The notes below the pieces were generated by a model. It did no database searches, was not told the DNA's origin, and saw only the letters and a list, made by a program, of their open reading frames with translations. Below are positions 1 through 64,000 of a stretch of 64,000 nt of DNA, piece after piece (the first letter of the stretch is position 1; the number at the start of each line of letters is the position of its first letter). Both the position numbers and the translations under genes were made by a program. This DNA is from Spirochaetaceae bacterium (GTDB lineage Bacteria > Spirochaetota > Spirochaetia > Treponematales > Treponemataceae), in the NCBI GenBank assembly GCA_017618015.1, contig JAFZVC010000025.1:166374-230373 (forward strand). The letters are read 5' to 3'.

Positions 1-557
1 AAACAAGCGGTTTCAATTTAGCGCAAAAGCCATTGATTATATATGATAACGGCATTTTAGAAGTAAAATTAAAAATAAACATGTGGGGAAACACACATGT
101 AGCAATAGATGCTGACACACATAAACTTCGCATGAAAGCATCCTATACATCTCAATGGGGATCCTGCGACTTTTCTATCGACAAAAATATTGCATCACAA
201 CTTGCTGAATATGAAAAAGAGCTTTCCATTTGTTTTTCTGTGAAATTCACAAATGTAAATCAATCTTTTGTAATAGACTTTAGAGATAAGGATGAAGGTT
301 CCGCTCTACTTCCTTGGTCAAGAGCATTCAGAGTAGAAGCTTCCGATTATCCAATTGGAAAATGGATTGAGATTGAAATTCCTTTTTCAAATATCACAGA
401 GACAGGCGCCTGGTCAAATACGGAACAGAAGTTTTACGAGCCGCAAAACAAGTTTGACTGGAACCGTTTGGAAGTTCTTTCTCTCAATTTCAATGACAAC
501 GACAACGAATACACCGGCGACGTCTACCTAGACAACATAGTGATTAAGCTGAAGTAA
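1..557 (+). CDS. C-terminal part of a larger protein, carbohydrate-binding-module-like (5' end outside window)
   Basis: Frame 3 is open from the first base of the window to TAA 555-557, so the TTG at 33 in the track is only the first possible start. The tail DWNRLEVLSLNFNDNDNEYTGDVYLDNIVIKLK resembles non-catalytic CBM/CIA30-type beta-sandwich modules. Assignment is by eye only. Confidence 0.4.
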   Translation, partial: TSGFNLAQKPLIIYDNGILEVKLKINMWGNTHVAIDADTHKLRMKASYTSQWGSCDFSIDKNIASQLAEYEKELSICFSVKFTNVNQSFVIDFRDKDEGSALLPWSRAFRVEASDYPIGKWIEIEIPFSNITETGAWSNTEQKFYEPQNKFDWNRLEVLSLNFNDNDNEYTGDVYLDNIVIKLK

Positions 558-587
558 ATTTTGTTCCCCGGTGTGAGCCGGTGCGTT

Positions 588-717
588 GCGGGGGCGGCGT
601 TTGAGCCCCCGCATAGGAGGTAGCCGAAGACCGACAAAGCGGAGCAAGTGACAAAGCTTGCTTTGGCACTTGTGTAGCGACTCGTGGCTGGAGGCGAAGG
701 GGGCTTCCCCCTCCTAT
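588..717 (+). repeat. modular GC-rich intergenic repeat, copy A
   Basis: Hairpin GCGGGGG...CCCCCGC, then ATAGGAGGTAGCCGAAGACC...GGAGCA..., closed by CCTCCTAT (8-bp pairing with ATAGGAGG). Confidence 0.55.
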
Positions 718-749
718 CCGATTATGCGAAAAATCATTATATTTAATAC

Positions 750-1829
750 ATGACTTATCAGGATGAATACCTTAAATGGAGAGGTGACCTTGTTTTTTGC
801 AAAGAGACATTCTCTCCCGTAGATATGCTCATTTTCTCGGAACTTGTGTATTCTCCGCTGGAAAATGTGGATCCGTCGTGTTTTGGAAAGAAACTCGGCG
901 AGCTTTTTCCGCTAGTTTATCCGGATGGCGTCGTGGACGGCACTTCTTCTTTGGACGAGGAGCTTTTTTACTTATGGACGCAGCTACGTGAAGCCCCCCG
1001 CTTTGAGGAAATCCGACTTGTTAATTTCGTCTCTAAGTTTGATGTCTCCGAGCAGATGCAGTTTGCCGCCGCGACTTTTGTTTTCGGCGACATGATGGTC
1101 ATCGCTTTCCGTGGCACGGATGCGTCGATAATCGGCTGGAAAGAAGATTTGAACATGGGATACGAGACACCAATCCCGTCGCAGACAGAAGCGGTTGCAT
1201 ACATCGATTCTGTTTCTGTGCGCAATAAAGACATATATCTGTGCGGACACAGCAAGGGCGGCAATCTTGCAATGTACGGCGGGGCTTTCTGCAAGAAACC
1301 AAAGCGGATAAAGGCGATTTACAGCTTTGACGGTCCCGGGTTCGATGATGATATCCTTGCTACAAACAAGTGGATGGCAACAATGGAGAAGGTTTCGTCC
1401 TATATACCGGAGTCGTCGATTATCGGCATGATTCTGAGCCACAGCTGCGAATACACGATTGTAAAAAGCGACAACGTTGGCATTATGCAGCACGATCCTT
1501 TCAACTGGCATATCGATGCGGGCAGGTTCGAGGAAGTTGCCGAGACATCTTTTGGAAGCAGGCTGTTCCGCGGCACGATGCAGCGGTTTCTTGCGTCTTG
1601 TCCGAAGGAACAACGGCGGGTCCTTGTGGAGACTGTCTTCAAGATTATCGAGGCGAGTGGTGCGACTATCACGAACGATATCATTCCAGGGCTTTTGAGG
1701 CATTTGGGCGATGTAAAGCGGATTCTGCAGGAAGTGCCGGAAGAGGACAAACAGGCTTTGTCGCAGATGGGGCGCATTTTTGCGGATGCGGGCAGCACGA
1801 GCTTCAAGCTGCTGATGAGCAAGCTGTAG
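750..1829 (+). CDS. Mbeg1-like / DUF2974 alpha/beta hydrolase (lipase-like)
   Basis: It has a nucleophile elbow LCGHSKGGNLAMYG (GxSxG) preceded by AFRGTD...GW.EDL, as I remember for DUF2974 proteins. The ORF is 359 aa. Confidence 0.6.
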   Translation: MTYQDEYLKWRGDLVFCKETFSPVDMLIFSELVYSPLENVDPSCFGKKLGELFPLVYPDGVVDGTSSLDEELFYLWTQLREAPRFEEIRLVNFVSKFDVSEQMQFAAATFVFGDMMVIAFRGTDASIIGWKEDLNMGYETPIPSQTEAVAYIDSVSVRNKDIYLCGHSKGGNLAMYGGAFCKKPKRIKAIYSFDGPGFDDDILATNKWMATMEKVSSYIPESSIIGMILSHSCEYTIVKSDNVGIMQHDPFNWHIDAGRFEEVAETSFGSRLFRGTMQRFLASCPKEQRRVLVETVFKIIEASGATITNDIIPGLLRHLGDVKRILQEVPEEDKQALSQMGRIFADAGSTSFKLLMSKL

Positions 1830-2046
1830 GCGCGAACTCGCGTTCTGTCGGGCTTTCTGCCGAACCCCCGCGCGGTGTCGAAAATCTTTAGTACAAATTT
1901 CTTTTTTTCGGGTCTAGATTACCAATAGTTTTAAATTCATTATCTTTATACTTTCCAAAATCTCCAATATGTGCTAAATTGCTATTGTATGGTTCTTTTA
2001 ATCATTCTTTTATTGTCTGTACGTAGGAGCCGTGCAAGGGAGGACT

Positions 2047-2412
2047 ATGAACGAAGCTGTTTTGATTATCGAAGCTAATGAAATGCCTACCGATTCTAAT
2101 GTCATTTTTGACAGACTTATGAAGATGCTCGAATCTACCGGTCGTGTCAAAGACGTTGAGCGTACAGCATCCGACATAAAAGCCCGTGATTGGGCTTCCG
2201 GCGTGCGCATGGTTGACAGACTTTTATTGCATCATTCAAAAACAGAGGGAGTTTCCGATTTCTGCGCGGCAGTAATCATATTCCCAGGAAATGTTGTTCA
2301 TGGACTTTTTGCCTGGCCCGAGAATACGGACGGCAACTTACAGTGCATCGCGACTGTAATTGAGCGCATCGAGAAGATGCGGTTTAACGCAGCGGCAAAA
2401 AAAGCCGCATAA
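2047..2412 (+). CDS. hypothetical protein
   Basis: GGGAGG lies 5 nt upstream of ATG 2047, while the track start at 2032 lacks an RBS. No domain recognised. Confidence 0.4.
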   Translation: MNEAVLIIEANEMPTDSNVIFDRLMKMLESTGRVKDVERTASDIKARDWASGVRMVDRLLLHHSKTEGVSDFCAAVIIFPGNVVHGLFAWPENTDGNLQCIATVIERIEKMRFNAAAKKAA

Positions 2413-2419
2413 TTGTGGA

Positions 2420-2472
2420 CTAGGGAAGGGGGAAGCTCGCTGGAAACTTCGCACTTCGTGCTCGTAGCGCGT
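2420..2472 (+). repeat. modular GC-rich intergenic repeat, short copy
   Basis: AGGGAAGGGGGAAGCTCGCTGGAAACTTCGCACTTCGTGCTCGTAGCGCG. Its GCTGGAAAC..GCAC-loop-GTGC core is 20/23 identical to the reverse complement of 47249-47271. Confidence 0.55.
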
Positions 2473-2475
2473 TCT

Positions 2476-2931
2476 TTATCCTTTCTTAACTAACCGGAAC
2501 TCTTCGAACACAACAAGCATATCGGGGTTGAACTCATAGCCCATTATATCTGCGTCTTCCTGAAAAAAATCGTCGTGGTTCGCACGCCAGCTTTCAAGGC
2601 TTTCATCCTCGCCTTCTTTTTCCGCCATGCTCCACGGAACTTGGTTGTACGGCACAATCTCAACGCTTACTTCCTGAATTATGCCGCACGGGTTCCCGTT
2701 CCAGTCAGTTAAGACGCAGTATGTGCCTGCTTTTGGAAGCGGCTCGTTATCTATTTTATATGCTTCTAGCGCAGATGTCGTTCCGCGTTTTTTGCCGGAT
2801 AGCACCATCGCGGTAAGTTCCACAGCCATCTGCTCATCTATTCCGAAAGACATCTCGCCAGCGTACGGCAAGTTTTTCCTGTCCGGGCTTTCCCGAACGA
2901 AATCATTCCAGTAATCCTCAACTTTTCCCAT
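2476..2931 (-). CDS. ASCH domain protein
   Basis: Start moved to the internal Met (MGKVEDYWNDF...). The pattern LSGKKRGTTS ... Y.IVPY ... EGE resembles ASCH/YqfB-like proteins. Confidence 0.55.
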   Translation of the reverse strand: MGKVEDYWNDFVRESPDRKNLPYAGEMSFGIDEQMAVELTAMVLSGKKRGTTSALEAYKIDNEPLPKAGTYCVLTDWNGNPCGIIQEVSVEIVPYNQVPWSMAEKEGEDESLESWRANHDDFFQEDADIMGYEFNPDMLVVFEEFRLVKKG

Positions 2932-3095
2932 TTTCCGCCTCTTGTTATCAGCTGCGCATTCCAGTGTCGCGCTCAAAAAAAACTGCTTGCCGCGATTTTC
3001 GCGTTTGTCGCGTCGCGTTGCCTCTTTGCCGCGCGCCCCGAGCTTCCCACGGCTCTTGTCACTATTCTATACTTTATAGTACAAATAGGGAATCT

Positions 3096-4526
3096 ATGGT
3101 CAGAGCAGAAAAATTCAATTGGAAAGAATTGATTAAACAAATATCAGTCATCGCGATTCCCGTCGCCATGCAGAACTTGCTTTCAACGACTGGCGGCATG
3201 ATAGACACCATGATGATAGCCTCGCTTGGCGAGCTGTACGTCGGTTCCGTCGGATTGTGCGCCCAGTTTTCGTTCCTGATGTTCGCGGGCTACTGGGGTT
3301 TCGTCGGCGGCGGAATGCTTTTTTTCGCGCAGTATTGGGGCGCAAAAGACTACAAGGGAATCGAGCGGTCTTACGGCATAACGCTCACCTGCATGTTGAC
3401 CGTCTCGCTGATTTTCTCCGTCGCGGCGACATGCTTCCCAGAAGTCGTGCTTTCCATGTACACGGATAAGCTCCAAATCCGGGAAATTGGCGTTGATTAC
3501 ATACGGATTGTTGGCTTTTCGTACCCGCTTCAAGTTATGGCGATGGGCATGAGCGCGCTTCTCCGCTCGACGGAGAAAGTGAAGATTCCGCTTTACGGCG
3601 CGATTGCATCAGTTTTTACGAACACGTTCATGAACTGGGTGCTCATCTTCGGAAACTTGGGCGCACCGGCTCTTGGCGTTAAGGGAGCGGCTGTCGCGAC
3701 AGTCATTTCTGGCGGCGTGAACGTCCTCGTCGTCATGGCTTTCGCGGCAATCTCCAAATATCCGCATCTTTTCCGCGTCAAAAACTTTTTCAAATGGGAC
3801 AGGGCGTTCCTCTCAATTTATTTCAAGAAATGCTTCCCGATTATTTGCAACGAGGTGCTTATTGGCGTTGGAAACATGGTGATAAACATCGTGCTTGGAC
3901 ATCAGGTGGAGGAAGCGATTGCGGCTGTCGCGGTTTTCAGGACACTGGAAGGGCTTGTAATCGGATTTTTCGCCGGATTTTCGAGCGCGGCATCTGTCCT
4001 TGTCGGAAAAGCCGTCGGCGCGGGCGAAACGGAGCTTGCGTTCCGGCGTGCAAAACGCATCGTATATTTTTGCCAGATAACGATTTTAGCGATCGTCCTG
4101 ATTCTGCTTGCGGTAAACTATCCGCTGCTTCACGCCATGAGCCTTTCGGGGCTTTCGTACACGTACGGCAGGGGACTAATCATCATTTACGGAATCGCGT
4201 GCATTATCCGCATGGGAAACTGGACGCAGAACGATACGTACCGCTCCGCAGGAGACGCGGCTTACGGCACAATTTTGGAGATTGTGTTCATGTTCGCTAT
4301 GGTCCTGCCGTGCCTTTTGTTGGCGAACAACGTCTTTCACGCGCCGTTCCTTGTCGTGTTCGCGATGTGCTACGTTGACGAGCCTATCCGCTACGTGCTG
4401 ATGCAGGTTCACATGTATTCTGGAAAATGGATAAAGCCCGTCACCCCGGAAGGAGTGGCAGGCCTCGAAGAGTTCAAAAAACGCCGCCTGGAACAGCGCT
4501 CAGAAGTCGCTTCCGCGCAAAGCTGA
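3096..4526 (+). CDS. MATE family efflux transporter
   Basis: Polytopic membrane protein with the N-terminal signature ...IAIPVAMQNLLSTTGGMIDTMMI typical of MATE/NorM. The track start at 2964 would overlap the divergent ASCH gene, so ATG 3096 is preferred. Confidence 0.8.
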   Translation: MVRAEKFNWKELIKQISVIAIPVAMQNLLSTTGGMIDTMMIASLGELYVGSVGLCAQFSFLMFAGYWGFVGGGMLFFAQYWGAKDYKGIERSYGITLTCMLTVSLIFSVAATCFPEVVLSMYTDKLQIREIGVDYIRIVGFSYPLQVMAMGMSALLRSTEKVKIPLYGAIASVFTNTFMNWVLIFGNLGAPALGVKGAAVATVISGGVNVLVVMAFAAISKYPHLFRVKNFFKWDRAFLSIYFKKCFPIICNEVLIGVGNMVINIVLGHQVEEAIAAVAVFRTLEGLVIGFFAGFSSAASVLVGKAVGAGETELAFRRAKRIVYFCQITILAIVLILLAVNYPLLHAMSLSGLSYTYGRGLIIIYGIACIIRMGNWTQNDTYRSAGDAAYGTILEIVFMFAMVLPCLLLANNVFHAPFLVVFAMCYVDEPIRYVLMQVHMYSGKWIKPVTPEGVAGLEEFKKRRLEQRSEVASAQS

Positions 4527-4531
4527 GTTTT

Positions 4532-4619
4532 AGCACACAAGGATGTGCGCGAAAAGTGGACGAGTTTCGCGTATGCGAAACTCGCGTAGTAAGCACAGCA
4601 TGGACGCTGTGCTTACGTC
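4532..4619 (+). repeat. three-hairpin GC-rich module, copy 1
   Basis: H1 is GCACA/TGTGC, H2 is CGAGTTTCGC-gtat-GCGAAACTCG, and H3 is GTAAGCACAGC-atggac-GCTGTGCTTAC. It lies between the convergent MATE and lysA stops. A homologous copy is at 47107-47190. Confidence 0.7.
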
Positions 4620-5897
4620 TTACATTAATGCGAGAATGTCGTCGAGAGTTTCGCGGCGGCGGATAACCTGCACGCTTCCGTCTTTACGGATAAGCACTTC
4701 CGCAGGACGTGGACGGCTGTTGTACGGGCTGCACATACTGTATCCGTATGCGCCTGTGTCGAGTACGCACGCCAAGTCTCCGCGCTGAATAGCCGGAAGC
4801 ATCCTTGCCTTTGCAAGAATATCCCCAGACTCGCAGATGTTTCCTGTTACGGTCTGTTCCGTTAAGCCCGCAGCCCGATTGCACGGTACGCCGCCGCGCA
4901 GAACTTCAATGTCGTGCCAGCTGTCGTACATTGAAGGGCGAACGAGCACGTTCATACCAATATCCGTACCGCAGTACGTTACGCCTGAGTTTTGTTTGAC
5001 GGCGTGGAATCGTCCCAGAATTACGCTGCCTTCCGCAACGCAGAAGCGGCCTGGCTCGCTCTTGAAAAGCGGTGCGCTTCCGTATTTCGCCACGAAATCG
5101 TCAAGTATCGGTTCAAGACGCTGCTTGAAGCTTTCCATTGGGAAAGGCTTCTCGTCATCGAGCTTGTGATACGGAATGCCGTAGCCGCCGCCAAAGTCGA
5201 TGAACTCAAGGTTCTTAAACTGCTCCGCAATGCGAAGAAGGTTCGTAACCGCATCAAGATACGGCTGCGGATCCATGAAAAGTGAGCCGATATGCTGGTT
5301 TATGCCGGCGATGCGAAGGTTATATTTGTCGGCAAGCTTGAAAATCTCTGGAATATCGGCTTCCTGAATGCCGAATTTCGTCTTTTTTCCAGCTGTGACA
5401 ACTTTGTCGCAGTGACCGGCACCTACGCCTGGGTTGATGCGGACTGCGCACCTTTCTGAACCGGCGGCGGCTTTTCCCGCGTCACTCAAGCTGCGGTGAG
5501 TCTCGCCGTAAAGCTCAAGCTGAGCAAGACTGTCCAAGCTCGTCATAATTCCCTGCTCAATCGCGAACGCAAGCTCTGTTTCAGCGACGTTGTTCGGAAC
5601 AAAGAAAATGCGCTCCTTTGGGAAGCCTGCTTTCAAAAGAAGCGTGACTTCTCCGGGGCTCATCGCGTCGCAGTTAAGCCCTTCTTCAAGCGCAAGCTTA
5701 AGAATATGTATGTTCGTATTCGCCTTTACAGAGTAGTTGGCGGTGTAGGGGTATTTCGTAATGACTTGGGAAACTTCGTGCATCCGCTCGCGCAAAATGC
5801 GTTCGTTGTAGACGTACAAAGGGGTTCCGTAAGTTTCGGCGAGCTTTTCCGGCTCGTTCCCTTCAAAAAAGTTAGAATGTGTTATGTATGATTCCAT
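4620..5897 (-). CDS. lysA: diaminopimelate decarboxylase
   Basis: Orn/DAP/Arg decarboxylase family 2 pattern: YSVKANTN (PLP lysine), DFGGGYGIPY, EPGR, CESGD. The ORF is 425 aa. Confidence 0.9.
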   Translation of the reverse strand: MESYITHSNFFEGNEPEKLAETYGTPLYVYNERILRERMHEVSQVITKYPYTANYSVKANTNIHILKLALEEGLNCDAMSPGEVTLLLKAGFPKERIFFVPNNVAETELAFAIEQGIMTSLDSLAQLELYGETHRSLSDAGKAAAGSERCAVRINPGVGAGHCDKVVTAGKKTKFGIQEADIPEIFKLADKYNLRIAGINQHIGSLFMDPQPYLDAVTNLLRIAEQFKNLEFIDFGGGYGIPYHKLDDEKPFPMESFKQRLEPILDDFVAKYGSAPLFKSEPGRFCVAEGSVILGRFHAVKQNSGVTYCGTDIGMNVLVRPSMYDSWHDIEVLRGGVPCNRAAGLTEQTVTGNICESGDILAKARMLPAIQRGDLACVLDTGAYGYSMCSPYNSRPRPAEVLIRKDGSVQVIRRRETLDDILALM

Positions 5898-5906
5898 GTT
5901 TAATCC

Positions 5907-6896
5907 TTATAACAAATGTGCCCGGATCTCTTCGCCGCTGAGCGGACTCAAGTACGCCGGTGGTACATCGAACACCGTCTTGCAGCCTGTCTGTCCCTCG
6001 TTTTTCATGCGGAAAACCGCGCGCGCGTATGCAATCAGAACGCTCGATGTGAATGCCGGGTTCGAGTCGAGCTTAAGACTGTACTCGATGACGTTGTTGT
6101 ACTCTTTGTTCCAGCCTGTCTTTCCTGTGCGGAAAACAAAACCACCGTGAGGAATCTCCGAATGGTTCTTCTTCAGTTCTTCCTCGCTGATAAAATGAAC
6201 TGTCGTGTCGTAATCGGCAAAATAGTTCGGCATTTCTTTGATTTCTTTCTCGATTCTTGCTTTGTCGGCATCGGTCGCTCCGTCCTCGGCTACAACGAAG
6301 CATTCGCGTGTGTGCTTCTGGCGTGTCGTAAGCTCCGGATTCTTGCCCGCGCGTACTGCATCGAGCGCTTCCTGAACCGGAATCGTGTACTGTTTGCCAT
6401 CCTTAACGCCCTTGATGCGGCGGATAGCATCGCTGTGGCCCTGGCTAACGCCTTTTCCCCAGAACGTGTAGTCGTTTCCTTCGGGCAGGATGCAGTTAGC
6501 ATAGAGCCTGTTCAGGCTGAACATTCCGGGATCCCATCCGCAGCTGATGAGCGCCGTGTTGCCGGCTGATTTTGCCGCCGCGTCTACATTTGCGAAATGC
6601 TCCGGAATCTTTGCGTGCGTGTCGAAGCTGTCGATTACGTTGAAATATTTTGCGTAAACTGGTGTCTGTTTTGGAAGGTCGGTCGCGCTGCCACCGCAGA
6701 TGATAAGAACGTCAACTTCGCTTTTGTGTTTTTCGATGTCGTTGACGCTGTAGACGGGAACTCCCGCCGTAAGAATCTTCACGGATGCAGGGTCGCGCCG
6801 CGTAAAAACTGCCGTAAGCTCGCAGTCGGGGTTCTGTTTGATGGCGCACTCAACGCCACGTCCAAGGTTGCCGTATCCTAAAATACCGATTTTCAT
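5907..6896 (-). CDS. ddh: meso-diaminopimelate D-dehydrogenase
   Basis: It has the MKIGILGYGNLGRG Rossmann start, CGWDPGMFS and WGKGVSQGHSDA motifs characteristic of Ddh. It lies directly upstream of lysA. Confidence 0.85.
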   Translation of the reverse strand: MKIGILGYGNLGRGVECAIKQNPDCELTAVFTRRDPASVKILTAGVPVYSVNDIEKHKSEVDVLIICGGSATDLPKQTPVYAKYFNVIDSFDTHAKIPEHFANVDAAAKSAGNTALISCGWDPGMFSLNRLYANCILPEGNDYTFWGKGVSQGHSDAIRRIKGVKDGKQYTIPVQEALDAVRAGKNPELTTRQKHTRECFVVAEDGATDADKARIEKEIKEMPNYFADYDTTVHFISEEELKKNHSEIPHGGFVFRTGKTGWNKEYNNVIEYSLKLDSNPAFTSSVLIAYARAVFRMKNEGQTGCKTVFDVPPAYLSPLSGEEIRAHLL

Positions 6897-7642
6897 TTAT
6901 ATCCTCCTAGGTTCAAAAGCGTTATCTTATTTTTCAACGCCTCTTTCATTACCGAAACTAAGTTTTTCTGCCCCGAATAAAGGCATGTGTCGCTCTCGGA
7001 GCCGGTGAACTCGCCTGTCATCACGTACGCCGAGTCAACAATCATGCGGATTTGTCCCGGCTCTGCGTCCGTAATGTACACCGCCGATTCTGCCGCTTCA
7101 TCGAGCTTACCCGACAATTCCGTCAGCTCTGCCGGAAGCCTCTCCGTAAGCAAAACGATCTTTTTCCCGCCGCTTATCTTTTCAGAAAGCTCGCCGCAAA
7201 ACTGCGCCACAATGTCTGACGGAGCCATCATGTAAAGACGGTGCTCCATATCAGCGAGCATCTGCCGGATTTTTCCGCGGATGTTTGCCGCACCTTGAAT
7301 CGTGATGTAGCCGTCTGTTGTGTCGCGGTGGGCAGGCGCATGTGCTTTGAGAAACTCGCCTTTTTCCGCGAGGCTTGCGAGTGTGCTTTCCACAAACTGC
7401 GGAACTGGTACGGGCGTGTATTTGACTGCCTCGCCTTTTATAAGGTAAGACGCGCCTTTATCCGCAAGCCCCGCCAGCGATGCGTATGCGTTTGAGCGGG
7501 ATATTCCTGTCTCCTTGGAAACTTCGTAACCCGTCATTTCTCCGTGCTTCAGGAGCGTTTCGTAAATAACGGCTTCCTGCCGGGTCAGTCCGAACGAGAT
7601 GAGGCAATCGGGAAATGTGTTTTTTTCAAGCGCGCATGTCAT
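6893..7642 (-). CDS. TrmB-family transcriptional regulator
   Basis: N-terminal winged HTH LTRQEAVIYETLLKHGEMTGYEVSKETGISRSNAYASLAGLADKG. Its stop overlaps the ddh start in an ATGA overlap (6893-6896). Confidence 0.7.
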   Translation of the reverse strand: MTCALEKNTFPDCLISFGLTRQEAVIYETLLKHGEMTGYEVSKETGISRSNAYASLAGLADKGASYLIKGEAVKYTPVPVPQFVESTLASLAEKGEFLKAHAPAHRDTTDGYITIQGAANIRGKIRQMLADMEHRLYMMAPSDIVAQFCGELSEKISGGKKIVLLTERLPAELTELSGKLDEAAESAVYITDAEPGQIRMIVDSAYVMTGEFTGSESDTCLYSGQKNLVSVMKEALKNKITLLNLGGYK

Positions 7643-7699
7643 AGTTGTCGATTATTCCGGGCGAGTAGTACTAAAAAGAACTACTTATCCGACAGGCAC

Positions 7700-7728
7700 A
7701 ATATATCCGATTAGTTAGCCTGTGTCAA
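7700..7728 (-). promoter_or_regulatory. sigma-70 promoter of the TrmB-like-ddh-lysA operon
   Basis: The minus strand reads TTGACA-17 nt-TATATT, about 58 nt upstream of the regulator's ATG. Confidence 0.55.
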
Positions 7729-7736
7729 CAGCCATT

Positions 7737-8078
7737 TTACACGAAGTATTTTTTGCAGATTTTGTTGTAGGTGATAATCAGGCATGGCAACCCGATGGCA
7801 CACATCGCGACGAGTACCATGCCCGCGACAAACAGATCGTAAAAGGCGAACGGGATGTTCGTGGCGATAACGAGCGCGGCTACAAACCACATCTTTCCGT
7901 TGGCGCGGTTGTAGCCTGGAATGTCCGAGACTTTCTCCGCCGGAACGTTGGAGAAAGTCCAGAAGTTCATGGGATCTTTTCGTTTGAACGAATAGATGCC
8001 CACCGCCACGAACGCACCTGAACAGCACAGAATAGAAACAATGTATATCACTAACCCGAATGTCTCAGATTTGTTCAT
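7737..8078 (-). CDS. small integral membrane protein
   Basis: AAGGAG RBS upstream of the ATG. Three predicted hydrophobic helices. No family recognised. Confidence 0.5.
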   Translation of the reverse strand: MNKSETFGLVIYIVSILCCSGAFVAVGIYSFKRKDPMNFWTFSNVPAEKVSDIPGYNRANGKMWFVAALVIATNIPFAFYDLFVAGMVLVAMCAIGLPCLIITYNKICKKYFV

Positions 8079-8096
8079 GGCCGGCTCCTTGTGATT

Positions 8097-9647
8097 TTAA
8101 TACTGTGGCGTGTTCTGCCTGTTCCTGAAATCAGTGCAGTTTGCAAGGTTCCGCTCGAACGTTGCCTTGTAGTTGTCAAGAATCTGGAAATCCTTGTTGA
8201 ACTGGCTGCCCGGAATCGCCTCGTCGATGCGAAGCAAATCGGCATACATGTTTTCTATCAGTTTAATGCATGTGTTCAGCTGATAGATTATCTCGTCCAT
8301 AATTGTGTCCGAGGTGTCAACGTTGCCAAGGACAGGAAGAACAGGCTCTCCGTTCGTGTAAACTGTCGCATTCGTACCGTTGTTACGGATTGCATCGTTA
8401 TACTGGCGCTGAAGTTCGGCGATGTTGTCTGATCTTCGTGCGATATCGATTAGCAGGCGTGCATAGCGGATGTATGCCTCGGACTGCATTATCCTTTCTC
8501 CGGTGATTGTTGCGGACTGATCCGCGCTCTTTTGGACAAGATAAACCGGGATTGCGGAACCTGATTTTTCGGCATTTTCCATAGTCTTGTAGCTGTACGA
8601 GAACCATGCTATTGGCTTTGATTTGTCGAAGTCGCCTGAAAGAAGAAGCTCCGTTACTATCGTCTCGTAATCACCGTTGTGGATCGTATCAAGCTCGTAA
8701 GAAACGCTTTGTCCGTCGATGACGTTTTTATAACCCCAAGTTTCAAGGAGCGTCACGCTGTCGGCAAGCTTCAAGTTCATTTTCATGTCACGCGCGGCAG
8801 GAACGAGAAGCCTGTCAAGTTCGGTACTGAATGTTTCTACCATTTTCTCGTGGTTCGATATAAAGCGTGAGCTTCCACCGCCTTCTTCCGCAATGTCTGT
8901 CATAAGGTTTACGTCGGCAGATGTTCCGAGCGCGATGCAGGACACGTTTATATCAAGCTTGTTGTACTGCTTTGCAAGGTTTACGATATCTTCCGTCGTT
9001 TTTCTGTTGTCGTTGTGCTCTCCATCGGTAAGCAGAATTACGCGGTTGTTGTAGGTTGGGTCGTAGTTCGCGATAACTTCCTGGTAGCCTGTTGCAAGTC
9101 CTGCGTAAATGTTTGTTCCTCCGTTTGCTCTCATTGACTGGACTTTGTTCTTGAACTGCTGTTTTTCAACGTATGTTTTCATCTGCGTCGCGGGGAAGTA
9201 AACTGCCGCATCGTTGCTGAATGCGATGAGTGACACGTAATCCGTGGAACGGACGTTTTCGATGAAGATTTCGAACGAATCTTTTACCCAGTCCATTTTG
9301 TTAGCGGATGACATTGAGCCGCTGCAGTCGATTACGAACGCAAGGTTGAACTTGGGCAAGTCTTTGAAAGCTGTTTTCTGGGCTTTCATGCCAAGCTGAA
9401 GATAAGCAAGCTCGCCTTTTTGCTCCGCATCAAGGATGAAATTGACTGATGCGTTTTCTGGAAGGGGATAGTCGTAATCGACCTGCGAAAGATACGCGTC
9501 GATTTCTATTTCGTTTGCGGGGGTTATGTAACCCTGGTTTGAAAGATACATCGCCCTGTCGGAAGAGGTGGTGCTTTCTTTTTTTCCGCCGGCAAAAACA
9601 AGGCTGGCAGAGATTGCGATAAGCATTATTAAAAGAAATCTTTTCAT
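8097..9647 (-). CDS. secreted von Willebrand factor A (VWA) domain protein
   Basis: MIDAS motif FVIDCSGSM. Signal peptide MKRFLLIMLIAISASLVFA. The second ATG (9647) has GGAG 6 nt upstream. Confidence 0.75.
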   Translation of the reverse strand: MKRFLLIMLIAISASLVFAGGKKESTTSSDRAMYLSNQGYITPANEIEIDAYLSQVDYDYPLPENASVNFILDAEQKGELAYLQLGMKAQKTAFKDLPKFNLAFVIDCSGSMSSANKMDWVKDSFEIFIENVRSTDYVSLIAFSNDAAVYFPATQMKTYVEKQQFKNKVQSMRANGGTNIYAGLATGYQEVIANYDPTYNNRVILLTDGEHNDNRKTTEDIVNLAKQYNKLDINVSCIALGTSADVNLMTDIAEEGGGSSRFISNHEKMVETFSTELDRLLVPAARDMKMNLKLADSVTLLETWGYKNVIDGQSVSYELDTIHNGDYETIVTELLLSGDFDKSKPIAWFSYSYKTMENAEKSGSAIPVYLVQKSADQSATITGERIMQSEAYIRYARLLIDIARRSDNIAELQRQYNDAIRNNGTNATVYTNGEPVLPVLGNVDTSDTIMDEIIYQLNTCIKLIENMYADLLRIDEAIPGSQFNKDFQILDNYKATFERNLANCTDFRNRQNTPQY

Positions 9648-9802
9648 TTTACACTCCATGTTACTATTGTAACTCAGAAATTCTGAGTTTTCAATGAAAA
9701 CGCAAGGTGCGAAAATCTACCCGCATTGCCTTTAAAAGCAGAATGGCTATAATAGCGGTTATGTTTCGGTTACCCAGACACCGCTTTGCTAAAAGCGTAG
9801 AT

Positions 9803-11128
9803 ATGACGAAAGGCTCCATCGCTGGAAATCTCCTAAATTTCGCGCTTCCTCTTTTTTGCGGCAACATTTTTCAGCAGCTTTACAACACTGTGGACAGCAT
9901 CGTCGTGGGAAACTTCGTCGGCAAGGAAGCCCTTGCGGCAGTTGGCTCTGTTGATTCCGTGATTTTCACTTTCATAGGCTTTTTCTTAGGAATGGCGACA
10001 GGTGCCGGTGTCGTGATTTCGCAATATTTCGGCGCAAAAGACGAGAAAAACGTGAGTCGCGCTGTCCATACGACGATTGTCTTTACGTTCGTGCTCAGCG
10101 TAGTCTGCACGATAAGCTCTCTGTTCGCTCTGCCGCTTTTCCTAAAACTGCTCGCCATTCCTGCGGACGTGTACGATGAAGCCCGCGTCTATTTGCAGAT
10201 TTATTTTGCGGGTGTTTCCGGAATGCTCTTTTATAACATGGGGTCGGGCATACTCCGCGCTGTGGGCGACTCCCGCCGTCCGCTCTTGTTCCTTCTTTTT
10301 TCGTCCGTTGTGAACATCGTGCTCGATTTGCTTTTTGTCGCCGTTTTCAAGATGGGCGTCGCCGGAGCCGCCTGGGCAACTATAATTTCGCAAGGGCTTT
10401 CCGCGCTTCTTGTTCTTTTTGTTTTGGTGCGTGAAAAAGAGATGTACAGGCTCAGCTTCAAAAAACTGAAGCTCGACCGGTTTATGCTGCGGAATATCGT
10501 GAAAATCGGGTTTCCGAGCGGCCTTCGCATGATGATTGTGTCGTTCTCGAACGTGTTCGTTCAGTCATACATAAACGCGTTCGGCTCGGCGGCGATGGCT
10601 GGATGGTCGAGTTACGGCAAAATCGACAAAATCTGCATTTTGCCTTCGCAGAGCATAGATCTTGCGATAACGACTTTTGCGGGGCAGAACCTTGGCGCGG
10701 GCAACATCGAGCGCACGAAAAAGGGAACGCGGACGGCGCTGTTTATGAACTGGGCGGTGTCGTTCGTTCTGATAGCCGTTACGGTGATATTCGCGGAAAA
10801 GCTTGTCGCGTGTTTTAATCAGGATGCGGATGTGCTGCGTTTTGGAACGATGTTCGTCCGGTACATGATGCCGTTCTATTTGGTTCTAAGCGTTAATTCC
10901 ACACTTTCCGGCTCGCTTCAGGGTGCGGGAAACACGAAAATTCCTGTCGCAATAATGATGGGAAGCTTTATTGTCGTGCGTCAAATTTATCTTTTCATAA
11001 TATCAAAAGTTACTACATCTGTTTTGTGGATTGTGCTCGGATATCCCGTCGGTTGGTGCTTGAGCAGCCTGCTGATGGCAATTTACTACCACCACGCTGA
11101 TTTGGAGCGATACAGGTTAAAATCGTAA
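9803..11128 (+). CDS. MATE family efflux transporter
   Basis: DMTKGSIAGNLLNFALPLFCGNIFQQLYNTVDSIVVG is the canonical MATE N-terminus. Earlier in-frame starts at 9707 and 9743 cannot be excluded. Confidence 0.8.
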   Translation: MTKGSIAGNLLNFALPLFCGNIFQQLYNTVDSIVVGNFVGKEALAAVGSVDSVIFTFIGFFLGMATGAGVVISQYFGAKDEKNVSRAVHTTIVFTFVLSVVCTISSLFALPLFLKLLAIPADVYDEARVYLQIYFAGVSGMLFYNMGSGILRAVGDSRRPLLFLLFSSVVNIVLDLLFVAVFKMGVAGAAWATIISQGLSALLVLFVLVREKEMYRLSFKKLKLDRFMLRNIVKIGFPSGLRMMIVSFSNVFVQSYINAFGSAAMAGWSSYGKIDKICILPSQSIDLAITTFAGQNLGAGNIERTKKGTRTALFMNWAVSFVLIAVTVIFAEKLVACFNQDADVLRFGTMFVRYMMPFYLVLSVNSTLSGSLQGAGNTKIPVAIMMGSFIVVRQIYLFIISKVTTSVLWIVLGYPVGWCLSSLLMAIYYHHADLERYRLKS

Positions 11129-11166
11129 GGGCGCATTTTGGCAGCCGTAAGCGTCCGCCAAAATAA

Positions 11167-12420
11167 TCAGTCATCCAGAGTAACCGTTATATTTTCCTGA
11201 TTTTTGCCGCGCTGTACCGTGAGCACAACCTTGTCGCCTGGGCGTTTGCTTTCCAAAAGCGAATAGTAGTCCGCAATCGATGTCGTCGCTGTGCCGTCAA
11301 CCGCCACGATTACGTCGCCGCCAAGATAAATCGTTGTGTAGTTAAAGCGGCTTCCGTACTGGACAGCCTGCGTTCCCGCCTTAAGCCCCGCTTTTACGGC
11401 GTTGCTCGACTCGTCCAGTTCCGAAACAAGCAGTCCCGATGACACTGAAAGCCCGGCGTACTTCGCTATTTGTGACGTAAGCTGTATGAGCTTTCCGTTG
11501 ATTGTTCCGCGGTGAACTTTTCCGTACTGAATCAAATCTGCTACGACACGCTTGGCTGTATCCACGGAGACAGCAAAACCGATTCCCGCGGAACTTCCAG
11601 AGGTGGAGTAAATCATCGTGTTAATGCCGATCATGCGGCCCTGCGTGTCCAAGAGCGGTCCGCCGGAGTTACCCGGGTTTATGGCAGAGTCAGTCTGAAT
11701 CATGTTACGGATTATTGTGCCGTCCTCGTTCTTAATAGGTCTTCCAAGCCCGGAAACGATACCGGTCGTGAGCGTTCTTTCAAAACCGAACGGGTTTCCT
11801 ATAGCGAGAACTTTCTGCCCGACCTTAAGGCTTTCTGAACTGCCGAACGGAATTGTAGAAAGCTCCATGCCGGCGGGCGGGTCGAACTTCAATACGGCTA
11901 TATCAGATGCGGAATCAGTTCCGATGACTGTTCCTTCGTACTGCGAGCCGTCAGAAAGCGATATGTAGATTTTGTATGCATTTTCTATGACGTGAAGGTT
12001 CGTCACGATATAGCCACGTGCGTCGATTATTGAGCCAGAACCGGAGCCTGAATCCTGCGGAACGGCGTTGAAGAACCAGTCGTACGCCATGACCTGCGTG
12101 CTTATGTTGACGACAGCCTCGTTGCATTTTTCATAGACTGATATGTTCTGAAGCTCATCCTGAGTATATCCAGATGTGGTGTTCGCTGTCTGTACGACAG
12201 GTTCTTTCGTGTTTTGGCGAAGCGATGAAATAAAAACTTCCGTTTCTTCATCGACGGTTTTTGTGTCGGTTGAAGTTGCCGCGACAATCTTGTTGTCGGT
12301 TTCTGCCGAAACTTTAGCATTCGTAAGCTTATATGTGATAAAGCCGGTAGCTGCTGCGACTGCGGCAATTGTAATCAGTATCGTTATAAAAAGATGTTGG
12401 CGTGTATATAGCTTCATCAT
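11167..12420 (-). CDS. htrA: HtrA/DegP-family serine protease with PDZ domain
   Basis: Trypsin-like catalytic motifs TNLHV (His), DIAVLK (Asp) and GNSGGPLLD (Ser). It has a C-terminal PDZ-like region and an N-terminal membrane anchor. Confidence 0.85.
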   Translation of the reverse strand: MMKLYTRQHLFITILITIAAVAAATGFITYKLTNAKVSAETDNKIVAATSTDTKTVDEETEVFISSLRQNTKEPVVQTANTTSGYTQDELQNISVYEKCNEAVVNISTQVMAYDWFFNAVPQDSGSGSGSIIDARGYIVTNLHVIENAYKIYISLSDGSQYEGTVIGTDSASDIAVLKFDPPAGMELSTIPFGSSESLKVGQKVLAIGNPFGFERTLTTGIVSGLGRPIKNEDGTIIRNMIQTDSAINPGNSGGPLLDTQGRMIGINTMIYSTSGSSAGIGFAVSVDTAKRVVADLIQYGKVHRGTINGKLIQLTSQIAKYAGLSVSSGLLVSELDESSNAVKAGLKAGTQAVQYGSRFNYTTIYLGGDVIVAVDGTATTSIADYYSLLESKRPGDKVVLTVQRGKNQENITVTLDD

Positions 12421-12504
12421 AATCTCCGAAAAAAAAGCGATTTCATTTAAAATATAGCCTCAAAGTAATGGAAAAGGCAAGATAATGTGATAGAATAAAA
12501 ATAT

Positions 12505-13062
12505 ATGAAACGTTTTGTATGTATTTTATGTGCGCTTATGTGCGTTGTAGCAGTCACTGCCGAATCTGGATTCGATTTTACGTGGGCATTTGGTTCTTCA
12601 GGTATTATTTATGGGGATCCTGATTTTGTGACTCAGTTCGATACGATTAAGGCTCGTGGAAACAAGGATATTGTCCTTTCTGGTGAGGCGGGCATACGGA
12701 TGATGTTCACCGATTATATCGGCGTAACAGTAAATGCGATTCTAAACTTTGACATGCTCATGTTTGAAGATTTCAATCTTTTCTTCGACTATGGCATTGC
12801 AAGCGGAGTAAGAGTTTTCACAGGTCTTGGCGGGCTTAACCTTGGCATTGAGTATGTGACGGGCCGGAGAACCGATTTCGTTCATGATGCCGTTACTACA
12901 TCGTCTTCCTGGGGCAATGGTTTCCGCTTTATGATTGAGTACGAGTTCAAAAATCTGATAAAGACTTTTTCTCCGTCACTCGGAGTTGCATGGCGAAGAA
13001 TGCCAAGAGGCAACAACGCGGCGGATAATATAATAACTTTCTATATTAGAGCACCGTTCTAA
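12505..13062 (+). CDS. putative outer-membrane beta-barrel protein
   Basis: Signal peptide MKRFVCILCALMCVVAVTA, alternating amphipathic strands and a C-terminal Phe (...FYIRAPF). Confidence 0.45.
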   Translation: MKRFVCILCALMCVVAVTAESGFDFTWAFGSSGIIYGDPDFVTQFDTIKARGNKDIVLSGEAGIRMMFTDYIGVTVNAILNFDMLMFEDFNLFFDYGIASGVRVFTGLGGLNLGIEYVTGRRTDFVHDAVTTSSSWGNGFRFMIEYEFKNLIKTFSPSLGVAWRRMPRGNNAADNIITFYIRAPF

Positions 13063-13072
13063 GGAAAACTGT

Positions 13073-13999
13073 ATGAGCGCGCAGAATCATTCCGTTTTAA
13101 GCGTTGGCAATGTGTCGGTCGATATTAAGGCATTCTGTGGCGAGGAACTTGTCCCTGGCGCATATCGGGATGGTAGCATAGAGCTCGTTCCGGGCGGAGT
13201 AGGGCGCGGAATGGCGATAAATCTCAAGCATCTTGGATTTTCGTCAGCTATCTGTTCTGTTGTTGGAAAAGATCTTTTTGGCGATTTTCTACGGACTGGA
13301 CTGGAAAAAGATAAAATCTCGACGGAGCTTTTAAAGACAAGCAACGAAAACAAAACGGCTCTTTTTTCGGTTATGGCGTCATCCGGGCGGGCTGCGCGAT
13401 GTGTTTACAGTATGCGGATTCTGCAGGAAATTGTTTTTGATGACGCGGTTAAGGCGTTTTTGGATGCGGGAAAAGCCGATGTTCTGTGCATGGATTCTAA
13501 TCCGCCGGAGGAAACGCTCGCAAGGTTTTACAAGTATGTTGATGATAAGCCGATTTTTGTGTTCCAAAACGCGACAGCACCTGATATAGCGCGGAAAAGC
13601 TTGCCTTATGCAAAACGCGTCAATTTGTTCGGCTGCAATGAGTTCGAGGCGGCTGAAATTCTGGGGGAAGAAGCTTTCCCAGATCCGGCTTGCGCAGCGA
13701 AACTCGCTTCTTTGGGATTCCGTCATTTTATAATCACTTTTGGTGACAGAGGCGTTATGGTCTACAAAGACGGCGAGGTTTGGAACGAGAAACCGTACAA
13801 TCCGTCTTATATTGAAGATACTGTTGGTGCGGGTGACGCGTTCGCATCGGGATATTTGTTCGGATATGTCACCGGACAGCCTGTGAAACGATGTATTCAG
13901 TATGGTCTTGCCTGCGCGAAGGAAACGCTTCATACGCGGCAGACGGTAAGCGAATTCCTTTCTCCTGATTTTTTGGAATCGTACCCGGATTTCCGCTAA
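13073..13999 (+). CDS. PfkB-family carbohydrate/nucleoside kinase
   Basis: It has the GGVGRG N-terminal motif and the DTVGAGDAF anion-hole motif of ribokinase/PfkB kinases. Confidence 0.75.
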   Translation: MSAQNHSVLSVGNVSVDIKAFCGEELVPGAYRDGSIELVPGGVGRGMAINLKHLGFSSAICSVVGKDLFGDFLRTGLEKDKISTELLKTSNENKTALFSVMASSGRAARCVYSMRILQEIVFDDAVKAFLDAGKADVLCMDSNPPEETLARFYKYVDDKPIFVFQNATAPDIARKSLPYAKRVNLFGCNEFEAAEILGEEAFPDPACAAKLASLGFRHFIITFGDRGVMVYKDGEVWNEKPYNPSYIEDTVGAGDAFASGYLFGYVTGQPVKRCIQYGLACAKETLHTRQTVSEFLSPDFLESYPDFR

Positions 14000-14017
14000 T
14001 TCGCTGCGGGGAAAAAG

Positions 14018-15226
14018 ATGCGGTACGGTTTTGCAGTCGATATAGGAACGACGAATATCGAGATTTCGCTGTGGGATCTTGATTCGAGTGCGACTTCAGT
14101 TTGTGGCGATCCCGCTGGCGAGGCTTTAGTTCTCCGCACGGTTCCCCTAAAAACAAAAAATGTCCGCAACTGTCTTTGCTATTACGGCGCAGATGTCGTT
14201 TCCCGCATTTTGTACGCTCATTACAACGGTGTTGAAGTCCTGCAAAAAAAACTCGTCGCGCAACTGAAAGAAGAATTTGATTTGATGATTCGCGAAGTTC
14301 ACGGCGAATCTGCCCCGGAAGAGTCCCGGTCTGAGGCTGCCCGCGCCGTATTTACTGGAAACACGGTGATGCTCCACATTTTGAGTGGGCTTTCTGTGTC
14401 TGGTTTTGAAAAAGCACCTTTTACGCCTGTTTCTCTTTTTGGGGGCGCGGAGCCTGCCGCTTCTGCGCTCGCGTCGCTTTCTGATGAAGTCGTTCTGCCG
14501 CCTTGTATAGGCGCGTTCCTTGGTGCGGACATTGTGTGCGCATCATTAACCGCGGAAAACGCCGTTTCCGGCGGCTTTGCTTCGGGCGGCGCACCTGGTG
14601 CGGAAGCGGGTTCTGCACAAGGAGTGCCGTATATCGTCATCGACATAGGTACGAACACGGAAATAATGCTTGTTGATGCTGACGGAACGCGAACAGCTTG
14701 TTCCGCAGCGGCAGGCCCCGCGTTTGAGGGCGGCGGTCTTAGCGTAGAGATGAAAGGTTCTGCGCTCGTCGCAGAACTGGCACGTATGCTCGATGAAGGC
14801 ATTATGGACGAAACGGGATATATTTCAGAGAACAATGCGGACGAGCGCAGAACAACACTTAACCAGCAGGATGTACGCCAGCTTCAGCTCGCGAAGGGTG
14901 CGACAGCCGCTGCTGTAGAAACGCTCTTGCAGTCTGTCGGGCTTGACGCAGCAGGCATAAAAAAATGTTTTATTTGCGGTAATTTTGGCAATGCACTCGA
15001 CATATATGCTGTAAAAAAGACAGGGCTTTTGCCTGCTGCTCTTGCGGAAAAAGCTGTTTACGCGGGGAACGCGGCCCTTCGCGGCGCGGAACTTATCCTG
15101 CTTTCTAAGACCGCCGCCCTGCGCCATGCATCAGAAATTGCGGCAAATACGGTTGTCCTGCAGCTTGCGGATAGCCCTGTTTTCGCGGAAAAATACATAC
15201 AACGAATGAATTTTGTCGCGTTCTAA
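14018..15226 (+). CDS. ASKHA-fold ATPase domain protein (DUF4445 / RACo C-terminal-like)
   Basis: It has the phosphate motifs DIGTTNI and VIDIGTNTE plus AAGPAFEGG, as in DUF4445 proteins. No N-terminal 2Fe-2S domain is present. Confidence 0.6.
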   Translation: MRYGFAVDIGTTNIEISLWDLDSSATSVCGDPAGEALVLRTVPLKTKNVRNCLCYYGADVVSRILYAHYNGVEVLQKKLVAQLKEEFDLMIREVHGESAPEESRSEAARAVFTGNTVMLHILSGLSVSGFEKAPFTPVSLFGGAEPAASALASLSDEVVLPPCIGAFLGADIVCASLTAENAVSGGFASGGAPGAEAGSAQGVPYIVIDIGTNTEIMLVDADGTRTACSAAAGPAFEGGGLSVEMKGSALVAELARMLDEGIMDETGYISENNADERRTTLNQQDVRQLQLAKGATAAAVETLLQSVGLDAAGIKKCFICGNFGNALDIYAVKKTGLLPAALAEKAVYAGNAALRGAELILLSKTAALRHASEIAANTVVLQLADSPVFAEKYIQRMNFVAF

Positions 15227-15293
15227 AAATGCCCGCGCCCTATCTTCGCGTCACAATAAAAAAAATCCGCACAAAAACGTGCGGATTTTTTTG

Positions 15294-16517
15294 TTACACT
15301 TTGCTGTGTTTTCGGAACTCGCTCGGCGTCATGCCTTTTATGCCCTTGAACACGCGCGTGAAGTAGTTCATGTCGCTGAAACCAACGAAAGTCGCGATAT
15401 CTTCGATGCTCGCGTTACTCGTCTCCAAAAGCTCGAACGCTTTTTCAATGCGCCGCTGATTGATGTACGTCGAAATAGAGAACTTCGTCTCGCGGTTGAA
15501 CACTGCAGAAAGATAGTTCGGGCTTACGTTTATCGCCGAGGCGATTTCCGGCAGATGGATATCCGAGCTAAGGTGCGTGTTGATATAGTTCAATGCCTGG
15601 CGAACCATCGGCGTGTATTTGATAAGAGAATGCTGCGTTACGAGCTTGCAATACTCAACGATGCAGTCTTCCTGAAGCTTGCGGAGTTCTTCTACACTGT
15701 TCTTGTTCTCTATCATAGAGATTATCTGGTTAGAAAGGCTGTCTATGTAAAGCGGATGAACATACGCCTTTTCGACGGCTTTGCGCAGAATCGTGTTATG
15801 GATGATACACAGGTTCTTTGCGTTGCGGAGCGATGCCATGTACCGCTTGTTGTTCTCGAGCTCGACGCGGAGAATGCACCAAGTCTGCAGTGCGCCTACG
15901 CTGTTTCCCTGCGTAACGTCCGCTTGCATCCTCGTTTCGAGCGAGTAGCGGCGTTCCGTCTGCGCCATGTAGATGTGCTCTTCCTCTATGAAGTAATCGG
16001 CTGACTCCACCTTTTTCTCTGTTCCGAACGGATAAACCGACCGGCATTCAGGTTCGCCCGTTATGCCGTAGTAGTTGTTTATGCAGCTTCTTGCTACGGT
16101 GATAATCTTTGTGCTTGAGCATATCGGGATGGAATGATAGTACATTTTGAGTGGCGATGCATATGCCGCCTGCAGGTTGTTGCGGAGCAGTGCCTTTTGC
16201 GTAAGGTTGTCCGGCATCTGCTGCGTAAAGTAAGGCCCTATCACAATAAAAGCCGGATTCTTGTAGTCTTCCGATTCAGGAAGCCTCATGGCTGCCCATT
16301 TAAGGAAGTAGTGGTCTTCTATATCGTATACGATTTTTTCAGAAAGCTTGTTAAGATATGCCAGAATATCAGCACCGTTGTAGGACATTCCTGCCATCGG
16401 CGGGGTAAGCTTCGAGAAAAAAGCCGTAGCCGACTCTTCCGTGTTCTCTATTACAGAGACATTCACAGAAAGTAAGGTTTCTATAAGTTCTTTAGTAAAA
16501 GGTATTATCGCGTTCAT
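15294..16517 (-). CDS. AraC-family transcriptional regulator
   Basis: C-terminal double HTH (…IASAINVSPNYLSAVFNRETK…IEDIATFVGFSDMNYFTRVFKGIKGMTPSEFR). Start moved to MNAIIPF (ATG 16517). Confidence 0.75.
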   Translation of the reverse strand: MNAIIPFTKELIETLLSVNVSVIENTEESATAFFSKLTPPMAGMSYNGADILAYLNKLSEKIVYDIEDHYFLKWAAMRLPESEDYKNPAFIVIGPYFTQQMPDNLTQKALLRNNLQAAYASPLKMYYHSIPICSSTKIITVARSCINNYYGITGEPECRSVYPFGTEKKVESADYFIEEEHIYMAQTERRYSLETRMQADVTQGNSVGALQTWCILRVELENNKRYMASLRNAKNLCIIHNTILRKAVEKAYVHPLYIDSLSNQIISMIENKNSVEELRKLQEDCIVEYCKLVTQHSLIKYTPMVRQALNYINTHLSSDIHLPEIASAINVSPNYLSAVFNRETKFSISTYINQRRIEKAFELLETSNASIEDIATFVGFSDMNYFTRVFKGIKGMTPSEFRKHSKV

Positions 16518-16669
16518 TTTGATTAATCTCTCTACAGTTTTGCCCGTACCTATAATTTTATTCCATAATCTTAAAAAAAACAACAAATTCGTAATTTTTT
16601 GAACACATTTTTTTGTAAATTTCTTTAAAACTGCTGAAATCTGCAAAATGTTTAAGATTTTTTGCGTCC

Positions 16670-16698
16670 TTGACTAACGAAACGACGATTTGTAAGAT
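16670..16698 (+). promoter_or_regulatory. sigma-70 promoter of hisHF, positioned for a leaderless transcript
   Basis: TTGACT-17 nt-TAAGAT. The -10 box ends 5 nt before ATG 16704, and there is no SD. Confidence 0.45.
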
Positions 16699-16703
16699 TA
16701 GCC

Positions 16704-17390
16704 ATGATTGGTATTATAGACTACAACGCTGGTAATATTAAAAGCGTTGAGCGGGCTTTGGACTCGCTCGGAATTGAGTATGTCTGCTCCAAGAATCCGT
16801 TGGAGCTTCAAAAATCCGATAAAATTATTTTCCCTGGTGTGGGCGAGGCGAACTTCGCGATGAAGCAGCTTAACTCGAACGGTGGCGCGTCTTTTTTGAA
16901 AGACTTTGCCGCTTCCGGTAAGCCGCTGCTTGGTATTTGCCTTGGCTCGCAGATTATTTTTGACTATTCGGAAGAAGGCGATACGCAGTGCCTTGGCATT
17001 CTTAAGGGAAAGATCCGCCATTTTGAGAACCTTTTCAAAGAAAACAACGTAAGTTATATAGGAAGCGATTCAAAGCGACACGGCGATTCTGGGGCTGTGC
17101 TTAAAATTCCGCACATGGGATGGAGCTCGCTGACGTTCAATAAGGACGGTACGCCCGGAAGTTCCGATTTCTATCTTGTTAAAAACGTTCGCGACGGCAG
17201 CGACTTTTATTTTGTACACTCATATGTGATTCAGCCGGAGAGCGAGGATGTCGTTGTTATGTGGGCGGATTACGGTGTGCCTGTTCCGGCGGTGATTCAC
17301 TGCGGTAACGTTATGGCGGCGCAGTTCCACCCGGAAAAATCGGCGGAGTGCGGTCTTTCTGTGCTGCGTGCTTTTGCGGAGGGGGTCTGA
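16704..17390 (+). CDS. hisH: imidazole glycerol phosphate synthase, glutamine amidotransferase subunit
   Basis: [15 protein letters not shown] start, catalytic GICLGSQ and the HSY / FHPEKS triad motifs. Confidence 0.85.
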
Positions 17391-17391
17391 A

Positions 17392-18171
17392 ATGCTGAAA
17401 AAAAGAATTATCGTTTGTCTTGATGTTAAGGACGGACGCACGACAAAAGGCGTTAAGTTTTTGAATAACGTAGATATAGGCGATCCGGTGGAAATGGCTG
17501 CCGAGTATTACAGACAGGGCGTTGACGAGCTCGTCTTTTACGATATCATCGCTTCTGCGCGCGGACGCGGCCCGATACTCGACCTTATCTCACGCGTTGC
17601 GTCTCAGGTTTTCATTCCGTTCTGCGTTGGTGGCGGCATTGGTACTGTGGACGATATCCGCTCGACGATTCTCGCCGGCGCGGAGAAAATAAGCCTTAAC
17701 TCAAAGGCTGTACAGAACCCCCAGCTCATAAGCGAGGGAGCGCGGATTTTCGGCAATCAGTGCATAGTGCTTGGTATGGACGCGAAAAAAGATGAGACGA
17801 TGCCTTCCGGCTATCGTGTTTATATAAACGGCGGGCGCATTGCGACGGAGCTTGATGCGCGGGAATGGGCTATTCAGGCTGTAAAGCTTGGAGCTGGGGA
17901 AATTGTTCTTAACTCTATGGATGCGGATGGAACCCGCGCCGGCTACGAACTGAACCTTACCCGTATGATCAGCGATGCTGTCAGCGTTCCTGTTGTCGCG
18001 TCCGGCGGTGGCGGAACGGTCGCGCATATGCGTGATGTGCTTTCCGACGGCGAAAATGGCGGCCATGCGGACGCTGCGCTTATCGCGAGCATGGTTCACT
18101 CCGGCGACTACACGATTGGCGGTATAAAGAAAGATCTTGCGAAAGACGGCGTTCCTGTGCGGCTTGTGTAG
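17392..18171 (+). CDS. hisF: imidazole glycerol phosphate synthase, cyclase subunit
   Basis: [18 protein letters not shown] and ASGGGG motifs. ATG 17392 lies 1 nt after the hisH stop. Confidence 0.9.
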
Positions 18172-18172
18172 G

Positions 18173-18670
18173 TCAGCTTTGTTGACCATTTGGCTTTGAC
18201 TGGTTTTTCTTCAAAAATTCTAAAAGTGTCGGCAGATAAAGCCTGTCCTCGTGCGCGATATGCGTCTGAATCCAGTCCCGCAAAAAATGCGCGAATTTCA
18301 AGGCTTCAGCAATTGGAAGATTCTCAATGCGGACGTAAGTTATCTCGCACTTTTCGGTAAACGCGTCGTGGCTTGCCTTGTGCTGTTTGTATCCGCTGAA
18401 ATGAGAGGCAAGCATGAGCCGCTCCTCTTCCCTAAAGTGGGTTCCGGCATATTCCAGGCATTTTTCCATCGTCTGCTTTACCAAAGTTTTGTAATTCCAT
18501 GTGTCATTGTTTTTTAAGAGGCTCTGATAAAAATCGTTGCATAGACTGACAAGATGTTCGTGCTGTTTATCAATTATCGGAATCCCGATTTTGAACTTTG
18601 GATCCCATTCGATGAATTCTGTTTTCTTTGAACTGGATGATATGTGTTTTATCTGCATGTTGCGCTCCAA
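18173..18670 (-). CDS. hemerythrin-like metal-binding protein (bacteriohemerythrin)
   Basis: IEWDPKFKIGIPIIDKQHEHL ... HFREEE ... H..H ... HI..ED matches the H-HxxxE-H-HxxxxD iron-ligand pattern. Confidence 0.8.
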   Translation of the reverse strand: MERNMQIKHISSSSKKTEFIEWDPKFKIGIPIIDKQHEHLVSLCNDFYQSLLKNNDTWNYKTLVKQTMEKCLEYAGTHFREEERLMLASHFSGYKQHKASHDAFTEKCEITYVRIENLPIAEALKFAHFLRDWIQTHIAHEDRLYLPTLLEFLKKNQSKPNGQQS

Positions 18671-18887
18671 GTCAGATTATAATGCAAAATTTGAGGTTTG
18701 GAATATTTTTTTGCAAAAAAAAACAGGATAAACGCTCTCTCCTGCGATTATCCTGCCTTTAATGGGGGGACTTTTTTCATTAATATATGTCAAATCTCAA
18801 CCGAATACATTTACACTATATCAGACTAATCTAAATTTTATCTAAACTGTTTACAAAAATTTTCAGAATCGGTAAAATTCTTTCAAC

Positions 18888-20705
18888 ATGGAAAAAATTG
18901 AGAAGAAACTTTCACAGCTTTTGACGGATGTATTTCCAAAAAACGATTATCAGATTGTAGCCGGAAAGATTGATGGCTGCACGATTTCATCGCTTGTTTA
19001 CGATTCCCGCGCCGTTAAGCCGGGTTCGCTTTATTTTGCGTGGCCGGGCGTTCATGTGCATGGCAACGCGTATATAGCAAAGGCGGTGGAGGCAGGGGCT
19101 GCCGCAGTCGTGTTCCAGGACGATTTGCCCGAAGATGTTCTGCGGGATTTGGATGCGCTTCGTTCTGGCGCGGGCTCTGACGCGAAACGTGATGTTCCGC
19201 TTATAAAAGTTGCCGATTCCCGGTTCGCGATGGCTCCTTTTGCCGCCGCTTTTTACGATAATCCTTCCAAAAAAATGGCTGTTATCGGCGTTACTGGAAC
19301 TGAGGGAAAAAGCACGACTGTCTTTTTGATTTGGCAGTTTTTGCGTCTTTGCGGAAAGAAAGCTGGCTTTTTTTCTACGGTTCAGTATTCGCTCGGTGGC
19401 GATGCGGTGAATAACCCGGAGCATCAGACGACGCCGGAAGCTACTGTGGTGCAGGAAAAGCTGTACCAGATGGCGGCAAACGGCTGCGAGTTCGCTGTTG
19501 TTGAGTCTTCGTCGCACGGGCTTTCTAAAAAGCTTAACAGGCTTGGTTCTGTCTGTTTTGACGTCGGTATTATGATGAACGTGACGAGCGAGCATCTGGA
19601 GTTCCATGGTACTTACGAGCAGTACAAGAGTGATAAGGCAAACCTTTTCCGCGCGTTGGACGAGTGCGACCATGTGAAGACGATTTTAGGAAAGAAGGTC
19701 GAAGTTCCGTCGTTCGGCATTGTGAAAGCAGCTGATCCGGCGGCGGGCTATTTTGCGGACTGCACGAAAAAAGCCGTATACGGCTTCGCGATGGAAACTG
19801 ATGTGGCTGATGGAGCTGGCTCTAGTTGTGCGCTGGCTGCTGATGGAAAGCTTGCGGGCGTTTTCATGGCAGACGGAATAAAATCAGACAGCGAAGGCGA
19901 GTTTTTCAATCTTCACGGAAATTGTGCAGATAGCGCGACTAAAACTGGTGTCACTTTTTACGTTGATAATTGTTATAATATAGACGACATCCGCATTGAT
20001 TTGCCGGGTACGTTCAATGTGTATAATGCTACGGCTGCCATGCTCGCCGTTTCCGGAATACTCGGCGTCCCTGTCGCGTCACTAAAGGATGCGGCGGCGA
20101 AGCTTCTTCCGGTAAAGGGGCGCATGACTGTCGTTGATTGCGGTCAGCCTTTCGAGGTTATCGTTGATTACGCGCACACGCCGTCAAGTTTTATGACGAT
20201 TTTCCCGCCGCTTCGGGAACGGCTTGAACGTGAAGCCGCCGAAAGAGTCGCGCGAGGTGGTTCCGCGGGTGCCGCCCAAACGTGTGTCGCGGAAACTGGT
20301 GTGTCCAGCAAAACTGGCGCGGTTTCCAAGCGCGGCAGGCTTATCGCGCTGTTCGGTTCCGGCGGCGAGCGTGACACTAAGAAGCGCCCAGAGCAGGGAC
20401 GGATTGCGTCGGAATACTGCGACATCGTTATTCTGGCGGACGAAGACCCGCGTGGCGAAGACCCGATGGCGCTGCTCGAAGATATTGCAGCAGGTTGTAA
20501 AAACAGCCGCCGGGACGAGAACCTTTTCCTGATTCCCGACCGTCCGACCGCCATCGCAAAAGCGTTTTCGCTCGCCGAACCAGGAGACATCGTGCTTCTT
20601 TTAGGAAAGGCGCACGAGAACTCGATAATCTACAAAGATTACGTCATGCCTTATGATGAAATTTCAGAAGCGGAAAAGCAGCTTAAGAAGCTTAATGCGC
20701 GCTAA
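18888..20705 (+). CDS. murE: UDP-N-acetylmuramoyl-tripeptide synthetase (MurE; diamino-acid specificity not decidable)
   Basis: Mur ligase P-loop GVTGTEGKST, DYAHTP and FGSGGERD motifs. At 605 aa it is longer than typical MurE because of inserted segments. Confidence 0.85.
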   Translation: MEKIEKKLSQLLTDVFPKNDYQIVAGKIDGCTISSLVYDSRAVKPGSLYFAWPGVHVHGNAYIAKAVEAGAAAVVFQDDLPEDVLRDLDALRSGAGSDAKRDVPLIKVADSRFAMAPFAAAFYDNPSKKMAVIGVTGTEGKSTTVFLIWQFLRLCGKKAGFFSTVQYSLGGDAVNNPEHQTTPEATVVQEKLYQMAANGCEFAVVESSSHGLSKKLNRLGSVCFDVGIMMNVTSEHLEFHGTYEQYKSDKANLFRALDECDHVKTILGKKVEVPSFGIVKAADPAAGYFADCTKKAVYGFAMETDVADGAGSSCALAADGKLAGVFMADGIKSDSEGEFFNLHGNCADSATKTGVTFYVDNCYNIDDIRIDLPGTFNVYNATAAMLAVSGILGVPVASLKDAAAKLLPVKGRMTVVDCGQPFEVIVDYAHTPSSFMTIFPPLRERLEREAAERVARGGSAGAAQTCVAETGVSSKTGAVSKRGRLIALFGSGGERDTKKRPEQGRIASEYCDIVILADEDPRGEDPMALLEDIAAGCKNSRRDENLFLIPDRPTAIAKAFSLAEPGDIVLLLGKAHENSIIYKDYVMPYDEISEAEKQLKKLNAR

Positions 20706-20738
20706 CCGCTGAACATACTAGCACAATAGGAGAAATGT

Positions 20739-21668
20739 ATGCTGGAGCTAAAAAATGTTTCTAAAAGCTACGGTTCCGATTTCTTCGCGGTCAAAGATTT
20801 GTCTTTTATCGCTGAAGAAGGTGCTGTAGTCGGTGTCATCGGGCCTAACGGCGCGGGAAAATCCACGACAATCAGAATGATAATGGACATCATCAAACCG
20901 GATTCCGGTACGATAACGCTTGACGGAAAACCATTCACGTCAGAGGACAAGGACAAAATCGGTTATCTTCCGGAAGAGCGCGGACTTTACAAGAAAGAGA
21001 AGGTTTCTGACGTTCTGCGCTATCTTGCCGCGCTCAAAGGCGTTTCAAAAGCCGACGCGGATGCCCGCATGGATAAGTGGCTTGCCAGGTTCGACCTTAG
21101 CGAATGGAAAAACAAAAAAATCGATTCGCTTTCTAAAGGTATGGCACAGAAAATCCAGTTTATTTCAACGGTCATGCACGATCCTAAGCTTATCTTCCTT
21201 GATGAGCCGTTTTCCGGCCTTGACCCTGTAAGCTCCGACGAGCTTCTTGCGGTTATAAAGGAGCTTAAGCAGGAAGGACGCATTATCCTGTTCTCTACAC
21301 ACGTAATGGAAGTTGCGGAGCGCATCTGCGACCATATTGTTATGCTTAACCACGGTCAGAAGATTCTTGACGGAAACCTTGTCCAGATTCGCAAGGAATA
21401 CGGAAACAACTCTGTTACAGTGGAATGCAAGGGCAATGCCGATTTCCTTAAGAGCCTTTCTGGTGTTAAAGGTGTGCAGGAAAGCGGTTCCGAGTATACG
21501 CTTACACTTGATAACGATGTTGATGGCATGGAGCTTTTCGCTACAGTTGCTACAAAAGCAAAGGAAAACTGCTGTACGGTTAGCCGCTACATGATCAATG
21601 AGCCTAGCCTTCATGCTATTTTTGTAAGCATTGCGGGAAAAGAGGGGGATCAAGACGATGAAATCTAA
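20739..21668 (+). CDS. ABC transporter ATP-binding protein (ABC-2 / NatA-like)
   Basis: Walker A GPNGAGKST, signature LSKGMAQK and Walker B LIFLDEP. Confidence 0.85.
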   Translation: MLELKNVSKSYGSDFFAVKDLSFIAEEGAVVGVIGPNGAGKSTTIRMIMDIIKPDSGTITLDGKPFTSEDKDKIGYLPEERGLYKKEKVSDVLRYLAALKGVSKADADARMDKWLARFDLSEWKNKKIDSLSKGMAQKIQFISTVMHDPKLIFLDEPFSGLDPVSSDELLAVIKELKQEGRIILFSTHVMEVAERICDHIVMLNHGQKILDGNLVQIRKEYGNNSVTVECKGNADFLKSLSGVKGVQESGSEYTLTLDNDVDGMELFATVATKAKENCCTVSRYMINEPSLHAIFVSIAGKEGDQDDEI

Positions 21669-22893
21669 ATTGGGTATAGTATTGGCATACGAGTTCAAAA
21701 AAATCGTATGCAAGAAATCTTTTATTATCGTTACGATACTTGGACCGTTCCTTATGGCGGCTATGGTTCTTATTCCGTCTCTTTCAAGCCTGAACAGTGT
21801 TGACCGCTCGGGAGAGACAATTTCTATAGGTATCCTTTCTGACGGAAACGCTATTACGTATGCAGTAAGGGATACGCTTGTGGCTTCCGGTTGGAATATC
21901 GTTGAGAAAAATGATGAGGAAAGCCTTAAAGCGGATGTTTACGGTAAAACGATAGAAGGTTACCTTGCTCCTGACGGAAATGGGGCTTTTGGTTATTATT
22001 CGACCGAAACAGGAGATCTTTACGTTCATTCTGCGCTCCAAAGTATCGTTTCGAACGTGATTATTTCTAACCGCCTTGCACAGCAGGGATTTGATCCGCA
22101 GACGGTTTTTGGCTTGATGTCACAGACGGAGCTTCCTTCGTATAAGCTTTCTGAAAAGGAAGGTACAACAGAGGAGACGGATTCCGAGGGCGACTATATG
22201 ATGAGGCTGCTTGTTCCGTTGTTCTTCGCGCTCTGTATTTACATGGCGATTCTGCTGTACGGTCAGTCTATCGGCCGCTCAGTAGTTTCCGAAAAATCAT
22301 CCAAAATCGTTGACGTTCTGCTTTCTTCCGTAAAACCGGATGATCTTCTTATGGGTAAGATTTTCGGTGTCGCGCTTTCAGGCGTACTTCAGTTCTCAAT
22401 CTGGATTCTTTTCGCGCTTGTCGGCGTAAGCGTTGTCAGTTCGGTTACAGGCTTTAAGATTCCTGTTCAGCTTGCACCAGCAAGCTTCATCTATCTTGGT
22501 GTTTTCTTCCTTCTTGGATTCTTGCTTTATGGTGCATGTTACGGTGCTGTTGGTGCGGCTTCTGAAGATGAGCAGCACATGGCGCAGCTTTCATATCCGT
22601 TCTTATTGTGCCTTATCGTTCCGATCTGCTTTATTTCAAGCATTTCATCGAACCCGAACTCCACGCTTGCTTTGTTCTTGTCGGAATTCCCGTTCACATC
22701 GCCAATGGTTATGCTTACAAGGGTTGTTGGCGGGGAAGTTCCATTGTGGCAGCTCATTTTAAGTATTGTGCTTCTTGTTTGTTCGATATATCTTGTAATG
22801 AAGCTTTCTGCGAAAATATTCAGAGTTGGAATTTTGCTTACTGGTAAGAATTTCAAATTCAAGGATATGAAACGCTGGCTTACGGAAAAATAA
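21658..22893 (+). CDS. ABC-2 family transporter permease (NatB-like)
   Basis: It has an N-terminal TM helix, a large extracytoplasmic loop and a C-terminal cluster of TM helices. ATG 21658 overlaps the upstream ATPase stop. Confidence 0.7.
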   Translation: MKSKLGIVLAYEFKKIVCKKSFIIVTILGPFLMAAMVLIPSLSSLNSVDRSGETISIGILSDGNAITYAVRDTLVASGWNIVEKNDEESLKADVYGKTIEGYLAPDGNGAFGYYSTETGDLYVHSALQSIVSNVIISNRLAQQGFDPQTVFGLMSQTELPSYKLSEKEGTTEETDSEGDYMMRLLVPLFFALCIYMAILLYGQSIGRSVVSEKSSKIVDVLLSSVKPDDLLMGKIFGVALSGVLQFSIWILFALVGVSVVSSVTGFKIPVQLAPASFIYLGVFFLLGFLLYGACYGAVGAASEDEQHMAQLSYPFLLCLIVPICFISSISSNPNSTLALFLSEFPFTSPMVMLTRVVGGEVPLWQLILSIVLLVCSIYLVMKLSAKIFRVGILLTGKNFKFKDMKRWLTEK

Positions 22894-22950
22894 TCAGGTA
22901 GTGCAGGAGCCGGACAAGTTCCGTGCTCCCGCATTTTCGTAGGGGTTTGT

Positions 22951-24066
22951 ATGAAAATTGCCGTCATTTATGGTGGAAAAACCGGAGAACATGAAGTGTC
23001 ACAGGTTTCCGCATCTTCTGTAGCGAGAAACCTTAATACCGATAAGCACAAAGTCAGTCTTGTAAGTATTACGAAGGCGGGGGAATGGTTTCTTCAGCCG
23101 GAGTCAGAGCTTAAGCGTATAAAGGATGATGAAAAAGCTGTCCTTTCCGATGCTCCGACGGACGTGAAAATTGCGGTTATTCCTGGCGGTGGTGTTAAAT
23201 CTGGTCTTTGCACTGTGGAAAACGGCGTCATCAAACCGCTTGAGACAGATATTGTATTCCCTGTTCTTCATGGAACTTACGGCGAAGACGGACTTCCGCA
23301 GGGGCTTTTCGAGATGGCGGAGCTTCCGTACTGCGGCTGTGACGTTATGAGCAGCGCAGTTTCCATGGACAAGGAAAAAACAAAGCAGATATGGCAGATG
23401 GCAGGCCTTCCTGTCGTTCCGTACATAACTGTGCATCGTGCCGACAGGGATGATGAGGAAGCGTTTAACGCGATAATCAAAAAAAGCGAGCGCGATTTTG
23501 AGTGGCCTGTCTTCATTAAGCCGTGTAAGGCTGGAAGTTCCGTCGGTGCGGGCAAAGCTTCTTCTCGTGATGAGTTTGTTGCCGCTGTTGACGAGGCTCT
23601 TCTTTGGGATGACAAGATTCTTGTTGAGCCGTTTGTTGAGGCACGCGAGATTGAATGCTCCGTTACGGGCTTCCGCGACATAACGTCATATATCCCCGGC
23701 GAGATTATCCCGTCACATGAATTCTACGACTATGATGCAAAATACATTGACCCTGATGGAGCGGCGCTCCGCATTCCTGCCGACCTTGATGACGACAAGA
23801 TTCACGAAGTCCGCGACATTGCGATAAAAGCGTTCAAGGCTTTGGACGGCTGCGGATTCAGCAGAATCGACTTTTTCCTTGACAAAAAGACCGGCGCGTT
23901 TTTCCTTAACGAGATAAACACTATCCCCGGATTTACGAATATCAGTATGTTCCCAAAGCTTTGCGAGGCTTCAGGGCTTCCGTATGCGGACCTGCTCGAA
24001 AAACTGATGGTGCTGGGAATAGAGCGTTTCAACGCGATGCGGTCGCTTAAAACGAGCCGGAAATAG
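22951..24066 (+). CDS. ddl: D-alanine--D-alanine ligase
   Basis: MKIAVIYGGKTGEHEVS start, HG.YGEDG, ATP-grasp core and NEINTIPGFT. Confidence 0.9.
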   Translation: MKIAVIYGGKTGEHEVSQVSASSVARNLNTDKHKVSLVSITKAGEWFLQPESELKRIKDDEKAVLSDAPTDVKIAVIPGGGVKSGLCTVENGVIKPLETDIVFPVLHGTYGEDGLPQGLFEMAELPYCGCDVMSSAVSMDKEKTKQIWQMAGLPVVPYITVHRADRDDEEAFNAIIKKSERDFEWPVFIKPCKAGSSVGAGKASSRDEFVAAVDEALLWDDKILVEPFVEAREIECSVTGFRDITSYIPGEIIPSHEFYDYDAKYIDPDGAALRIPADLDDDKIHEVRDIAIKAFKALDGCGFSRIDFFLDKKTGAFFLNEINTIPGFTNISMFPKLCEASGLPYADLLEKLMVLGIERFNAMRSLKTSRK

Positions 24067-24079
24067 AAATAGAAGATAT

Positions 24080-25543
24080 ATGACACCACACGTTTATCCA
24101 AAAGGTTGTTTTTTCAAGAGCCTCGATGACATAAAAGACAAGAAAGTTACGATTATGGGGCTTGGCTTGAACGGCGGCGGCGAGGCGTGTGTCCGTTTCT
24201 TTTCCAAATACGGCGCATATATCACTGTCACCGACAAAAAAACAGAAGAAGAGCTTGCTCCCACACTCAATTCGCTCAGGCAAGATTCAGCCGTCGATTT
24301 CAGCCGAATCAAGCTTGTTTTAGGCAAACACGAGCTTTCCGACTTTCAGAACGCGGACTGCGTAATCAAAAACCCCGGCGTTAAGTTCGAGGGGAACGAA
24401 TATCTCGCCGCCGCCAAAGCCATAGAAAGCGACATCTCTCTTTTCCTAAGCTTTACAAAGGCCCCGATAATCGCGGTGTCCGGCAGCAAAGGCAAGTCGT
24501 CTACCGTGAGCGCGATTCACTATGGGCTTTGTCAGGCGGGGTTCAAGGCTTTTCTTGGCGGCAACATAACAGTAAGTCCGCTTACGTTTTTAGAACAAAC
24601 TGATGAAACAACGCCTGTCGTTCTGGAGCTTTCCAGCTGGCAGCTCGCCGATTTGCGGGGCAGGGGAGTCCTTAAGCCGAAGATTTCCGTGCTTACGAAA
24701 ATCGTGCCGGACCACCAGAACTGGTACGGCGGCATGGAACCGTACGTGGCAGACAAAAAGCTTATTTACGCTGACCAGACCCCGGACTGCTTTACGCTTT
24801 GCAATGCGGATGACGGTTGGGGAAAAGTTTTCGCGGCGGAGACAAAGGCGAAAGTTGTGTGGTACGGGGAGAACGCTGATATGCCTGTGTGCGTTACTGA
24901 CGCGATTGTTCCCGGCGTTCACATGAAGCAGAACCTTACGAATGCGGCAATCGTGATGACGCTTATGGGCGTTGAGCCGGAAGCCGCCAAAAAGATCCTT
25001 GCGTCATACCCCGGAATTGAACACCGCCTCGAATACTTCTATTCGTGGAATTTTTCAGGTTCAGACGACCACGCAGCTTCCCCACACACGGAATTCCGTT
25101 TTTATAACGACACTACGGCAACCGTGCCCGATGCGGCGGCTGCGGCTCTTGAAGCATTTAACGAAAAGCCAGTTCTTTTTGCGGGCGGAAACGACAAAAA
25201 TCTTGATTTTACGCCTTTTGCCGCTGCGGCGCATAAAGCCGCTGCCATTTATCTTCTTGAAGGAAAGGGCACGGACCACATGATTCCGCTTCTTAACGAG
25301 CGCGGCATCAGTTTTTCAGGACCGTTCAGCTCTCTTAAAGCTCTTCTTACGGCTTTCAAAAACGATGTTTACGCCGGAAAAATCTCTGCGGGCAACTCTA
25401 CAAATGGCGATGCGGCTAAAAATCAGACTGTAAACGTTGTCTTTTCGCCTGGCGCGACATCTTTCGGTATGTTCGCGAACGAGTTCGACAGAGGCAGGCA
25501 GTTCAAGAATCTTGTTAAAGAACTTTTCGCGGGGAACTTATGA
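24080..25543 (+). CDS. murD: UDP-N-acetylmuramoylalanine--D-glutamate ligase
   Basis: N-terminal Rossmann motif VTIMGLGLNGGG and Mur ligase P-loop AVSGSKGKSST. It follows ddl. Confidence 0.85.
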   Translation: MTPHVYPKGCFFKSLDDIKDKKVTIMGLGLNGGGEACVRFFSKYGAYITVTDKKTEEELAPTLNSLRQDSAVDFSRIKLVLGKHELSDFQNADCVIKNPGVKFEGNEYLAAAKAIESDISLFLSFTKAPIIAVSGSKGKSSTVSAIHYGLCQAGFKAFLGGNITVSPLTFLEQTDETTPVVLELSSWQLADLRGRGVLKPKISVLTKIVPDHQNWYGGMEPYVADKKLIYADQTPDCFTLCNADDGWGKVFAAETKAKVVWYGENADMPVCVTDAIVPGVHMKQNLTNAAIVMTLMGVEPEAAKKILASYPGIEHRLEYFYSWNFSGSDDHAASPHTEFRFYNDTTATVPDAAAAALEAFNEKPVLFAGGNDKNLDFTPFAAAAHKAAAIYLLEGKGTDHMIPLLNERGISFSGPFSSLKALLTAFKNDVYAGKISAGNSTNGDAAKNQTVNVVFSPGATSFGMFANEFDRGRQFKNLVKELFAGNL

Positions 25544-26433
25544 AACATCTAATTTCTGCAATGCTTTTTCTATCAATGGTTTTTACAGTTCTTCCAGCAG
25601 AAGAGCCAACTATCGCGCAAACTGATGAAAATTCTTCATCCGCGCCGTCCGCCGGCTTCGATTTGAACCGTCTTACTTTCAACGGAAGCGGCGAGTTTTT
25701 TAAGCTCGATCTGCTCACTGATTCAGTTATTGTTGGCACTGGCGTTACGTTTTTAGGCACAGAAATCCTTATCAATAAATTTGCGCACCTTAAAAACAAA
25801 GTGTGGGATGGCTCGTCTTTCGACAAAAACGATGTGCCGTCTTTTGACCGGGCTTTTATGCAGCCGTTTTCAAGCGGACTCAACACAGCGGGCGACATTT
25901 TTCAGTTCGTGGCTTTGTTAAGCCCTGCCGCTCTTATTGCAGCCCCCATGGAGGAATGGCTCACTATTGGCGTTATGTATGCAGAAACTGTCCTTGCCAC
26001 ATACAGCTTGAAAGAGTTCACGAAAGCCCTTGTAAACAGGACGCGCCCGTACATGTACTATGACGAAAAACCGCTCGATTTAATAGCGAAAGGCGACTGG
26101 AACGAGTCTTTCCCGTCAGGACATTCTGCACTGGCGTTTTCCGGGGCAACTTTTGCTTCGTATGTGTTCTCAAAGTATTTCAGCGATTCGCCTTGGAAAT
26201 ACGTAGTTACAGCTGCATCTTACTCTGTTGCTGCGGCAACGGCTATTTTCCGCGTCGCTGGCGGCAAGCATTTTTTGACCGATGTTCTGGCTGGTGCGGC
26301 GATTGGAACGGCTGTGGGATTTGTAGTGCCATGGCTTCATACGCTTAAAGCTGGAAATACAGGAAATGCGGGTAACAGAGGCGTTGAACCGCAAGTTTAT
26401 TTGGGCGGAATCGGACTTAAAATCAGTTTTTAA
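25540..26433 (+). CDS. PAP2-superfamily phosphatase (possible lipid/undecaprenyl-PP phosphatase)
   Basis: Tripartite acid-phosphatase motif: KALVNRTRP, PSGHS, and R…GKHFLTD in place of the usual SRxxxxxHxxxD. It has an ATGA overlap with the murD stop. Confidence 0.8.
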   Translation: MKHLISAMLFLSMVFTVLPAEEPTIAQTDENSSSAPSAGFDLNRLTFNGSGEFFKLDLLTDSVIVGTGVTFLGTEILINKFAHLKNKVWDGSSFDKNDVPSFDRAFMQPFSSGLNTAGDIFQFVALLSPAALIAAPMEEWLTIGVMYAETVLATYSLKEFTKALVNRTRPYMYYDEKPLDLIAKGDWNESFPSGHSALAFSGATFASYVFSKYFSDSPWKYVVTAASYSVAAATAIFRVAGGKHFLTDVLAGAAIGTAVGFVVPWLHTLKAGNTGNAGNRGVEPQVYLGGIGLKISF

Positions 26434-26447
26434 TCACTCTGTTTCAC

Positions 26448-26483
26448 AAAAAAAAATCCGGTATTCTTTTGGAACACCGGATT
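26448..26483 (-). terminator. intrinsic terminator after small gene 26505-26795
   Basis: 8-bp stem AATCCGGT/ACCGGATT followed by T9 on the minus strand. It could also serve the convergent PAP2 gene. Confidence 0.65.
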
Positions 26484-26504
26484 AGCTGATAATCAGCACT
26501 AAAC

Positions 26505-26795
26505 TCACGCCGCCTTCGGCTTGTACTGGAATGTTTCGGGAATCTTATCAAGAATACGAAGATGTCTGCATGTTGCCGCATCAATCGCAATTTCATGTAT
26601 AAGCTCTGGAACAGAACTATCTATGTAGATTCCCTCTATTCCTTGATAATTGCACAAATCCAACGCTGAGAAAAACCCCCGGATATCATTACGTCTTATC
26701 TCACTTGCTCCGCTTGTAATAATGATGATTGATTTGGAGCCAGTCAAAGAATCAAACAGCAATGTAATCGGTGTTAGTACACTCAAAGGTGACAT
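26505..26795 (-). CDS. hypothetical small protein
   Basis: GGAGGG RBS 7 nt upstream of the ATG, and a terminator follows the stop. No family recognised. Confidence 0.45.
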   Translation of the reverse strand: MSPLSVLTPITLLFDSLTGSKSIIIITSGASEIRRNDIRGFFSALDLCNYQGIEGIYIDSSVPELIHEIAIDAATCRHLRILDKIPETFQYKPKAA

Positions 26796-27020
26796 TTTTT
26801 TCCCTCCACTTAAACAAAATAGAAAACCAATTTTGTTGAGCCGGACTTTTTTCTCCGTTCGCTACAACATATTATATAACATTTTTTTCAGAAAAAAATG
26901 TTACTGCGAATTTTTGTTCTAAAAATTTAGATTTTGTTAAGATTTCGTTAAGAAAACGCGGAATTTGAACAAACAGTGTATGAAAAATGCCATTAAATAA
27001 TATGATTTTTCTCGTTAGTT

Positions 27021-27098
27021 CGTAGCCAACATTCCCTGCATTGCCACTATTGAAGCCCTTGTGGCTGAACTTGTGGCAGATGCAGGGTGTTGGCTACG
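27021..27098. other. 78-nt extended imperfect hairpin downstream of the recQ-hydrolase genes
   Basis: CGTAGCCAACA(tt)CCCTGCAT ... ATGCAGGGTGTTGGCTACG with inner pairing TGCCAC...GTGGCA. No T-tract on either strand. Confidence 0.5.
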
Positions 27099-27147
27099 TA
27101 CTTTTAATAAAGTATTTTAGTTACTGCCATTATGAAAACTGCTTGTT

Positions 27148-27981
27148 CTATTCCCCGTTGACAGGCGCGTACCACTTTCCAGTAGCGCACGCATGTGTCA
27201 AAAAATGAACGGTTTCTTCGGTAAGCTCTTCTGTTAAGTCTGTGTCGATGTTGTGACCGCAGTTCGAGTACATGACGAGCTTGCAGTGTGGCAGGCAGCG
27301 CGCCGTCCGCATCATAAGAGCAGGGGTGCTTATCGGGTCTTCCGCCCCGCCGAGAATTAGCGTTGGTGTCTTTATTGAGGAAAGTGCGTCGCACAGTTTT
27401 TCTTCGCTCCCAAGCTTCATAAGCGGTCTGCCGTAGTCTATCTGTTTTTCGCGCGGATCGGCTTCTGGTAAGTTTTTAAGCCATTCTTCCCGTTCTGTGC
27501 GACGCTTTTGCCGTGCAGAATCGTTTTCTATGGGCGGGTCAAATGGCGGCGGGGCGGAGATAATGCCTTGCAGCAACATTTGGCGGTAAGACATCGCGCC
27601 TTCCGCAAGACTGTGCGGGCCGGGCACAACGGCTACGAACGCATGCACCCGTTCTGGGTGACGAAGCAGCAGATGCCAGCCGATTCCGGCTCCGTGAGAG
27701 GCTCCCATATAGCAGAACTTGTCTATTTTAAGCTTGTCGGCAAGACGGATTACGTCATCGGCAAAAACATCGTACCAAGTGTCGCCGTAGTCTTCCGTAA
27801 CGTATGAGGAAGGCGCGAATCCCCGGAGTGTAAGGCAGTATACATGGTATCCTTTTTTCGCAAGGCTTTGCTGCATTCCTTTCGGATAAAACCCGACTTG
27901 TGCGGAAAGAATCACTTTATCGCCTGCCCCGTATTCTTCGTAGTAGAGTTTTATTTTTTCATCCACTTGAATGTAACTCAT
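27148..27981 (-). CDS. alpha/beta-fold hydrolase
   Basis: Nucleophile elbow YMGASHGAG (GxSxG) and a late His (NCGHN). It is the typical length for the fold. Confidence 0.7.
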   Translation of the reverse strand: MSYIQVDEKIKLYYEEYGAGDKVILSAQVGFYPKGMQQSLAKKGYHVYCLTLRGFAPSSYVTEDYGDTWYDVFADDVIRLADKLKIDKFCYMGASHGAGIGWHLLLRHPERVHAFVAVVPGPHSLAEGAMSYRQMLLQGIISAPPPFDPPIENDSARQKRRTEREEWLKNLPEADPREKQIDYGRPLMKLGSEEKLCDALSSIKTPTLILGGAEDPISTPALMMRTARCLPHCKLVMYSNCGHNIDTDLTEELTEETVHFLTHACATGKWYAPVNGE

Positions 27982-29626
27982 TTCTCACTCCTGTAAATCC
28001 ACGGCGGAAGCCGTTGCGCTTGTAGCAGCCATTTAACTTGTGGGAGCCGTCGCGCTTGTAGCATTCGCGGCACTCACCGCACTTACTACACTTACCGTTC
28101 GCATTTTTCGCCGCATACAACAATCTGTCTTTCCACAGATATTTTCCTTTTGTTATTGTGCCATCTTTAAGAAGTTGCTTCAACAACCCCATGCAGTCGC
28201 CCCTGTCTATAAAACTGCCACAATTCGCACTGTATTTTTCGGTGAGTTGTTCGGCGGCTTGTTCCAAAGTGAAGCATTTGTTGTGTTTTTTGATGAACGC
28301 GGCGGCAGCCTCCATATCAGCGGTTCCTGTTTCTCTTACACCAAGACAAATGTCGCATCCTTCACAAGCGGCTTTTTCCGCTCCCAGAGCATCGAGCAAA
28401 ACCTGACGCCTGCAATTGCCACTGTTTGCCTCCGCGAAATCGCCCATAACTCTTGCCCTGGAACCGGGAGCAGCAAGGGCTGCTTTTTCAGAGTCTTCCG
28501 GGCTCCAGACAAGAATCGATTTCGCGATAGAGCCGTCTCTGCCGCCGCGCCCCGCTTCTTGAATGAACGCTTCGGCGGTTGCTGGAACATCCAGATGGAT
28601 GACAGTTTTAATATCTTTTTTATCCACGCCCATTCCGAACGCGCACGTCACAGCCATTATCGCTTCTTTGTGCGGATGAAACCATTTCTCAACTTTGTCT
28701 TTTTCTTCGCGGGAAAGTCCTGCATGATAAAACTTTACGCAGTCTTTTTTCTCTGGATGCAGAATCTTCATCTGCTCCGCTAAAAGATAAGCCATTTTTT
28801 CGGTCCGCCGGCGCGTTTCGCAAAAAACAAGAAGAGGTTTCTCCTCTTTTTCCGCAAGCTCAAGCACAGCTTTTTCTTTTAAGGCGGCATAATGGACATA
28901 GTAGTGAATGTTCGGTCTGTCCGCTTCGCTACGGACGATATGACCTTCTCCGTCGAAAAGCACTTCGTTTATGCGGGCAAGAACTTCTGGCGATGCGGTC
29001 GCGGTGAACGCAGTGACCTTGCGGACGTTAAGCCGCTTAAGGATAGTGCCCAGCGTCAAATATGCAGGGCGGAACGTGTCGCCCCATTCTGAAACACAGT
29101 GAGCCTCGTCTATTGCGACGTGCGCTATGCCCGCTTTTGAAAGCCGCTCGACAAGCTCGTCTGACTGAAGAACCTCTGGGTTTGCGAGGATGACTTTTGC
29201 GCCTTCTTTTATAAGGCGGAAGCTTTCTTCACGTTCCTGTGCGGTCTGCTGCCCGCGAAAAACTACGGGCGTCATTCCGCCGTCCGTCATGCGCCGCGCT
29301 TGATCAGACATAAGTGCCAAAAGCGGGTACAAAATGAGCGTAGGACCTTCCAGAAGCAACGCGGGTATCAAAAAGCAAAGCGATTTTCCGGCTCCGGTGG
29401 GCAGCAGTACAATTTGGCGCAAAACAGCGGAATCCGACGCAGAATCAGGTGGTTCCAAAATGTTCGCTATCACAAGCCTCTGCCACGGATAAAGGTATTT
29501 TATGCCAAAGTTCTCAAGCGCGGCTGTTGCGACTGGATCAAAATCGGGCTCAAACTCCGCCCCTGCTTTTGCGATTGCAGCTCCCATAGCGGAATCTGTT
29601 AATTCCGTATAATTTGAATTGTTCAT
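27959..29626 (-). CDS. recQ: RecQ-family ATP-dependent DNA helicase
   Basis: Motif I LPTGAGKS, motif II DEAHCVSEWG, TATA, motif VI QEAGRGGRDG, and RecQ zinc cluster C-x-C..C. Start moved to MNNSNYTEL (ATG 29626). Confidence 0.85.
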   Translation of the reverse strand: MNNSNYTELTDSAMGAAIAKAGAEFEPDFDPVATAALENFGIKYLYPWQRLVIANILEPPDSASDSAVLRQIVLLPTGAGKSLCFLIPALLLEGPTLILYPLLALMSDQARRMTDGGMTPVVFRGQQTAQEREESFRLIKEGAKVILANPEVLQSDELVERLSKAGIAHVAIDEAHCVSEWGDTFRPAYLTLGTILKRLNVRKVTAFTATASPEVLARINEVLFDGEGHIVRSEADRPNIHYYVHYAALKEKAVLELAEKEEKPLLVFCETRRRTEKMAYLLAEQMKILHPEKKDCVKFYHAGLSREEKDKVEKWFHPHKEAIMAVTCAFGMGVDKKDIKTVIHLDVPATAEAFIQEAGRGGRDGSIAKSILVWSPEDSEKAALAAPGSRARVMGDFAEANSGNCRRQVLLDALGAEKAACEGCDICLGVRETGTADMEAAAAFIKKHNKCFTLEQAAEQLTEKYSANCGSFIDRGDCMGLLKQLLKDGTITKGKYLWKDRLLYAAKNANGKCSKCGECRECYKRDGSHKLNGCYKRNGFRRGFTGVRNELHSSG

Positions 29627-29801
29627 ATATATTATTATTGAAATTAGAATCGGCTTTTTATCAGTTTTTAACTGGTTTGATGAAAAAAAATCCGTATGCA
29701 CACCAAAATCTGGCAATACATACGGATTTAGCGTATAAGAGTCTGACTCCACAGTGAATTTTCGGCAGCTAGAAAAGAGTTCGCCTTTTTAAGCTGCCTT
29801 T

Positions 29802-31301
29802 TTACTGGATACCTGCTGATTTTAGAAGTGCCAAGTCATTCAGAAGCGTTTTGTCATCAGGAAAATCGTTAAGTCCTTGTTCCAGAATGGTTTTTGCTTC
29901 CTTGTATTTGCCTGCGTTTGCTTTCATAACAAAGTTGTTATGTATCTCAACTATACAGTTTGTGTAGAAAATCTGTGTTGTCTGTTTGAAAGTGTCGCTC
30001 GTAGGAACTTGTTTTTCTGCAAGAAGCGAATCTTCATAACCGCCGCGGAAATCGTAGTTGTTAATCCGTTCGTTCAGTATTGTAAGCCATGCGTTTTCAA
30101 GCTCAAGCAGCAAGCGTTTCCGTTGTGTCTCTGTCACGTTCCCGGAATCAAGCATGCCGTTTATGATATCAGTTTTCTGTCGCGGCGTGGCTCCGTCAAG
30201 TTTTGTGGCAATAAGCAGTTCCATGATGATTTCCTGAGAGTCAGAAAACTGCTTTGCGGAAACGTACGGTTTAAGTTCTTTTGATGCAGCTTCTGCCAAA
30301 TCATACGCTCTTTCTTGATAGCAAAGGAAAATAAGGTTGTTGAACGCCGAGTCCATGTTGCTCTGAATCATTTCTGTCTTGCCCCAGCGTTCTATAAAAC
30401 TTGCGAACCACATTGTGGCTTCGGCGTATTCTGAAGCGGTACAAGAAGATATGTCGGCTGTTTTGTCGTGCATATAAGAACATGGAAGACCGAAAAAGTC
30501 ATCGCGGATTTGTTGCTGCACGGTTGATTTTTCGTTCTTTATAAGGTTATAGAACGCGCCCATGCTAGGGATAGCTGAAAAATAGTCGTTGTTGTCCAGA
30601 TAATCAACGCACAGGTTGTTTGCGATAAGTCCGGTAAAAACCTTGTCGCTTACTTCTTGCCTGTCGGAATAATCTGATTCTGGAACGACATAATACATCT
30701 TCATGTTTTCGCCGTAATCAACGACTCCGGTGCTTCCGGGGTTGAATCCGTACGGATTTGTTGTCTCCACGTCTATCCGGCGTTTCCATCCTGTCGCTTT
30801 GTCGGTGATAACAACCGTGCAGAAAGCGTGGGCGGGCGTTTTCTGACCCTTTACTTCGAGCCCGGCGGCTTTCGCGGCAGCCATGTAAATTAACGCCGAT
30901 GAAACACAGTTGTAGTATCCTGTCTCAAAGACAACATGCACTTTCGACTGATCTTCCCTGTATTCCACAAGAATGTCGCGGTATAAAAGCGTAAGCACAG
31001 CTTTTCCGCGTTCTTCTTCGGACATGCGCATATATTCCTGTGAGGAAACTTCTTTTTTAATGCGTTCAAACTTTTGTAAGGCGCGTCGCCCGGACACCGA
31101 TCGGAGCGGACATTCTGAAAATAAAAGAGAAAGCTTGAAAACTTCATCGGCGTTAAGGTTTTTCGCCGGAATGTAGCCCAATTCCAGTTCGGGGATAAAA
31201 AGTGGTTCTACGGATGGATAGCGTGAAGTACTGCTTGCAAATAAGTTTACGGACGCAGCAACAAGGATTACTGCTAAGAAAAATGATTTTAAAACTCTCA
31301 T
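29802..31301 (-). CDS. secreted transglutaminase-like (Cys-His-Asp) domain protein with helical-repeat C-terminus
   Basis: Signal peptide present. GYYNCVSSALIY (Cys) ... PAHAFCTV (His) ... VETTNP resembles the transglutaminase-like cysteine peptidase core. By eye only. Confidence 0.45.
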   Translation of the reverse strand: MRVLKSFFLAVILVAASVNLFASSTSRYPSVEPLFIPELELGYIPAKNLNADEVFKLSLLFSECPLRSVSGRRALQKFERIKKEVSSQEYMRMSEEERGKAVLTLLYRDILVEYREDQSKVHVVFETGYYNCVSSALIYMAAAKAAGLEVKGQKTPAHAFCTVVITDKATGWKRRIDVETTNPYGFNPGSTGVVDYGENMKMYYVVPESDYSDRQEVSDKVFTGLIANNLCVDYLDNNDYFSAIPSMGAFYNLIKNEKSTVQQQIRDDFFGLPCSYMHDKTADISSCTASEYAEATMWFASFIERWGKTEMIQSNMDSAFNNLIFLCYQERAYDLAEAASKELKPYVSAKQFSDSQEIIMELLIATKLDGATPRQKTDIINGMLDSGNVTETQRKRLLLELENAWLTILNERINNYDFRGGYEDSLLAEKQVPTSDTFKQTTQIFYTNCIVEIHNNFVMKANAGKYKEAKTILEQGLNDFPDDKTLLNDLALLKSAGIQ

Positions 31302-31402
31302 AGAAAAACACTAAAACATAATGATACGGTTGTCAACAATGGAGCAGGCGATTGAGCTGATTACGCTTTGTAGACGGGATTTCGGTGGAAATGATATAAA
31401 AC

Positions 31403-31723
31403 CTAGTCAAACTCCCGCAAAACTTCATTCACATAATCCCGTATATCGCTTGCAATCGCAGATTTTAGTCGTGTCGCGGTTTCCTTGTTTTTTCTGAATG
31501 ATTCTCCAATCGGCATAAAAAGTTTCACAACATCGATTTCCAAAGCCTCTGTAATTTGAGAAAGAGTTTTTTCTTCTGGATAAGAATGTGCTAATTCAAT
31601 GCTTTTTATAGTAGCTTCAGACAGATTTGACTTTTCTGCCAATTGAAATTGAGTATATTTTTTTTGTTTGCGAAGTGTGCGGATGTTTTCTGCAACACGC
31701 ATCCGTATCTCAAAATCTTGCAT
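31403..31723 (-). CDS. XRE-family helix-turn-helix transcriptional regulator
   Basis: ENIRTLRKQKKYTQFQLAEKSNLSEATIKSIE is a classical Cro/C1-type HTH. Confidence 0.75.
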   Translation of the reverse strand: MQDFEIRMRVAENIRTLRKQKKYTQFQLAEKSNLSEATIKSIELAHSYPEEKTLSQITEALEIDVVKLFMPIGESFRKNKETATRLKSAIASDIRDYVNEVLREFD

Positions 31724-31874
31724 TATATTATTTTCAATGAAATTATATTAAGATTACATAGATGAGAAATATACAAAGCTTAAAAAAGTATATATAATCT
31801 ATACAAAAATAAATATCTGTTTTATACTATTTCTTGAAAAGTTTATTTCTAGTAAATAATTTTGGAGGACTTGT

Positions 31875-32780
31875 ATGAAAAGATTTTTAACTGTTGGATT
31901 GATAGTATGCTTACTGTCTGTTTTTACTTCGTGCTTATCGACAGGAGGCGCATCATCTTCTGCTGATTCAGTAGATGTGTCTGGACTTTCTTTGGGAGAT
32001 AGAAAACTGATTTCTGGTGTTTACAACTTTGCGACAGAGAAATCAGATTCTTGGACTATATATGATCCATACTTTGTGTCGATTGATGTTACGAATGAGA
32101 AATACGTGTTTACTGCAAGTTTCGTTGTAGGAAATATAGTAGGTTTGACGAGATATGATTTCACATGTACGGTAACAAAACAAGGTGATGATTTTAAGAT
32201 TGATTTGACGGATATGTCATCATATGCTTGTGATAGAGATTTGAAAAAAGTAAAAGCAGGATCTTCATATAAAGCTTCGGAAAAAGTTGCTGCTGAATAT
32301 GCAAAACAAATGAAAGCAGAAATTCTGCTAAGAATTACAAACTGGTCAGATGATGAGTATACACAGAATCTTAATAAAGCAGTAACATCACCTATTATAT
32401 TGAATTGTATAGCGAACAATTCTGCATTAGTTTTCAAGAAGTTTATTAGTGATTATGAAATTATAGGTAGAACAATAAGCTTGCAAATGAATATAACGTC
32501 TGTTGATGAAGATAACAAGCATGAAGAATTTTCCTATTATGTTACAGGAAAAACTTTGAGAGGATACAAAATAGATGATCTTGGTATAAAGTTTCCGCAG
32601 TATTCAAGTGTATTTGTTTATACAAACAATGATAATGTTATATCATTGACACCGGCTGAGACTCTTGATGGAATAATGGCAGGTGGTACATCTGGTTCTG
32701 TGTATGAAGTAAATGGCACAATTAAGGACGTAAGAAGAAGTGATACAGGTGGTGTATCTGTTATTGAAATATATGAATAA
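31875..32780 (+). CDS. lipoprotein, function unknown
   Basis: Signal peptide with lipobox-like VFTSC. GGAGG RBS. AT-rich gene. Confidence 0.55.
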   Translation: MKRFLTVGLIVCLLSVFTSCLSTGGASSSADSVDVSGLSLGDRKLISGVYNFATEKSDSWTIYDPYFVSIDVTNEKYVFTASFVVGNIVGLTRYDFTCTVTKQGDDFKIDLTDMSSYACDRDLKKVKAGSSYKASEKVAAEYAKQMKAEILLRITNWSDDEYTQNLNKAVTSPIILNCIANNSALVFKKFISDYEIIGRTISLQMNITSVDEDNKHEEFSYYVTGKTLRGYKIDDLGIKFPQYSSVFVYTNNDNVISLTPAETLDGIMAGGTSGSVYEVNGTIKDVRRSDTGGVSVIEIYE

Positions 32781-32820
32781 GTATTTTCAGTAAGGAATTT
32801 ACATCGTATATAATTACAAA

Positions 32821-32874
32821 AATGTCCAGTCTCTGATAGTGTTTTTAATTCTGTTAGCGATTGGACATTTTTTT
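32821..32874 (+). terminator. intrinsic terminator after lipoprotein gene
   Basis: 11-bp stem AATGTCCAGTC/GATTGGACATT (one G-U pair) followed by a T7 run. The loop is large. Confidence 0.5.
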
Positions 32875-32888
32875 GTTTGCGAAGGAAT

Positions 32889-33164
32889 CTAGCAGTAAAA
32901 AGATATTCCTTCGAAATGCTTTTGCCATTCAGAACAGATGTAAGGAGCCCTGATTTCTATTACAGACATAATATCATTAAGAATATGCATCGGGATTTTT
33001 GATTTATTATGGGCAACAATACAATGCATGGATTTTGTAATCCAAATCTTTGTTCCGTTCTTTTGAGGTTTGCCTTGTGCAACATGAACGTGAACAGGTT
33101 CTTTTGGTTCGCCTTCATCTGACCAAAAATAAATTACATAACCACCGATACTAAAAATTTGCGG
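32889..33164 (-). CDS. DUF4160-like small protein
   Basis: MPQIFSIGGYVIYFWSDEGEPKEPVHVHV resembles the DUF4160 N-terminus (MPxI..F.G..I..Y..eH.PPHfH). Confidence 0.5.
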   Translation of the reverse strand, partial: PQIFSIGGYVIYFWSDEGEPKEPVHVHVAQGKPQKNGTKIWITKSMHCIVAHNKSKIPMHILNDIMSVIEIRAPYICSEWQKHFEGISFYC

Positions 33165-33426
33165 CATTACCAAAACCACCTTGTCTGGCGAATTTATAGA
33201 TAACGTGAACACCTTTTTCTATGATGTCTTGGAATTCTTTTATTTCATTATCGGAGAAGCCGTTGTTTTGCCAACTGTAGTTTGGTAAAATGCATGTCGC
33301 ATTAATAAAGCCACCGTCTACTGGGCGTTCGATGTATACCTTAATCTTTTCGCAGTTATTCTCTTCGTAGATACTTGAATGGGTAATCTCGGTTTCGTCA
33401 GGCATAGTCATAAAAGGGTATTTCAT
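33151..33426 (-). CDS. hypothetical small protein (upstream partner of DUF4160-like gene)
   Basis: GGAGG lies 8 nt upstream of ATG 33426 (MKYPFMT...). It overlaps the next gene by 14 nt. Confidence 0.45.
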   Translation of the reverse strand: MKYPFMTMPDETEITHSSIYEENNCEKIKVYIERPVDGGFINATCILPNYSWQNNGFSDNEIKEFQDIIEKGVHVIYKFARQGGFGNAANF

Positions 33427-33546
33427 CTTTGTCGCCTCCGAGTCTGAATTATAACACATTTCGGACATCTTGCAATATTATCTATAACAGCTTGCTTTTG
33501 CATGGATATGCCCTATACTGGAAGTATCATTTTTCAAGGAGTTCTT

Positions 33547-34365
33547 ATGGATAAAAAGCGGATTGTTTTGCTTAGTTCTTTGTTTGTTGCGATTTCTTTA
33601 TTATTCACAAGCTGTGTGACTTCTGGTAAAAATGGAATTGTATCTGAAAAAGAAGGTGTATCAATCAAGACCGGATATTATATAAATGAATGTCTTTTAG
33701 AGCTTGGAGCCGGGGAGGGAAATGGAAAATCGTTTGAGCCTTCTGCAACAGCTCCGTCTGCTGAATTCGAAACAAAGTTGCTTTCTGAAGATTATTCCAA
33801 GACAGAAATAGTCGCGTGGTGCGATGGAAACACGATTTGGTACTATGCGGCAGGATATACGGACATAGAAGACAATAAGATACCGCTTTATTTTGATAGC
33901 AGCGCCATGTTTCTTGGATGTTCAAAACTAATCAAAATTGATTTAAGTAAATTTGATACAAGTGATGTCGGTATAATGGAGAATATGTTCAGCTGTTGTT
34001 CGTCTCTTAAAGAGATTGTTGGTTTGAACATGTTTAACACTAGTAATGTAGTAACCACGCAATTAATGTTTTTCGGGTGTGAATCGCTGGAAACACTTGA
34101 TTTGAGTAGTTTCGATTTAAACGCGGTTAAAGACTTGGATGGAATGTTCTTTGGTTGTGTCGAACTTTCGACTATTTACGTGGCAAAAAATACTGATTGG
34201 AATTTGTTAGATGCCGCAGCAAAACCTTCAAGTACTTTATTTTCATGGTGTTTTTCTTTGGGGGGCGGCGAAGGTACATATTATGATGACAGCCATACCG
34301 ATGTAGCCTACGCGCATGTTGACGGTGGCGAAAGTAACCCCGGTTATTTCACCGTGAAGCCGTGA
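33547..34365 (+). CDS. BspA-family leucine-rich-repeat surface lipoprotein (DUF285-type repeats)
   Basis: Lipobox LLFTSC. Repeats F.GC..L..IDLS.FDTS.V..M..MF..C..L are typical of BspA/DUF285. AAGGAG RBS before ATG 33547. Confidence 0.7.
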   Translation: MDKKRIVLLSSLFVAISLLFTSCVTSGKNGIVSEKEGVSIKTGYYINECLLELGAGEGNGKSFEPSATAPSAEFETKLLSEDYSKTEIVAWCDGNTIWYYAAGYTDIEDNKIPLYFDSSAMFLGCSKLIKIDLSKFDTSDVGIMENMFSCCSSLKEIVGLNMFNTSNVVTTQLMFFGCESLETLDLSSFDLNAVKDLDGMFFGCVELSTIYVAKNTDWNLLDAAAKPSSTLFSWCFSLGGGEGTYYDDSHTDVAYAHVDGGESNPGYFTVKP

Positions 34366-34398
34366 GAGGAAGCGGTTCTTTGTAAAGTCTGGGGCGTT

Positions 34399-34523
34399 GC
34401 GGGGTTGAAACTGAATCAGCTTACCCCGCAGGAAGGGGGAGCCGAAAACGGAGCACGCTTGCGTGCGAACGGTTGAGGCGCGGGGGAAGACCCAGTGAGC
34501 GCGTAGCGCGAACTTCCCCCGCC
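34399..34523 (+). repeat. modular GC-rich intergenic repeat, copy B
   Basis: Hairpin GCGGGG...CCCCGC, AGGAAGGGGGAGCCGAAAACGGAGCACGCTTGCGTGC, and CGGGGGAAG...CTTCCCCCG ending in CCTATC, as in copy A. Confidence 0.55.
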
Positions 34524-34530
34524 TATCATA

Positions 34531-34559
34531 TTGACTTAACTCCTCTAGAAATCTAAAAT
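34531..34559 (+). promoter_or_regulatory. sigma-70 promoter of alaS, positioned for a leaderless or near-leaderless transcript
   Basis: TTGACT-17 nt-TAAAAT. The -10 box ends 8 nt before ATG 34568, and there is no SD. Confidence 0.5.
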
Positions 34560-34567
34560 AACTGATT

Positions 34568-36364
34568 ATGACCGCTAACGAATTACGCTCTAAATACATA
34601 GAGTTCTTCAAATCAAAAAATCATGCTGAGATTTCAGGTCAGTCACTGATTCCTGAGAATGACCCATCCGTTCTTTTTACGACAGCCGGTATGCACCCGC
34701 TCGTTCCATATCTTTTGGGTGAGAAGCACCCTGCCGGAACGCGTCTTACGGACTACCAGAAATGTATCCGCACCGGCGACATCGATGAGGTTGGCGACCC
34801 AAGCCACCTTACGTGCTTCGAGATGCTCGGCAACTGGTCGCTCGGCGACTACTTCAAAAAAGAATCTATCGCGTTCAGCTACGAGTTCCTTACAAGCAAG
34901 GACTGGCTCGCTCTTGACCCGCGCAAAATAAGCGTCACTGTTTTCGCCGGTGACGAGAACGCTCCCCGTGACGAGGAAGCTGCCGGCTACTGGAAAGACA
35001 ACGGCATGCCAGCCGACAAGATTGCATATCTTCCTGCGAGCGACAACTGGTGGGCAGCTGGTCCGACAGGTCCATGCGGTCCTGATACGGAGATTTTCTA
35101 CTGGGTTGGCGAGGGACTTCCACCGGAAGGTTCAAACAAGGGCACAGATAGCGCAAACTGGATGGAAATCTGGAACAACGTTTTCATGCAGTACAACCGC
35201 ATAGACGAAAAGACACTCGTTCCGCTTCCAAAGCAGAACGTAGACACCGGAATGGGCTTGGAGCGCACGAACTGCATCCTTCAGGGCAAGACGTCCGTAT
35301 ATCTTACGGAAGTTTTCCAGCCGATTATCGCAAAGATTGAAGAGCTTTCTGGCTACAAATACGGAAGCGATCCAGAAAAAGACGCTTCTGTCCGCATCAT
35401 CGCAGACCACTCACGTGCAAGCACGTTCATTCTGGGCGACCAGAGGGGCGTTTCTCCTTCGAACTTGGGAGCGGGCTACGTTTTGCGCCGCCTTATCCGC
35501 AGGGCTGTCCGCCACGGAATGAAGCTCGGCATTGACAAAGCGTTCCTTGCCGACATTGCTGCGACAGTTATCGCGAACTTCAGCGTCGCATACCCTGAGC
35601 TTTCTCAGAACGCCGACAAAGTTAAGAAAGAGCTTACGGCAGAGGAAGACCGCTTCCGCGACACGCTGAAAAAAGGCGAGGCAGAGTTCCAGAAGCTGCT
35701 TCCGAACCTTATGAAGAACCCGAAGAAAGAGATTAGCGGCAAGGTTGCTTTCCGCCTGTACGATACATTCGGTTTCCCGCTTGAGCTTACTCAGGAGCTT
35801 GGCGCGGAGAACGGCTTTACTGTTGACGTTGAAGGCTTTAAGGAAGCTGAGAAGAAGCATCAGGAAGCGTCAAAATCACTCGATGCCGGAAAGGCTAAGG
35901 GCGGTCTTGCCGAGCAGTCCGAGATTACGACTAAGTATCATACGGCAACACACCTTCTTCAGCAGGCGCTTGTCAACATCCTTGGCGACCAGGTTGCGCA
36001 GAAAGGCTCCAACATCAACAACGAGCGCATGCGCTTTGACTTTACTTTTGAGCGTCCAATGACTCCAGAAGAGGTGAAAAAAGCCGAAGATATAGTAAAT
36101 GAGCAGATTCAGAAGGATTTGCCAGTTACGATGGAAATAATGAGCCTTGAAAAGGCTAAGGCAGAAGGTGCGCGCGCACTGTTCGCCAATAAATACGGCG
36201 AAGACGTGAAGGTGTACACCATCGGACCTAAGGACAATTGGTTCAGCAAAGAAGTTTGCGGTGGCCCGCACGTTGAGCATACAGGGCTTATCGGTCACTT
36301 CAAGATTACGAAAGAGCAGTCGTCATCAGCCGGTGTTCGCCGCATAAGAGCAGTAATCGAGTAG
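34568..36364 (+). CDS. alaS: alanine--tRNA ligase, short form without C-Ala domain
   Basis: Class II motifs (FTTAGM, GNWSLGDYFK) plus editing-domain HTATHLL and CGGPHV. At 598 aa it ends right after the editing domain. Confidence 0.9.
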   Translation: MTANELRSKYIEFFKSKNHAEISGQSLIPENDPSVLFTTAGMHPLVPYLLGEKHPAGTRLTDYQKCIRTGDIDEVGDPSHLTCFEMLGNWSLGDYFKKESIAFSYEFLTSKDWLALDPRKISVTVFAGDENAPRDEEAAGYWKDNGMPADKIAYLPASDNWWAAGPTGPCGPDTEIFYWVGEGLPPEGSNKGTDSANWMEIWNNVFMQYNRIDEKTLVPLPKQNVDTGMGLERTNCILQGKTSVYLTEVFQPIIAKIEELSGYKYGSDPEKDASVRIIADHSRASTFILGDQRGVSPSNLGAGYVLRRLIRRAVRHGMKLGIDKAFLADIAATVIANFSVAYPELSQNADKVKKELTAEEDRFRDTLKKGEAEFQKLLPNLMKNPKKEISGKVAFRLYDTFGFPLELTQELGAENGFTVDVEGFKEAEKKHQEASKSLDAGKAKGGLAEQSEITTKYHTATHLLQQALVNILGDQVAQKGSNINNERMRFDFTFERPMTPEEVKKAEDIVNEQIQKDLPVTMEIMSLEKAKAEGARALFANKYGEDVKVYTIGPKDNWFSKEVCGGPHVEHTGLIGHFKITKEQSSSAGVRRIRAVIE

Positions 36365-36559
36365 GCCGCATACTAGGCGCATTTTGAACTCGCGGCTTTC
36401 CGCAATGAAACGCCGAAAGCGGCATATTTCGCGCGCTCGTGTAACATTTGTATTTTATGTATGTTTATTGGATATCACGTAGTGTACCACGTACGGTTCG
36501 GAGTGGGAGTTCCCTCCTGACGTTTACTGGAATATATCCTGAACATTAAGGAAGATAGT

Positions 36560-37648
36560 ATGAACAAAAGAATTATTACTTTATTTGCCATGATTGCTGT
36601 TACGGTCGCATCTCTTGCAGCCCAGACAAATCTTCAGCCGCTGGCAACTGTAAAGCTCAATAAGGCAGAGACAATTACACTCAAGCAGCTTAAAGACCGC
36701 TGCGAAGTTTACAAGAAGCAGACGGGAATGACTTCTTTCTCGATTGACCAGAAGAAAGAGATTCTTGACTCCCTTATCAACGAAAAGCTTATCCTTCAGG
36801 CGGCTGCAAAAGCCGGTATGGTCATTACAGACACACAGGCTTATGAGCTTTATATTCAGACGCTCTCAAGCCAGGTAGGCCAGAACGTTACAGAATCCGA
36901 TTTCGCACAGCTCGTAAAACAGCAGTACAACATGAGTCTTGATGACTTTTTCAAGGCTCAGCTCGGTATGACTGGCGAAGAATACAAGGTTTTCCTCAAG
37001 AATCAGTATATCGCGCAGCAGTACGTGATGAAGGTTAAGGAAAGCGGATTCCTTGCCGTAGCCGCAACAGACGAAGAGATCCGTGCATATTACGAAATGA
37101 ACAAGCAGAGTTTCTACCAGAACGATATTTTGAAAGCATTCTTTGTTATTGTTTCTAAGGGAACGGATGCTGCTGCCGCCAAAAAGCTTGCAGAAAGCCT
37201 TTACAACGATGTTAACGCAAAGAAAGTTACTTTTGACGAGCTTAAGGTGAAGATGTCAGAGCCTAACTCCGGTTTCCAGGCTGGCGATATGTTCATCGGT
37301 AAGACATCTCAGGCTGCATCTCAGCTCGGTATTTCATATCAGGATTTGATGAAGATTTTCACCCGCTCAATCGGAAACGTTTCAGAGATTAAGGAAACTT
37401 CAACTGACTTCCAGTTCAATGTAATCCGCGCTCAGTATCCTGCCAAGCTCCTTGAGCTCAGTGATGTTGTTCAGCCGGAATCTACGACTACAGTATATGA
37501 GTACATCCGCAGCTATGTTTCACAGCAGAAGATGTCCGAATACTTCAATCAGGCAACGCAGGAGCTTTGCAACGAGCTTCGTACTTCCAATAACTATCAG
37601 ATGATGAAGACCGGTTCTGCGCTTGATTCTCTTCTTGAAGGTTGGTAA
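36560..37648 (+). CDS. periplasmic SurA-N/PpiC-like chaperone
   Basis: It has a signal peptide and a SurA N-terminal-like helical region (KKEILDSLINEKLILQAA). Weak by-eye assignment. Confidence 0.5.
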   Translation: MNKRIITLFAMIAVTVASLAAQTNLQPLATVKLNKAETITLKQLKDRCEVYKKQTGMTSFSIDQKKEILDSLINEKLILQAAAKAGMVITDTQAYELYIQTLSSQVGQNVTESDFAQLVKQQYNMSLDDFFKAQLGMTGEEYKVFLKNQYIAQQYVMKVKESGFLAVAATDEEIRAYYEMNKQSFYQNDILKAFFVIVSKGTDAAAAKKLAESLYNDVNAKKVTFDELKVKMSEPNSGFQAGDMFIGKTSQAASQLGISYQDLMKIFTRSIGNVSEIKETSTDFQFNVIRAQYPAKLLELSDVVQPESTTTVYEYIRSYVSQQKMSEYFNQATQELCNELRTSNNYQMMKTGSALDSLLEGW

Positions 37649-37654
37649 TCGTAA

Positions 37655-38071
37655 GTGGCAAGACGAAAAGGACGTATAATTGCTTTTCAGGCTCTGTACT
37701 CGTGGGATGTCTCCGGTATGGAGCTTGATGACCTTTTAAAATTCGAGTGGGTCAGCGATGAAACTAAGGAGCGTATGGATGATGAAAGCGATGCTTTCAC
37801 AAGGCTTCTTATTTCTGGAACGATAGAGAACTGCGCCGAAATTGATGAGGTTATAAAAAAGCATCTGATAAACTGGGAATTCGGACGGCTCAATAAGGTT
37901 GATTTGGCAATCCTTCGCATAAGTGTATATTCGCTCCTGTATCAGAAGGATATACATCCGACTATCATAATTGATGAAGCTGTCGATATTTCAAAAGACT
38001 TTGGAACTGATGATTCTTATAAGTTCGTCAATGCCGTTCTTGATAACGTAAGAAAAACATTGAAAGTATAG
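37655..38071 (+). CDS. nusB: transcription antitermination factor NusB
   Basis: GTG start. ARRKGRIIAFQALYSW ... R..... DLAILRISVYSL ... IIDEAVDISK match NusB. Confidence 0.85.
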   Translation: MARRKGRIIAFQALYSWDVSGMELDDLLKFEWVSDETKERMDDESDAFTRLLISGTIENCAEIDEVIKKHLINWEFGRLNKVDLAILRISVYSLLYQKDIHPTIIIDEAVDISKDFGTDDSYKFVNAVLDNVRKTLKV

Positions 38072-38072
38072 G

Positions 38073-39947
38073 GTGCAAATAAGTATGTCGCTATCCTTCC
38101 AAAATGCGATACAGTCCGGTCAGGCTCACAAAAAAAAGCTTGCCGGGCTTTTTTTGTTTTCTGCAAGACGTCAGCGCGCCGCATGGTCATTGTGTCTTTT
38201 CATTGCGGCTGTCGTGTTCTGTGCGCTGTGCCTTTCCGGATGCGGCGAGACAGTTTCAGACGCTTCTTTCGCGGAGCAGCTGGACCTTATAGACGCATGC
38301 ATCCTTAACGGACAGAATGAAGATGCTTTGACGCTTATAGACAAAGTATCTGATGACGCAATTGGACTGGTAAGACAGCTTTCAATAGCCAAGCGGTATA
38401 TAAAGCTTGGCGAGATGGAGAAAACAAAAAAGTTTGTGGAAGGTGCGCTCAAAAAGCAGCCAGAAGCCCCGGAACTTAATGCTTTGTACGCTAATATCCT
38501 GCTTTCTGACGGAAACGTACTTGGCGCGATGAAATACACCGACAAGCTTGCAAATACAAAATGGTCGCCGCTTTATACGGAAGTAGTCATCAGGCGGATT
38601 GTAGCCGAGAACATCTTTATGGACGGCGATTATACTGATTATTTTGTAAAAGCCGCCGAGGCCACGCATAACGAGCGGTGGCTCGTTGATGCTGCCGTAG
38701 TAGAAGCCAGACGTGGCAACTACAAGAAAGCGGCGTCATTGACACCGCCACTCGAGCTTTTTTATCCGGGTACAACCGAAAATGAGCGATTCGCGTATTT
38801 TTGGGCGCTCGTGAACTATGACGCCGGGTATTATCTTGAATGCGTCGATTTATGCAAGTTGTGCGGCAGCATCCCGGATGCGGCTTTGCTCGCATCCGAT
38901 GCGTGGCTCATGTCCGGTGAAGAGGAAGCTGCCAACAATTATTGGCTTGCTATAGTAAACGGTGCGTCCAGCAACTCTGCTTCCGGCGGCTCCGCCAACG
39001 CAAGAAAATCAATCCCAAAAGAAATATACTGCAATGCGGCTATGTATGCCATCAATCACAATGACCTTACAAATGCGTACAGCATCCTTGTCGATATGGT
39101 GTCAAAATATCCTGACTTTGACGAAGGCCTTGTAGTATACGCCAAATACGCGCTTAAAACATCAGGTTCCATGATAACGGAGCCTTATTCTGTGCTTAGC
39201 ACGCTTCAGCAGCAAAAGATGCGAGAAATCCCTTCAATCCCTGTTTCGGATGCATTAGCCCGCATAGAAAAATCGCTCGCGCTCGATATCGAACAAACGC
39301 CAGGCACTCCTGTATCAGAGAAATTCAGGCCCGCGCTTTATGTGGAGTATCTTAGGACTAAATGGCTCAGCGGAAACAGCACCCCGATCCAGTCCCGGAA
39401 AGATATCCTGCTGGCGTTGGAACGGTTCCGCCTGGAAAATGAATGCGAGCCATATCTTGCCGATTTCGCAGTGTGCTGGATGCTCCGCAATTACTACGAG
39501 AATGAGGCGGAAAGCTTCTTTTATGACTACATGGCGGAAAAATACGGGCTGGGTGCCGCAGATTTTGCGGATAACGCCTCGATGCTCAAGGACCGCGAAT
39601 GTATGATTGCGGCTTGGTTCAGACTGAAAAACGGCTTTATTGAAGATGCCCAAAAGCTTTATGAAACTTACGTTTATGAGCGTGGCTGCATCGGTGATAC
39701 AGTAGCTACCATGAATCTTGCCGCTATTTATAACACATATGTCTCTTGGCAAAAGGCTCTTGAACTGTACGGTACGCTTGCAGGAACCACAAAGAACCTA
39801 GAACTCGCCTCTGAAGTGCATTATCGTATGGGTACGATTCAACTTGCCCACAAAGACGAAAAAAATGCCCTGCTCAGTCTTTCTTACAGCATCAAGCTGA
39901 ATCCAGACAATAACAGGGCACGTCACTTGTTGAAAACGCTACAGTAA
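38073..39947 (+). CDS. TPR-like helical repeat protein with N-terminal membrane anchor
   Basis: Hydrophobic N-terminal segment. Multiple A/Y/L-patterned 34-aa-like repeats, with the end of the protein (…NALLSLSYSIKLNPDNNRARHLLKTLQ) TPR-like. Confidence 0.5.
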   Translation: MQISMSLSFQNAIQSGQAHKKKLAGLFLFSARRQRAAWSLCLFIAAVVFCALCLSGCGETVSDASFAEQLDLIDACILNGQNEDALTLIDKVSDDAIGLVRQLSIAKRYIKLGEMEKTKKFVEGALKKQPEAPELNALYANILLSDGNVLGAMKYTDKLANTKWSPLYTEVVIRRIVAENIFMDGDYTDYFVKAAEATHNERWLVDAAVVEARRGNYKKAASLTPPLELFYPGTTENERFAYFWALVNYDAGYYLECVDLCKLCGSIPDAALLASDAWLMSGEEEAANNYWLAIVNGASSNSASGGSANARKSIPKEIYCNAAMYAINHNDLTNAYSILVDMVSKYPDFDEGLVVYAKYALKTSGSMITEPYSVLSTLQQQKMREIPSIPVSDALARIEKSLALDIEQTPGTPVSEKFRPALYVEYLRTKWLSGNSTPIQSRKDILLALERFRLENECEPYLADFAVCWMLRNYYENEAESFFYDYMAEKYGLGAADFADNASMLKDRECMIAAWFRLKNGFIEDAQKLYETYVYERGCIGDTVATMNLAAIYNTYVSWQKALELYGTLAGTTKNLELASEVHYRMGTIQLAHKDEKNALLSLSYSIKLNPDNNRARHLLKTLQ

Positions 39948-39948
39948 A

Positions 39949-40215
39949 TTAGCCGATTACAGCAAGAATATCAGCAGCCTTAAGGATAAGGTGCTCTTCT
40001 CCGTCAATCTTAACGGCTGTACCAGCATATTTGTCGTACATAACGCGGTCGCCGGCTTTTACCTTGATTTTCTCTTTATCGTCTCCGACAGCGACAACAG
40101 TCGCAATCTGTGTTTTTTCCTGTGCTGTGTCCGGAATGATGATTCCGCTTGCAGTCTTTGACTCTGCTTTCTCGATCTTAACGAGAACTCTGTCCGCCAA
40201 TGGTGTAACCTTCAT
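39949..40215 (-). CDS. groES: co-chaperonin GroES
   Basis: [13 protein letters not shown]...[11 protein letters not shown]...G.V.AVG...D.V.Y.KY.GT..K.DGEE.LIL. No groEL is adjacent. Confidence 0.95.
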
Positions 40216-40249
40216 ATATTTCCTCCAAAAGGTTGAATTAAATTGGAAT

Positions 40250-40298
40250 TGTTCATTGTGAACACATTAAAGTTACGAAAAAAAAGCTCCATCGTCAA
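40250..40298 (-). promoter_or_regulatory. putative groES promoter with palindrome TGTTCA-N3-TGAACA at the predicted start site
   Basis: The minus strand reads TTGACG (40298-40293)-17 nt-TAACTT (40275-40270). The palindrome at 40250-40264 lies just downstream. No CIRCE (TTAGCACTC-N9-GAGTGCTAA) is present. Confidence 0.3.
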
Positions 40299-40507
40299 TA
40301 AAAATCGTCGTTGATGCTAACTCCTAACAGGAATTTGGCGGTTCCCGCCCGCACGATGTCGCGGGCGGTCGCTATGTTCCGGGTTCGCTTCCGCTCATTC
40401 CCACGCGGATAAACCGCATGGGAACAGCTTCGCTGCCCTTCACAGCGCTAACCGAGTTCATTTCGAAAAATTGTTTAAAAAAATTTTAGACTATACGTCG
40501 CTTCGCG

Positions 40508-40575
40508 CCGTTAGCGAGAGGAAATTTATTAAAATTCTGCGCTCACGCGCAGGACGCTATCATTCGGTGATAGTC
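40508..40575 (+). repeat. left copy of imperfect direct repeat bracketing the island
   Basis: CCGTTAGCGAGAGGAAATTTATTAAAATTCTGCGCTCACGCGCAGGACGCTATC... aligns without gaps to 46561-46628 with roughly 80 percent identity over the first ~55 nt (hand alignment). Confidence 0.7.
40557..40573. promoter_or_regulatory. candidate operator palindrome CTATCA-N5-TGATAG upstream of FliG-like/AAA+ genes
   Basis: Perfect 6-bp arms (CTATCAttcggTGATAG) 42 nt upstream of ATG 40615. The same half-sites and spacing occur at 42992-43008. Confidence 0.5.
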
Positions 40576-40614
40576 TGGTGCTTTACATTAATAGTGACAT
40601 TGAAGGAGTTGTGT

Positions 40615-41322
40615 ATGAGAAAAGAAAACACTGTTGAGACAAAGAAAGCGCAGGAATTGGTTTCAAAAACAATGGCTACTATCACCGAAGAAACCAAGAA
40701 TATCCTTATTGATTATATCCAGAACGGATATATTGAAAGCCTTTCAAAGGCAATTGCGTATCTCGGAATGAGCCCGGATGAAGCAAATATTCTTCTTGGA
40801 GATATGAGCGAAACTGTGAAAGAACGAATAACAAGCAATATCGCGCACTTTCAAAAACACGACGAAAGTGTCGTTTCTGAAGTTGAACATATTGTTCTGA
40901 CTCGTGGCAAAAAGCATGTTGCAGAAGAATACAAGGTAATCAAAGAGAACCTGCCATTTGCTGGAAAAGAGTTTGCTGAAAAATCCATACAGAATTTCCG
41001 AGCTAAAACACCCATTTTCCAGAAAACACTGGATGAATGTATTTTCACTTTTGAAGACATTAATCAGCTTGATGACCGTGAAATCCAAAAGATACTTTAT
41101 TGGACAGGACATAAGACACTGACTCTGGCTCTAAAAGGAGCTTCCAAAGAGCTTCGGAAAAGAATTTTCCGCAACAAACCCAAAAAAGAGGTGGCTATGC
41201 TCAAAGAAGCCATAGAGTTTTTGGGATCAGTTCGTGATTCGTGGATAGAAGAAGCTCAGGCAAAAATCGTAAAAAACGCTCTGCGTCTTGAAGCTGACGG
41301 TGAAATTGTTATTTGGAGATAA
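40615..41322 (+). CDS. FliG-like protein (middle + C-terminal domains only)
   Basis: The C-terminal half FEDINQLDDREIQKILYWTGHKTLTLALKGASKELRKRIFRN...EEAQAKIVKNALRLEADGEIVI follows the FliG_C signature (LDDR.IQ, LALKGAS.EL, EEAQ.KI, GEIVI). GAAGGAG RBS lies 6 nt before ATG 40615. At 235 aa it is about 100 aa shorter than canonical FliG. Confidence 0.65.
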   Translation: MRKENTVETKKAQELVSKTMATITEETKNILIDYIQNGYIESLSKAIAYLGMSPDEANILLGDMSETVKERITSNIAHFQKHDESVVSEVEHIVLTRGKKHVAEEYKVIKENLPFAGKEFAEKSIQNFRAKTPIFQKTLDECIFTFEDINQLDDREIQKILYWTGHKTLTLALKGASKELRKRIFRNKPKKEVAMLKEAIEFLGSVRDSWIEEAQAKIVKNALRLEADGEIVIWR

Positions 41323-41323
41323 T

Positions 41324-42982
41324 ATGGAAATCGGGATGAAAGAACCTAGAAAAATCAGATGGAATGTGCTGGCTGCAATTGATTATGTTTGCAAACAGAC
41401 AAAGTACAAAAAGCTAAAATACGAGAAAACTCCCCAAATGCAAAAAACACTGGAACGGCTTTGCTCTTATTTTGGCGGAATCAATGAGAATCAGGTTATT
41501 ATCCTCAGCGCAGTTCTTGACCTCCAGCTTTCGCATGACAAAATGACTAATATCAGCGATTTTTTCAATATGACCGCGCTCAGTTATCTTCAGCATAATA
41601 ATGAAATTGAGGATTTGGACGAGCGCGGTTTGTTGGATGTCGGGATAAACGAAGAAGGACATTCATACGATATCCCACAAATCGTAGTTACTGCAATTTT
41701 ACGTAACAGTGAAATAATCATTGAAAAGAAGGAGTTTGATCCAGTTGATTTCGTGAAAGAAGTGACTATGATCTTGGATAATAACTTGTACAATCAATTT
41801 AAAAAAAATAAAGAAAAAGTATATAAACTTGAAACGAAGAATTCAAAACAACCTTTTATAAAACATGTAAAAGCCCTTGTTCCGATACCATCCGATAGAA
41901 GTTGCTTTTATGCGATTTGCAGTGATTTTGTAGATGGTTTTGATACAAATTTGCAGCATGGTTTTCGTAGGGTATATGATAACAATGCAACTTCTAAAAT
42001 AAGAGCGATGCTCTCGGAGAGCCATGTGCTCTTAAAACATGGTCTTGTCGATTTTATCATAAAAGGCAATGTTATTGATTCAACTTTGACCCTGACGGAC
42101 AAAGCTAAAAAAATCTTTCTGGGTGAAAATGAATACCTCTATGAGCGGAAACTGAATGAGAAATCGCTTATCCTGCCGTCATCTATCGTTTCAAAGCATT
42201 TGTTCTACAGCCCGGAAAATCAAAAGCAGATTGATACGCTTTATTCCACTATAGAAAGTAAGAACCTTCTTTCTATACAAAACAGTCTGCGTTCTAAGGG
42301 GTTGTCGACAGGAATATGTATTCTTCTTTATGGAGCACCTGGTACTGGCAAGACAGAATCCGTGTATCAGATTGCAAAGGCAACGAACAGGCAAATCATT
42401 CATGTCGATATAAGTACGACAAAATCGTGTTGGTTTGGAGAAAGCGAAAAACTTATAGAACGTATATTTGTAGACTACAAGCGGTCATGTAAAAAACTTC
42501 TGGCGCACGGAAAAAGTGATATTCCTATTCTTCTTTTCAACGAGGCAGATGCAATCCTGCAAAAGCGCATGGAGTTTCATGGTGGTGGTGTTGAGAAAAC
42601 AGAGAATGCAATGCAGAACATCCTGCTTGAGAACATGGAAAAGTTTGAAGGCATTCTTATAGCGACGACAAACCTTGCCATAAATCTTGATGCAGCGTTT
42701 GAACGGCGGTTTCTGTTTAAAATAAAGTTCGACAATCCATCTGTGGAGGCAAAAACCGCGATTTGGAGATCGAAGCTTGAATGGCTGCCCGAAAATCAGG
42801 CTCAATTATTGGCGAACGAGTATAATTTTTCCGGTGGGGAGATTGATAATGTCGTCAGAAAGGCAACTATGGAAGAAATCCTTACGGGTTCAAGAGTTAC
42901 AATTAATCGGCTTGAAGAAATCTGCAATACGGAAAAACTGAATAATTCCGATTCCGGCAATAAAGTCGGGTTTCATGTATAA
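41324..42982 (+). CDS. classical-clade AAA+ ATPase with uncharacterised ~320-aa N-terminal region
   Basis: Walker A LYGAPGTGKTE, Walker B ILLFNEADA, sensor-1 IATTN, and SRH/Arg-finger region LDAAFERRF. The ATG lies 1 nt after the FliG-like stop. Confidence 0.8.
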   Translation: MEIGMKEPRKIRWNVLAAIDYVCKQTKYKKLKYEKTPQMQKTLERLCSYFGGINENQVIILSAVLDLQLSHDKMTNISDFFNMTALSYLQHNNEIEDLDERGLLDVGINEEGHSYDIPQIVVTAILRNSEIIIEKKEFDPVDFVKEVTMILDNNLYNQFKKNKEKVYKLETKNSKQPFIKHVKALVPIPSDRSCFYAICSDFVDGFDTNLQHGFRRVYDNNATSKIRAMLSESHVLLKHGLVDFIIKGNVIDSTLTLTDKAKKIFLGENEYLYERKLNEKSLILPSSIVSKHLFYSPENQKQIDTLYSTIESKNLLSIQNSLRSKGLSTGICILLYGAPGTGKTESVYQIAKATNRQIIHVDISTTKSCWFGESEKLIERIFVDYKRSCKKLLAHGKSDIPILLFNEADAILQKRMEFHGGGVEKTENAMQNILLENMEKFEGILIATTNLAINLDAAFERRFLFKIKFDNPSVEAKTAIWRSKLEWLPENQAQLLANEYNFSGGEIDNVVRKATMEEILTGSRVTINRLEEICNTEKLNNSDSGNKVGFHV

Positions 42983-42988
42983 AAAAAT

Positions 42989-43011
42989 AGCCTATCATTC
43001 CTTGATAGGCT
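42989..43011. promoter_or_regulatory. candidate operator / hairpin AGCCTATCA-N5-TGATAGGCT upstream of WYL regulator gene
   Basis: Perfect 9-bp arms. The element lies between the AAA+ stop (42982) and a TATAAT box (43017-43022) that precedes the WYL gene. No T-tract follows, so it is not a typical terminator. Confidence 0.5.
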
Positions 43012-43044
43012 GGGTGTATAATATTGATAATATGAGGAGGCTTT

Positions 43045-44046
43045 ATGGCGAAAGAAAGAGTGAAAAAACAGTTTTTGAACGGATATGAGCGTATCTTGAA
43101 AATCGATTATATGATTTCGAACTGGAATTATCCGAGCGTTGAGGATTTTGTAAACGAAACTGGAGCTTCCATTCCGACTATAAACCGCGACCTGCGGGAT
43201 TTGCGCCTGAAATTTGGTGCCGATGAGATATTGCAGTATGACAGGAACAAAAAGGGTTTTTATTACACGCTCCCGTCGTTCCGCATCCCGGCACTGCTCA
43301 CTTCCGAAAAGCAGATAATTGCCGCTCAGCTTATGTCAAATCTTTTGAATCTGATAAAAGACACTCCGGTTTACAAACAGGCAGTAGAGGTGTTTACTTC
43401 GCTTTCTAACGAGATTGATGAGGACACCAAGCTCAACGCTAAAAAGCTTTCTAACCGCATACTGTTTTTGGGAATGGAACCAGTTAAGATTGATGATGAG
43501 ATATGGACAAAGCTGGAGGAAGCCCTCGCGAATAATTATTATGTGAGCTTTAATTATAAAGGTCACAAGGAGAAGTTCAAAGTTCAACCATGGCAGCTTG
43601 TATACAGTCAAGGGATGTGGAGCTTGTATGCGTATAATCAGAATCCTGAAATAAAGAAAACACGCTTCTATAATCTTCCCGGAATGTACAATCTTGAGAT
43701 TGATAAGCAGAACACCTTTGAGTTGCCTGATGATTTTGAGTATACAAAACGCGCAAAAGGAAATTTCCGTCGGTACATTGGCAAAGAAACCTTGCAGTAC
43801 AAGATAAAGATTACTTCCGATAAAACGTTGGACTTCATAAAAACATACAACTGGGCTGAAGATCAGAAGTTCGAAAAACAGGATGATGGCAGTACGATAA
43901 TGACTTTCACGAGCAATCAGGACTGGCCGATTTTCGGCTGGGTTATGAGCCACGGAATGTACGCTCAACCGCTGGAACCTGAGTGGCTAGTGAACGAGTG
44001 GAAGAAAAACGTGAAAGAAATGGCGAAATTGGCGGAGAGGGTGTAG
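43045..44046 (+). CDS. WYL-domain transcriptional regulator (BrxR/CapW-like architecture)
   Basis: N-terminal wHTH (VEDFVNETGASIPTINRDLRDLRLKFG), YDRNKKGFYY, and WYL barrel (VSFNYKGHKEKFKVQPWQLVYSQGMWSLYAYN). GAGGAGG RBS. Confidence 0.8.
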   Translation: MAKERVKKQFLNGYERILKIDYMISNWNYPSVEDFVNETGASIPTINRDLRDLRLKFGADEILQYDRNKKGFYYTLPSFRIPALLTSEKQIIAAQLMSNLLNLIKDTPVYKQAVEVFTSLSNEIDEDTKLNAKKLSNRILFLGMEPVKIDDEIWTKLEEALANNYYVSFNYKGHKEKFKVQPWQLVYSQGMWSLYAYNQNPEIKKTRFYNLPGMYNLEIDKQNTFELPDDFEYTKRAKGNFRRYIGKETLQYKIKITSDKTLDFIKTYNWAEDQKFEKQDDGSTIMTFTSNQDWPIFGWVMSHGMYAQPLEPEWLVNEWKKNVKEMAKLAERV

Positions 44047-44075
44047 AAAAGCTAGGTTGATAAGGAGATTACGTT

Positions 44076-44756
44076 ATGCAATATACCAAAATTGAAAAGA
44101 TAATTAGAGATTCATTGTTAGATGTGAGAGACTTGTATACGAATAAACCAATAACATCGCATGTGATTTTTCCAAAATATTCTGACAACACAGAAAGATA
44201 TTCAGAGCAGGAACTAAAAAGCATCTTTTTGAGCAAGATTGAACAATCTGCATTTTATTATTCTGTCGAAACTCCATCCAGGAACAAATATCGGTTTGTT
44301 GAAAATGACGAGCCAAAAGTTTCATTCTGTGGAGAAGAATCAAAAGAGGTGTTTCAATCTTCTATGATAGATACGACTTTATATGATTCAAATAAAACTT
44401 TATTGAGCCATATAGAATTCAAATATGGACAAAGTTCCGTTTTTTCAATTCAAAAGGATTTTTTAAAGCTGATATGTGAATCACAAAATGTCAAGTACAA
44501 TTATTTTGCTCATTATCTTGGCAATTCAGACAATGGAACAAAAAAAGCGATTTTCAGTAAATATCGACAAGCATTGAATAATATTATGACTATCAATACA
44601 AACATTGATGATTTTGAGAGGAAGATTTCAAAGATCATCATTTTCGTGATGTTTGCAAGGTTGAATGAGATATATAGATTCTCTTTGAAAGATTTTGCTG
44701 AGAATCTCAACCTTGATGCTTATTTGGAAACAATCAGTCAGCCAACAGAACGGTAA
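44076..44756 (+). CDS. hypothetical protein with PD-(D/E)xK-like motif spacing
   Basis: AAGGAG RBS. D99-x14-E114-F-K116 (SSMIDTTLY...LSHIEFKYG) is preceded by an acidic helix (SEQELKS). Nuclease fold is inferred only. Confidence 0.45.
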   Translation: MQYTKIEKIIRDSLLDVRDLYTNKPITSHVIFPKYSDNTERYSEQELKSIFLSKIEQSAFYYSVETPSRNKYRFVENDEPKVSFCGEESKEVFQSSMIDTTLYDSNKTLLSHIEFKYGQSSVFSIQKDFLKLICESQNVKYNYFAHYLGNSDNGTKKAIFSKYRQALNNIMTINTNIDDFERKISKIIIFVMFARLNEIYRFSLKDFAENLNLDAYLETISQPTER

Positions 44757-44801
44757 AGAAGGAAAGCTAATCTGGCGAGTTTGATGAAGAGGGTGTAGAA
44801 T

Positions 44802-45419
44802 ATGAATAAGGAGATGAAAATGGAAGCGGCAAAGAATCAAGAATTAGATAAAAATCTTAATGATGAGGTTTTTGGTTACAATGGTAAAAAATATACTCTT
44901 TATGAATTACGATGTAGTGCAAATAATTATTTAACATCAGATCCTAAAGAATGCAGGCAAAAACTTAAGGAAAAATATGCAAAAGTTTATAATTGCATAG
45001 AACAAGAAGTTCCTCCTTCTATTCTGAAAGAAGTTTATAGTCTTGATTCAAATTTCAAAGAAATATGTGAACCAGTTTCTGGTTATACGAAGAATGATTA
45101 TTATGCCAGTAACTTAGGGAGAATTCGTCATTTTGGTAAGATTATGCTTCAGGATGATACGAATCTTAATGGATATCTTTATTTAAAAGATTATGCTGAA
45201 GGTAGCAACAAGCTATATAAATTTAAGTCAACAACTCCTGTATATACATTTATAGCCTGTGCTTTTTTTAAAGATTTCAATAACGGTACCGAGTTAAAGC
45301 ATATACATCATATTAATAATAATGGTTATGACTCTCGACCTGATAATTTAATTCCACTAACTCAGAAAGAACATTCAATTGCACATGGTCGAGTTATAAA
45401 AAATAGTAAGGAGGCGTAA
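44802..45419 (+). CDS. NUMOD4-HNH endonuclease
   Basis: YYASNLGRIRHFGK...NGYLY is NUMOD4-like. HIHHINNNGYDSRPDNLIPLTQKEHSIAH is the HNH_3 motif. The start could be ATG 44820, which has AAGGAG 6 nt upstream. Confidence 0.75.
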   Translation: MNKEMKMEAAKNQELDKNLNDEVFGYNGKKYTLYELRCSANNYLTSDPKECRQKLKEKYAKVYNCIEQEVPPSILKEVYSLDSNFKEICEPVSGYTKNDYYASNLGRIRHFGKIMLQDDTNLNGYLYLKDYAEGSNKLYKFKSTTPVYTFIACAFFKDFNNGTELKHIHHINNNGYDSRPDNLIPLTQKEHSIAHGRVIKNSKEA

Positions 45420-45420
45420 A

Positions 45421-46431
45421 ATGTTCGAATCAATTGGAAACAAAGATTTAAGACAGGTTTATAATGAACTTTGGGAAAATGAAGCAAATCGCCCTGCAGA
45501 GGTAATACCAACAAATCACTCGGAAGATTCTTTTCAATTTAAGATTAACAAAAAAAATGATATGTGTAATGAAATTGAAAGAATATTTGATCTTAATATA
45601 AAAGATTTTTCGAAAAAGTTTAAAGATGCCTGTTATTCACAGGGACAAGAATATAAGGAGATTTCTAAATTACATTCATCTGCTCTTTGTTCTTTACTTA
45701 TTTTTTCTGGGGTTTCCAACAATAATGAACTACGATTGACTCTCAATGGACAAGAATGTATTTTTTCTTCTGTTTTATTTGAGTATAAGAATAAGGTAAT
45801 AGGTTTTCCTTCGAATGTTGATGTTGTTTTAGTAGGGAAAAATAAGGATAAAACAAAGACAATAATTCTATTTCTAGAATCAAAATTTTCTGAATACCTA
45901 AGAGTTTCAAATATATTTGATGAACTTGGAAAAAGGTATATTACGAATGAGTATTCAAAAGAAATCTACACAGATGATTTTTTAAGAAATATAGGTATTC
46001 AATTGTGTAAAGATGAGAATTCCAAATTAAAAATCTTTTCAAAAAAAAGAAAAGGAAAAATGCGTGATTTCTATGGTTTCAAACCAATAGACGAAAACGA
46101 TGAAACTTATCTTGAGGGAATTAAACAAATGATTTCTCACTATATTGGTGTTGAACATTTTATTGAAGAAGATTTGGAAGATGATCGAAAAATAACTTAT
46201 TGTGCTAAAGACACAGAAGTCTATCTTGGAGAGATTCTTTTTGATTTCAAATTTAAGGACGCCAAAGAAAAGTTACGTAAATATTCTTCATATTACAAAA
46301 AACTAGCGAATAGGTTGAAAAAATTAAATCCAAACATTCATGTATTGGATGATATCTTAAAATATTCTTTATTTAAAGATTTAGATTTTGAAATAGCTGA
46401 TAAGGTAAAAAAATTTTACGGATTAGATTAA
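45421..46431 (+). CDS. hypothetical protein with PD-(D/E)xK-like motif spacing
   Basis: AGGAGG RBS, and the ATG lies 1 nt after the HNH stop. D134-x18-E153-S-K155 (PSNVDVVLVGK...ILFLESKFSE). Nuclease fold is inferred only. Confidence 0.45.
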   Translation: MFESIGNKDLRQVYNELWENEANRPAEVIPTNHSEDSFQFKINKKNDMCNEIERIFDLNIKDFSKKFKDACYSQGQEYKEISKLHSSALCSLLIFSGVSNNNELRLTLNGQECIFSSVLFEYKNKVIGFPSNVDVVLVGKNKDKTKTIILFLESKFSEYLRVSNIFDELGKRYITNEYSKEIYTDDFLRNIGIQLCKDENSKLKIFSKKRKGKMRDFYGFKPIDENDETYLEGIKQMISHYIGVEHFIEEDLEDDRKITYCAKDTEVYLGEILFDFKFKDAKEKLRKYSSYYKKLANRLKKLNPNIHVLDDILKYSLFKDLDFEIADKVKKFYGLD

Positions 46432-46465
46432 CAATAGAAATAAACATTTCTATCCCTGGTATTCG

Positions 46466-46504
46466 TCTCCGTTTATACTAGAAGTATGAGCGGAGATTTT
46501 TTTT
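46466..46504 (+). terminator. intrinsic terminator closing the WYL-nuclease operon
   Basis: 13-bp stem TCTCCGTTTATAC / GTATGAGCGGAGA (one G-U pair), 5-nt loop, then T8. Confidence 0.8.
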
Positions 46505-46560
46505 ACATAAAGCTCCGTAGCCTAATCACAAAGAAAACCGTTCTATGCATCACTTATGCT

Positions 46561-46628
46561 CCGCTAACGAGAGGAAATTTACTTAAATTCTGCACTCAGG
46601 CGCAGGACACTATCTCTCTATGATAATC
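46561..46628 (+). repeat. right copy of imperfect direct repeat bracketing the island
   Basis: CCGCTAACGAGAGGAAATTTACTTAAATTCTGCACTCAGGCGCAGGACACTATC... is the partner of 40508-40575. Confidence 0.7.
46610..46626. promoter_or_regulatory. degenerate third copy of the palindrome (CTATCT-N5-TGATAA)
   Basis: It occupies the same position within the right direct repeat as the left-copy palindrome. Both arms carry one change. Confidence 0.3.
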
Positions 46629-46656
46629 CTCCTGTTTATACTGTATAAACAGGAGG
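46628..46656 (+). promoter_or_regulatory. perfect 14-bp-arm palindrome that contains the RBS of ORF 46661
   Basis: CCTCCTGTTTATAC-T-GTATAAACAGGAGG. The right arm ends in AGGAGG 4 nt before ATG 46661. It is either an SD-sequestering hairpin or a dimer operator. Confidence 0.5.
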
Positions 46657-46660
46657 ATGT

Positions 46661-47029
46661 ATGGCAAATAGATTAGATATGGGTGAATACGCACTAGTAG
46701 AAAGATTCTACGTAGTTGAACCAATTGAAAGGCTTCGTAAAGTCGAACGAATCCAGAGTTTGTCTTTGGTAGAACGTTCTCATTTAATGCGGTTAGTGCA
46801 ATATTTGGAGCGAGATCGTGCCGAAATAATGGCAAAAAATCCGAATCCAAAGCATCTACCGTTTCCAAATGAAAAAAGCGTACAGCCACAAGAAGAAAAT
46901 CCAGCGTATATCCTTGATATCGGTAATCATAATAATGATGACATTTCTGGCGTAATTGTGGATATTGGTAATCATAATAATTATGACAAATCTGGTGTAA
47001 TCGTGGATATTGCCTGTCTAAGAAAATAA
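46661..47029 (+). CDS. hypothetical protein with internal 15-aa tandem repeat
   Basis: AGGAGG RBS 4 nt before the ATG. The C-terminus repeats DIGNHNN(D/Y)D(I/K)SGVIV. No family recognised, and coding status is uncertain. Confidence 0.35.
   Translation: MANRLDMGEYALVERFYVVEPIERLRKVERIQSLSLVERSHLMRLVQYLERDRAEIMAKNPNPKHLPFPNEKSVQPQEENPAYILDIGNHNNDDISGVIVDIGNHNNYDKSGVIVDIACLRK
46916..47011 (+). repeat. 45-bp tandem repeat, 2.1 copies, inside ORF 46661
   Basis: GATATCGGTAATCATAATAATGATGACATTTCTGGCGTAATTGTG versus GATATTGGTAATCATAATAATTATGACAAATCTGGTGTAATCGTG (39/45 identical by hand count), then GATATT. Confidence 0.8.
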
Positions 47030-47106
47030 CTCACTTTTTTAAGTTTCATACAAACGTGTTTAAGACAGCGGAGTTTACCGCTGGGCTAGGGCGTGGAGCA
47101 GTTGCG

Positions 47107-47190
47107 GACGTACATTAAGCGTCCATGCTTAATGTACTTAGCGGGTTTTGTAACAAAACCCGACAGTTTTTGCGCACATCCATGTGCGCA
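47107..47190 (-). repeat. three-hairpin GC-rich module, copy 2 (inverted)
   Basis: The reverse complement reads TGCGCACATggATGTGCGCA, CGGGTTTTG-tta-CAAAACCCG and GTACATTAAGC-atggac-GCTTAATGTAC. Order, linkers and H3 loop match copy 1. An extra outer stem GCGGACGTA/TACGTCCGC sits at 47104-47112 and 47202-47210. Confidence 0.7.
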
Positions 47191-47214
47191 GTTGAATGTC
47201 CTACGTCCGCAAGT

Positions 47215-47330
47215 CGGAACGACCGCGCGTTAGCGTATTTCGCAACAAGCACGGAGTGCGCCGTTTCCAGCTAGCTGCGGAAGGCCCGGCACGCCGTAGG
47301 CGGGCAGCCCCCATAATCATAATTAAATAA
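47215..47330 (-). repeat. modular GC-rich intergenic repeat, copy adjoining the three-hairpin module
   Basis: The reverse complement contains GCTAGCTGGAAACGGCGCACTCCGTGC. On the plus strand the block ends in GCAGCCCCCATAATCATAATT, reminiscent of CCCCCGCCTATCATATT in copy B. Confidence 0.45.
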
Positions 47331-47600
47331 AGAATCTGGTGGGGTGACGCGAAATGAACCATCGGGACAATAAAAGTGTCAAAATGAACCAGTAAAGGGG
47401 GTAAAAAGAAAGGGTGTGTCAAATTTACACAATAGAAGATAATAACAAAGAGTCAAAAAGTAAAGAAAAATCGATAAAAATCTGAGGATAAAAAATTAAG
47501 GTCGTATTTATACGATTTATCTGTCTGCTTTATAAGAAGATGGAAAGGGGTGCAGGTGCAAGGAAATTTTTGGAAATATTTTTTTAAGGATTTGTGATTT

Positions 47601-47616
47601 TGGCACGGTAATTGCA
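47601..47616 (+). promoter_or_regulatory. sigma-54 (RpoN) -24/-12 promoter for the RpoS-like sigma gene
   Basis: TGGCACGgtaaTTGCA matches the TGGCACG-N4-TTGCW consensus at every conserved position. It lies 39 nt upstream of ATG 47655, and GGAGG RBS sits at 47644-47648. Confidence 0.65.
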
Positions 47617-47654
47617 AGTATAGTTGTGTAACGGAAACGTAACGGAGGCAAAAA

Positions 47655-48494
47655 ATGGCTAATGATGATGTAATTCTTGCAATGTACCTTAAAGAGATCA
47701 ACAGAATCCCTCTCCTTTCACGTGATGAGGAAACCGATCTTGCAGCCCGCGCGAAAGCTGGTGACAAGATTGCAAAAGACAAGATTGTACGTGCGAATCT
47801 CCGCTTCGTTGTCAATGTAGCAAAAAAATATCAGAACCGTGGGCTTGATCTTACCGACCTTATCAGCGAGGGAAATATCGGGCTTCTTACTGCCATCGAC
47901 CGTTACGATGTGTCAAAAGGATACCATTTCATTTCTTATGCCGTATGGTGGATCCGCCAGGCAATTCTTAAGGCTATCTACGAGAAGTCAAGGATGATCA
48001 GGCTTCCGCTTAACCGCGCGAACGAGCTTGTTCAGATTGAGAAAGCTCGCAAATCTGTCGGTGGAAGCAAGACAGAAGAGCAGGAAATCCGCGAGATTGC
48101 AGAGATGCTCAACATGGACAAGACTCATGTCCGCGACCTTCTTAATATCGCAAGGGATATGATTTCGCTTGATAGCGCAGTGAATCCTGGCGATTCAGAC
48201 AGTTCATCGCTCGGAGAGTTCATTTCTGACTCACTTTACGATGATCCTGAAGAGCACGTTATGCAGACGAGCATGAGGGAAGATATAGACGCAGTTCTCG
48301 ACAGCCTTACGGAAAAAGAGGCTGAGGTTCTGCGCTGCCGCTTCGGACTCAACGGAAAAGAGTCGATGTCGCTTAAGGAAGTTGGCGATGTGTTCCATCT
48401 TACGAAAGAGAGAATCCGCCAGATCGAGAAGAAGGCTATCCGGCGCCTGCAGCATCCTACACGCATGAACAAGCTGGAAGCTTACGTAGCGTAA
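47655..48494 (+). CDS. sigma-70 family sigma factor, group-2 (RpoS-like), regions 1.2-4
   Basis: Region 2 DLISEGNIGLLTAIDRYDVSKGYHFISYAVWWIRQAI and region 4.2 SLKEVGDVFHLTKERIRQIEKKAIRRLQHP are RpoD/RpoS-type rather than FliA-type. It is only 279 aa. Confidence 0.85.
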   Translation: MANDDVILAMYLKEINRIPLLSRDEETDLAARAKAGDKIAKDKIVRANLRFVVNVAKKYQNRGLDLTDLISEGNIGLLTAIDRYDVSKGYHFISYAVWWIRQAILKAIYEKSRMIRLPLNRANELVQIEKARKSVGGSKTEEQEIREIAEMLNMDKTHVRDLLNIARDMISLDSAVNPGDSDSSSLGEFISDSLYDDPEEHVMQTSMREDIDAVLDSLTEKEAEVLRCRFGLNGKESMSLKEVGDVFHLTKERIRQIEKKAIRRLQHPTRMNKLEAYVA

Positions 48495-48607
48495 GCTTAG
48501 CAGGTCAGCGTTTGGGCGCGGGGCGCGCAAAGTGTGGCGGGCTTAAGTTTTGGCGCGGGTCGCGAGCCTAATTGCGGCGCGCGAAAGCTGGTTCGTGCTG
48601 GCTTTCG

Positions 48608-50836
48608 TCAGTTCCCAATCGTTTCTAAAATGTCCGCCCGCGCAAGTTCTAAGATCGCTTTGTCACGCACCGGGTCCGCTATTCCGAGCGTTATATAGCC
48701 CGACTGTTGGATGCCGTTCACGTCGCCAGGACCGCGCAACTTAAGGTCTTCTTCGCCAATATAAAAGCCGTCGGTGCTTTCGTGAAGCACTTTAAGACGC
48801 GATTTTCCAAGTTCAGTAAGTTTCTCACTGTACACAAGAAAACAGAATGATGCGGCAGTTCCTCGTCCTACGCGACCGCGCAGCTGATGAAGTGCCGCAA
48901 GCCCGAATCGTTCCGCATGCTCTATGACCATGCATGTCGCGTTCGGAACATCCACGCCAACTTCAACGACACTCGTCGCTACAAGGACTTGCGTTTCGCC
49001 TTTGCGGAACGATTCCAGAACGGCGATTTGGTCAGCCTCATCCGTTTTTGAGTGGATAAGGGCGCATTTGAACTCCGGGTAGACTTTTTGCGAAAGGAAA
49101 CTGAACATCGCTTCTGCTGATTTTAGCGTACTTGCAGTTCCGCCAGTCTGCTGTGTGTCTCGGTTCTGTGCGCTGGTTCCGCCGAGGTTTTCGGCTGTTT
49201 CATCCGCGCCAGACGCGTTGCTGTCAGCGTCGTCTGCAAGGCTTTCTATAAGCGGATACACAAAATAAGCTTGATGTCCGTTCCTAAGCTCCTGCCTGAC
49301 AGCCTCGTACACACGAGACTCGTTTCCCTCTTTTGTAAGGTATGTTTTTATTGGCTGGCGGCCGGCGGGCATTGATTTTATTATGGATATGTCCAGATCA
49401 CCAAAAATAGTGTGCGCGAGTGTCTGCGGAATAGGGGTCGCGCTCATAAGCAAAAAGTCGGGAGAGCGGGGCATTATGCCGTTCGCGAGTTTTTCGCGCT
49501 GTACTACGGATTGTCGCCCTTTGTCGAGAACCGCGCTCCGCTGGACGACACCAAAGCGGTGCTGCTCGTCTATTATCACAAAGCGAAGGTCGTGGTACAA
49601 AACTGATTGCGAGAATACGGCATGCGTGCCTATTACTATGTCGATATCGCCGTTTTTAAGAGCGGATAGGAGCGGCGTTCGTCCAGAAGCCTTGAGATTG
49701 CCGGTAAGAAACGCGACTTTTATGCCGAGCGGTTCAAGCAGTTTTGCCGCGTTGTTTGCGTGTTGACGCGCCAGTATTTCTGTTGGTGCCATCATGACGC
49801 ACTGCCCGCCGTAGTCTATTGTGCGGAGCGCGGCAAAAAATGCAGCAAGCGTCTTTCCGGAGCCTACATCGCCCTGTAAAAGCCGCGACATATGGAACCG
49901 CGCGGGAACTGCGTTATCAGCACTAATATCCGGCTGGTTGTTCGACAAGTCTATGTCAAAGTTCATCTCGTAAATGACTTTTTTTTGGTCTTCTGTAAGT
50001 TCAAACGGCAGCCGGTCGAGCAACTGCTTTTGTCGCGGAGAAAGCGTTTCTTCAAACGTCTTTTTGCTGCCATCAGCTGTTTTCATCGCTTCGGCGGCTG
50101 TTTTCCTGTGTTCCTGCGAACGCCGAAGAATCGTCTCCTGAAAGTGGTAAAGCTCCTCGTATATAAGCGAATATTTCGCCTTTTCAGCCATCTCTATGTT
50201 GCGCGGTTCGTGCATAGAAAAAACAGCTTCTTTTTTCAGCATAAGTCCGCGTTTTTCTATGATGCTTTCAGGCAGCTCGTTCTCTATCCCTCGGCAATAC
50301 TCTTTCAGTGCTTTGCCAATCACCTTGCGAAGCTGCGTTTGCGAAAGCCCTGCCGTAAGCGGATATATCGGGAAAACGGCGGAACCAGGAACCGGCTTGT
50401 CAAGAAACTCGTCTATAGATGCGGATTTCGCAAGACATGTCGCTTCGAACGCTGATGTCTGAATCTCGCCATATCGTGGTGCAAATCTTCCTGTGACAGC
50501 TATAACTGACCCGACCGGAAGCGATTTTTCCAAAAAAGAGCGGTTAAAGCAAACAAGCGCTGCAGAAGCTGTTCCATCATCAATTATTATTTTAAGCGTG
50601 CGCATCCTGCCGAACCCGAACCAGTCATGACGGAGTACTTGCGCTATCGTGTGAACTTTTGACGTGCTGTTCCAAGCGGAGAGCGGAATTTTCCGTGTCC
50701 TGTCCTCCCACGTTTTTGGCCAGTAAGAAAGAAGATCTGAAACTGTAAAAATGCCGAGCCTTGCAAGAAGTTTTTCCAAAGAAGGACCGACTCCTGCTAT
50801 CGTGCTGACTGGCGTTCCGATATCCTGTAGCTTCAT
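48608..50836 (-). CDS. recG: ATP-dependent DNA helicase RecG
   Basis: Wedge/OB N-terminus, motif I GDVGSGKT, DEQHRFGV, and QLRGRVGRG followed by the TRG motif region. Confidence 0.9.
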   Translation of the reverse strand: MKLQDIGTPVSTIAGVGPSLEKLLARLGIFTVSDLLSYWPKTWEDRTRKIPLSAWNSTSKVHTIAQVLRHDWFGFGRMRTLKIIIDDGTASAALVCFNRSFLEKSLPVGSVIAVTGRFAPRYGEIQTSAFEATCLAKSASIDEFLDKPVPGSAVFPIYPLTAGLSQTQLRKVIGKALKEYCRGIENELPESIIEKRGLMLKKEAVFSMHEPRNIEMAEKAKYSLIYEELYHFQETILRRSQEHRKTAAEAMKTADGSKKTFEETLSPRQKQLLDRLPFELTEDQKKVIYEMNFDIDLSNNQPDISADNAVPARFHMSRLLQGDVGSGKTLAAFFAALRTIDYGGQCVMMAPTEILARQHANNAAKLLEPLGIKVAFLTGNLKASGRTPLLSALKNGDIDIVIGTHAVFSQSVLYHDLRFVIIDEQHRFGVVQRSAVLDKGRQSVVQREKLANGIMPRSPDFLLMSATPIPQTLAHTIFGDLDISIIKSMPAGRQPIKTYLTKEGNESRVYEAVRQELRNGHQAYFVYPLIESLADDADSNASGADETAENLGGTSAQNRDTQQTGGTASTLKSAEAMFSFLSQKVYPEFKCALIHSKTDEADQIAVLESFRKGETQVLVATSVVEVGVDVPNATCMVIEHAERFGLAALHQLRGRVGRGTAASFCFLVYSEKLTELGKSRLKVLHESTDGFYIGEEDLKLRGPGDVNGIQQSGYITLGIADPVRDKAILELARADILETIGN

Positions 50837-50898
50837 GGTATTGCAAATTATATCATATTAACGTACATTATAGGAACTTACATACGAAAGAATAAAAT

Positions 50899-51567
50899 AT
50901 GGAATCTATAATAACCTTTTTTAGTAGTTACTTCACGTATTGGCCGCTAGTATGCTTTTTTGCTCTTCTTCTTGCTGGTCTTAATCTTCCAATTTCAGAA
51001 GATGTTCTTATAGTGATGTCTGCGCTTATTGCGTATGAGGATCACTCTCAGCTTATTCCGAACTATCTCGGACTTTATGCCGGTATTTATGGCAGTGATA
51101 TAATAAGCTATTGGATGGGACGGCTTTTGGGCGAAGGTGTCCTTAAGTTCAAGTTCATAACAAAAGCTCTTTCGCCGTCTAAAAGGGAATTCCTTTCCAA
51201 AAAGCTTGAGAAGCACGGTTTTTTGACTTTCATAGTCGTGCGTTTTATTCCGTTCGGCATGAGAAACGCGCTGTTTATGACATCGGGCTTAACAAAGCTT
51301 CCTTTCCCAAAGTTCCTGCTTTTTGATGGAATCGCGGCGATTATCAGTTCAATGACGCTTTATTCGCTCGTTCTTTTTATTGGCGAGTCTGCAAAAGAAG
51401 GCTTCAAAATTGTTGGAATAATCCTTTTTATTATTCTGTGGGGTCTGATAATTGCGTTTATAATCAAAAAAGTAATAGACCACAAAAAAAAGAAAAAAGC
51501 TGCGCTTATGCAGGCTTCTGCCGAAGCCTCTGGCGAAGGTTCAGAAGAGCTTAAGAAAGCTGAATAA
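50899..51567 (+). CDS. DedA-family (SNARE-associated) membrane protein
   Basis: GLNLPISEDVLIV... and F.P.GMRNALFMTSG motifs typical of DedA. Lys-rich C-terminal tail. Confidence 0.75.
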   Translation: MESIITFFSSYFTYWPLVCFFALLLAGLNLPISEDVLIVMSALIAYEDHSQLIPNYLGLYAGIYGSDIISYWMGRLLGEGVLKFKFITKALSPSKREFLSKKLEKHGFLTFIVVRFIPFGMRNALFMTSGLTKLPFPKFLLFDGIAAIISSMTLYSLVLFIGESAKEGFKIVGIILFIILWGLIIAFIIKKVIDHKKKKKAALMQASAEASGEGSEELKKAE

Positions 51568-51578
51568 AAACAAAAATA

Positions 51579-51614
51579 CCCCTGGTGCATGAATCGCATC
51601 GGGGGCTTTTTTTT
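51579..51614 (+). terminator. intrinsic terminator after dedA-like gene
   Basis: CCCC...GGGG-closed imperfect hairpin followed by C and T8. Confidence 0.5.
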
Positions 51615-51734
51615 GTAAGTTGTTGATTTGGGCGCGCCCGCCATAAAGGCGGTCAGGCTTTCCGCACTGTGCCGTCTACCGCGGCACATCCCGCGCACGC
51701 GCGGGACTAAAGGTGCTCCAATCCTTCGCGCGAA

Positions 51735-52859
51735 TTATGATTTATCTGTTTTAACTTCCTGTTTTTGATTCTCTTCAGAAAGCTTTGGGTTAATCCAATA
51801 CCAGTATTTGTTATTTCTCATAAAGAAAATTGATACTCTTATCGCTACAGAGACTACGATATACAGGAAGTAAACGGTATACAAAACCGGATGATGAACG
51901 TCAAGAAACAGCGTTGCGCACATAGCGGCGGTTAGCAGAAGATCTGGAATAGGATCTTTTTCTTTCATCGTTATCGCGCTCAAAAGAGCGGCTGAATAAT
52001 TGACATGGAAGAACGTCAGCGTAAGGAAAACTACGGGGAAAGCTCCATTCAGGAAAGGTACGGGGAAAGAAGAGTCTTTTTCAACGAATACAGCTGCAGT
52101 GGAGATAATTGCGCTCAACAGCATGTATAAAAAGAAGTTGAATGATATCTTCTTGGTGCGGATAAATGTTCCTATTATCGATATGGTAGCTCCTACTGCG
52201 GAAAGCAACAGGGCAACCTCTGTAAGGTTTATGTTGACATTTGAAAGGAACGGAATGATGTTTCCTGCAGGCTGATTGAAAAATGCATTTACCGGTTTTA
52301 TAAAACCAATCGTGGCGAAAAGCGAAAGAATCAGAAGTGTTTCGGATGCTCCGAACCGGCTTATATGAAGTTTGTGCGTCACATATTTTTCCCAGAATGC
52401 AGACATCTGCGTCATGTATGAGATATAGAGCATGAACGCTATGACTGCAAGATTTCTTTCGCCATATGCCATGAAGATGCAGAGCATGATTTCTGCGGAA
52501 ACGAAGGTGTCCAGGAAATGATCACAGAATTCGCCGAGCGGTGAACCTGTTTTTGTTCTTCGGGCCTGAATTCCGTCGGCAGCGTCGCCAATCAGGTAAA
52601 TGATGATGCAGAAGGGAATAAGAATCCAGATAGGCCAATCTGTCTTTCTTGCTGTGATTGCGATTGCTGTTGCCAAGAATACGAAACTGTTTGAAATTAT
52701 CGTTATGATGTTCGCTGGAACTTCAAATGGAAGTTTTGCAACAAGCTTTTCAGCCAGAGGGTTAATTACAAAAACGTCAAGGATTGACAGGTTTTCGGCT
52801 GAATAGTTGTAACTTTTCTTTTTATCGCAGTAGTCTGTCGTCGATGTCTTAATATCCAT
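51735..52859 (-). CDS. CDP-alcohol phosphatidyltransferase family protein
   Basis: DGIQARRTKTGSPLGEFCDHFLD matches D-G-x2-A-R-x8-G-x3-D-x3-D. Polytopic membrane protein. Confidence 0.75.
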   Translation of the reverse strand: MDIKTSTTDYCDKKKSYNYSAENLSILDVFVINPLAEKLVAKLPFEVPANIITIISNSFVFLATAIAITARKTDWPIWILIPFCIIIYLIGDAADGIQARRTKTGSPLGEFCDHFLDTFVSAEIMLCIFMAYGERNLAVIAFMLYISYMTQMSAFWEKYVTHKLHISRFGASETLLILSLFATIGFIKPVNAFFNQPAGNIIPFLSNVNINLTEVALLLSAVGATISIIGTFIRTKKISFNFFLYMLLSAIISTAAVFVEKDSSFPVPFLNGAFPVVFLTLTFFHVNYSAALLSAITMKEKDPIPDLLLTAAMCATLFLDVHHPVLYTVYFLYIVVSVAIRVSIFFMRNNKYWYWINPKLSEENQKQEVKTDKS

Positions 52860-52913
52860 AACAGATATTATATCAAAGAGTTGAATTAGTTACAATCTAT
52901 CAGCCTGAAGTCG

Positions 52914-53519
52914 TTAGAACGGCAGTTTTGTCAGCAGCAGCGCGATGCTTCCCATAAGCCAGCTTCCGGCTATCTGCACGATGATGCATGCTGCCAAAGT
53001 TATTCCGAGCTGTGCCTTGTACGAGAACGTCTTGTTTTTGAACAGAGCGAGTACTCGCTTTTGTACAGGATAAATAATCTTGTCGAGCTGGCTCCAGATT
53101 CCGGAGCTGTAGTCTTTGTGGAGCGCGTTTGCAATAAGGCGCAACGCGATAATTATATTGAAGAATGTTATTACTGACGATGCGATTGACCATATAAACT
53201 GAACAAAAGATGCCAATATCGCGCCAAGCCGGAATGCGCCGTTTGCAACTACTGAATTGAGCAGGTTCGAAACAAGTGCAAGAATTCCAAGCGCGATTAT
53301 CGGGGTAAGGTCAAGATTCGCTATATGAAGAAATCTGATTTTTCTGAAAATGTTCAAATATGGGTCACATATCGTTTTAAGATAGCCTGCGAATTTGGAA
53401 TCGCGTGCACCAGGGAACCACGTTATGATTATCCTGATAACGCATACGAACATATAAACAGAAAGAATCCAAGAAACAAGATTGAGAATCCATAAAAGCG
53501 GTGCCATAGTTGCCTCCAT
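52914..53519 (-). CDS. YggT-family membrane protein
   Basis: ...CDPYLNIFRKI....DLTPIIAL... resembles the YggT repeat. The start could be the Met at 53507. Confidence 0.5.
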   Translation of the reverse strand: MEATMAPLLWILNLVSWILSVYMFVCVIRIIITWFPGARDSKFAGYLKTICDPYLNIFRKIRFLHIANLDLTPIIALGILALVSNLLNSVVANGAFRLGAILASFVQFIWSIASSVITFFNIIIALRLIANALHKDYSSGIWSQLDKIIYPVQKRVLALFKNKTFSYKAQLGITLAACIIVQIAGSWLMGSIALLLTKLPF

Positions 53520-53524
53520 TCGAC

Positions 53525-56500
53525 TTAAATAGTCCAGATTTCCATGACTTCCGGCTGCTCCTTGAGCTCAGAAAGAAAATCCTCGTCCGCGGAGACTGTC
53601 ATTGAAGAACCAGCTTTGACAGTGTAGCATTTGTTCATGGTATCCATATGTAAATATAATGAACAATTCCCCGTAGCGCCAAATATAAAATCACGGAATT
53701 TCATCATTTCCCGTTCATTAAACGCCGCCGGATTGATTCTGACGTGGATTTCCTGAATTGAATGAGTCTGCAGTGTGTCAGGATTTTTTATGTCATCAAC
53801 AAGGAATGATGCAGGATCACGCGAAGTATCGATTTTTCCGGTTACGGCGATGATGTCGTCGTTGTGAAGCTGTGACTGAAGCTTCTCCCAAACCTTGGGG
53901 AAGAAAGTCAGGTCTGTCGCGCCGTCAAAATCCTCAAGTTTTGCAAAAGCCATAGGTGCGCCTTTTTTCGTCACAATAGGGCGGATGTCCTTAAGCATAC
54001 CGATTGCCGTGTATGAGCGGTCTTTTGTCACCTTGCCGAGCATAGACGAGCGGAACGTGGCGGCGCGCTCAATCGCCTTGCGGTACGTGTCGAGCGGATG
54101 ACCGGAAATATAAAACCCAAGTATTTCCTTTTCGATAGCGAGTTTTTCGAGCGGGCTCCATTCTTCCGCATCTGTAAAGGTAAAGTCAGCAAACTCTTTC
54201 TCGCCAGTATCCTCGAAAAGGCTTGCCTGTCCATATTCTTTAGCTTCGTTTATCTTTTCCACGTACTCAACGGCACGCTCCATGTTCGTAAGAAGCACGG
54301 CGCGTCCTTGCCCAAGATTGTCGAAAGCACCTGTTTTTATAAGAAGCTCTATAACTTTTTTGCTGACTGTTTTCAGATCAACACGCTCCAAAAAGTCCAT
54401 GAAGCTTTTGTACGGACCGTCTTTCTCGCGCTTCTGTACGATTTCTGCGGACGCGCCTTCTCCCAGACCCTTAATGCCCTTAAAACCATAGACAATTCTG
54501 CCGTCAACGACATCGAAGTAAATATCGGATCGGTTCACGTCCGGCGGGTCTATAGGAATGCCCATTTTGCGCGATTCTGCGATGTAATCCGCAACTCCGT
54601 CCGTAGATGTTATTTCATTGCGCAAGTTTGCCGCCATGAATTCCGCAGGGTAGTTTGCTTTTAGCCAACCTGTCCGGTACGCCAGGACGGAGTAAGCAGC
54701 GGCGTGCGATTTGTTGAAACCGTAGCCTGCGAACGGAACCATTATATCAAAGATTTCGTCGGCATGTTCTTTTGTATAGCCCTGTTTTATTGCTCCTTCC
54801 TCGAACTCAACCTTTTTTCCAGCCATGACTTCTGGCTTTTTCTTTCCCATAGCACGCCGCAGCATGTCCGCGCCGCCGAGCGAGAATCCGGCTATCTTTT
54901 GGGAAACCTGCATAACCTGCTCTTGGTAAACCATAACGCCGTACGTTTCCTTAAGAATGTCTTCAAGACACGGGTCTGGGTATTTTATGGTCTCTGGCTT
55001 CCACTTTCCGTCGATGTACTTCGGGATATAGTCCATAGGACCCGGACGGTAAAGCGCGTTCAAAGCGACAAGCTCCTCAAGGCGGCGCGGTTTTGCCTGC
55101 CTAAGAATCTTCTGCATTCCAGGGCTTTCAAACTGGAATACCGCAACGGAGTCTCCTCGGCAGAAAAGGTCGAACGTTTTCGGGTCCTCTTCTGAAACCT
55201 CTTCGCACTTGAATATCGGGTCTTCGGGCTTCTTATGCTTGTTTATAATATCTTCTGCGTACCTTATGAGCGAAAGCGTCTTAAGACCGAGGTAGTCAAA
55301 CTTAACGAGTCCACACGGCTCAATAATGTCCATCGTGTATTGAACACCGACTTCGCCTGTCTTGTAGTCTTTGAAAACAGGAGCCCAGTTCGGGAGTGCC
55401 GTAAGACCAATAACCATACCTGACGCGTGAAGACCTGTCTGCCTGATTACGCCCTCAAGCTTGAACGCAAGCTCGAAAAGCTTTTGATAGCGCGGGTCGT
55501 CTTTGTACGGTGCAAGAAGTCCACCTTCGCCAGCAGGAAACTTATCCGAAACTTCAAAAGCGTCCTTAAGCTTTGCCTTCGGGTTGTCCGGAACGCACTT
55601 TTTGAGCATGTTAACTTCAGAAAGCGGAATGTTAAGAGCGCGTCCAACGTCGGCAATAACAGCCTTTGGCTTCAGCGTTCCGAACGTTACGATGTGCCCT
55701 ACCTGCGGGTCGCCGTAAAGGTCGCGCGTATGCTGGATGATGTCCTGCCTGTAGTCGAAGTCCATGTCAACGTCAAAGTCAGGCATGGAGACGCGCTCTG
55801 GGTTAAGGAACCTCTCAAAAATCAGCTTGTATCGGAACGGATCGATGTCCGTAATCGTCATTGCGTATGCAACAAGGGATCCCGCGCCGGAACCTCGTCC
55901 CGGTCCAATCGGGATATACGGTTTCGGCTTGTTGTTCACGTTGTCCCACGTCGATTTTGACCAGTTAATGAACTCCCAAACGATAAGGAAGTATCCTGAG
56001 AATCCCATGCTGAAAATAATTCCAAGCTCGTATTCGGCGCGTTCGCGTATCTCGGGCGTAATCTCCTTGTACCGCTTTTTCAAGCCTTCCTCTACGATGT
56101 AACGAACGTAGTCGTCCTGGTTCTGCTTGTAGTCGTCGCCGTGCGTCTGGAACTCTTTCGGAAGCTCGAACCGCGGCAGACAATCTTTGAGTTCCTGCGT
56201 CTTGTACTGATGAATCGTCAGGTTGCACATGTTCGCAATCTTTATCGTATTGTCGAATGCTTCCTGATTCTCTGGGAAAAGAAGACGCATCTCCTGCTCT
56301 GTCTTGAAATACCAGTTGCAGTTACCGTCGCCACCCATCGTCTGGTGCGGTTCGGTCAGTATCTTTTTGAAGCCTATGCAGCGCAAACAGTCCTGCGCCT
56401 CTGCATCCTCTTTCTCGACGTAGTGAATATCGTTCGTAGCGACAAGCGGAATATCAAGCTCTTTCGCAAGCGCGATAAGCTTTTTATTGACGATTTTCTG

Positions 56501-57124
56501 ATCTTCAAGCCCGTGGTCCTGAATCTCGATGTAATAGTGGTCGGGGCCGAAAAGATTTTTGTATTTAAGCGCAAGCTCCTTAGCCTCTGCGTCCATTCCG
56601 GCAAGAAGAAGCTGCGGTAGCTCACCAGCGATACATGCGGAAAGGCAGATAAGACCCTCGTGGTATTTTTCGAGAAGCTCAAAGTCAATTCGCGGCTTTC
56701 CGTAGTAAAGACCTTCCGTGTACGCAATAGAAGAAAGCCAGCTCATGTTACGGTAGCCGGTTTCGTTTTCGCACAAAAGAATCAGGTGGAAGTAATGAGC
56801 GCGTCGGTCACCGTCCTCGCCTTTGTGTGAGTAAGGAACATCGTTTTTTTCAAGATGGCTTCCGTAAGCGACGTAGAATTCCTCGCCTACAATCGGGTTT
56901 ATGCCGTTCGCGTGGCAGATATGCTCAAAGTTCAGTACGCCGAACATGTTTCCGTGGTCGGTCAGCGCGAGCGCGGGCATGTTGAGCCGTTTCGCCTTTG
57001 CGATAAGGTTGTCGAGCTTTGCGCAGCTGTCCAAAAGCGAATAGTCAGAGTGAACGTGAAGATGAACGAAGTTAGCGACCGGGGTTCCTTCCGGCGCGGG
57101 ATCAAAAGTATGAATATCTGCCAT
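53525..57124 (-). CDS. dnaE: DNA polymerase III alpha subunit
   Basis: PHP domain FVHLHVHSDYSLLD, palm PDFDVDF, fingers, and OB-fold C-terminus. 1199 aa counted from MADIHTF. Confidence 0.95.
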   Translation of the reverse strand: MADIHTFDPAPEGTPVANFVHLHVHSDYSLLDSCAKLDNLIAKAKRLNMPALALTDHGNMFGVLNFEHICHANGINPIVGEEFYVAYGSHLEKNDVPYSHKGEDGDRRAHYFHLILLCENETGYRNMSWLSSIAYTEGLYYGKPRIDFELLEKYHEGLICLSACIAGELPQLLLAGMDAEAKELALKYKNLFGPDHYYIEIQDHGLEDQKIVNKKLIALAKELDIPLVATNDIHYVEKEDAEAQDCLRCIGFKKILTEPHQTMGGDGNCNWYFKTEQEMRLLFPENQEAFDNTIKIANMCNLTIHQYKTQELKDCLPRFELPKEFQTHGDDYKQNQDDYVRYIVEEGLKKRYKEITPEIRERAEYELGIIFSMGFSGYFLIVWEFINWSKSTWDNVNNKPKPYIPIGPGRGSGAGSLVAYAMTITDIDPFRYKLIFERFLNPERVSMPDFDVDMDFDYRQDIIQHTRDLYGDPQVGHIVTFGTLKPKAVIADVGRALNIPLSEVNMLKKCVPDNPKAKLKDAFEVSDKFPAGEGGLLAPYKDDPRYQKLFELAFKLEGVIRQTGLHASGMVIGLTALPNWAPVFKDYKTGEVGVQYTMDIIEPCGLVKFDYLGLKTLSLIRYAEDIINKHKKPEDPIFKCEEVSEEDPKTFDLFCRGDSVAVFQFESPGMQKILRQAKPRRLEELVALNALYRPGPMDYIPKYIDGKWKPETIKYPDPCLEDILKETYGVMVYQEQVMQVSQKIAGFSLGGADMLRRAMGKKKPEVMAGKKVEFEEGAIKQGYTKEHADEIFDIMVPFAGYGFNKSHAAAYSVLAYRTGWLKANYPAEFMAANLRNEITSTDGVADYIAESRKMGIPIDPPDVNRSDIYFDVVDGRIVYGFKGIKGLGEGASAEIVQKREKDGPYKSFMDFLERVDLKTVSKKVIELLIKTGAFDNLGQGRAVLLTNMERAVEYVEKINEAKEYGQASLFEDTGEKEFADFTFTDAEEWSPLEKLAIEKEILGFYISGHPLDTYRKAIERAATFRSSMLGKVTKDRSYTAIGMLKDIRPIVTKKGAPMAFAKLEDFDGATDLTFFPKVWEKLQSQLHNDDIIAVTGKIDTSRDPASFLVDDIKNPDTLQTHSIQEIHVRINPAAFNEREMMKFRDFIFGATGNCSLYLHMDTMNKCYTVKAGSSMTVSADEDFLSELKEQPEVMEIWTI

Positions 57125-57316
57125 TTTGGTTCCTTGTTTCAATCCATATTACCCGAATCTTAGGAATAAGGAAAGGGAAAACGACACCTTCGGTTTCTTT
57201 TTCCCTTTCAATCCTTTTTTCTTCCAAGTGTTTGCGTATGTTCAAAACTCTTGTCAGCTGAAAAAAACTGCATTTGTACGGTTTATGCGTTTTTTATGTA
57301 TGTCTATGACGACTGC

Positions 57317-57344
57317 TTACTTTTTTCCTGTTTTACGGTATAAT
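57317..57344 (+). promoter_or_regulatory. sigma-70 promoter of the GAF/fRMsr gene, positioned for a leaderless transcript
   Basis: TTACTT-16 nt-TATAAT. The -10 box ends 6 nt before ATG 57351, and there is no SD. Confidence 0.4.
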
Positions 57345-57350
57345 TGCGAT

Positions 57351-57806
57351 ATGTACAAAACACTTACAGCGCAGCTTGAGTCGCTTTCAGAGGGCATTAC
57401 GTATCCGGTGACGATTCTTTCGAACGCAGCTGCGATTCTTTTTAATTCGCTTGAAGACATAAATTGGGCAGGATTTTATATACTCGACGATTCTGGTAAT
57501 GAAAGTGGAACTCTTTTGCTTGGACCTTTTCAGGGTAAGCCCGCGTGTATGAAAATTCCAGTGGGGAAGGGCGTTTGCGGTACGGCCGTCGCTCGTGGCG
57601 AGACTGTTCTTGTCCGCGACGTGCATGAGTTTCCGGGGCATATTGCGTGTGACAGCGCATCCAATTCAGAGATTGTCGTTCCGATTTTTCATGGGGAGCG
57701 CGTTTACGGTGTTCTTGATATAGACAGTCCGAGCGTCGGGCGGTTTACGGACGATGACAGACGTGCCTTTGAAGAGTTTGTGGCTGTTTTGGAAAAATAT
57801 ATCTGA
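57351..57806 (+). CDS. GAF-domain protein, free methionine-(R)-sulfoxide reductase-like (YebR/MsrC family)
   Basis: GPFQGKPACMKIPVGKGVCGTA ... FPGHIACDSASNSEIVVP ... GVLDIDS is the family signature. The upstream part of the track ORF overlaps the dnaE start and is rejected. Confidence 0.75.
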   Translation: MYKTLTAQLESLSEGITYPVTILSNAAAILFNSLEDINWAGFYILDDSGNESGTLLLGPFQGKPACMKIPVGKGVCGTAVARGETVLVRDVHEFPGHIACDSASNSEIVVPIFHGERVYGVLDIDSPSVGRFTDDDRRAFEEFVAVLEKYI

Positions 57807-57817
57807 GGGGATGAGTC

Positions 57818-60787
57818 GTGTCGGCGGCAAGCAAAACTCTTTTGAATAAAAAATCTTTCGCTTTGTTTCTTTTGTTAGCGTTCGTTCTGTTCACCGTCGC
57901 GTCACAGGAGATTTCGCCAGTTTCTGGCATCCCGCATCTTTTTTATGGCAAGTTTTCCAACGGCCTTGATTATTATTTCCTTGAAGATTATTCCGCGCCG
58001 TCCGCTTCTTTTTGCTATGCGGTGAAAGCCGGCACTTCCGTTCAGACAGCGGATACAACAGGCTTTTCGGAACTGTACGCGCGCCTTTTCTTTTCGCCAG
58101 TCGGCGGTCAGCAATCATTTTATGATAAAGGTGCTTTTTCTGTAAATGCAGAATGTACAAGTGATTATGCGCTTTATTCAGCAACTTTTTCTGCTGACCG
58201 AATGACCGATATCCTTTCTTTGCTTACGAAATGCGCAGCTGCGAAAAGCTTTCCTGATGATGAGCTTTGGATGCAGTATCAGGCTATGAGGCGCAAGGCT
58301 TCCGAGTGGGATGGGTCATCTGAAAGCTACATAAACGGCGCGATGGATGCAAAAATGTTCCCCGCGTATCCGTGGAGCCGCGAGACTGGGCTTTATGCTG
58401 ACTCGTTCAACGGATATTGGGTTGATAGTGCTGCTTCAATACTTGATGAAATGCGGCAAACTTATTATGCGCCGGAAAATGCCGCGCTTTTTTTGTGCGG
58501 GCCGTTCGCGCCGGATGAAGTTTTTAAGCTTCTCGTGAGCCTTGCCTCGGACGAGGATTCTGCGCCTGCCGCAAATAGTGGGCAAGCTGTCAGTTCCGCG
58601 CGGGTTATCGAAAGCGGAACGAGCGTTTTGGAGCTTGCCGCAGTCGCGTCTTCCGGCAAAGGCGGGCTGTATGTTCTCGTCTCTGACGGTTTCTCAAAAG
58701 AGTTCAATCAGATTAGCATTCAGTATGTACTTCCTGAATGTTTTATGACCGCCGCAGGAGCTGCTGCTGTAGAAACGGCGGCTTCCGTTCTTGAGAATGG
58801 CTCTGCTTTCAAAAATATTGTCCTTGCTGACGAAACGTGCGGGATAAAAAGTGCGGATTGGCTTTACTCGTCGTTTTCCCGTAAACAGTCGGGCAGTCGC
58901 CTTATTGTTCAGGCTCTTATGGAAAACGGTGAAGTTTCGCCGGGAACACAGGCTTTGGCTTTTTCCCGCTGTATAAAAAGCGACGCTATTTTTCCCGCTG
59001 ACGAAGTTGCTTATTTTTCTGCTGTGGTCGCGGACAGGCTGAGTTTGTTACGGCGCGATCCATTCACACTGATTCACACGCTCGCGGAGGACTGGGCTTT
59101 TTGTACGCCTGTGTTCACGGAGCTGAACCGCGCCCTTAACGAATCGTTTGCAGAGCAGTTCACCGCTTCGTATGCATCAGCTGCCCGCTCCCTTACTGCC
59201 GCCGAGCTCTCCCACGTTTTAGACAGCGAACCGTATATCTTTTTGCTCTTGAACAACGATGTATACAAGGCAAACAAAGATACGCTTGAAAAAGAAGGAT
59301 TTGTCCTCATCCCTAAAGATAAAGGCATATGGTATAAAACGGGCGAATACAAAGACGGCGGAAATAAGTCTTTCGCGATGCTGGTAGCGGAAAAACTTGG
59401 ATCTGGTCTTGCACCGGAACTGGTGCAGCCTGAGTCATTGGAGCCGCCGACAGCCGAGATACAGCCAGTTACAGAGTTATCAAGCGGCATAGCAAACTAT
59501 ATTGCGCACGGAAAAACCGCGACAACGCAGAAAACGCTTTCCAACGGCATTCCTGTGCTCGTTCGGGACAGTACATCATCAGCTTTTTCGTTCCAGATTC
59601 AGTTTTCTGGCAAAAAAGAAGGTTTTTCCGCGTTCGAACGTGATATGCGAACTGTAATATCTGATGTAATAGCCAATAATATAAGGAAATATATTCTTTA
59701 TTCCGGGGCAGTCCCGTACGATGGTTTTTCCGTTTCGCCTGAATGCACGCTGTACGGTTCATCTGTTGTCGTCAGTACAACGACAGCATATGCTGAACCC
59801 GTTATTTCTTTGACGGCAGAAGCTTTGTTCTTCGGCGAGCTTTCGGCACCCCGCATTGATGAAAGCGCATACAGCCGTAGCTCAGAGTTGAGTTTGAAGC
59901 GTGCTGATGGCGATTTCCAGCTTCATTCGGCGGCGCTCTCGCGGTTGTATCAGGGAGCTGTTGGTGCCGGTTATTTCGACTTGAAAGGTGACTTCTTGAC
60001 GAATATAACCTTTCAGGATATAGAAATGGAGTATCTTTCTATGCTCGATGCGGATTGCCTCTCCATTTCGATTTGCGGTGAGAACGCATCCGATTACGTT
60101 TCTCTTACTGAAAACTGCTTCGGATTCCTTATGGGCTTTTCATCATCGTGCCGAGATTCTGCTGTTTCCGCGCCAATTACGGCTTTCCCCGATGACTCTG
60201 TTCCAGTGACGCTCAGGCGAATCTTCACTTCGTCCGTTAAGCCCGGCGAATATGTCGCTCAACCGCCAAAACTTATCCCGACAGAAGTGTTCTACGATCC
60301 ATTTCACATCTACTTTGAGTGTCCAGCTTACGATTCTCCTGAATACGCTGTTTTTGTTGCGCTTGTGTACGAGCTTGCCGATATTCTTGACGGAATGTGG
60401 GAGCCGGGCGTTCTGCCGTCTTTAGATATGGTTTACAAACCGATTGCGGGCGTATGGTTTCACGGTGTAACCCGCGCTGCTGATGTGTATGATGTTTTTG
60501 CAAAAGGACTTGAAAAGCTTCAGGAGCCGTTCGACGCTGTCCGCATACAGAAAATTTGCGACCGTTATGTCGAAAAGTTCTGTTCCGTGAAGGATTCATC
60601 AACTTCATGTACGGAAAATATGCTCGTAAGCCGGTTCTACGGCAACGAAGTCGCAGATTGCGAAATTACTGGTTATCTTTCTCAGCTTGAACGGCTACAT
60701 AACGCCACCGCCGAAGATTTCGCCAAAATTGCCGCACGTTTTAAAACGCTGCCGTTGCTCCGCAGCGTCTCCGCCGATACAAAATAG
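57818..60787 (+). CDS. large secreted insulinase (M16)-like protein, HxxEH motif not found
   Basis: GTG start and signal peptide. The N-terminal region (NGLDYYFLED...AVKAGT...TGFSELYARLFF) resembles M16 but carries FSELY where HxxEH is expected. Confidence 0.4.
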   Translation: MSAASKTLLNKKSFALFLLLAFVLFTVASQEISPVSGIPHLFYGKFSNGLDYYFLEDYSAPSASFCYAVKAGTSVQTADTTGFSELYARLFFSPVGGQQSFYDKGAFSVNAECTSDYALYSATFSADRMTDILSLLTKCAAAKSFPDDELWMQYQAMRRKASEWDGSSESYINGAMDAKMFPAYPWSRETGLYADSFNGYWVDSAASILDEMRQTYYAPENAALFLCGPFAPDEVFKLLVSLASDEDSAPAANSGQAVSSARVIESGTSVLELAAVASSGKGGLYVLVSDGFSKEFNQISIQYVLPECFMTAAGAAAVETAASVLENGSAFKNIVLADETCGIKSADWLYSSFSRKQSGSRLIVQALMENGEVSPGTQALAFSRCIKSDAIFPADEVAYFSAVVADRLSLLRRDPFTLIHTLAEDWAFCTPVFTELNRALNESFAEQFTASYASAARSLTAAELSHVLDSEPYIFLLLNNDVYKANKDTLEKEGFVLIPKDKGIWYKTGEYKDGGNKSFAMLVAEKLGSGLAPELVQPESLEPPTAEIQPVTELSSGIANYIAHGKTATTQKTLSNGIPVLVRDSTSSAFSFQIQFSGKKEGFSAFERDMRTVISDVIANNIRKYILYSGAVPYDGFSVSPECTLYGSSVVVSTTTAYAEPVISLTAEALFFGELSAPRIDESAYSRSSELSLKRADGDFQLHSAALSRLYQGAVGAGYFDLKGDFLTNITFQDIEMEYLSMLDADCLSISICGENASDYVSLTENCFGFLMGFSSSCRDSAVSAPITAFPDDSVPVTLRRIFTSSVKPGEYVAQPPKLIPTEVFYDPFHIYFECPAYDSPEYAVFVALVYELADILDGMWEPGVLPSLDMVYKPIAGVWFHGVTRAADVYDVFAKGLEKLQEPFDAVRIQKICDRYVEKFCSVKDSSTSCTENMLVSRFYGNEVADCEITGYLSQLERLHNATAEDFAKIAARFKTLPLLRSVSADTK

Positions 60788-60836
60788 AGTGTCTAGAAGT
60801 TCGGGCAAAACGCAACTCCTGTGCAAATTCACGTAT

Positions 60837-61790
60837 TTACCCGCGCTTTTTCTGCTCTTTAAGAGAGTTCCGCTCCCAGAAAACGCCGTCAGAATAGCCT
60901 TGTATCGTTTTGTCTGCATCGGCATCCGCAAGCCGTTTTTCTGCCCAAAGGCAGTATTCTTCGTTAATCTCTATGCCGCAGTACTTTCTGCCAAGTTTTT
61001 TCGCCGTAACGCAGGCGGTGCCGCTGCCAGAAAACGGCTCGAAAACCATGTCGCCTTCGTTCGACGAGGCTAAAATCAGTTTGGCATAAAGCTTTTCCGG
61101 CTTTTGCGTCGGGTGGTCGGTATTTTCTTTCATCGACCAGAACGGCACGCTTATATCGTCCCAAAAGTTAGACGGATGAGTAAGCCTGAAATTTCCTTCA
61201 TCAGTTTCCTGCCAGTCTTTCGGCTTTCCGTCAAGTTTGTATGGGGCTATTACGCGCCGTTTCATCATCACGCTTTCTGTGTTGAACGTGTAGCTTGCCG
61301 GGTTTTTAACAGCGAACCAAATATCTTCCATGCTGTTTTTCCAGTTCGCTTTTGCTCCGCGTCCTTTTTCGCGCTGCCAAGTGATGCGGTTCAGTATCGT
61401 GAGCTCTTTTTCAACAGCGCGCTGCAAAGATGAAGTGCATTTCCAGTCTCCGCAGATATAAAGCGAGCCGTTCGGCTTAAGCTTGCGGCAGACAGCCGGG
61501 AACCAGCTTTCAAGAAAAGCGTCGTATGACTCACTTGTCATCGCGCTGAAAACTTTGCCGCCAAAGTTTTTCGTCAGGTTGTACGGCGGGTCGATTATAA
61601 TAAGGTCTGCAAAAGCGTCCGGGACATGCGCCAGTGCTTTCAAAATGTCGCATTGTATGATTTTGTTCTCGATATTTCCGCATGATTCAAGGATTTCCTG
61701 CGTCACGAGCTTTTCTCGCAGTTGCGGAATCTCTTCTTCTGTAAGCGTGAGCGTTCTATTGTTTGGGGCTTTCACTTTTTTATCTGCCAT
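60837..61790 (-). CDS. beta-class N6-adenine/N4-cytosine DNA methyltransferase (no cognate nuclease nearby)
   Basis: Motif IV IIIDPPYN lies near the N-terminus and motif I FEPFSGSGTA near the C-terminus, which is the beta-class order. Confidence 0.8.
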   Translation of the reverse strand: MADKKVKAPNNRTLTLTEEEIPQLREKLVTQEILESCGNIENKIIQCDILKALAHVPDAFADLIIIDPPYNLTKNFGGKVFSAMTSESYDAFLESWFPAVCRKLKPNGSLYICGDWKCTSSLQRAVEKELTILNRITWQREKGRGAKANWKNSMEDIWFAVKNPASYTFNTESVMMKRRVIAPYKLDGKPKDWQETDEGNFRLTHPSNFWDDISVPFWSMKENTDHPTQKPEKLYAKLILASSNEGDMVFEPFSGSGTACVTAKKLGRKYCGIEINEEYCLWAEKRLADADADKTIQGYSDGVFWERNSLKEQKKRG

Positions 61791-61990
61791 ACTGAAAGGA
61801 TAAAACCGGCACGTTTTTTAGTCAATTACGCTCCGGAATAATGTTTTCGCGCAGGCTTGGAAAACGCGGAAGCCCTGAAATCTCCAATTTTATAGAATGA
61901 CAAATAAAATTTCTTGTGGTAGAATGTTAGTAAACCAGTTTCAATCACACTTACGGAGAAAAGGCTTTAAGTTTACCAAAAGGAAATCCT

Positions 61991-63325
61991 ATGGATTATG
62001 AACTGAAAAGACAGTATTACAACATCTATAGAAACATTCATCAGCTTATAGAAAAATTTGAACGTGATATAGGTGACGTTACTCCTGGCGAGCGTGAAGA
62101 AATCCGTATGGAGATAATTCAGAATTATCTTGTTGTAGGTGAGCGTGAGCCCGCTATCCTTATGCTGAACGATTATATCGATCAGTGGATAACACCCAAA
62201 AATCTTTTCCATTCAGCTGCTCCTGTACGGGCATATGTGCTTCTTATCCTTCTGTACATTAATACCGGCAGAATTGCACTGGCAGAAGAAGTTCTTGATC
62301 GTTTTAAAACATACATAAAATATTCCGTCAAAGATGCGGCTCCATACTCAACGGTCGTTGTATATACAGAACTTCTGGAAACGATGGTTAAGCGTGATTT
62401 CTCTGACGGTAAGACGATGCTCCAGAAAATAGAGAACATGGAAAAGTACTACGAGGATAACAAAAATACACTCCCCGTTGATTTTGCAGTAAGCATATAT
62501 ATGTTCTTTTCCGGTTGTTATTTCCGCATGAAGCAAAAAGACAAGGCGCTTGAGTACTGGAAAAAAGCATACGCCATGTCGGAGGTAGCGGGGCTTCGTT
62601 TCCGTACGTGCGAATTGTACAGATTCCTTTCCAGCTGCTATGAAAATGCCGGAATGTATAAAGAAGCATTGGAAAACTACAATATTTTCTGCAAAAACAG
62701 AAATGAGATATGGAATGCCAAAGAGTACGCCTATTCTGACTATTTGATTACTGAATACGGAATCCAGTCAGCGGCAGAAATAGAAAAAGACTTGCGTGAA
62801 AAGAACAGTTCCCTTCGTGAAAAAGCGAGCAAGGACACTTTGACAGGCTTGTTCAACAGGCGTTATTTGAACAAGACACTCGATGAAATGTTCAAAAAAG
62901 AAGGGGAAATCACATTCCATGCAATTATGTTCGACATTGACTTTTTCAAGGAATATAATGACAACTACGGTCATCTTAAGGGCGACCGCATATTGGAAAG
63001 AATAGGCAGCATGATGTTGGAGTTTTCTTCCGAAAACGCCATTCCTGTCCGTTATGGCGGTGAAGAATTCCTGATGATAATACGCAATCAGAGCATTATG
63101 GAGACAGAGATTGTCGCGAAAACCATTTTGCAGGAGTTGAGGAACAAGCATTATTCACACGATCATTCTGAAACTGCCAAAATTGTGACGTTGAGCGCGG
63201 GTATAGCAGAGTATAAATGCAGTTCGTTCGATGACGTGTATATCCTTTGTGATATGGCGGACAAAGCATTGTACAAAGCCAAGAACAATGGTAGAAATAC
63301 GTGTGTGAGGTACGATGAGCTGTGA
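61991..63325 (+). CDS. TPR-like sensor domain diguanylate cyclase (GGDEF)
   Basis: DTLTGLFNRRYL, DIDFFKEYND..GH and RYGGEEFLMI motifs with a helical-repeat N-terminus. Confidence 0.85.
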   Translation: MDYELKRQYYNIYRNIHQLIEKFERDIGDVTPGEREEIRMEIIQNYLVVGEREPAILMLNDYIDQWITPKNLFHSAAPVRAYVLLILLYINTGRIALAEEVLDRFKTYIKYSVKDAAPYSTVVVYTELLETMVKRDFSDGKTMLQKIENMEKYYEDNKNTLPVDFAVSIYMFFSGCYFRMKQKDKALEYWKKAYAMSEVAGLRFRTCELYRFLSSCYENAGMYKEALENYNIFCKNRNEIWNAKEYAYSDYLITEYGIQSAAEIEKDLREKNSSLREKASKDTLTGLFNRRYLNKTLDEMFKKEGEITFHAIMFDIDFFKEYNDNYGHLKGDRILERIGSMMLEFSSENAIPVRYGGEEFLMIIRNQSIMETEIVAKTILQELRNKHYSHDHSETAKIVTLSAGIAEYKCSSFDDVYILCDMADKALYKAKNNGRNTCVRYDEL

Positions 63326-64000
63326 TGTGGTGTGAAAGGCCAGATTTTAAATCCGGCAGCAAAGAGAAAATAAGAGATTATATCACATACTTTGAAGGTA
63401 CATGCGAGCTTTGCATTGGTAACCTTGGCATCCAGAAGTATTATAACGACGTAGAATCACTCATAGAAAACGAAACTCAGAACGATGATGAGATGAACAT
63501 GCTCCTGTACTATGTGTCTGGAGTTATATGCTATAAAGTTTCTAAATATGAAGAAGCTGTTGAAAGATGGAAAAAGGCAGAGAAATATGCCAGAAAACGT
63601 ACGGATGATGTTTTTCTTGCGAAGATATTTTCTTATTATGCAATAATATATTACATCGAAAAAGATTTTGACCGTTCCGAAGTATATTTTGACGAGTCGG
63701 CATCAATATTTGCGGTTCATAAAATGTATACGGAGCTTTCGCTCCATTACATCAACTATCTGTGGTACAAGAGGTATGATCCTGATAAAAACCAGGTTTC
63801 CGCATATCTTGACCAGGCGTTCTTTTACGTTCAGCTTTCCAACTCTGTAATGGACGCGCGTGTCTACCTTCATCTTGGTTATATCTACAAGACAATTTTC
63901 AACGATTTTATCCGTGGAATAGGATATCTTAATACTGCGCGTGATTTGTGCTGCAAGAACAACAATGTGGAGATGGAAAGCATGACGCTCCACACTCTTG
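63325..64000 (+). CDS. TPR-like protein, 3' end outside window (not in ORF track)
   Basis: ATG 63325 overlaps the preceding TGA (TGATG). The frame is open to the window end and reads MWCERPDFKSGSKEKIRDYITYFEGTCELCIGN...YKVSKYEEAVERWKKAEKYA..., with TPR-like repeats similar to the N-terminus of the preceding gene. Confidence 0.55.
   Translation, partial: MWCERPDFKSGSKEKIRDYITYFEGTCELCIGNLGIQKYYNDVESLIENETQNDDEMNMLLYYVSGVICYKVSKYEEAVERWKKAEKYARKRTDDVFLAKIFSYYAIIYYIEKDFDRSEVYFDESASIFAVHKMYTELSLHYINYLWYKRYDPDKNQVSAYLDQAFFYVQLSNSVMDARVYLHLGYIYKTIFNDFIRGIGYLNTARDLCCKNNNVEMESMTLHTL

Follow-up and report, generated by a model that had tools for sequence, protein, structure and literature searches.

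Described systems closest to the locus

Regulators of the BrxR/CapW type, with a wHTH-WYL-WCX architecture (PMC9122601, PMC11662680), stand at the head of defence systems or islands, and those of the BrxR family adjoin diverse defence systems (PMC9122601). CapW was reported to bind ssDNA and then to let go of its operator (PMC11662680). DriD of Caulobacter and PafBC of mycobacteria are ssDNA-sensing activators of DNA-damage genes (PMC10853764, PMC13004042, PMC11804915), and DriD sits at the -35 position on promoters without a -35 element (PMC13004042). Binding of ssDNA or a ligand by the WYL domain has been described for CapW, DriD and PafBC (PMC11662680, PMC10853764, PMC11804915). Other described systems relevant to the present locus are the functionally uncharacterised restriction-endonuclease-fold families REase-ARP (PF22558) and PDDEXK_13 (PF20796), the NUMOD4/HNH_3 phage homing endonucleases of the I-HmuI type, and the IetAS/IteAS systems, which consist of an AAA+ ATPase and a protease.

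Here we describe a four-gene, same-strand operon of a gut spirochaete, confirmed at positions 43,045–46,431 of the window, i.e. the whole 64-kb stretch of DNA that was analysed. As in the BrxR/CapW-type loci, the first gene of the unit encodes a regulator with WYL and WCX domains, a palindrome (here a candidate operator) lies at the regulator's own promoter, and the downstream cargo is variable and horizontally mobile. Unlike in those loci, the cargo corresponds to no known defence system. We consider the locus to be a horizontally acquired, WYL-controlled nuclease cassette, most likely inducible and directed against phages or foreign DNA, a reading to which we give about an even chance.

Organisation of the operon

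The four ORFs are located on the plus strand and encode the WYL regulator (43,045–44,046; 333 aa), orfA (44,076–44,756; 226 aa), an HNH nuclease (44,802–45,419; 205 aa) and orfC (45,421–46,431; 336 aa). For these ORF limits, the spacings of 29, 45 and 1 nt given in the preliminary description are correct; however, the HNH ORF opens at 44,802 and its start is probably at 44,820, since an alignment of 21 relatives has M7 as its first, invariant residue and the Shine-Dalgarno sequence AAGGAG lies 6 nt 5' of that ATG, and the second gap would then be approx. 63 nt. The remaining genes are preceded by GAGGAGG (WYL, 5' of 43,045), AAGGAG (orfA, 5' of 44,076) and AAGGAGG (orfC, 5' of 45,421). An intrinsic terminator on the plus strand (46,465–46,504), formed by a stem of 15 pairs and a subsequent T run, ends the operon; its hairpin with T7 (scored at 46,465–46,497) is the sole plus-strand terminator-like site past the operon, and none was found on that strand inside 43,045–46,431. 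The ribosome-binding site at each gene and the single strong terminator, as described earlier, are thus both present, and the sequence has one promoter, four genes in the order WYL-orfA-HNH-orfC and one terminator. The operon sits within a low-GC island, with values of 42% (WYL), 31% (orfA), 30% (HNH) and 27% (orfC) against 46–50% in the flanking genes.

The regulator and its promoter

The 333-aa regulator matches the Pfam models WYL (PF13280; E 1.7e-7, 31.6 bits with a cut-off of 21.8) and WCX (PF25583; E 2.7e-6, 28.1 bits with a cut-off of 23.9), and PADLOC WYL with an E-value of 1.2e-22. At the N-terminus, the PADLOC WYL model PDLC01457 aligned from residue 14, and no Pfam HTH model was matched. 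Of the BrxR/CapW architecture proposed earlier, the WYL and WCX domains are present; the profile comparison, however, gave PafBC at E 6e-14 and DriD at 6e-12 to 3e-11 against 0.42 for BrxR and places the regulator much nearer to PafBC/DriD. The two latter proteins are also the best solved-structure matches to its WYL/WCX part.

A 23-bp palindrome, AGCCTATCA-N5-TGATAGGCT, at 42,989–43,011 is the candidate WYL operator and overlies the expected -35 position. Directly 3' of it, on the plus strand, a perfect -10 hexamer TATAAT (43,017–43,022) is embedded in the conserved GGGTGTATAAT, and no good -35 element was found at a spacing of 16–18 bp from this hexamer. The palindrome is kept upstream of the WYL genes in L078, L007, L030 and L033, which together with the window makes five loci, all of which have GGGTGTATAAT with TATAAT in common; the changes in its arms in the related loci (AGCC/GGCT to AGAC/GTCT) largely preserve the symmetry. 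In L007, the palindrome is kept although the gene upstream of WYL differs, and it therefore belongs to the promoter of WYL rather than to the AAA-gene terminator.

The regulator was previously placed in a class that represses adjacent defence operons; repression is not established here, because its profile is nearest to the activators PafBC/DriD and the perfect -10 has no recognisable -35 beneath the palindrome. Both observations favour the main rival of the defence reading, namely a module for DNA-damage response or repair that works independently of LexA, in which an activator of the DriD/PafBC type would bind ssDNA and induce nucleases for the processing of damaged DNA or stalled forks; the candidate site, overlapping the missing -35 at a constant spacing to the -10, corresponds to the DriD promoter architecture. 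To our knowledge, the Treponema and Bacteroidales lineages are largely without LexA, and such a module would suit them. We regard this explanation as a serious but minority possibility. DriD and PafBC are global regulators with many sites, whereas the palindrome occurs only once in the 64-kb window, a stretch including recG and dnaE; the single occurrence would fit a local regulator. Furthermore, the genes under control here form, unlike those of DriD/PafBC, a swappable low-GC nuclease cassette, and the strongly deviant GC content of the cargo and the evidence of recent transfer speak against a repair module.

The predicted nucleases

All three proteins downstream of the regulator have intact metal-nuclease motifs, two of the PD-(D/E)xK and one of the HNH type. 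The product of orfA (44,076–44,756, plus strand) belongs to no recognised family, as stated in the preliminary description: no Pfam, NCBIfam or PADLOC family was found for it, a PDB sequence search gave no match, and among 68 family members there was no Pfam family, with two marginal HSDR_N matches only. The family comprises 1,204 clusters at 50% identity. Its AF2 model (pLDDT 92.9) has the element order alpha-beta-beta-beta-alpha-beta (helices 44–56 and 122–134; strands 61–73, 94–103, 109–117 and 142–148), in which E44/E46 (helix), D99 (strand 2) and E114-x-K116 (strand 3) are the catalytic candidates. The motif D99...E114-F-K116 pointed out earlier has proved to consist of invariant columns in alignments of 44 and 68 sequences. 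Foldseek matches of the model were weak (TM about 0.2–0.4), but mostly to PD-(D/E)xK enzymes, the best being Cdn1 (E 2.7e-3), followed by SfsA, DrdV, PspGI, OkrAI, NucS and BamHI. Judging by this model and its matches, orfA is very probably a restriction-endonuclease-fold protein with the catalytic residues that had been named, which agrees with the fold first proposed.

For orfC (45,421–46,431, plus strand), the same fold is suggested by its relatives, 11 of the 60 aligned ones matching PF22558 at E <= 0.01 (best E 3.5e-8) over the core that contains D134 and E153-x-K155; one relative (P0081) scored 32.3 bits with a cut-off of 27. The protein had been taken to belong to no recognised family and is, through these relatives, better described as a divergent REase-ARP relative, although, unlike the members of that family, orfC itself matched neither PF22558 nor any other Pfam model at E <= 1. 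The residues D134, E153 and K155, predicted as a D134...E153-S-K155 motif, are invariant in 60 sequences, and E121 and K235/Q236/H240 are conserved. In the AF2 model (pLDDT 95.5), D134 and E153-S-K155 are located on adjacent strands (131–141 and 147–155), and extra N-terminal and inserted regions surround the nuclease core; Foldseek gave no match in PDB or BFVD at E <= 1e-3 (TM <= 0.2). We detected 646 homologues of orfC, which is very probably a restriction-endonuclease-fold protein with the catalytic residues indicated.

The middle gene (44,820–45,419, plus strand) is, as first described, that of an HNH nuclease: NUMOD4 was matched above its Pfam cut-off (27.3 bits, cut-off 23.4), HNH_3 below it (19.8 bits, cut-off 24.8), and PHROG HNH families at E 5e-10. 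In the alignment of 21 relatives (165–208 aa), the HNH motif is intact, with H169, H170, N173, N182, H191 and H195 invariant. The only PADLOC match was a marginal one to ZorE (E 0.0031). With the I-HmuI-type phage homing endonucleases the protein shares NUMOD4 and the beta-beta-alpha-metal HH...N...N...H...H arrangement; unlike in them, its N-terminal domain of approx. 80 aa is specific to the family, and the protein is chromosomal, recurs 3' of WYL genes and is essentially absent from phage records, with one remote match (29% identity, E 8e-5).

No methyltransferase domain was found by domain scan in the seven proteins FliG_C-like, AAA, WYL, orfA, HNH, orfC and orf122, in agreement with the earlier statement that a modification enzyme is missing. 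Three nucleases without such a domain would also be expected if the locus were a nuclease-only restriction system, with at least one modification-dependent (Type IV-like) endonuclease that needs no methyltransferase, so that unmodified host DNA would be spared and the cell not killed. The extra regions around the orfC core could read DNA features, and several restriction enzymes are among the weak Foldseek matches of orfA. However, SRA, YTH, DUF3427 or similar reader domains were undetected in all three proteins, and tight transcriptional gating by a WYL protein suits toxic effectors better than harmless ones, which makes this explanation rather unlikely.

Genomic context and mobility

The four-gene unit as originally delimited is too small, as a translationally coupled gene pair upstream travels with the WYL gene. 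Its first member (40,615–41,322, plus strand; the ORF opens at 40,471, with the likely start M49 at 40,615 in agreement with the gene call in L078) encodes a FliG_C-like protein (Pfam FliG_C, E 2.1e-29; GC 38.8%), an island-associated paralogue outside any flagellar operon. Genes of this kind adjoin WYL islands in L007, L033, L078, L079, L159 and one further contig. The second (41,324–42,982, plus strand; the ORF opens at 41,288, with the likely ATG at 41,324, 1 nt past the FliG_C-like stop) encodes a classic-clade AAA+ ATPase (Pfam AAA, E 4e-21) with an uncharacterised N-terminal region of approx. 300 aa and best PDB matches to VAT/Cdc48/Vps4; its relatives adjoin WYL or orfC genes in L008, L030, L053, L054, L074, L078 and L133. 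Although the AAA+ protein matches PADLOC IetA (E 1.4e-27), we rejected an assignment of the pair to IetAS/IteAS, since NCBIfam IteA gave 91.3 bits with a cut-off of 510 and the protease gene is absent, the AAA+ protein being paired with the FliG_C-like protein instead.

The closest relative of the locus, L078, shares with the window a block at 40,259–44,815 (plus strand) of 92–95% DNA identity (blastn), which covers the FliG_C-like, AAA, WYL and orfA genes and stops where the HNH gene begins, whereas the flanking TPR and GroES genes are only 71–72% identical, a contrast that suggests recent horizontal transfer or recombination. Beyond this point the cargo differs: L078 has no HNH gene, and in the slot equivalent to orfC it carries a bona fide REase-ARP (E 1.5e-28) with no BLAST or hhalign similarity to orfC detectable. 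The cargo 3' of the WYL gene is thus swapped between close relatives, and near-identical WYL genes followed by different downstream genes would be unusual for a repair regulon; the contigs on which several paralogous WYL genes each have cargo of their own (L026, L159) likewise argue against a damage module.

The absence of the HNH gene from L078, with identity breaking exactly at its start, might be taken to mean that the NUMOD4-HNH gene is a free-standing homing endonuclease inserted between orfA and orfC, and that the other nucleases serve the spread or maintenance (addiction) of a selfish element without benefit to the host. NUMOD4/HNH_3 are typical of phage homing endonucleases, the best PHROG matches are HNH endonucleases, and the whole island is mobile. 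Since the gene after orfA in L078 also differs, a cassette swap is indicated and not a clean HNH insertion. In addition, the HNH family has its conserved N-terminal domain and is found immediately 3' of WYL genes at no fewer than five loci (WYL-HNH pairs in L160 and a second contig), the single phage match is remote, no full-length integrase, transposase or intein was found in the fetched loci, and the 64-kb window has no tRNA gene. On these grounds the HNH family does not behave like a free-standing homing endonuclease, the phage type suggested earlier, and selfish DNA is improbable as an explanation of the locus. Some Bacteroidales orfC loci share a 204-aa protein whose sole domain is an Arm DNA-binding domain of the integrase type.

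No orfA relatives were found in 50,697 phage records or IMG/VR, and no orfC relatives in the same collections or in 72,556 plasmids. Constant occurrence inside prophages, which the preliminary description had held against a defence role, was thus not what these searches returned, and both families appear to be cellular, not viral. The three nucleases do not, however, form a conserved trio: orfA and orfC occur together in approx. 4 of approx. 160 loci, in differing arrangements (the window, L078 with the different REase-ARP as partner, L053 and L098). Each nuclease recurs singly beside WYL genes in Treponema, Bacteroidales and Lachnospiraceae. WYL-orfA pairs are found in L090, L098, L099 and L151, and of 44 distinct orfC neighbourhoods, 22 have a WYL gene within four genes, 13 of them immediately next to orfC.

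Some neighbours of orfA and orfC relatives are repair-like and favour the damage-response alternative, namely an MBL/beta-CASP (RMMBL) nuclease-type protein, an Mre11-like metallophosphatase, a DnaQ-like exonuclease (by sequence motif only) and DnaE-like fragments; Segatella relatives lie near AlkZ-type glycosylase genes. In Segatella, an orfA relative forms part of an operon that is stable and highly prevalent and has no WYL gene.

Proposed function

The role of the cassette in defence or abortive infection is an inference. The WYL protein would bind the palindrome as a dimer through its N-terminal winged helix, and its WYL domain would sense ssDNA arising from phage replication, restriction or DNA damage, as for CapW, DriD and PafBC. 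Sensing would turn the operon on, through release of a repressor or through activation as by DriD, and the three nucleases would then degrade DNA, either with the invader as the target or with the death of the host cell by abortive infection. The nucleases probably act as separate effectors under one common sensor, not as subunits of a single complex; HNH and orfC may be an exception, since only 1 nt lies between them and two other loci also have them as a pair.

It should be noted that the PADLOC 2.0 defence models matched only the generic WYL, a weak IetA-like AAA and the marginal ZorE HNH, with no match for orfA and orfC. Observations against the defence reading are the weak Foldseek matches of orfA, their absence for orfC together with the lack of a PF22558 score, the PafBC/DriD-like profile, the repair-like neighbours and the Segatella orfA operon without WYL. 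A restriction-modification system was rejected, as none of the seven proteins scanned contains a methyltransferase domain.

Truncated paralogues of essential proteins recur in the islands, namely FliG_C-like and FlhA/FlhB-like proteins, the C-terminal domain of DnaB, fragments of DnaE and short sigma-70 proteins. More speculatively, and with a low probability in our view, the operon may exemplify a so far undescribed immune architecture that gut anaerobes share across phyla and that includes decoys or guards. If so, WYL sensors, often with Cdc48-like AAA+ proteins, would gate a shuffling pool of nucleases that comprises orfA, orfC/REase-ARP, the HNH family, MBL, metallophosphatase and, by sequence motif, PLD-like and DnaQ-like proteins. 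The truncated paralogues of essential proteins in the islands would then act as decoys or guards that report a phage attack on the replication, transcription or flagellar machinery of the host.

Organisation and exchange of the cassette

Open reading frames, ribosome-binding sites and a terminator bore out the four-gene operon on the forward strand at 43045–46431 proposed in the preliminary description. It comprises the genes for a WYL regulator (43045–44046; 333 aa), orfA, a predicted PD-(D/E)xK nuclease (44076–44756; 226 aa), an HNH protein (44802–45419 as an open reading frame; 205 aa) and orfC, a divergent REase-ARP relative (45421–46431; 336 aa), with GAGGAGG in front of the WYL gene, AAGGAG in front of orfA and AAGGAGG in front of orfC. 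The HNH gene probably starts at 44820, as 21 aligned relatives share M7 as an invariant first methionine and AAGGAG stands 6 nt 5′ of the ATG at this position, which would make the orfA–HNH gap 63 nt and not the 45 nt originally given; the HNH–orfC gap is 1 nt. No terminator-like site was found on the forward strand inside the operon, and a terminator scan placed a 15-pair stem followed by T7 at 46465–46497 (+ strand). The GC content is 42% in the WYL gene, 31% in orfA, 30% in the HNH gene and 27% in orfC, and 46–50% in the TPR, GroES, sigma and RecG genes nearby. The proteins have identical counterparts recorded from a Spirochaetaceae metagenome-assembled genome. An Rfam search of 40000–48000 gave no match, and no tRNA gene was found in the 64-kb window.

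The closest relative locus, L078 (L numbers denote loci fetched from other contigs with relatives of the cassette genes), has the order TPR, GroES, FliG_C-like, AAA, WYL, orfA (89% identical), a different REase-ARP (E 1.5e-28) and a 317-aa protein. Its DNA is 71–72% identical to the window over the TPR and GroES genes and 92–95% identical over 40259–44815, the high identity stopping at the start of the HNH gene. The window orfC was rejected as a detectable relative of the L078 REase-ARP, no similarity being detected between them. In L030, an AAA–WYL pair closely related to that of the window (phmmer E 2e-225 and 2e-174; approx. 72% DNA identity) is followed, 3′ of the WYL gene, by DUF6994 and then a divergent orfC. 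On these two sequence comparisons, the WYL gene is the stable anchor and the cargo downstream of it is exchanged. The DUF6994 protein (289 aa; 3209–4078 in L030), encoded directly after the WYL gene both there and on a contig of GCA_016648615.1, has orfC as its partner at one site and a relative of orfA at the other, and looks like another swappable cargo gene.

The high-identity block also holds, directly 5′ of the WYL promoter, two genes translationally coupled with a 1-nt gap, encoding a FliG_C-like protein (likely 40615–41322, + strand; FliG_C E 2e-29) and a classic-clade, Cdc48-like AAA+ ATPase (likely 41324–42982, + strand) with an N-terminal region of approx. 300 aa without known family. 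The four-gene operon stands, but the unit is larger than the limits first set for it. The ATPase matches IetA models (1.4e-27), yet far under the IteA equivalog cut-off, and the protease partner of the known IetAS/IteAS system was not found at the window locus. Relatives of the AAA gene adjoin WYL or orfC genes, in varying orientation, in Treponema and Bacteroidales (L008, L030, L053, L054, L074, L078 and L133), and FliG_C-like genes border the WYL islands of six or more Treponema-type loci, including L007, L033, L078, L079 and L159.

FliG_C is also among the truncated paralogues of essential housekeeping proteins that recur in WYL/nuclease islands (L005, L007, L039, L043, L046, L050, L062, L063, L067, L076, L079, L082 and L159). 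The others are the DnaB C-terminal domain alone (165–279 aa), DnaE fragments (166–531 aa), FlhA (FHIPEP) fragments, FlhB-like proteins and short sigma-70 proteins (132–169 aa); the DnaE fragment of L079 shares 66% DNA identity with the dnaE region of the window itself, at approx. 56.4–57.1 kb. These paralogues could be decoys or guards, or recombination debris. Their recurrence is the most intriguing lead, and, if functional, they would point to decoy-type sensing.

Just past the operon terminator, an open reading frame of 122 aa (46661–47029) with a strong ribosome-binding site and no family match contains a 45-bp tandem repeat in 2.6 copies (46897–47012), which encodes repeated DIGNHNN..SGVIVDI units. 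A GC-rich stretch rich in inverted repeats (47040–47420), with a terminator-like hairpin (47142–47162) and without Rfam match, separates the island from the sigma-factor gene and may be the island's right edge. That gene (47655–48494), directly downstream of the island, encodes a 279-aa sigma-70 family protein with regions 1.2, 2, 3 and 4, whose N-terminal half has, by eye, a close likeness to short sigma-like proteins adjoining orfC in the Bacteroidales loci L039 and L050. In a second low-GC patch at approx. 31–34 kb, two small overlapping open reading frames on the reverse strand (32889–33468) resemble by eye a DUF4160/DUF2442 pair; pairs of this type adjoin an orfC locus (L001–L003) and a WYL–HNH locus.

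The WYL regulator and its promoter

The regulator possesses WYL and WCX domains, each over the Pfam cut-off, and matches the PADLOC WYL models. A profile of seven sequences (the window protein and its relatives) scored 6e-14 against PafBC, 6e-12 to 3e-11 against Caulobacter DriD entries, 1e-7 to 7e-9 against PafB/PafC and only 0.42 against BrxR. The first gene is thus predicted to encode a wHTH–WYL–WCX-type regulator nearer to ssDNA-sensing activators than to BrxR; the WYL and WCX domains of the BrxR/CapW architecture initially assigned to it are present, but the profile places it closer to PafBC and DriD.

Between the AAA stop (42982) and the WYL start, the palindrome AGCCTATCA-TTCCT-TGATAGGCT (42989–43011) forms a candidate operator, directly followed by a −10 hexamer TATAAT (43017–43022, + strand) in the context GGG-TG-TATAAT. 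The same arrangement is found 5′ of the WYL genes in L078, L007, L030 and L033, and GGTGTATAAT is unchanged across the promoters of these loci and the window. The arms read AGAC/GTCT in L007 and L033 as against AGCC/GGCT in the window, L030 being mixed, and the paired changes in L007 and L033 keep the symmetry. As the gene 5′ of the L007 palindrome is FlhB-like and not AAA, the palindrome belongs to the WYL promoter and not to a terminator of the preceding gene; a stem-loop terminating the AAA gene was rejected on this ground and for want of a forward-strand T run.

The half-site pair was not found elsewhere in the 64-kb window, nor was a reasonable −35 hexamer found 16–18 bp upstream of TATAAT. 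At DriD-dependent promoters, the DriD site takes the place of the missing −35, with a constant spacing to the −10 (PMC13004042), and the operators of CapW/BrxR repressors cover the −35 region (PMC11662680, PMC9122601). An operator over this region would look alike for a CapW/BrxR-type repressor and a DriD-type activator, and repression cannot be told from activation by sequence. A crude scan of the regions 5′ of the WYL genes of Bacteroidales and Lachnospiraceae yielded no clean palindrome common to them. By eye, a palindrome of another form, CTGCC-N7-GGCAG, was seen upstream of Bacteroidales-type WYL genes in L054, L069, L053 and L151, a possible operator of this clade.

The three predicted nucleases

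No match to orfA was found in Pfam, NCBIfam or PADLOC, and PHROGs gave chance-level matches only. An exhaustive profile search (E ≤ 1e-3) yielded a family of 1,204 clusters at 50% identity; among the matches listed, all are stand-alone proteins of approx. 150–280 aa, and none of 68 sampled members contained a Pfam family, with marginal HSDR_N matches in two. Residues E44, Q45, E46, E65, P67, D99, E114, K116 and D128 are invariant in the family alignments. In the AlphaFold model (pLDDT 92.9), with helices at 44–56 and 122–134 and strands at 61–73, 94–103, 109–117 and 142–148, core strand 2 carries D99 and core strand 3 carries E114-x-K116 of the motif D99...E114-F-K116 recognised at the outset. 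Foldseek against the PDB gave weak matches only (best E 2.7e-3; TM 0.2–0.4), mostly to PD-(D/E)xK enzymes (Cdn1, SfsA, DrdV, PspGI, OkrAI, NucS, BamHI, MunI and EndoMS), and PDB sequence searches with the single sequence and the profile returned nothing meaningful. A restriction-endonuclease fold is very likely for orfA.

For orfC, 646 homologues were found in genomes of Treponema, Lachnospiraceae, Bacteroidales, Elusimicrobia, Mollicutes and Negativicutes. Searches with the protein of the window gave no match in Pfam, NCBIfam or PADLOC and chance-level matches only in PHROGs; PF22558 (REase-ARP; the meaning of 'ARP' was not found in the literature) is matched by 11 of 60 aligned relatives, 32–60% identical to it (best E 3.5e-8; one over the gathering threshold), across the family segment with the conserved motif. 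Invariant are H85-S86-S87, E121, D134, E153-S154-K155 and K235/Q236/H240, and the model (pLDDT 95.5) puts D134 (strand 131–141) and E153-x-K155 (strand 147–155) on adjacent strands, in keeping with the motif D134...E153-S-K155 noted earlier. Neither Foldseek with the model against PDB and BFVD (no significant match) nor PDB sequence searches with the single sequence and the profile (nothing meaningful) added to this, and the nuclease assignment thus comes from the relatives' Pfam matches and the conserved motif. Paralogy of orfA and orfC was rejected after hhalign of the two profiles (probability 0.2).

The middle gene is predicted, as before, to encode an HNH nuclease: NUMOD4 is over and HNH_3 just under the Pfam cut-off, PHROG HNH families match at 5e-10, and H169, H170, N173, N182, H191 and H195 are invariant among relatives. 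An N-terminal domain of approx. 80 aa is kept in the close family, and one remote match to this protein was found in phage records.

Neighbourhoods of the relatives

We compared 77 orfC and 80 orfA loci, plus HNH loci, with neighbours clustered from crude in-house ORF calling. Three WYL+WCX clusters, of Bacteroidales, Lachnospiraceae and Treponema types, adjoin orfC; in the 44 distinct orfC neighbourhoods that extend 3 kb or more to either side, a WYL gene lies within four genes in 22 and is adjacent in 13. orfA directly follows a WYL gene in L078, L090, L098, L099 and L151, and in L121, L123, L127, L133 and L150 it shares a WYL-headed operon with genes for metallophosphatase and MBL-fold proteins. 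On Segatella/Prevotella-type contigs, an orfA relative is one of six genes, none of them a WYL gene, that form a highly conserved operon in the order DnaE fragment (166 aa), 130 aa, MBL/RMMBL nuclease (425 aa), orfA (217 aa), metallophosphatase (197 aa) and 114 aa (L082–L084 and approx. 50 more loci from L100 to L156; one protein cluster on 151 contigs). The HNH family directly follows a WYL gene in L160 and on a second contig, and lies in a WYL/FliG_C/FHIPEP island in L159 and, in L007 and L033, between the WYL gene and orfC. As the immediate HNH–orfC order of the window recurs in the latter two, this pair may work together.

The three nucleases had been taken for a set, and this did not survive the survey: co-occurrence of orfA with orfC (or another REase-ARP) was limited to four loci of differing arrangement (the window, L078, L053 and L098), and a conserved trio acting as a system was rejected. 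Neither orfA nor orfC is confined to prophages; no relatives of either were found in 50,697 phage records or of either family in IMG/VR, and both were rejected as prophage genes. No orfC relatives were found in 72,556 plasmids either, and a plasmid gene was likewise rejected for orfC.

Proposed function and significance

A mobile, WYL-gated nuclease cassette serving in defence is the best explanation, one that we hold with middling confidence. A WYL dimer would sit on the palindrome at 42989–43011, and ssDNA arising in phage replication or through DNA damage would bind its WYL domain, by analogy with CapW, DriD and PafBC, for which such binding is established (PMC11662680, PMC10853764, PMC11804915). 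The operon would then be expressed and three metal-dependent nucleases would attack DNA, with whatever phage phenotype this may bring. The main rival, a LexA-independent damage-response module, would suit the regulator's affinity to PafBC/DriD, a promoter lacking a −35 and the repair-like genes found beside relatives. It is the less probable reading, and indeed unlikely; the hypervariable cargo, the signature of horizontal transfer and an operator that occurs only once in 64 kb speak against it. Selfish homing-endonuclease DNA and nuclease-only, modification-dependent restriction are lesser alternatives.

WYL-gated defence islands have been described mainly in Proteobacteria, with catalogued systems, and islands that combine a BrxR/CapW-type regulator with cargo are not new. 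Here, the cargo that the WYL protein would gate is three predicted nucleases, candidate effectors outside the defence catalogues. New are the cargo itself (the orfA family of approx. 1,200 clusters at 50% identity that no Pfam model covers, a branch of divergent REase-ARP proteins and a family of NUMOD4-HNH proteins linked to WYL genes), the taxa (Treponema, Bacteroidales and Lachnospiraceae of gut and rumen) and the recurring AAA+ and FliG_C-like partners. Known from sequence and models, the cassette is a well-defined, testable candidate, and its palindrome-plus-TATAAT promoter offers a concrete test case for repression of the CapW/BrxR kind versus activation of the DriD/PafBC kind. These parts reappear in new combinations behind the WYL genes of Treponema, Bacteroidales and Lachnospiraceae, so that many genes of rumen and gut microbiomes would gain an annotation from a functional test.

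Follow-up and report, generated by a model that had tools for sequence, protein, structure and literature searches.

A sigma-54-to-sigma cascade is very likely in this Spirochaetaceae bacterium, a gut or rumen Treponema, since a consensus sigma-54 promoter upstream of the gene for a 279-aa sigma-70-family factor is found together with rpoN, sigma-54 enhancer-binding proteins (EBPs) and conserved enhancer-like repeats. The element at 47601-47616 of the window (the whole 64,000-nt stretch of DNA that was analysed) is probably a genuine, enhancer-dependent RpoN promoter and the one mainly used by the sigma gene, working by the mechanism proposed below. Its product, as placed by phylogeny, is a member of the TDE0937/TP1012 family, which is a sister of Borrelia RpoS and not its ortholog. 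This assessment draws on sequence, conservation, gene content, phylogeny and synteny.

The probable promoter upstream of the sigma gene

When re-read from the sequence, all coordinates in the original prediction (promoter, GGAGG, ATG, open reading frame and both upstream repeat pairs) were right, as was its description of an exact -24/-12 match followed by a GGAGG ribosome-binding site upstream of a 279-aa sigma ORF (Table 1). The GG and GC doublets of TGGCACGGTAATTGCA are exactly 10 nt apart and sit within the extended consensus TGGCACG-N4-TTGCW, and the 3' end of the element is 38 nt from the ATG. Standard sigma-54 promoter geometry would place the start site of the sigma gene near 47627, with a predicted 5' UTR of ~28 nt that begins (G)UGUAACGGAAA. 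The initial sequence TAGTT(A)GTGTAACGGAAA is common to this leader and the DNA after the sigma-54 promoter of hsp20 in the same genome.

Table 1. Features of the sigma gene locus (positions in the window) and other genes with sigma-54 promoters in the same genome
Feature	Position	Strand	Remarks
Terminator-like hairpin and T run	47142-47162	+	Right flank of upstream island
Extra AAATGAACCA copy	47352-47361	+	AAATGAGCCA in L010; absent in L011
Conserved upstream block, ~110 nt, holding the dyads	47372-47480	.	Near-invariant in L009/L010/L011; both sides diverge
Candidate enhancer dyad 1, GTGTCAAAATGAACCA	47376-47391	.	Invariant in L009, L010 and L011; flanks diverge
Candidate enhancer dyad 2, TGTGTCAAATTTACACA	47415-47431	.	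Imperfect palindrome; spacing to dyad 1, 40 nt
Third half-site, GAGTCAAA	47450-47457	.	Reads GTGTCAAA in L010
Spacer from candidate enhancer to promoter; A+T-rich, with A-tracts	47458-47600	.	Read from sequence
Sigma-54 promoter core, TGGCACGGTAATTGCA	47601-47616	+	-24 GG, 47602-47603; -12 GC, 47614-47615
Predicted transcription start	47626-47628	+	12 nt past the C of the -12 GC; standard sigma-54 geometry
Ribosome-binding site, GGAGG	47644-47648	+	6 nt 5' of ATG; ACGGAGG kept in L010 and L011
Sigma-70-family gene, 279 aa	47655-48494	+	ATG at 47655
Second sigma gene (RpoS ortholog)	G000:C115:44339-45160		Own sigma-54 promoter, kept in 29/30 loci
hsp20 gene			Sigma-54 promoter kept in 28/30 loci; same dyads upstream
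296-aa ORF			Sigma-54 promoter kept in 18/21 loci

The significance of TGGCACGGTAATTGCA lies in its intergenic, co-oriented position and its conservation at ortholog loci, and not in the number of matches. With up to one mismatch, TGGCAC-N5-TTGCW matches the window once, at TGGCACGGTAATTGCA itself, which taken alone is not significant because shuffles average 2.29 matches. The genome-wide scan for further TGGCAC-N5-TTGC-type sites, suggested along with the original prediction, returned four exact consensus matches against ~2.7 expected from composition, a difference that is not significant; three of the four are intergenic, co-oriented and just upstream of genes. By position weight matrix (PWM), TGGCACGGTAATTGCA scores 28.6 bits and ranks second among 6.56 million genome positions, of which six reach at least 20 bits, four of them being conserved promoters; one high-scoring PWM site is intragenic. 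Among related genomes, a -24/-12 element precedes the sigma ortholog in 30 of 30 loci from six families, at 45-120 nt from the start, and 17 of 22 named spirochaete MAG loci carry it vs 0 of 58 outgroup loci. Information content across the ortholog promoters peaks in the GG and GC blocks, the GG-N10-GC frame being kept as the flanks diverge; the element is thus conserved beyond its flanking sequence. The -24 element is TAGCA, not TGGCA, in most T. denticola-group genomes, and the Brachyspira-like and f39 homologues that were examined are without the motif, so the sigma-54 wiring is not phylum-wide.

These patterns make it highly improbable that the motif does not work as a sigma-54 promoter, with the gene being served instead by a sigma-70-type promoter or by read-through and the conservation reflecting another constraint. 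Such a reading could point to a weak sigma-70-like match (9/12) at 47416-47443, overlapping dyad 2, to the AG at -25/-24 of the T. denticola-group sites, and to Borrelia rpoS, which has an additional, longer sigma-70-dependent transcript. It would, however, have to account for a GG-N10-GC frame present at every one of the related loci and at none of the outgroup loci, and for the occurrence of the element at three other conserved genes. Moreover, the hairpin at 47142-47162 would shield the sigma gene from read-through, and a search of the plus strand from 47444 to the ATG found no sigma-70-like promoter, in agreement with the original remark that none was obvious in between.

The structured, GC-rich DNA at 47100-47330 was also considered as a possible tmRNA gene on the minus strand, for which GTGTCAAA would supply the -35 box (TTGACA on that strand); the idea was dropped because no -10 box lies at the correct spacing and because ARAGORN and Rfam gave no match in 40000-50000 and 42000-50000.

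Upstream dyads and candidate activators

Two repeat pairs had been put forward as regulator sites, AAATGAACCA at 47352-47361 and 47382-47391 and GTGTCAAA at 47376-47383 and 47416-47423, and they fared differently. The GTGTCAAA copies are conserved, each forming half of one of two dyads, and these dyads are likely to be enhancer-like candidate sites for an activator. The AAATGAACCA pair is not independent: its second copy is the right half of dyad 1, which also includes the first GTGTCAAA, and its first copy is poorly conserved and probably non-functional. The decamer repeat is also unremarkable in itself, since repeats of this kind abound in the window (30 exact 10-mer repeats within 100 nt vs 7.75 in block shuffles). 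The dyads are of the type GTGTCAA-N-TTGACAC, and the pair, 40 nt apart, is conserved across the genus and beyond. Dyad 1, centred ~244 nt 5' of the predicted start, has a consensus, GTGTCAAAATGA(a/c)(a/c)CA, that is found again in genus and family relatives, and dyad 2 is the best match in the genome (one mismatch) to GTGTCAANTTGACAC. The block that holds them is a candidate upstream activating sequence, and the A+T-rich stretch that separates it from the promoter is presumed, from its composition, to be a looping or bending region.

The half-site occurs in 22 of 30 upstream regions of TDE0937/TP1012-type sigma genes vs 1 of 30 for the second sigma gene of the same genomes, and the tandem dyads are specific to the TDE0937/TP1012-type family and to the sigma-54-driven hsp20. 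At the T. pallidum-like locus the promoter is seen, but clear dyads are not. A genome scan with the 15-bp dyad gave 0, 1 and 2 matches at 0, 1 and 2 mismatches, which is below chance; having no further strong sites, it revealed neither more targets nor autoregulation.

The genome also contains the protein partners that the original prediction had wished to see confirmed. A single rpoN (a 453-aa ORF at G000:C96) matches PF00309, PF04963 and PF04552 (AID, CBD and DBD) and includes the RpoN box ARRTVAKYR; RpoN is therefore intact. Three PF00158 EBPs are encoded, whose loops, GSFTGA, GAFTDA and GSYTDA, are all variants of the canonical GAFTGA. The first of them (EBP1, with the GSFTGA loop) falls within the Rrp2 clade (support 99.7), across which the HTH motif IGRKTLHRKL is conserved; at its locus (L002, G000:C85), a histidine kinase gene (HisKA, HATPase_c and a weak PAS match) is followed by that for the REC-AAA+-HTH_8 protein. 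The other two EBPs are a GAF-type protein (L003) and one that is HTH-less (L004).

That one of these other two activates the promoter, with the dyads binding, say, a repressor or a stress-sensing factor, is unlikely. The presence of three EBPs leaves room for such an arrangement, the dyad half-site includes TTGACA and could serve other proteins, and induction by oxygen, as seen for TDE0937, is hard to square with the reported anaerobic activation of Hpk2. Against this, genome G525, which has a sigma gene of the TDE0937/TP1012 type only, has a single EBP, of the Rrp2 clade, and yet keeps promoter and dyads at both the sigma gene and hsp20. In f17/f30 genomes, an Rrp2-clade EBP lies directly upstream of the TDE0937/TP1012-type sigma gene, in a kinase-EBP-promoter-sigma layout that has the dyads between the Rrp2-type gene and the sigma gene. 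The GAF-type EBP, for its part, was seen among the examined genomes only in the three that have both sigma genes, and may belong with the second of these genes.

The Rrp2-type protein is thus the preferred activator, and on the lines of evidence named at the outset we infer binding and activation of the following kind. Sigma-54 RNA polymerase would sit on the -24 GG and -12 GC as a closed complex, and an NtrC-class activator, most likely the response regulator of Hk2/Rrp2 type whose gene lies beside that of its histidine kinase at L002, would occupy the two dyads ~200-245 nt upstream. Oligomers of the activator would then loop across the A+T-rich spacer and drive ATP-dependent opening of the promoter, with transcription from near 47627 yielding a group-2-like sigma factor that would direct a general or proteotoxic stress programme alongside hsp20.

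Identity of the sigma factor and of other putative sigma-54 targets

The 279-aa protein matches Pfam sigma-70 regions 1.2, 2, 3 and 4 and has no region 1.1; the genome encodes a separate RpoD (open frame of ~598 aa, G000:C74), and the clade of the 279-aa factor is sister to RpoD with support of 93/84. By its regions, the separate RpoD and this kinship, it is a group-2-like (RpoD-like, non-primary) sigma-70 factor. Orthologs are present in 41 of 41 relatives at 43-95% identity, and include T. denticola TDE0937 (59% identity, same clade), the locus of which was recognised via its published RT-PCR primer, and a T. pallidum TP1012-like gene; the identities of genomes G050, G128 and G512 were inferred from gene positions and primer matches, among other grounds. 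Its best model matches are RpoD models, likewise under their cut-offs, and it is not RpoH (167 bits vs a cut-off of 323).

The original prediction had called this factor RpoS-like and proposed the same Rrp2-RpoN-RpoS cascade as in Borrelia, with the gene as the counterpart of Borrelia rpoS. The phylogenetic placement that it recommended upheld the group-2-like assignment and put the factor outside the Borrelia-like RpoS clade, so that this equivalence now appears quite improbable. Part of the resemblance is real: here too a short sigma gene is immediately preceded by a sigma-54 promoter, the genome encodes RpoN as well as an Rrp2 ortholog, and Borrelia-like RpoS is 33% identical to the 279-aa factor vs 35% to the second sigma factor of the genome, a small difference. 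The tree, in contrast, excludes Borrelia-like RpoS from the clade of the 279-aa factor (support 100/97) and sets it inside that of the second sigma factor (84/84), and an AU test opposes its joining the former (p=0.038), with the qualification that the test group was set after the tree was seen and that Borrelia-like RpoS is a long branch. Likewise, the flgJ-promoter-sigma synteny is common to Borrelia-like rpoS and a second-sigma-type gene, and the 279-aa factor scores below the curated cut-offs of the RpoS models TIGR02394 and NF004207 (260.4 vs 378.7 and 245.9 vs 394 bits, respectively). It does not, then, form one clade without paralogs with B. burgdorferi RpoS (BB0771), whose type is represented here by the second sigma gene.

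Since that second gene has its own conserved sigma-54 promoter, sigma-54 would control two alternative sigma factors in this organism. The upstream element of the second gene differs, being GTATACA-rich and partly like an element in the f17 loci. From the shared promoter type and the shared dyads, it is proposed that the 279-aa sigma gene is co-regulated with hsp20; the T. denticola hsp20 carries the promoter as well, and the published 'TDE1028' primers fall in the hsp20 leader. The product of the 279-aa sigma gene, we infer, most probably controls a stress programme of general or proteotoxic kind. The 296-aa ORF was considered as a possible third sigma factor of divergent type, but this is unsupported: its Pfam region-3/HTH matches are weak (E=0.05-0.16), and hhalign runs against both sigma profiles gave probabilities of <10%.

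A proposed treponemal circuit and its known relatives

A wider reading, which taken as a whole we regard as tentative and a little below an even chance, is that sigma-54 tops the alternative-sigma hierarchy of the treponemes, with a regulon of about four promoters (two sigma genes, hsp20 and one HTH protein). The oxygen- and heme-sensing Hk2/Rrp2 pair, acting via a hitherto unrecognised dyad enhancer, would drive the TDE0937/TP1012-type sigma gene and hsp20, in an ancestral spirochaete stress circuit that persists in the treponemes of periodontitis and syphilis and of which Borrelia retained the RpoS branch alone, having lost the enhancer. Such a loss, if true, would explain the enhancer-independent, BosR-assisted activation of rpoS there, and the Borrelia RpoN-RpoS pathway would gain an evolutionary frame of two parallel sigma-54-to-sigma branches. 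The analysis also offers a concrete wiring diagram, from kinase to Rrp2-type activator, dyad enhancer, sigma-54 promoter and finally stress sigma factor and Hsp20, and it suggests a way in which TP1012 may be regulated in T. pallidum, a bacterium that was uncultivable until recently. In the searchable literature, no Treponema targets of sigma-54 or of Hpk2/Rrp2 are described, nor is the control of the TDE0937/TP1012-family sigma factor, although the TP1012 site may already have been noted in silico; Studholme and Buck (2000) reportedly surveyed sigma-54 promoters in small genomes, T. pallidum included.

The circuit is a variant of a known one and embodies no new principle. In the Hk2-Rrp2-RpoN-RpoS pathway of Borrelia burgdorferi, rpoS is transcribed from a -24/-12 promoter (PMC3037356, PMC2940757), and the present locus is alike in that a sigma-54 promoter directly serves the gene for a short sigma-70-family factor and in that the genome encodes, next to a histidine kinase, a REC-AAA+-HTH activator orthologous to Rrp2; the promoter of the Borrelia-like genome has the same form, TGGCATGATTTTTGCA. 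The target here, however, is the paralogous sister of RpoS, and sigma-54 also has hsp20 and the second sigma gene as targets, whereas a promoter of this kind is lacking at the Borrelia-like hsp20. A further difference is the conserved two-dyad candidate enhancer: in Borrelia a minimal promoter is enough, Rrp2 is enhancer-independent and BosR is also required (PMC3037356), while the conserved dyads of the present locus argue for enhancer dependence.

In T. denticola, TDE0937 was induced 2.8-fold by heat, 21.8-fold by oxygen and 14-fold by osmotic downshift, and the Hsp20 gene TDE1029 and TDE1028 were co-induced with it (PMC2965109, McHardy et al. 2010). The 279-aa sigma gene resembles TDE0937 as its ortholog, in the type of upstream element and in its pairing with an Hsp20 gene (TDE1029 being the co-induced one). 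That paper, the one found to name TDE0937, reports induction and proposes a stress regulator, giving no mechanism and making no mention of Rrp2, an enhancer or a sigma-54 promoter. The T. denticola Rrp2 (TDE1969) 'remains unstudied' according to a 2025 paper, in which Hpk2 autophosphorylated better anaerobically (PMC12070737); because of that preference, the oxygen induction of TDE0937 via Hpk2-Rrp2 is no simple fit.

The locus also resembles the classical NtrC-type sigma-54 promoters in its consensus -24/-12 core, in having two candidate dyad sites ~100-250 nt upstream that lie close to one helical face, and in its candidate activator, a REC-AAA+ protein with a Fis-type HTH and a partner kinase. 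Among such promoters is the enterobacterial glnAp2, and the NtrC site is TGCACC-N5-GGTGCA, unlike the dyad described here; the target, moreover, is a sigma factor and not a nitrogen-assimilation gene, and the signal is possibly oxygen or proteotoxic stress. A link between sigma-54 and heat shock has a precedent in the enterobacteria, where ibpB has a sigma-54 promoter. Action of enterobacterial sigma-54 through sigma-32 has been proposed, without experimental support (PMC3162934). The present arrangement likewise places the gene for a small heat-shock protein under sigma-54 along with that for a putative stress sigma factor, but it does so in an unrelated lineage, with a sigma factor that is not RpoH and with a different activator.

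Promoter, conservation and predicted sigma-54 targets

Based on comparative sequence evidence, the element upstream of the window's 279-aa sigma-70-family gene is judged to be a real sigma-54 promoter of deep conservation that has a candidate enhancer and drives a group-2-like sigma factor linked to stress. The promoter core, ribosome-binding site, ATG and ORF of the original prediction were all recovered when the sequence was re-read, and there is no sigma-70-like promoter between 47444 and the ATG. A lone exact match to the consensus is statistically unremarkable: matches with at most one mismatch average 2.29 in shuffled windows, and the genome scan that had been proposed for further sites finds four exact occurrences of TGGCAC-N5-TTGCW in 3.28 Mb (a draft of 119 contigs, 94 % complete, with the window at C73:166374-230373) vs ~2.7 expected from composition. 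The placement of these matches is informative; three of the four are intergenic and directed into a nearby gene, and the genes behind them encode two sigma-70-family factors and one Hsp20.

Features of the sigma locus and of the predicted sigma-54 targets (window positions unless prefixed; G000, host genome; C, contig; L, locus)
Feature	Position	Strand	Sequence or remark	Matrix score (bits)
Terminator-like hairpin	47142-47162		upstream of sigma gene	
First repeat, two copies	47352-47361, 47382-47391		AAATGAACCA	
Second repeat, two copies	47376-47383, 47416-47423		GTGTCAAA	
Dyad 1	47376-47391		GTGTCAAAATGAACCA	
Dyad 2	47415-47431		TGTGTCAAATTTACACA	
Third half-site	47450-47457		GAGTCAAA	
Sigma-54 promoter core	47601-47616	+	TGGCACGGTAATTGCA	28.6
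Ribosome-binding site	47644-47648	+	GGAGG	
ATG of sigma gene	47655	+		
Sigma ORF, 279 aa	47655-48494	+	sigma-70 family	
Second sigma gene, 274 aa	G000:C115:44339-45160	-	L124; sigma-70 family; promoter C115:45222-45237	34.8
hsp20	G000:C68:10930-11379	-	L191; promoter C68:11556-11571	24.0
296-aa ORF	G000:C85:25287-26174	-	L237; promoter ~C85:26221-26246, match 46 nt 5' of ORF	21.3
Intragenic match	G000:C85:62594-62619	+	inside long ORF	24.6
Orphan match	G000:C2:6920-6945	+	intergenic, no downstream ORF of at least 90 aa	20.2

The organism is a Treponema, its named relatives being Treponema sp. MAGs, Rectinema and Breznakiella. Orthologs of the 279-aa protein are present in 41/41 related genomes, and a -24/-12 element lies 45-120 nt 5' of the ortholog start codon at all 30 loci retrieved, which span six families of the order; three of these loci have a single deviation beside the -12 GC. 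The same scan detects the element at 17 of 22 named spirochaete MAG loci and at none of 58 outgroup loci (Gemmatimonadota, Bacteroidota and others), whose sigma factors are 43-47 % identical; the motif is absent from the Brachyspira-like and f39 homologues.

A 26-nt weight matrix made from 60 such promoters, whose information content is concentrated in the TTGGCA and TTGC blocks, scores at least 20 bits at 6 of 6.56 million genome positions. The promoter is kept at 29/30 ortholog loci of the second sigma gene, 28/30 of hsp20 and 18/21 of the 296-aa ORF. Either the intragenic or the orphan match may be due to chance, and the orphan might drive a small RNA. The scarcity of high-scoring, conserved sites argues for a tiny sigma-54 regulon in this organism, half of it sigma-factor genes. 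The promoter of hsp20, ~190 nt upstream of the gene, is preceded in this genome and most family members by GTGTCAA-type dyads as at the sigma gene, and the predicted transcripts of the two genes begin almost identically here, with TAGTT(A)GTGTAACGGAAA. For the second sigma gene, the promoter is TGGCACGGTTTTTGCA and the upstream element a distinct, GTATACA-rich one, and there are hints that this branch may have a dedicated activator in some genomes. At one second-sigma-type locus (L149, G039:C1), a gene for an enhancer-binding protein (EBP) whose HTH motif is GISRKTIINKIK stops 145 nt 5' of the sigma-54 promoter of the sigma gene. The 296-aa protein is fast-evolving and confined to this family of genomes. 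It has an HTH at its C terminus, belongs to no Pfam family, and was not shown by profile comparison to resemble a sigma factor.

Upstream dyads and a candidate activator

Two upstream repeats, AAATGAACCA and GTGTCAAA, had been put forward as regulator sites, and all copies are exact. In alignment with the two closest genomes, a block of ~110 nt (~47372-47480) is almost invariant between diverged flanks, and GTGTCAAA forms the left arm of a dyad inside it. One copy of AAATGAACCA makes up the right arm of dyad 1, and the extra copy is not conserved. The window is rich in exact 10-mer repeats spaced in this way (30 observed vs 7.75 in shuffles). Throughout the genus, and in much of the family, a pair of dyads (consensus GTGTCAAAATGAaaCA; ideal GTGTCAA-N-TTGACAC) is found with a spacing of 40-41 nt, 110-265 nt 5' of the -24 element. 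Of the upstream regions of this sigma gene family, 22/30 carry the half-site (44 sites), compared with only 1/30 second-sigma upstream regions from the same genomes, and the site at 47416 is the top genome-wide match to the ideal dyad.

In other spirochaetes, groES directly and divergently adjoins the sigma gene. In the window, an AT-rich island of ~6.5 kb (40470-47030; compared with loci L155, L156 and L119) parts the two, with the dyads on the sigma side; their retention beside the sigma gene after the insertion argues for a role at that gene, not at groES. Between island and enhancer, 47100-47330 is GC-rich with several perfect hairpins, and searches of it for tRNA, tmRNA and Rfam families returned nothing at gathering thresholds.

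A lack of rpoN, the first ground on which the original prediction was to fall, does not apply: the genome has a single rpoN, encoding 453 aa with activator-interacting, core-binding and DNA-binding domains and the RpoN box ARRTVAKYR. Three EBPs are also encoded: EBP1, a REC-AAA+-HTH_8 response regulator directly downstream of a histidine kinase (L002), a GAF-AAA+-HTH_8 protein (L003) and an HTH-less protein (L004). The loop of EBP1 is GSFTGA, not GAFTGA. EBP1 falls within an Rrp2 clade (support 99.7) that includes T. denticola-like TDE1969, a T. pallidum-like protein, Borrelia-like Rrp2 and the sole EBP of genome G525, which has the window's sigma type only, with two dyads 41 nt apart. The clade also holds four EBPs encoded directly upstream of the window's sigma type in f17/f30 genomes, where the layout runs kinase, EBP, sigma-54 promoter, sigma. 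Given this clade membership, an HTH motif kept throughout the clade (NK(T/S)K.A..L.IGRKTLHRKL), dyads such as TAGTGTCAAAATGAAACAG in the f17/f30 intergenic regions, and the promoter plus dyads at hsp20 of genomes G525 and G444, the Rrp2-type activator is, with moderate confidence, the predicted binder of the dyads. The T. pallidum-like locus has no obvious dyads.

The T. denticola counterpart and stress

The 279-aa protein matches Pfam regions 1.2, 2, 3 and 4, and its top NCBIfam matches are RpoD and RpoS models, all under curated cut-offs. Its ortholog is TDE0937, found in a T. denticola-like genome (2.8 Mb; identity inferred) via a published RT-PCR primer (PMC2965109). McHardy et al. report induction of TDE0937 by heat (2.8x), oxygen (21.8x) and osmotic downshift (14x), with co-induction of Hsp20 TDE1029 and 'TDE1028', and propose it as a stress regulator, sigma-54 being unmentioned (PMC2965109); no other paper in the literature searched names TDE0937. 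The hsp20 promoter of the T. denticola-like genome (L232) is TGGCATATAAATTGCT. Since the RT-PCR primers published for 'TDE1028, hypothetical protein' (PMC3914990) map to the hsp20 leader just past this promoter, TDE1028 is probably the hsp20 5' UTR and no separate gene. These primers begin ~2 nt 5' of the start predicted for sigma-54 transcription. T. denticola Rrp2 was called unstudied in a 2025 paper, which reports Hpk2 to be more active anaerobically (PMC12070737), an awkward fit with the oxygen induction of TDE0937.

Most T. denticola-group promoters have TAGCA at the -24 element, possibly a lineage-specific loss of strength in both cascades. Both sigma promoters there (TDE0937-type at L119, L120, L122 and L123; TDE0070-type at L186) have TAGCA(T/C), not TGGCA; hsp20 retains TGGCAT, as does the sigma gene of a sister genome (L121).

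Relation to the Borrelia RpoN-RpoS cascade

A Borrelia-like genome (1.2 Mb; identity inferred) has a 267-aa sigma gene behind TGGCATGATTTTTGCA, and this rpoS promoter served as positive control for the scan. In a careful tree, the window's sigma factor forms a clade (support 100/97) with TDE0937, the T. pallidum-like TP1012 homologue (promoter TGGCATGATATTTGCT) and the Rrp2-adjacent f17/f30 genes; the clade is sister to RpoD (93/84), and Borrelia-like RpoS lies outside it, inside the second-sigma clade (84/84). A tree constrained to place RpoS in the window sigma's clade is worse by 22.8 log-likelihood units (AU p=0.038), but the group was chosen once the tree was known, and the branch of RpoS is long. 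A rod-binding (FlgJ-type) gene is directly upstream of both Borrelia-like rpoS and a second-sigma-type gene. The original prediction of the same cascade as in Borrelia is not supported by the tree, where RpoS groups with the second sigma gene; tree, AU test and synteny thus mark the window's locus as a predicted parallel branch, not the RpoS branch. The circuit is a variant of the known Borrelia-type cascade, and new as a variant. At Borrelia rpoS, a minimal promoter suffices and Rrp2, with BosR, acts independently of an enhancer (PMC3037356), whereas the window's sigma gene has a conserved candidate enhancer.
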